DNA of 23,370 bases, taken from assembly GCA_000934665.2 (NCBI GenBank), contig JYFJ02001276.1, positions 62,001 through 85,370 of the forward strand. The letters are read 5' to 3'. A program made the translations under genes and the position numbers. The notes below the pieces were generated by a model that saw only the letters and a list, made by a program, of their open reading frames with translations, did no database searches and was not told the origin of the DNA. The stretch's first letter is position 1. The number at the start of each line of letters is the position of its first letter. Shown in pieces: positions 1-23,370 of the stretch. The DNA is from Catajapyx aquilonaris (taxonomy: Eukaryota).

Positions 1-56
1 CTCAGGCCCTTCTCGACTTGAACCAAGAGCTGGTTGCACTCACGCATGTTTTTCAC
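1..56 (-). CDS. DNAH1: Dynein heavy chain exon, truncated by the window (VKNMRECNQLLVQVEKGL)
   Basis: ctccag acceptor at 58-57. Phase 0 continuation of ...DQKL, matching the conserved CNxLLxxVQKGLSxYLE segment. Confidence 0.85.
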   Translation of the reverse strand, partial: MKNMRECNQLLVQVEKGL

Positions 57-3000
57 CTGGAGTTATGGGTTGGAGAGGGATCAGGGATTTCGAGGTGATT
101 AGGGTTACATTTTTTGAACATGGCTACAATATTTCGCAAAGGCCGTTATGAGTCATGTCATGAGGGTATTTACAAATTACTACGGATTTACAAGGAGACA
201 GAATGCAGGATTGACAATATCATTTTAAAAACTGACAGTAGTAGAAGCAATTGGTATACAGTATATAAATCTCAGTTTAAAACACTAAAAACAAAGTGGG
301 CATTAAAAACAAAAATAAAATAAATTCATAAATCATTACAATACCAGCTTCTGGTCGGCACAAAAGTCGATTAATTGTGGGTTTTCCTTTGCATTCTTCA
401 TAACTCTCCTCCACGTCCTCTCCATGCTCTGAAACAGCTTTGTCTCAAGGGGGAGCTGCTGGGCTATGTCTGGGCTAGAGAAGATGGCCTCTAAATAAAG
501 CCAGCTTCTCTGGCACTCCACCCACTGCTCCAATGCATCCTGGGCCAGGCGAAGCTTCTTCTCCCATTCCATGATCCTCGTCACAAAGGCCTCTCTGTAG
601 GGGCTAAACACCATGGCCTGAGTCATCACAATATGGTCATCCAGCTGTTGGGTCACTTCCTCAGGGCAACTCATGATGTATGTGCCTGTGTCCTTGTATG
701 GCATGATGTCCAGCATGATGGGTTCCCACTCATGCTGCATCTTGTCCAGGGTTTGCTCAATGGCATATTCTTTTCCAGCCGTCTCACCAATGCGAGCAAT
801 GGCATCCACATAAGTGGATAGCCCCATCTGCAAGCACTTCTCAAAGTTCGTAGTAGTTTTGACCACAAGTTTAATGCCAGTCTCATCAGAGAGCTGTTCC
901 CAGTGGCGCTGGCGCATTCCAGGATTCCGTAGGGCTTGGATAAGAGGGAGGTGCTGCTTGAAGTCGTCCAGCTGAATCTTGGTGTCTTCCGCAATGATGC
1001 GCACATTGTCAAGCTCCACAAATGTTCTTATGCACTTTGCCATATTACGTGATGACTCTATCAAAGTCTTCTCTACAATGTCTGGGTCCACAGATGACAT
1101 TGGGTCTTTCAGCCAGCTGTCACGCAGCTTCATCCACTCAGCAACAGTGACCCACAAGGACCTGTCATTCAAGTTATTTTAGTTTTTTATAAGTACAATG
1201 AAGTTAACTATGTTTTCAAAATGATGCTATTCTTGTGACTAGTTATATGCAGAATCTCAATCGCACATGATATATTACCCCACGGCTTTCTTGGGGATTT
1301 CTGAATATTATCTTCTTCCACCATTTTCGTCGCTCAAACTTTTTATATAGGGTAAATCGGGCAAGTGCAGACGGATTTTGATTAGGTGCAGTATAAAGGC
1401 ATGCTACTTCCTCAGTAATTAGCTCATGAGGAAAAAAAGGAATGGATCATATACCTTACCTGATTGGCTTTCAAAATGACATCTTGTACAACATTCATCT
1501 ATGTGGGTACTACGAAAAATAATTAAAATATGCACATGGTGCACAGTGACACACTTGCCCCGCAACATGGGGCAAGTGCGACTTTGGAATTTTATCACAG
1601 TAATAAACATTTTTCAGGTTGGATAGGACTGGTGCCACAAAGACACAAACTTCCTCTGTCAGTCTGTGTTTTCCAAATAAAAATTTACCAACTAGTTATT
1701 TCAGGACAAACTTTTATTCACTGAGACTATGAAACAGATTGGCTAACAGTACTGGCATTATCTGATTTAAATGCATCATGTCAAAGTGTTTTCACACCAG
1801 TGTTCGAAATTAGCCTGTCACCAGTCACGGACTATCCATTGGTGACCACAAAAATACGTCTTGTCACCTCTTCTGGCGACATATAACTTTATTCCTCAAA
1901 TATTGCATTTAGATCCACATATCCGTATTAATTGGGTATGCACTTGCCCCTGACGATGCCTAGTAAGGGTCAAGTGCGTCACCCTTTAAAAAACCATCCT
2001 AATTATTCCACCAAAACAGAAGAAGAACAGCATGACAGTACACCTTAACCTCTTACATATACAGTGCCGGAGCAGTTACGCAGCATGAGATTCAAGACTC
2101 GTCAGAAATCCTGTAAAAGATACTTACATACTCACCGGAAAAGTTCAAAAGCCATCTTGACCTTGGCGACAATTTTTAAATCAATGCCATGTGACAAAAA
2201 AGAAACGATCATGCTACTGTTTGCAGAGTGGGCAAAGGTCGTCGAGAACTTTTACGTGATTTTTGATAGCTCCATATATTAGAAGCAATGACGCACTTGC
2301 CCCATTTACGCACTTGCCCTGCTTTACCCTACTTATGATAGGGGTTAATGAAACTGAATAAGGCAAGATGAATAAATCACGTGTACTGTACTTCACTTTG
2401 AGATCAAAGACACCATTTGCCTATAAATTACCACGGAACAGAAGAACTAAGCCACTATTGACAGCAACGGAAATCAATGTAGAAGTTACAGATTGAGTTA
2501 TCATATCTCTTCTCTTCAGGTATAGAGATGTGTTTGCAAACATTTATATTGCTTCAGAAAATTTTACAATATGGCAGCATATGAATTACTCAGAAAAATG
2601 AACACATTTCATGAGAACAAATTAAGCGGGAAATCTCCAATTATGTCAAATAACGTACTGTGAACACATAACTGCAATAGTTTGAGATTTTCCCTTATTT
2701 TCATTCATGCAACTGGCCCTTAGTTTGCTTTAAATTACAAAATTACAATGAGAACTTACTTTAAATTTGATTTAAATTTTGAAAGGTGTGTGTGACAGTG
2801 GCATATGTACCAATCTACTTCAATTAGTTCCTTCTGACACTTGTGTCAGCAGTGCACTTTGGCATCCAGGACTACAAGAAAATACCCGCAATTGTTACAT
2901 AATGAGCATAAAATCTAGCTAACCTGTAAGGTTCCATTTCCTTAAGTAATCGGTTAAGCCCTTCATTAGCCTGCAAAGGCAACCCAAAAAGCAGCTGGCG

Positions 3001-6000
3001 CTCATTGAGTTTATTTGCTGTGTCTTCACATTCCTTGGCTTGTTTCCATAAGCGACGAACCTCCTGAGCTGTTTCCTGTGCACGTCCAATGTCTGTGTAT
3101 GCTCCAAGAGCTGCAGTGGCCATCCCCAAAGAGTCAATTCGATCATTGAGGGCAGCCCAGTCAGCCTGCTGTAGTTTCAACATCTTAGTAGTTTCTTCAT
3201 CTAGGCTGGAAGTGACTTCCACCAGAGCCTGGGCCAATTGCCGAGGCCAACCAACCATTTGCCACCTCCTGCTTGCTTCCTCATTGCTTAACTGCACCCA
3301 CATACGTTCAAGCAAATCATAGTCTGCCATGGCTGCTTTAGAAACATCTTCTAGAACCTTGGACAGAGCTGGAACCCCTTCCATCCATTGACGGAGATCT
3401 GCCACATCCTTGATATCTGCTGGCTTGCTCTGCAGCTTACGCATCATTCCAATATACTCCGAGCATACACTACCAGTGCGATCAAACACCTTGCGGCAGA
3501 AGGCAGCCAACAACTCTGCATACATGGCCCGGCGTCGTTGGATTAATTGGGACCTCACAGCATCCATGCTCACATAAAAGGGACCCACTGGCTGGTTTGA
3601 AGGAAGTTCTGCCTCTAAGGAAGCAAGGTGTACCTTCTGGCTCTCTAACTCATTGCCCACCTCGGCAGCACTGCGATCTGCCAGTTTAAAATCCTGCATG
3701 GTTAGATGAAAATAAATACATGCTCAAAGCTCAACTGAAGAACTCAATTCATCTTTGGTGTTGTTGATATCAGAAACGCCAGTCACATTTAAAAATCTGA
3801 CATGCCTGGCTGGTATCACCAAACTAAATAACTGCTCATAAGAACTTCTAGTAGGCCTAGTAGGTATACAGAAGAATGGAGCACTGGTACATTCATATGA
3901 GAAGGAACTGCTCACTGAGCAAAGCCAGAAGAATTGGACATTTACCATTGTAACCGTCCATTGCCATTTACTTGACAGAATCTGGATCATTTACCTTTGC
4001 TTCCCATTCCTTCGCACATGTCTCCCATACTGATTCGTACTCCCTCCTTTCAGAACACCATAGTCGGAATGATTCACAATTTCAATCAATTTATAATATG
4101 CATGAGCAGTTGGAGACTCACATGGTACCCATATCAGTAAAATGTTCCAGAGGTTTATCAAATGCTGTAGAGTGAGTATGACAATCATCGTTTTAAAGAT
4201 AGGAGTGTTCCCTCTGACATGTGCCAACCCGAGCTCCATTCAGGGGCGAGTGTGTAATCAACTGTTGTTTAAGCTCTGCCTAAGAGCTGAGATCTGTCTT
4301 TGTTTGGACTATTCTCCAGACTTTTGAAAGTGAATAACCATGCACAAAATCTTGTACATGAGATTGGATATCCCTGAATCTCAGTTTTCACACTGAGTCA
4401 GGTGATTGGCAATTTGACTTTCATTGGTGGGCATGGCCCTTAGGACATTTTGCCCAGTCATTGGCATTTGGGCCACCTTAACTTTCATCATAACTAAATA
4501 TATAAACTAGTTTGACTACCAGTCAGCTGGTACAACATTCGAGTTGCAGATGGCATCAAAATAATATGTCTTCTTACCGCAATGTATGTGACAGGGTCCA
4601 GCTCAAACAACTTTTGGTATCTTTTCATTCTGACCAGTAGTGCCTCCAAAGGAACAACGCAAGATTTGAGGCAGGTCCTGACCCTTTCTCTTCTGTCCTC
4701 CATCAGTGTTTCTATCAGTCCAACAGACCCCAGGCACAGGTTCTCCTCAAAGCGCAGGTTTTGCATTAGCAACGGCTCAACATCTGGGATAGTGTGGCTG
4801 GCCCTTAGTGCAGTGTCCATGGCCAAAATCACTGCATCCTTTTCAAAAAAGACAAATAAAATTAAAACATCAAACACATTTGGCTTAAGTATGCGCAACA
4901 TCTATCCAATCTAAGTTTAATTGTCTCATCATATGACTAATATGCTATTAAACTCCTTTAGTATAAACAATTATCTTATCGCATATCTGCAGTGATCAAT
5001 AAAATTGTGTGGCATTTTCTTAGTGATAAAGGATTGAAAAGTCAAAATACTGTATCCTTCCAACTTATCATTTTTCAGCAACAGACAAAAACACATGACA
5101 TATGGCACAGTGCAGTGGGACCACAGATTTTTGAATCCACAGATTCAACCAACCGCACGGATCTAAAATACTAATATTCGGAAAAAGGAGCATGAATTTC
5201 CAAAGTGCAACAGTGATTTGTTGTGTGATGAGCACTTCAATGCAGTAGAGCAACTATTTACTTAGCATTATAAGTGATCTAGAGATGATTTAAAGTATAC
5301 AGGAGGATATGCACAGGTTTTGTGTATACTGTATGCAGTATACTACACCATACAATATATTGAGCATCTGCAGAAGGTCCAGAACCTTATAAAAAACCAA
5401 AGGATCTGAAAAATGTTCATGACAGATTATGTGTTAGATCATTAGACAAAATGCATAGAAGGACCAAAAAGGAACATACTGGAAATGGCAGAAAGATACA
5501 TAGTATTGTATTGTATTCTAGTGTAGTAGTGTATTATGTTATGTAATGAGGTTTCGGAAAAAAAATATTTTCGTAGAGGGTCGGCCAAGCGGCACGAGCC
5601 GCAGGTTGACCCTGGAATAAATAAATGCCTACAACAACAACAACAACATAGAAGGACCAAAAAGGAACATACTGGAAATGCCTCCGGTGGAGTCGAGTAT
5701 TGTGTAGAAGTTGCATCCACCTTGAGCTCAATAAAAAACAGAGGGTATCCTTTTGGCTTGAATGGAGTCTGATGGAGATCTTCACTCCATACCAGGTCTG
5801 ACGGGCAATCCCAAGTGCAGCGGGTGAGATCTTCAATCCCCTTTACTAGTTGGTATGTTGATAAGTAAACCAGTGATCTAAGTGTGTCCTGAGGGCAAGC
5901 AAGAATACAAGTTACATCTATTATTATTCATAAACCTTCCAATGAAACTATTACAAAATGCATTATCAAACTGCAGAGATATGCAAGGTGCTCAGAAAAT

Positions 6001-9000
6001 GTTGCACCTCCCTCCTCCAGCCTTTTATTCATCACGAAATATTTAAATAACTGCAGCCGATGCTGGCATGGAGCACGTCAATTTGAAGCTTCTATAATTA
6101 TGGACCTTTAATTTAGTCCCAGTATGATTTCACATAGTTTCCAATCATCCCTCCACTTCCTGATCAAAGTTTTCAGCAAAATATGTCAGTATGCATTCTT
6201 GATTCACATACCTCTACTATTTAAGGCCTCGAGTGGCATGAAATTGATGATCAATTGCAATGTCATTACCCTTGAACTATTCTTACATCATGCTGAAGCA
6301 CGAAATTATATTACCTGCAATAAAATATTATCAGCATGCTCAGAAATAAGCAGAGAATAGGAGTGTGATCTGAGTTTCAGATCTTCCCTCAGTTTTCACT
6401 AAAATTGTCAAAAGATAATAATGAGTAATCCTGGATCAGATTCAAATTGGTGGACTTCAAGTAATTACTCAAGTCATCTAGTAACATCATGTTGTTAGCA
6501 CATGCTTTGAAGTATTAATAACTTATTCATACCTCCTGACACAGTTCTCTTTGGGAATGATTCTCAAAATCAGAGGCAGCACATTCTGTGCCACAAAAAA
6601 TGAATGGAACATGTACTACATCAGACAAACTTCTTTTTTTTTTTTTGCTATATGTAGATATTTTACATGGTGAATCATCACTGCCTGGCAGACCTCTGAT
6701 ATCATCAACAGGTAACATTGTGTCACTTCACAAGAAGAGCAAATGCATTTCCAAGCCCTTTCTCAAAGAGTGTCGAAATGTCCTACTACTTATAACCATA
6801 CATCAAATCTTAAAATAGTGGATAGATTTGGCTCATGCCTTCATGGTAAAGTTGATTCTTGTCATGAGCTTGGAGAGCTTAGCAAGTAAGTAGATCTCCC
6901 ATCTGTGCTCATGTATGTTGTACCACCCTTCAAGTATAGGTCCTAGCTTTTCCTTGAGCATGTTGACCACATTGGGCACCCACATCTCCTGCAGGTAGTT
7001 CAAGGTCTGCTGAAGCTGAGTCTGCTGCAAGGAGATGTATTCCTCCAGACGTGATGGACGTGCAGCTCCCAAAGTGAACAATGGGACTCGCGTAGTTTTC
7101 TCACACATAGTCATCAGTTCAACCAGGGCAGCCAGTACTTCTGGTTGTGTCAAGAGACTCATAAAACGCATCTTGCGCTTTCTCTCTGCAAAGTTGTACT
7201 CAGGTACCTGAGAGGAATGCATTTGCATGTTAATCAGGTACTGCACATACACTCCTAGTCAACATCCCAGTAAGTACAGTACAACATAATGCAGTGATTC
7301 TGTGGGTATAAAATGGATGAGGTCTAAGGCACTGACATAACAAATCCTCTGTCTACAAACAGTTACCAATCATGATTTATCAATTGATTATAATAAATGA
7401 GTGCACCCCTTTAAAGTCATGTGCCATTCCTTTCCTCACCAAAATATTTATTGCACAGTGCCATGCAATGAGCATATCTTATATTCTTTTCGCAATACTG
7501 TTAGAGGTTAGACCCACCTTCACTTTCCCATTAGCAGGGACCTCAACATGTTCCTCTGGAAGTAGGAACAGGAAAGGTACCCACTCTGCATGTTCATTGG
7601 CCACTCGCTTGAAGAAGGCAATAGCATTGGCAGAAGCATAAAATCGCTGCACCTCTGCCTGGGTCCTGGGAAGAGCATCTGGGGGGAGGGTGGATGCCTT
7701 CCAGCCACCAAATGCAATCTTAGTAATCCTCCATAGAACTTGTGGGGTAAGTTCTATTCCTGCAGATTGGCTAGGCAAACAGTCCAGTGCCAACCGAAAC
7801 CTGATCAGGGCTTCTGTGGCAGCCCGGCGATCAGCTGCATCCACTAGGCGAGCAACATGCAGGCGAGGGTCCTCAGCATCAAATATCAGGTAGGGTCGAG
7901 CAACCCACTCTTCTCTAAAGGGCCAATTATCCAGACAGTCAACCAGCCACAAATCCCTGTGGGGATTAACTCACAATAATATCACATTGCATTCAGTTCT
8001 TTAGACCACAACACTCCTTTCTCATGCAGTCATGCTCAGCCAGATAACCCACCTAAGAGTGCAACAAGCTGCTTAAAACTTCCTCTACCTACATTTGTTT
8101 TTCCTCAAGTCAAGAAACCCTTACAAATTCATCACTGAATATTGCAGAAGTATTGTTTCACAGTAACCTTTAAGCATGGCATGATTGATGGTAATAAACC
8201 GAACACTGTTACACCCCACCTCATGGTCTGTCATGGTGTAGTCAACATCTCTTCCTACCTCAAACCAGCATGACATAGAAATGCAATTTTTCAGTTACAC
8301 AGAATTAACACTTAACATACAGCAGCTGATATTGTCCTCCATTCAAAAGGAAACTGCATAACATAAAATCAATGCTCCGATTGGCATCTTTTGTGTGGAA
8401 ACTAACAAGCTTGCACAAACACAGGCACTTACGTTTGTGGGTCATAATCCTTGACAGCCACATTAGCCCAGGAGTGCAGGCTGAACGGCTGGTGCAGCTT
8501 CCCGAAATCATCTGAACTCAAAGATTTTCTGCTGCTCTCTGGCAGCCTCTTTCTAACTACTTTCTCCATTTGGGGTGGACAGGCAGGCTCTATAGTTGCA
8601 TTAGAAAGGTGCTCCTTTTTCTCATAAAGGCCCAGGGTACTTTGGACGAGGTACCCCACACGTACTTCCCCTTTCGTGGTGTGGGACTTGACTCCCAAGA
8701 CAGGCAAATAATGCTGGTAGATGTCTGGATTGGTTGACATACCATAAAACAGCTTTCGAGGTGCTGGTCCTTCCTGGGAAGTTTTTGATGACAATGACAT
8801 CTTTGAGGTCATCTGCACAGATGTATCAGATAGGCCAGCGGATTGCAGAGTTGATGAGCTGCTGCTAATTGATTCTCTCCTGTTATAAAAAGAGCATAAT
8901 GTGCCTATATTAAGAACATGCACATACAGGGTGGGGCAAAAGCGGATTAAAACGACAAGAGCATGACGTAAGTAACGAACAGTTATATTTTTTAAAAATT

Positions 9001-12000
9001 ACACTACACAGAGAACGATATGACATTTATGGATCGAGGTCCAAAAAAGTCACTTCTTGAAAACAACACCAGAGAGATGTCCACCTTTGCTGGCAACACA
9101 TTATTCCTCCAAACGCCGGACGATACCCTTCATAACGCGCTCCAGCATGTCCAGGGGAATGTTTCTTCAGCATGTCTTATCTGCGATCCTTAAGATCAGC
9201 CAATGACTGAGGTGGTGTGGCGAACACCAAACAAATTAAAAGTCAAATGTTTCCTGGGCGGGTCATTTTGAGATTTGGGGACATTCCATGGCCACCGCGG
9301 TCGCCGGATGTGACCACCCCCGACTTCTTCTTGTGGGGGTACCTGAAGAGTTTGGTGTTCGCCACACGTCCTCAGTCATTGGCTGATCTTAAGGATCAGG
9401 TAAGACACGCCGTGAGAAACATTTCCCTGGACATGCTGGAGCGCTTTATGAAGGGTTTCATCCAGCGCTTGGAGGAATGTGTTGCCCGCAAAGGTGGACA
9501 TCTATCCGGTGTTGGTTTCAAGAAGTGACTTTTTTGGACCTTGATCCATAAATGGCATATCTTTCTCTGTGTAGTGTAATTAAAAATATATATAATTGTT
9601 CGTTACATGTGCCCATGACTTTTGCCCCACCCTGTATAAGTCACACCTGCACACAGATCTAATTTCCTTTTGTTATTTCAGTGAATATTCCTATATTTAT
9701 TAATTTGCAACCTACATCCAGATCAATTCCTTAGCATATGATCATATCTTGTGACCTAAATGCAGCTCATCTTAGCAGCCATTCAATGTAAGACAATTTT
9801 TTTCAAAAAGGCTGTGAGCTTTTAAACTCTAAAAGGTGCAAGGAGAAAGATTCTGGAAGGCACTTTCAGACAGCAGTGTCTGTGAAATCATAATTCATTA
9901 CAAAGAAACCATTTTACAGAACAAGTTTCTGCTGCATGCAACAGAAAAATAACAAAAATCCTGCAAAGGGACCAAAGAAAAATTCAGCAATGGGGAAGTT
10001 CCCACTGAATCGAGGGTCCATAATGTAGGATACTATAAAGATGTTAATTACTGTGTCGCATGCTTATGGCTCTTTTGCTTCCTCATTATCAAAGAACGGA
10101 TATCTAGGTTTTTACAGACTACTTTTTCTTTTGTAGGAAGAGCACCGGGATCAAAATATCTATCCATTTCATAACACTAGGACCTTAAAAATCGTAGTGT
10201 TATAAAACCTAAAATTGCCTATTTTGGAAGTTAGGACCTATATGGCCTATTAGCATCTATTTTCACCGATTTAAGCCTTTTTGATGCATTTGCGTAATAT
10301 TTTCGACAGTTTTCCAGTGTTTTCCGTTCAAGTCATCCCTCCCCTCTTCAACCTGTGAATAGCGAAGCCTATAGACATGTCGGATGAACTGGCTGTACGA
10401 GGCATTTAACTTTTCAAGAATGACCCAGTTGCTTTGTGTGACATAGAAAAATTATTGTCAGCATAATTATGAAGCTGTACTGTCATACAGGTATTGCTGA
10501 CAAATAATATTTAAAAAAAATTAAAATATGGAACAACTGAAGACACAGGGGAAAAACGGGGAATGTCACATTCCGTTGGGGGTTCCTGCCAAGTGCACAG
10601 TACAATAGTAGCATAGGTGACACTTATACCTGGAGGCTTTCCATGGGTACAAGGGTGACAGTTGCATATAATGACGTGAAGATATCCCTATTATTCTTTA
10701 GACACGTGAAGAAATAAAGCTATTTCTTCGATTTTTCATGGAGATTTTTTCTGTGACATTCCCCGTTTTTCCCCTGTGCTCTTCAACTGCTAATATGTTC
10801 CTGTGTTTCAAAATTACATGGCCAAGAGTAGGCTGTAATGTTGCATGGGACTGAAAATAAATTAGGACCTGCTTGATTTTTAGTGCATATTTAAGAGCCT
10901 ATTTTAACTGTTTTCAGGACCTAAATATTCCTACCTATTTGAGAGTTTTTTAGAACATAGAAATCCGTTCTCTGCTCATTATTATCATTACTGAAAATCA
11001 GCATAATATAGTTAACTGATAAGATGGCTGAAAGAGAGGGAGAAAGAAATCCTGAATGTTTCTTCCTTTCCTGTGCAATCACAGCTCATATTTATTTTTT
11101 AAATAGTTCACATATCTCCCGTATGGTGTCTCCCATCAACATGTAGAATGCCATAACTTGCAGCATTGCAATCACAATCATAATGAACATTGTGACAGTC
11201 TTTAACAGATCTAACAGGGAACAGCAAGGTTCCGTGGGCTCTCTATAAATGATTTCGCAAATCTATTTTCAGTATAATGGCTGATTTATTTGTCATGAAA
11301 AATCCAGAGCACAATGATTCACTGTTATGGGTTTAATATTCAAAATAGGATTTTCATGCATGCATGTTGTCAAAGTTATGTAAAAAAAAGTTCTGGGACA
11401 ACAAAAAGGTTGAGTGTAAACTACAATAAAATGAAGAGTTACCCTTACTTTTCAACCAACTGCTCTGAAGGCTGTGAGGAATCAGGAAGCACATCATCGT
11501 CTTTGGCAGACAAAAAAGCTCTGGCTGGAATGGGATTACGCTGATATTCTCCTTCTATCTTCCCCAGCAGAAGCCACTCTTCAGGGGTCCTCGAATCAAA
11601 ATCCTTGTCATCAAACATCTCCAATGGAAGGTGCGGGACACCACGATCTGAAGCCAATTCTGGATCTGGAGGTGGTACTAGCAAAGCATCCACCAACCCT
11701 GCATCCAGCAGCATCTCTTCCAAATCCAGAGAAGCATAGAAACGCCTCCGACGTTCAACCACAACTTCATGAGGGCATGCCCCAGGAGGTGCAGCCCATG
11801 CCACTTGGACTTTGGGTTTCACAGTTTCATGTTGAAATACCTGAAGGAAGAATATGCAATAAATCTTTTTCAAGTTTTCAGGCAGGCGGCCTCTCTCCTA
11901 TCCTTCTTCCCTCATTTCAGCTAAGCACATAATAGCAGAAAAAACTAGGGAAAGAATTCATCAAATCATTCCACATCACCACATGCCAACAAATAAGAAA

Positions 12001-12698
12001 TTAATGTATTCCTCTTGCCAGGTATTAGACTTCTATTTCATATTGCTGTATAAGAGCAGTTATAAGGATTTGTTTATATTAAATATCTTCTGCAATGTAA
12101 AACCCAATAAGTGGCATTATCGCCATTTTATGCACACAAAAAAATCACTTCAAACTCCAGTGCAGTCACCTAATCCTATATTAGACAAGTTACATTCATT
12201 AAGCTTCCTGCTGTACATTTCATACATCACCCGTCCATCCATTACTGCACATCCCAAACTCAATCCCAAACCTAAAATTGTAATAAGAAGCCCAGGTATA
12301 CTTACAACTCCTCCTTTTTCCAAAAACCCACCAAGGTGATCAGCAGATGAAAATGGTGGGTAATCTAGGAAGAGCTTCTCCTTGACTGTTTGAGAATCTG
12401 TCTCTACATCTTCATCAATTGATATCAAATCACCCGAAACACCAAGTAAAGCAATATCAACAAGCCTTTGGGTTGTCACAAGACACCTTTTAGTCTGGCA
12501 CCTCTTGGCATAACGGGTATCTTCAGTGCCTTCTTCAGTATCATGACCAGTGTCTTCGGCTTTGGCTGTGGGACATATAGATCCAGTGATGCCCTCAGAG
12601 AAGTAGGACCTCAGGTGATCCCTTCCAAGAGGGATGTCCATATGCCCTTTGTCAGTCTTCAATTTGGCAGGGGTGTAATCCTTAACCCCGTGTGGCAT
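1..12698 (-). CDS. DNAH1: Axonemal dynein heavy chain 1-like (inner-arm), 5' portion; spliced CDS join(12698..12306,11840..11449,8879..8433,7956..7518,7207..6839,5888..5673,4838..4578,3693..2924,1161..345,56..1), continues off the left edge
   Basis: Exons join in consistent phase at GT(GC)/AG sites. Peptides resemble the DNAH1 tail and DHC_N2 region as recalled: LPLEMFDDKDFDSRTPEEW, DAEDPRLHVARL, DTLRSLV...YSTPPEAF, LRNPGMRQRHW, WLYLEAIFSSPDIAQQLP, CNQLLVQVEKGL. Confidence 0.88.
345..1161 (-). CDS. DNAH1: Dynein heavy chain exon, DHC_N2 (linker) region
   Basis: gacag acceptor and GTATTG donor. Contains LRNPGMRQRHW, AGKEYAIEQTLDKM and QRSWLYLEAIFSS. Confidence 0.93.
1348..2331. mobile_element. 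TA-flanked non-autonomous DNA transposon (ITm/pogo-like MITE)
   Basis: Ends TAGGGTAAATCGGGCAAGTGC and GCACTTGCCCTGCTTTACCCTA form an imperfect inverted repeat. The motif (G)CACTTGCCC(C) recurs at 1552, 1940, 2293 and 2310, and inverted at 1569 and 1967. Confidence 0.7.
2924..3693 (-). CDS. DNAH1: Dynein heavy chain exon (DFKLAD...MEPYR)
   Basis: tgcag acceptor and GTTAGC donor. Contains GPFYVS, WQMVGWP and LNERQLLFGLP. Confidence 0.9.
3724..3990 (-). pseudogene. Possible decayed hAT transposase C-terminal (dimerization) fragment in a dynein intron
   Basis: The ORF contains FFW...APFFCIPTRPTRSSYEQLFS, resembling the hAT motif W...LAxKYLCIPATSxxSERLFS. Confidence 0.4.
4578..4838 (-). CDS. DNAH1: Dynein heavy chain exon (DAVILAMD...VTYIA)
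   Basis: aag acceptor after a T-tract, GTAAGA donor, 87 codons, IPDVEPLLMQNL. Confidence 0.85.
5113..5387 (+). mobile_element. Tigger/pogo-family (Tigger3/MER2-like) remnant
   Basis: Contains TCCACAGATTCAACCAACCGC, AACTATTTAC and TATAAGTGATCTAGAGATGATTTAAAGTATACAGGAGGATATGC, in the same order as the Tigger3/MER2-type consensus I recall. Termini are decayed. Confidence 0.65.
5488..5646 (+). mobile_element. 5'-truncated non-LTR retroelement or SINE 3' end with a 34-bp target-site duplication
   Basis: AATAAATAAA at 5616-5625 and a (CAA)5 tail at 5632-5646. Flanked by exact copies of CATAGAAGGACCAAAAAGGAACATACTGGAAATG at 5454-5487 and 5647-5680. Confidence 0.75.
5673..5888 (-). CDS. DNAH1: Dynein heavy chain exon (DTLRSLV...YSTPPEAFP)
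   Basis: Manual translation gives DTLRSLVYLSTYQLVKGIEDLTRCTWDCPSDLVWSEDLHQTPFKPKGYPLFFIELKVDATSTQYSTPPEAFP. ccctcag acceptor, GTATGT donor. Confidence 0.88.
6839..7207 (-). CDS. DNAH1: Dynein heavy chain exon (VPEYNF...INFTMK), GC donor
   Basis: tctcag acceptor, 123 codons, SLLTQPEV and GWYNIHE motifs. Ends AAG|GCATGA. Confidence 0.87.
7518..7956 (-). CDS. DNAH1: Dynein heavy chain exon (DLWLVD...GKVK)
   Basis: ccccacag acceptor and GTGGGT donor. Contains WVARPYLIFDAEDPRLHVARL. Confidence 0.88.
8433..8879 (-). CDS. DNAH1: Dynein heavy chain exon (Ser-rich insert ending HSWANVAVKDYDPQT)
   Basis: Open frame, taacag acceptor, GTAAGT donor, phase 2/2 matching both neighbours. The 3' end W-x-x-V-x-V-x-DYD is DNAH1-like. 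Confidence 0.72.
8927..9634. mobile_element. Non-autonomous Tc1/mariner element (rosa/DD41D-like) with long inverted arms and a transposase C-terminal fragment
   Basis: TA on both flanks and a perfect 16-bp terminal repeat CAGGGTGGGGCAAAAG. ORF 9217-9528 has WPPRSPDVTTPDFFLWGYLKS...GGH. 8927-9232 is an inverted copy of 9350-9634. Confidence 0.9.
10090..10974. mobile_element. hAT-type non-autonomous element
   Basis: Imperfect TIRs (CAAAGAACGGATATCTAG versus the reverse complement of the right end, CAGAGAACGGATTTCTAT). Exact 8-bp TSD CTCATTAT at 10082-10089 and 10975-10982. Subterminal GGACCT/GCCTA repeats. Confidence 0.82.
10540..10783. mobile_element. MITE nested in the hAT element
   Basis: Perfect 27-bp inverted repeat CACAGGGGAAAAACGGGGAATGTCACA at 10544-10570 and 10752-10778. 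Flanked by the direct repeat CAACTG at 10534-10539 and 10784-10789. Confidence 0.82.
11449..11840 (-). CDS. DNAH1: Dynein heavy chain exon (VFQHETVKPKVQ...EQLVEK)
   Basis: cttcag acceptor and GTAAGG donor. PKVQ...ERRRRFYASLDLEEML...LPLEMFDD matches the DNAH1 N-terminus. Confidence 0.88.
12306..12698 (-). CDS. DNAH1: Dynein heavy chain coding exon 1 (MPHGVKD...EKGGV)
   Basis: ATG at 12698 has an in-frame TAA upstream. Acceptor cccacag at 12747-12746 and donor GTAAGT at 12305. Phase 0 join to the next exon. The N-terminus is divergent, so the start is less certain. Confidence 0.6.
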
Positions 12699-12905
12699 CT
12701 TTCAACTGTTGCACACCTGGTGACTTTTTGGTAATTAACTTGAGTCTGTGGGAATCAGAATGAAAAGTGAGCCCATTTCATTTAAAAACGTTCCCAGCCT
12801 CCAAGCAACAACTATCAACATCAATTTATTAAACAACAATACTATTGTTTTATATATTGTCATTCAGTGACAAAATTGACAAATACGTGCGCATACAGAG
12901 GCAGT

Positions 12906-13000
12906 AGGTTTTTTCGTCCCACTGCCAGCTACTGCTAAGTTAGCAGTACCAGTGTTGGCAAAGTAAGCAGTAACTAGCAGTTGGGACGAAAATTCCACCC
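12906..13000. mobile_element. Small MITE, copy 1
   Basis: Inverted arms TTTTCGTCCCACTGC and GCAGTTGGGACGAAAATTCCACCC. Homologous to 14497-14604. Confidence 0.68.
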
Positions 13001-13079
13001 AAATTGGTCTATACGTGCTGTAGGCTACTGTTACAGGTGTCACATACATCATCCGGTTGGTATTCACAAAAATCTGAAA

Positions 13080-13620
13080 TCACTCACAAGCAGGACTAGT
13101 CCCAGAGCCTCCCCCAAGCTCACTGGAACTTGGCGAAAACCTTGTCGAACTGCTATAAAAGCAAAATCTGCGAGAACATGCAGAAATTCGCACGAGTCGA
13201 AGCGCCGCCGTTCGAACCCGCGAAACGACACTATCGACTAAACTAAAAAGATCAACTGGTATCGTCAAAAAACATTATCCCTAGCTACGCCAATCAGTGA
13301 CCAGGATCTACCATTCGTGACCAATCACCGCGCAGGACCAGTATCCAGCGAGTTGCACGTGTAAACTCTGTGTGAAATATTGTCGGACACAAAATGGCGT
13401 CGTTTTTTTTTATTATAATATTTCGGTCGTGGTTCGTGACTGGATCTTGATGAAAATGGCTGCAATCGTGTGAGGGGAAAATTCCGGAGTTAACTGGCCG
13501 ATGGAAAAGTGGCGTAGGTAGTCGAACAGCGGTGGAGCCTAGAGGGGGCGGAGGGGAAAGGAAATGACGCCCACACTTGGCTTATCTCACACGTAGTAGC
13601 AAGCAGCGGCAGAGAGGCTG
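13080..13620. promoter_or_regulatory. Putative bidirectional CpG-rich promoter and first non-coding exons
   Basis: Lies between the divergent genes and is locally CpG-rich. CCAAT at 13290 and 13321, CACGTG at 13356, YY1/Pho-like AAAATGGC at 13391 and 13453, GC box GGGGGCGGAG at 13544. A minus-strand donor GTGAGT at 13087 could end a dynein 5'UTR exon. Confidence 0.6.
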
Positions 13621-14496
13621 GGAGGATGTTTTGTATACAGTATATTATCTCTGAATAACCCTGTGATATTATAATCCTAGGATAATAAGCCTTTTAGAGG
13701 TATGCCGAAAAAAAGTAATAAATTGTAATCACACGCACTTGACGTCAACCGAGCTGTGTAATACATTGAATTAATGCGGCTCGCAACTGACTGAAGAGAG
13801 CACATCCTGCGTTTTGGGTAAGTTGTTCGTAGTCATTCTGTTGAAGCAAGGCTGGACCTAATGGGAGCTTATGTACGCAGGTTAGTTGCAGTGTGGGACA
13901 TTTGTTTGTCAGGTAATGCATAATAGCCACAGTTACTGGAGCTGATCGTGAATTACTTTACATCAGAGCAGCTAGTGAATTTTTAGGAATGTTTTAGCTC
14001 GTACTTACCATATTAATTTGCATAATCTGGTCCCTAACATTGTTGTCCAGGTTATTATTTTTCTGGCTGCAAGGACAGTAAAGAGGGTGTTTTTGCAGAA
14101 ATTATTAAAACAACCAAAGTATGCTCCATTTATTGTCCTGAGTTCACCCTTAAGACTCGTGTGAACCATTCATGTCAGTCTTTAGTGGAGTTCAATGCGC
14201 TTTCGTTCACCAATAATATCAATGGTCCATTGCCATTGTGATTGATTAATGGACAGTTTCAAACTGTGCACAAGGACAGATTAGGAACAACTGTGACATT
14301 GAAGGCGGATGCCCACCATCAATGTTATCTGAGGTGTGCAAGGAAATTATTTTTTAACGTCGCATATCCTTGTAGGCAAGATGATGAAATGATGCTGCAC
14401 AAAATGTTTCTGTGATTAAGTTTGCATACACAGTTAGCAAACTAAGTTGTAAACCAAGCCCAGGATACTTGGCAGTCTGCAGACATTTTAATAATT

Positions 14497-14604
14497 GGGT
14501 GGAATTTCCATCCCACTGCAAGTTTGCTAACTTGGCAGTACCTGTGTTGTAAATGGTACAGTTAAGGTAGCAGTAACTATTTCAGTGGGACGAAAATTCG
14601 ACCC
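14497..14604. mobile_element. Small MITE, copy 2 (GGG...CCC termini)
   Basis: Inverted ends GGGTGGAATTTCCATCCCACTG and CAGTGGGACGAAAATTCGACCC. Internal GCAGTACC and AGCAGTAACTA are shared with copy 1. Confidence 0.72.
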
Positions 14605-15315
14605 AGTGAATGTAAATTAATTAGATGTTCAGGTGCACCTGTAACCTCCTTGATGTCAGGTGATGTTTAATTACCATGTGCCCTTGTAATGAAGTGTCAC
14701 ACTTGCATGATTAAGTAAGTATGCCACCAACTGTGAATGCCATTCTTACCTACAGAAACGTAACGTTGCACTCTGCCAAAACATGTGTGCTACAGATACT
14801 GCTTTTAGCGAGGCTTTTAGCATACTCATTCATTCATGCACATTCAGCTCCATGGCAAGCAATACTATGGCAAGAAATTTTATTCCCCCTGGTATGAATA
14901 TGAGATTCACCTACTTTCACTTTCCCTAGTACGTTTTTAATGTGGGCAAAGGCGCTTTCGTATGGTTTGGTTTTATAAGGAGAGGGTTTCATTTCATCTC
15001 GGTGTACACCTGATCATATGGAATATGTATACCCACACTACATTACTTAACACTTCTAGTACGCCAAGTGACAACTGGCACAAAATGGAAGTGTTTGTTA
15101 CTAGATGGTTTAAAAAACAGTGGGTTTTACCACGTTCAACATGTCTACTTTCTTTTTTTTACATATTGTGTGGAATCTTCCAATTTGCATTAAAACAAAA
15201 TTACAAATAATAAATATTTTCCTTGATGTGCAGTGCACATTATTTTATTATGGTTTATGCGTTGGTTTTCTGCACTGCTCTATATACGAGGTGATTTATA
15301 TTTCAGGCATACAAA

Positions 15316-22845
<7,530 letters not shown>

Positions 22846-22951
22846 TGAGTAAAATATGAAGAATGCAGTTGGTAATGGTTATAAAATTACTTTTATGAAG
22901 AAATGTGCCTGTTAACTTGTAGAAAACGAAGTCGTGCCTGAGACTGCTATA

Positions 22952-23370
22952 CAGGGTGGTCGGTAAATGGCGGACAAGCTTCAGGTAGCGAGAATCCTTG
23001 TGAAAAATCAGTATATGGAAGTGAAGGTCATATTGCTCTACGTGGCCTGGTTAGGGCTCACGAGGTCCCCAAAGTTTGGGCCAAATCATGACGTCATATC
23101 CGCCCGCGAAATTCAAACACTACCGTATCGCTACCGTACACGGCGTGTTGCTAGGCGGTGCCATGTTGACATCCCCCACATGTTCACCAAACAATGGAAC
23201 CGTATAAACTCGCCGGGACGTTGCCAGGAACTCGGCGACGACGGTATATGGCAATGCCTGGCAACGTCCCGGTGAGTTTATACGGTTCCATTGTTTGGTG
23301 AACATGTGGGGGATGTCAACATGGCACCGCCTAGCAACACGCCGCGTACGGTAGCGATACGGTAGTGTTT
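22952..23370. mobile_element. Young fold-back Tc1/mariner-type MITE, truncated by the window edge
   Basis: Begins TA|CAGGGTG and is CpG-rich. 114-bp inverted arms at 23115-23228 and 23257-23370 with two mismatches and a 28-nt spacer. Confidence 0.8.

What the first reader, a model, noticed from the sequence alone, without database searches (positions are those of the whole stretch)
5113..5387. Mammalian-like Tigger3/MER2 sequence in an arthropod intron: horizontal transfer candidate
Seen: blocks such as TATAAGTGATCTAGAGATGATTTAAAGTATACAGGAGGATATGC and TCCACAGATTCAACCAACCGC. From memory these closely follow non-coding parts of eutherian Tigger3/MER2-type elements, and several differences look like CpG decay (CGG to CAG, CCG to CTG). 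Inference: non-coding nucleotide similarity across that distance would imply horizontal transposon transfer. The sequence sits inside an intact gene, which argues against contamination.
Basis: partly seen in the sequence, partly recalled or inferred. Interest (0 to 1): 0.7.

Follow-up and report, generated by a model that had tools for sequence, protein, structure and literature searches.

The report
Human-repeat-like transposon fossil, arthropod intron
A roughly 300-base dead "jumping gene" inside an intron of an arthropod dynein gene closely matches, block by block, a repeat found in human DNA, which points to an old transfer of this transposon family between distant animals, a kind of event already reported for the family.

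Summary
Both quoted blocks are in the window (5269-5312 and 5136-5156). The host is an arthropod. Every named protein among the best 120 hits to a PI3K-C2 exon is arthropod, and insects score above spiders, ticks and Daphnia. The element (5108-5387, perhaps to 5425) lies in an intron of about 840 nt between two consecutive exons of a DNAH1-like dynein gene.

No Dfam, RepeatMasker or mammalian genome was available, so the names MER2 and Tigger3 rest on recall only. A full-text search with a 13-letter word from the element found one paper. That paper prints a human lncRNA probe holding a TA-flanked element of about 340 nt that runs colinear with the window element. My hand count is about 200 of 274 aligned columns, about 80% in the good blocks. 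Some differences are CpG decay on opposite strands, and the host DNA is CpG-poor (o/e 0.41).

The copy is a fossil. It has no inverted repeats above chance, no TA flanks, no ORF, and no second copy in the window. Horizontal transfer is the reasonable reading but was not tested formally. Tigger transfer between eutherians and arthropods is already published (PMC9219625). Verdict: a new member of a known kind, of moderate interest.

The parts
5108..5387 (-). Core of the decayed non-autonomous transposon. Its minus strand runs in the same direction as the human repeat copy, which is also the strand of the dynein gene.
   Evidence: Colinear blocks shared with the human sequence printed in PMC6578592. 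Hand alignment gives about 80% identity in the good blocks. No stop-free frame of 70 aa or more lies within the element: of the 77 frames listed, only 4962-5174 (+) touches it, overlapping its left end. CpG o/e is 0.30.
5388..5425 (-). Possible decayed other terminus of the element. The minus strand starts CTGTCAT at 5425.
   Evidence: Weak by-eye likeness to the first 30 letters or so of the human copy. Not supported by an inverted-repeat test. The boundary is uncertain.
5121..5144 (+). Two copies of the 8-mer CCACAGAT (5121-5128 and 5137-5144), read as subterminal repeats and likely former transposase-binding sites.
   Evidence: One search finds 3 copies of the 8-mer in the whole window, 2 of them here. 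The inverted form of the degenerate motif occurs at 5366-5373 near the other end.
5366..5373 (+). Inverted copy of the degenerate subterminal motif (ATCYRYRG) near the right end.
4581..4835 (-). Downstream dynein (DNAH1-like) exon flanking the intron.
   Evidence: tblastn of P0001 residues 630-714 and P0002 residues 673-754.
5676..5891 (-). Upstream dynein exon flanking the intron. Its splice donor GTATGT (minus strand) is at about 5667-5672.
   Evidence: tblastn of P0001 residues 556-627 and P0007 residues 476-549, plus the sequence itself.
4836..5675 (-). Intron that holds the element.
   Evidence: Gap between consecutive protein segments: residue 627 is followed by residue 630 in P0001.

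Best explanation
[quoted passage not shown] It is a miniature derivative that kept only the ends of a transposase-bearing parent. While the family was alive, a Tigger-type transposase made elsewhere in the genome would have bound the repeated subterminal motifs, cut the element out and pasted it into this intron of a DNAH1-like axonemal dynein gene. Since then it has decayed by point changes, CpG loss and small indels, and today it does nothing. Its non-coding sequence still follows a human interspersed repeat block by block. From recall, that repeat is the MER2 / Tigger3 (Golem) family. Arthropods and mammals are far too distant for neutral DNA to stay alike by descent. The family, or its autonomous parent, must therefore have passed horizontally between an arthropod lineage and the mammalian lineage, directly or through third hosts.

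Shown: the homology to a human sequence, the arthropod host, the intronic position and the CpG-poor background.
Inferred: the transposon class, the mechanism, the transfer, and its direction and date.
For: - Homology to a human sequence. The 13-mer word search found one paper. Its human probe sequence carries the 9-, 11- and 13-mers of the window element in the same order and at similar spacing. The hand alignment gives about 200 of 274 columns, including a run of 19 of 20.
- Transposon features of the human copy. It is about 340 nt long, starts CAGT and has TA on both sides, the mark of Tc1/mariner/pogo insertions.
- Independent decay. Right after the shared 13-mer, the window's minus strand reads TGTG where the human copy reads CACA. 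These are the two opposite-strand decay products of CGCG. Both copies therefore descend independently from a CpG-bearing ancestor, and the window copy is not a copy of that human locus.
- CpG-poor host DNA. CpG o/e is 0.41 for the window and 0.30 for the element, against GpC 1.08.
- Arthropod host. All named proteins among the best 120 PI3K-C2 hits are arthropod, at 71-81% identity. Over about 1200 aa the best identity is about 50%, to insects. The spider and three ticks rank 72-77 of 77 and Daphnia ranks 56. The dynein exon is at most 54% identical to anything found and 47-50% to the two fish DNAH1 models.
- Embedded in the gene. The flanking exons are consecutive in the dynein alignment.
- Subterminal 8-mer. 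It is repeated twice at one end, with an inverted form at the other.
- Precedent. Tigger is reported in 155 arthropod species, with eutherian-arthropod transfers inferred (PMC9219625).
Against: - No program-made alignment to any mammalian consensus exists here. Identity figures are hand counts, and the MER2/Tigger3 name is recall.
- The copy itself lacks the class marks. No terminal inverted repeat rises above shuffles (score 9 against a mean of 7.8, sd 1.3, max 14). The flanks are CA and AT rather than TA.
- Only one copy is in the window. Copy number in the host is unknown because no genome is held and no reads were laid.
- The middle 55 nt or so and the outer 20-27 nt at each end align poorly by eye.
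- Motif scans found no relative. There were 0 loci in viral contigs, and 19 metagenome loci and 14 prokaryote-genome loci that all share only the motif. Nothing is known about where else the family occurs.
- The runs that hold the stretch come from one sample and one study, and may be the assembly's own data.
Confidence: 0.6

Rival explanations
1. The element belongs to a Tigger lineage long resident in arthropods. Mammals acquired a related lineage from some other source. The likeness is then that of two branches of one widespread, repeatedly transferred family, kept up partly by constraint on transposase-binding ends. It would not be a specific arthropod-eutherian transfer of MER2/Tigger3 itself.
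For: Tigger is reported in 155 arthropod species of 19 orders, with arthropod and mammal tips interleaved in the published tree (PMC9219625). An Anolis family also has ends like marsupial Tigger3 (PMC3014272). The best-matching window blocks include the subterminal motifs.
Against: The likeness is not confined to the ends. Internal blocks far from the termini match at 19 of 20 and 22 of 28 columns by hand. Even this reading needs horizontal transfer somewhere, so it differs from the best explanation only in partners and date.
Confidence: 0.22
2. Contamination or assembly chimera: a piece of mammalian DNA was joined into the arthropod contig.
For: The stretch resembles human DNA. The only runs that hold it come from one sample and one study, and may be the assembly's own source.
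Against: It would take two false joins within one 840-nt intron, between exons that are consecutive in the protein. The human copy seen differs at roughly a quarter of aligned columns and carries opposite-strand CpG decay. Each of four runs holds 96-97% of the sampled words of 4400-7300. The element's CpG depletion matches the host background.
Confidence: 0.06
3. Chance or low-complexity resemblance, with no homology to the human repeat.
For: The region is AT-rich. Rfam gave only chance-level hits (GHRLOS, 13.9 bits, E 0.35-1.2). All 33 loci found by motif scans were chance matches.
Against: Exact words of 13, 11 and 9 letters plus a run of 19 of 20 occur in the same order and spacing over about 300 nt. 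The 13-mer occurs in 1 paper and the 11-mer in 13 papers, and only one paper holds both.
Confidence: 0.03
4. A conserved functional non-coding element, such as an intronic enhancer or an RNA, rather than a transposon fossil.
For: It lies in an intron of a conserved gene.
Against: No Rfam family reaches its threshold. The human counterpart sits in an unrelated lncRNA, flanked by TA, with a CAGT start like a mobile element. The window copy shows CpG decay and indels as expected for neutral DNA.
Confidence: 0.02

Closest known systems
Human MER2, a miniature element of the Tigger3 (Golem) group of the pogo/Tigger transposons. The name is recalled. Repbase lists MER2 and GOLEM (Tigger3) among human Mariner/Tc1 elements (PMC5753468; passages read).
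   Same: About 300-340 nt, non-coding and colinear in sequence blocks over nearly the whole length with a human copy. CpG-rich repeated subterminal motifs, now decayed. CAGT at the left end.
   Different: The host is an arthropod, not a eutherian. The window copy has a deletion of about 16 nt between two subterminal repeats, a deletion of about 15 nt, an insertion of about 13 nt, no TA flanks and no detectable inverted repeats. Membership could not be tested against a consensus model.
Tigger elements of arthropods and their inferred transfers to and from eutherians (Diaby et al. 2022, PMC9219625)
   Same: Same superfamily by inference and the same pairing of host groups. That paper infers eutherian-arthropod transfers involving 31 arthropod species.
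   Different: That work rests on transposase coding sequences of full elements. Here there is a single non-coding miniature copy and no autonomous partner is in the window. Neither 'Tigger3' nor (apart from one occurrence of 'MITE') miniature elements come up in its main text ('Tigger3' 0 occurrences, 'MITE' 1).
pogo-derived MITEs shared between distant insects (pogo_NA of Bombyx mori and Rhodnius prolixus, PMC3845634)
   Same: Short non-autonomous pogo-type elements with TA target sites that spread between distant hosts (passages read).
   Different: The terminal sequences printed there differ from those of the window element. Those families are young and high in copy number, whereas this copy is old and decayed.
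Mariner-1_Tbel transfers between mammals and insects (PMC3517439; search listing only)
   Same: A precedent for Tc1/mariner-type DNA transposons shared by mammals and insects.
   Different: A different superfamily branch (mariner rather than pogo/Tigger), and I did not read the paper.

Membership tests
pogo/Tigger-type non-autonomous DNA transposon (MITE) | Terminal inverted repeats | tested here: not met
   The best local alignment of the left end against the reverse complement of the right end scores 9. Shuffles give mean 7.8, sd 1.3, max 14. The left end does start CAGTG. This is compatible with decay of an old copy.
pogo/Tigger-type non-autonomous DNA transposon (MITE) | TA target-site duplication | tested here: not met
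   The flanks read CA before 5108 and AT after 5425. The boundaries are uncertain. The human counterpart does have TA on both sides.
pogo/Tigger-type non-autonomous DNA transposon (MITE) | Short, with no coding capacity | tested here: met
   280-318 nt. No stop-free frame of 70 aa or more lies within it: among the 77 listed, only 4962-5174 (+) overlaps its left end.
pogo/Tigger-type non-autonomous DNA transposon (MITE) | Many copies in the host genome | not testable with these tools
   No genome is held and no reads were laid. There is one copy in the 23-kb window.
pogo/Tigger-type non-autonomous DNA transposon (MITE) | Ends shared with an autonomous element encoding a pogo-type transposase | not testable with these tools
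   No autonomous copy is in the window. Motif scans of three collections found no relatives.
MER2 / Tigger3 (Golem) family of eutherians | Significant match to the family consensus or HMM (Dfam, Repbase) | not testable with these tools
   No such library is on hand. The name rests on recall.
MER2 / Tigger3 (Golem) family of eutherians | Colinear nucleotide similarity to a genomic copy from a eutherian | tested here: met
   The human FISH-probe sequence in PMC6578592 shares exact 13-, 11- and 9-mers in the same order. The hand alignment gives about 73% identity over about 274 columns. That this human copy is MER2 is recalled and is not stated in the paper.
Horizontal transposon transfer | TE divergence far below that of host genes (dS) | tested here: inconclusive
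   Qualitative only. Non-coding DNA is about 73-80% alike with a human copy (hand count). Against that, the host dynein exon is only 47-50% identical at the protein level to the fish DNAH1 models. No dS was computed and no host consensus is available.
Horizontal transposon transfer | Patchy taxonomic distribution and tree conflict | not testable with these tools
   No eukaryote genome collection is searchable here.

The most novel reading that the evidence does not exclude
This insect-like arthropod lineage carries the very family known in eutherians as MER2/Tigger3. It would be the same miniature element, not merely a cousin. One of the old, abundant DNA transposon families of placental mammals would then share a transfer event with an arthropod lineage on the order of 100 million years ago. 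That would name a candidate donor or reservoir clade for it. The window copy is as close to a human copy as old human copies are expected to be to each other, and that would also imply an unusually slow neutral rate in this arthropod.
Probability: 0.3. Interest if true: 0.6.

Novelty: new member of a known kind. Interest (0 to 1): 0.4.

Why it matters
Old DNA transposons make up a few percent of mammalian genomes, and their sources are mostly unknown. An arthropod copy that still aligns to a human repeat across non-coding sequence would add a concrete, datable link between arthropods and early placental mammals for one such family. It would fit the proposal that arthropods act as reservoirs or vectors. 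It is also a practical warning: human-like repeats inside genuine invertebrate genes can trip contamination screens. On present evidence it is one decayed copy, and the phenomenon is already described at the family level.

Tried and rejected
- Host genome search: none is held.
- Earlier findings of this scan: nothing for this sequence or genome. Eight of 11 'Tigger' notes were shown, all from other genomes (named ones: Ostreococcus, Naegleria), and none bears on this finding.
- Reads: the look-up of sequencing runs listed four DNA holders from one sample and one study, and no RNA holder. Read laying laid nothing, so depth, copy number and host variants remain unknown.
- Motif scans with a 20-letter degenerate motif from 5135-5154. 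Viral contigs gave 0 loci. Metagenome contigs gave 19 loci and prokaryote genome contigs 14 loci. blastn and inspection show all 33 share only the motif (21-29 nt), about the number expected by chance from my own estimate.
- Rfam: only sub-threshold hits (GHRLOS 13.9 bits against a gathering score of 48, U8, HOTAIRM1_5). Rejected as chance.
- Host placement with the PI3K N-terminal exon: three weak dipteran hits only, too weak to use alone.
- Old papers that might print the MER2 or Tigger consensus or ages (PMC330213, PMC39958, PMC1832089) are not held. The review PMC5857283 gave nothing on MER2's age.
- 'Tigger3' with 'insect': 3 papers, none about arthropod Tigger3. 'Tigger3', 'MER2' and 'horizontal transfer', at least 2 of 3 terms: 23 papers, 20 listed, none reporting MER2/Tigger3 outside vertebrates by title or abstract start.
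The comparison is by eye.

Full report
**What is there**

The window is eukaryotic. A DNAH1-like axonemal dynein heavy chain gene runs on the minus strand. Its exon 336-1178 matches Pfam DHC_N2 at E 9.6e-82, and tblastn of five dynein hits maps seven exon blocks between 342 and 11837. A class II PI3-kinase gene runs on the plus strand from about 15316 to beyond 22845.

The motif around the second block occurs once in the window, against 0.02 expected.

**Where it sits**

In P0001, dynein residues 556-627 map to 5891-5676 and residues 630-714 map to 4835-4581. P0002, P0007 and P0013 agree on these exons, although P0007 gave no hit to the 4581-4835 exon. The element therefore lies in an intron of about 840 nt (about 4836-5675) between two consecutive exons with open frames.

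**Host**

- The dynein exon is at most 54% identical to anything among proteins of up to 2000 aa. It is 53-54% to an annelid and a snail, 53% to a priapulid, 50% to a coral, 47-50% to the two fish DNAH1 models and 45-48% to beetles. The host is not a vertebrate.
- For a PI3K-C2 kinase-domain exon, every named protein among the best 120 hits is arthropod. They include insects of many orders, spiders, ticks and Daphnia, at 71-81% identity.
- I summed tblastn hits over about 1200 aa for the 77 full-length proteins of that list. The best are insects at about 50% identity (a bee, a locust, a thrips, a stick insect). The spider ranks 72, three ticks rank 75-77 and Daphnia ranks 56 of 77.
- The host is therefore an arthropod nearer to insects than to chelicerates, with no close relative among these proteins. 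No whole genome is held, and I did not try to name the coded organism.

**Is it like a mammalian repeat?**

I looked for tool-based evidence in three ways.

- *Motif scans.* I scanned three collections with a 20-letter degenerate motif from 5135-5154. There were 0 loci in viral contigs, 19 in metagenome contigs and 14 in prokaryote genome contigs. None shares more than 21-29 nt around the motif with the element. All 33 are chance matches.
- *Rfam.* Only sub-threshold chance hits.
- *Full-text search.* The 13-mer that is the reverse complement of 5143-5155 occurs in 1 of about 8.4 million papers. That paper is PMC6578592, whose Table S2 prints a 1.2-kb FISH probe for the human lncRNA p4516.

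In that human sequence the 13-mer lies in a stretch of about 340 nt that starts CAGT and has TA on both sides. That is the look of a Tc1/mariner/pogo insertion. Two more window-derived words occur once each in the same stretch and in the same order: an 11-mer (rc of 5338-5348) and a 9-mer (rc of 5360-5368). The distance from the 11-mer to the 13-mer is 185 nt in the window and 193 nt in the human copy, by hand count. As a control, the 11-mer alone occurs in 13 papers, mostly primers, and only this paper has both words.

I aligned the reverse complement of 5108-5425 with the human stretch by hand:

| Region | Match (by eye) |
|---|---|
| Whole element | about 200 of 274 aligned columns (about 73%) |
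| Well-aligned blocks | about 151 of 188 columns (about 80%) |
| Best run | 19 of 20 |

- Window indels relative to the human copy: a deletion of about 16 nt between two subterminal repeats, a deletion of about 15 nt, and an insertion of about 13 nt.
- The central 55 nt or so and the outer 20-27 nt at each end align poorly.
- These are by-eye counts, good to perhaps plus or minus 5 points.

**CpG decay**

Right after the shared 13-mer, the window's minus strand reads TGTG where the human copy reads CACA. These are the two opposite-strand decay products of CGCG. Both copies therefore come from a CpG-bearing ancestor and decayed independently, which also argues that the window copy was not lifted from that human locus.

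The host DNA here is strongly CpG-poor:

| Region | CpG o/e |
|---|---|
| Whole window | 0.41 |
| Exons | 0.32 |
| Non-exon DNA | 0.45 |
| Element | 0.28-0.30 |

GpC o/e is 1.08 for the whole window.

**State of the copy**

It is a fossil.

- There is no inverted repeat between its ends above shuffled controls (score 9 against mean 7.8, sd 1.3, max 14).
- The flanks read CA and AT, not TA.
- No stop-free frame of 70 aa or more lies within it.
- There is no second copy in the 23-kb window.
- The 8-mer CCACAGAT occurs twice near the left end (5121 and 5137; 3 copies in the whole window). The inverted degenerate form occurs at 5366 near the right end. This is what decayed subterminal transposase-binding repeats would look like.

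**Mechanism**

This part is inferred and not shown. The element is a miniature, non-autonomous pogo/Tigger-type element that was once moved in trans by a Tigger-type transposase. It was pasted into the dynein intron and has been decaying neutrally since. I see no sign of a present function.

**Horizontal transfer**

Non-coding DNA that is about 73-80% alike between an arthropod and a human copy cannot be explained by descent from their common ancestor. At the protein level, even the conserved dynein exon is only 47-50% identical to the fish DNAH1 models. If the homology and the assembly are sound, horizontal transfer somewhere in the family's history follows. Its partners, direction and date remain open, and none of the formal tests could be run.

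Contamination is unlikely for three reasons. It would need two false joins inside one short intron. The copy differs from the human copy seen at about a quarter of the aligned columns. Its CpG depletion matches the host background. However, the only runs that hold the stretch come from one sample and one study, so they give no independent support.

**Comparison with what is known**

- Repbase lists MER2 and GOLEM (Tigger3) among human Mariner/Tc1 elements (PMC5753468; passages).
- An Anolis family has ends like marsupial Tigger3 (PMC3014272; passage).
- Diaby et al. 2022 (PMC9219625) report Tigger in 155 arthropod species of 19 orders. From transposase coding sequences they infer transfers between eutherians and 31 arthropod species. 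I read the abstract, passages of sections 3.1, 3.2 and the discussion, all of section 3.3, and a text rendering of supplementary figure S1.
- The kind of event is therefore in print. I found nothing in print on a MER2/Tigger3-type miniature element in an arthropod. Those searches cover only the held library, and I did not read that paper's species tables.

**Verdict**

This is a new member of a known kind and of moderate interest, pending a Dfam search and a host-genome census.

Noticed in passing
window 5454-5487 and 5647-5680, insert 5488-5646: A perfect 34-nt direct repeat flanks a 159-nt insert that ends in AATAAATAAA followed by a (CAA)n run on the plus strand. This looks like a short retroposed or SINE-like insertion with an unusually long target duplication. 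The repeat contains the last 8 nt of the dynein exon plus its GTATGT splice donor (minus strand), so the intron now carries a second, identical donor site 193 nt downstream.
   Followed up: partly
window about 8925-9640: A foldback remnant of a Tc1/mariner-type transposon. It has inverted arms of 48, 64 and 136 nt at 89-96% complementarity. They surround a stop-free frame (9211-9528, plus strand) that looks from recall like the C-terminal end of a mariner/Tc1 transposase. That frame had no Pfam hit at E 0.01 and one weak PDB hit, Sleeping Beauty transposase, at E 0.0029.
   Followed up: partly
whole window: Strong CpG depletion in both exons (o/e 0.32) and non-exon DNA (0.45), with normal GpC (1.08) and an excess of TG/CA (1.32). 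This suggests heavy germline DNA methylation in this arthropod.
   Followed up: partly
window about 11837-15316: The dynein gene (minus strand) and the PI3K-C2 gene (plus strand) are arranged head to head. The outermost mapped exons are about 3.5 kb apart. A further minus-strand open frame at 12150-12701 may be the dynein's first exon, but this was not checked.
   Followed up: no
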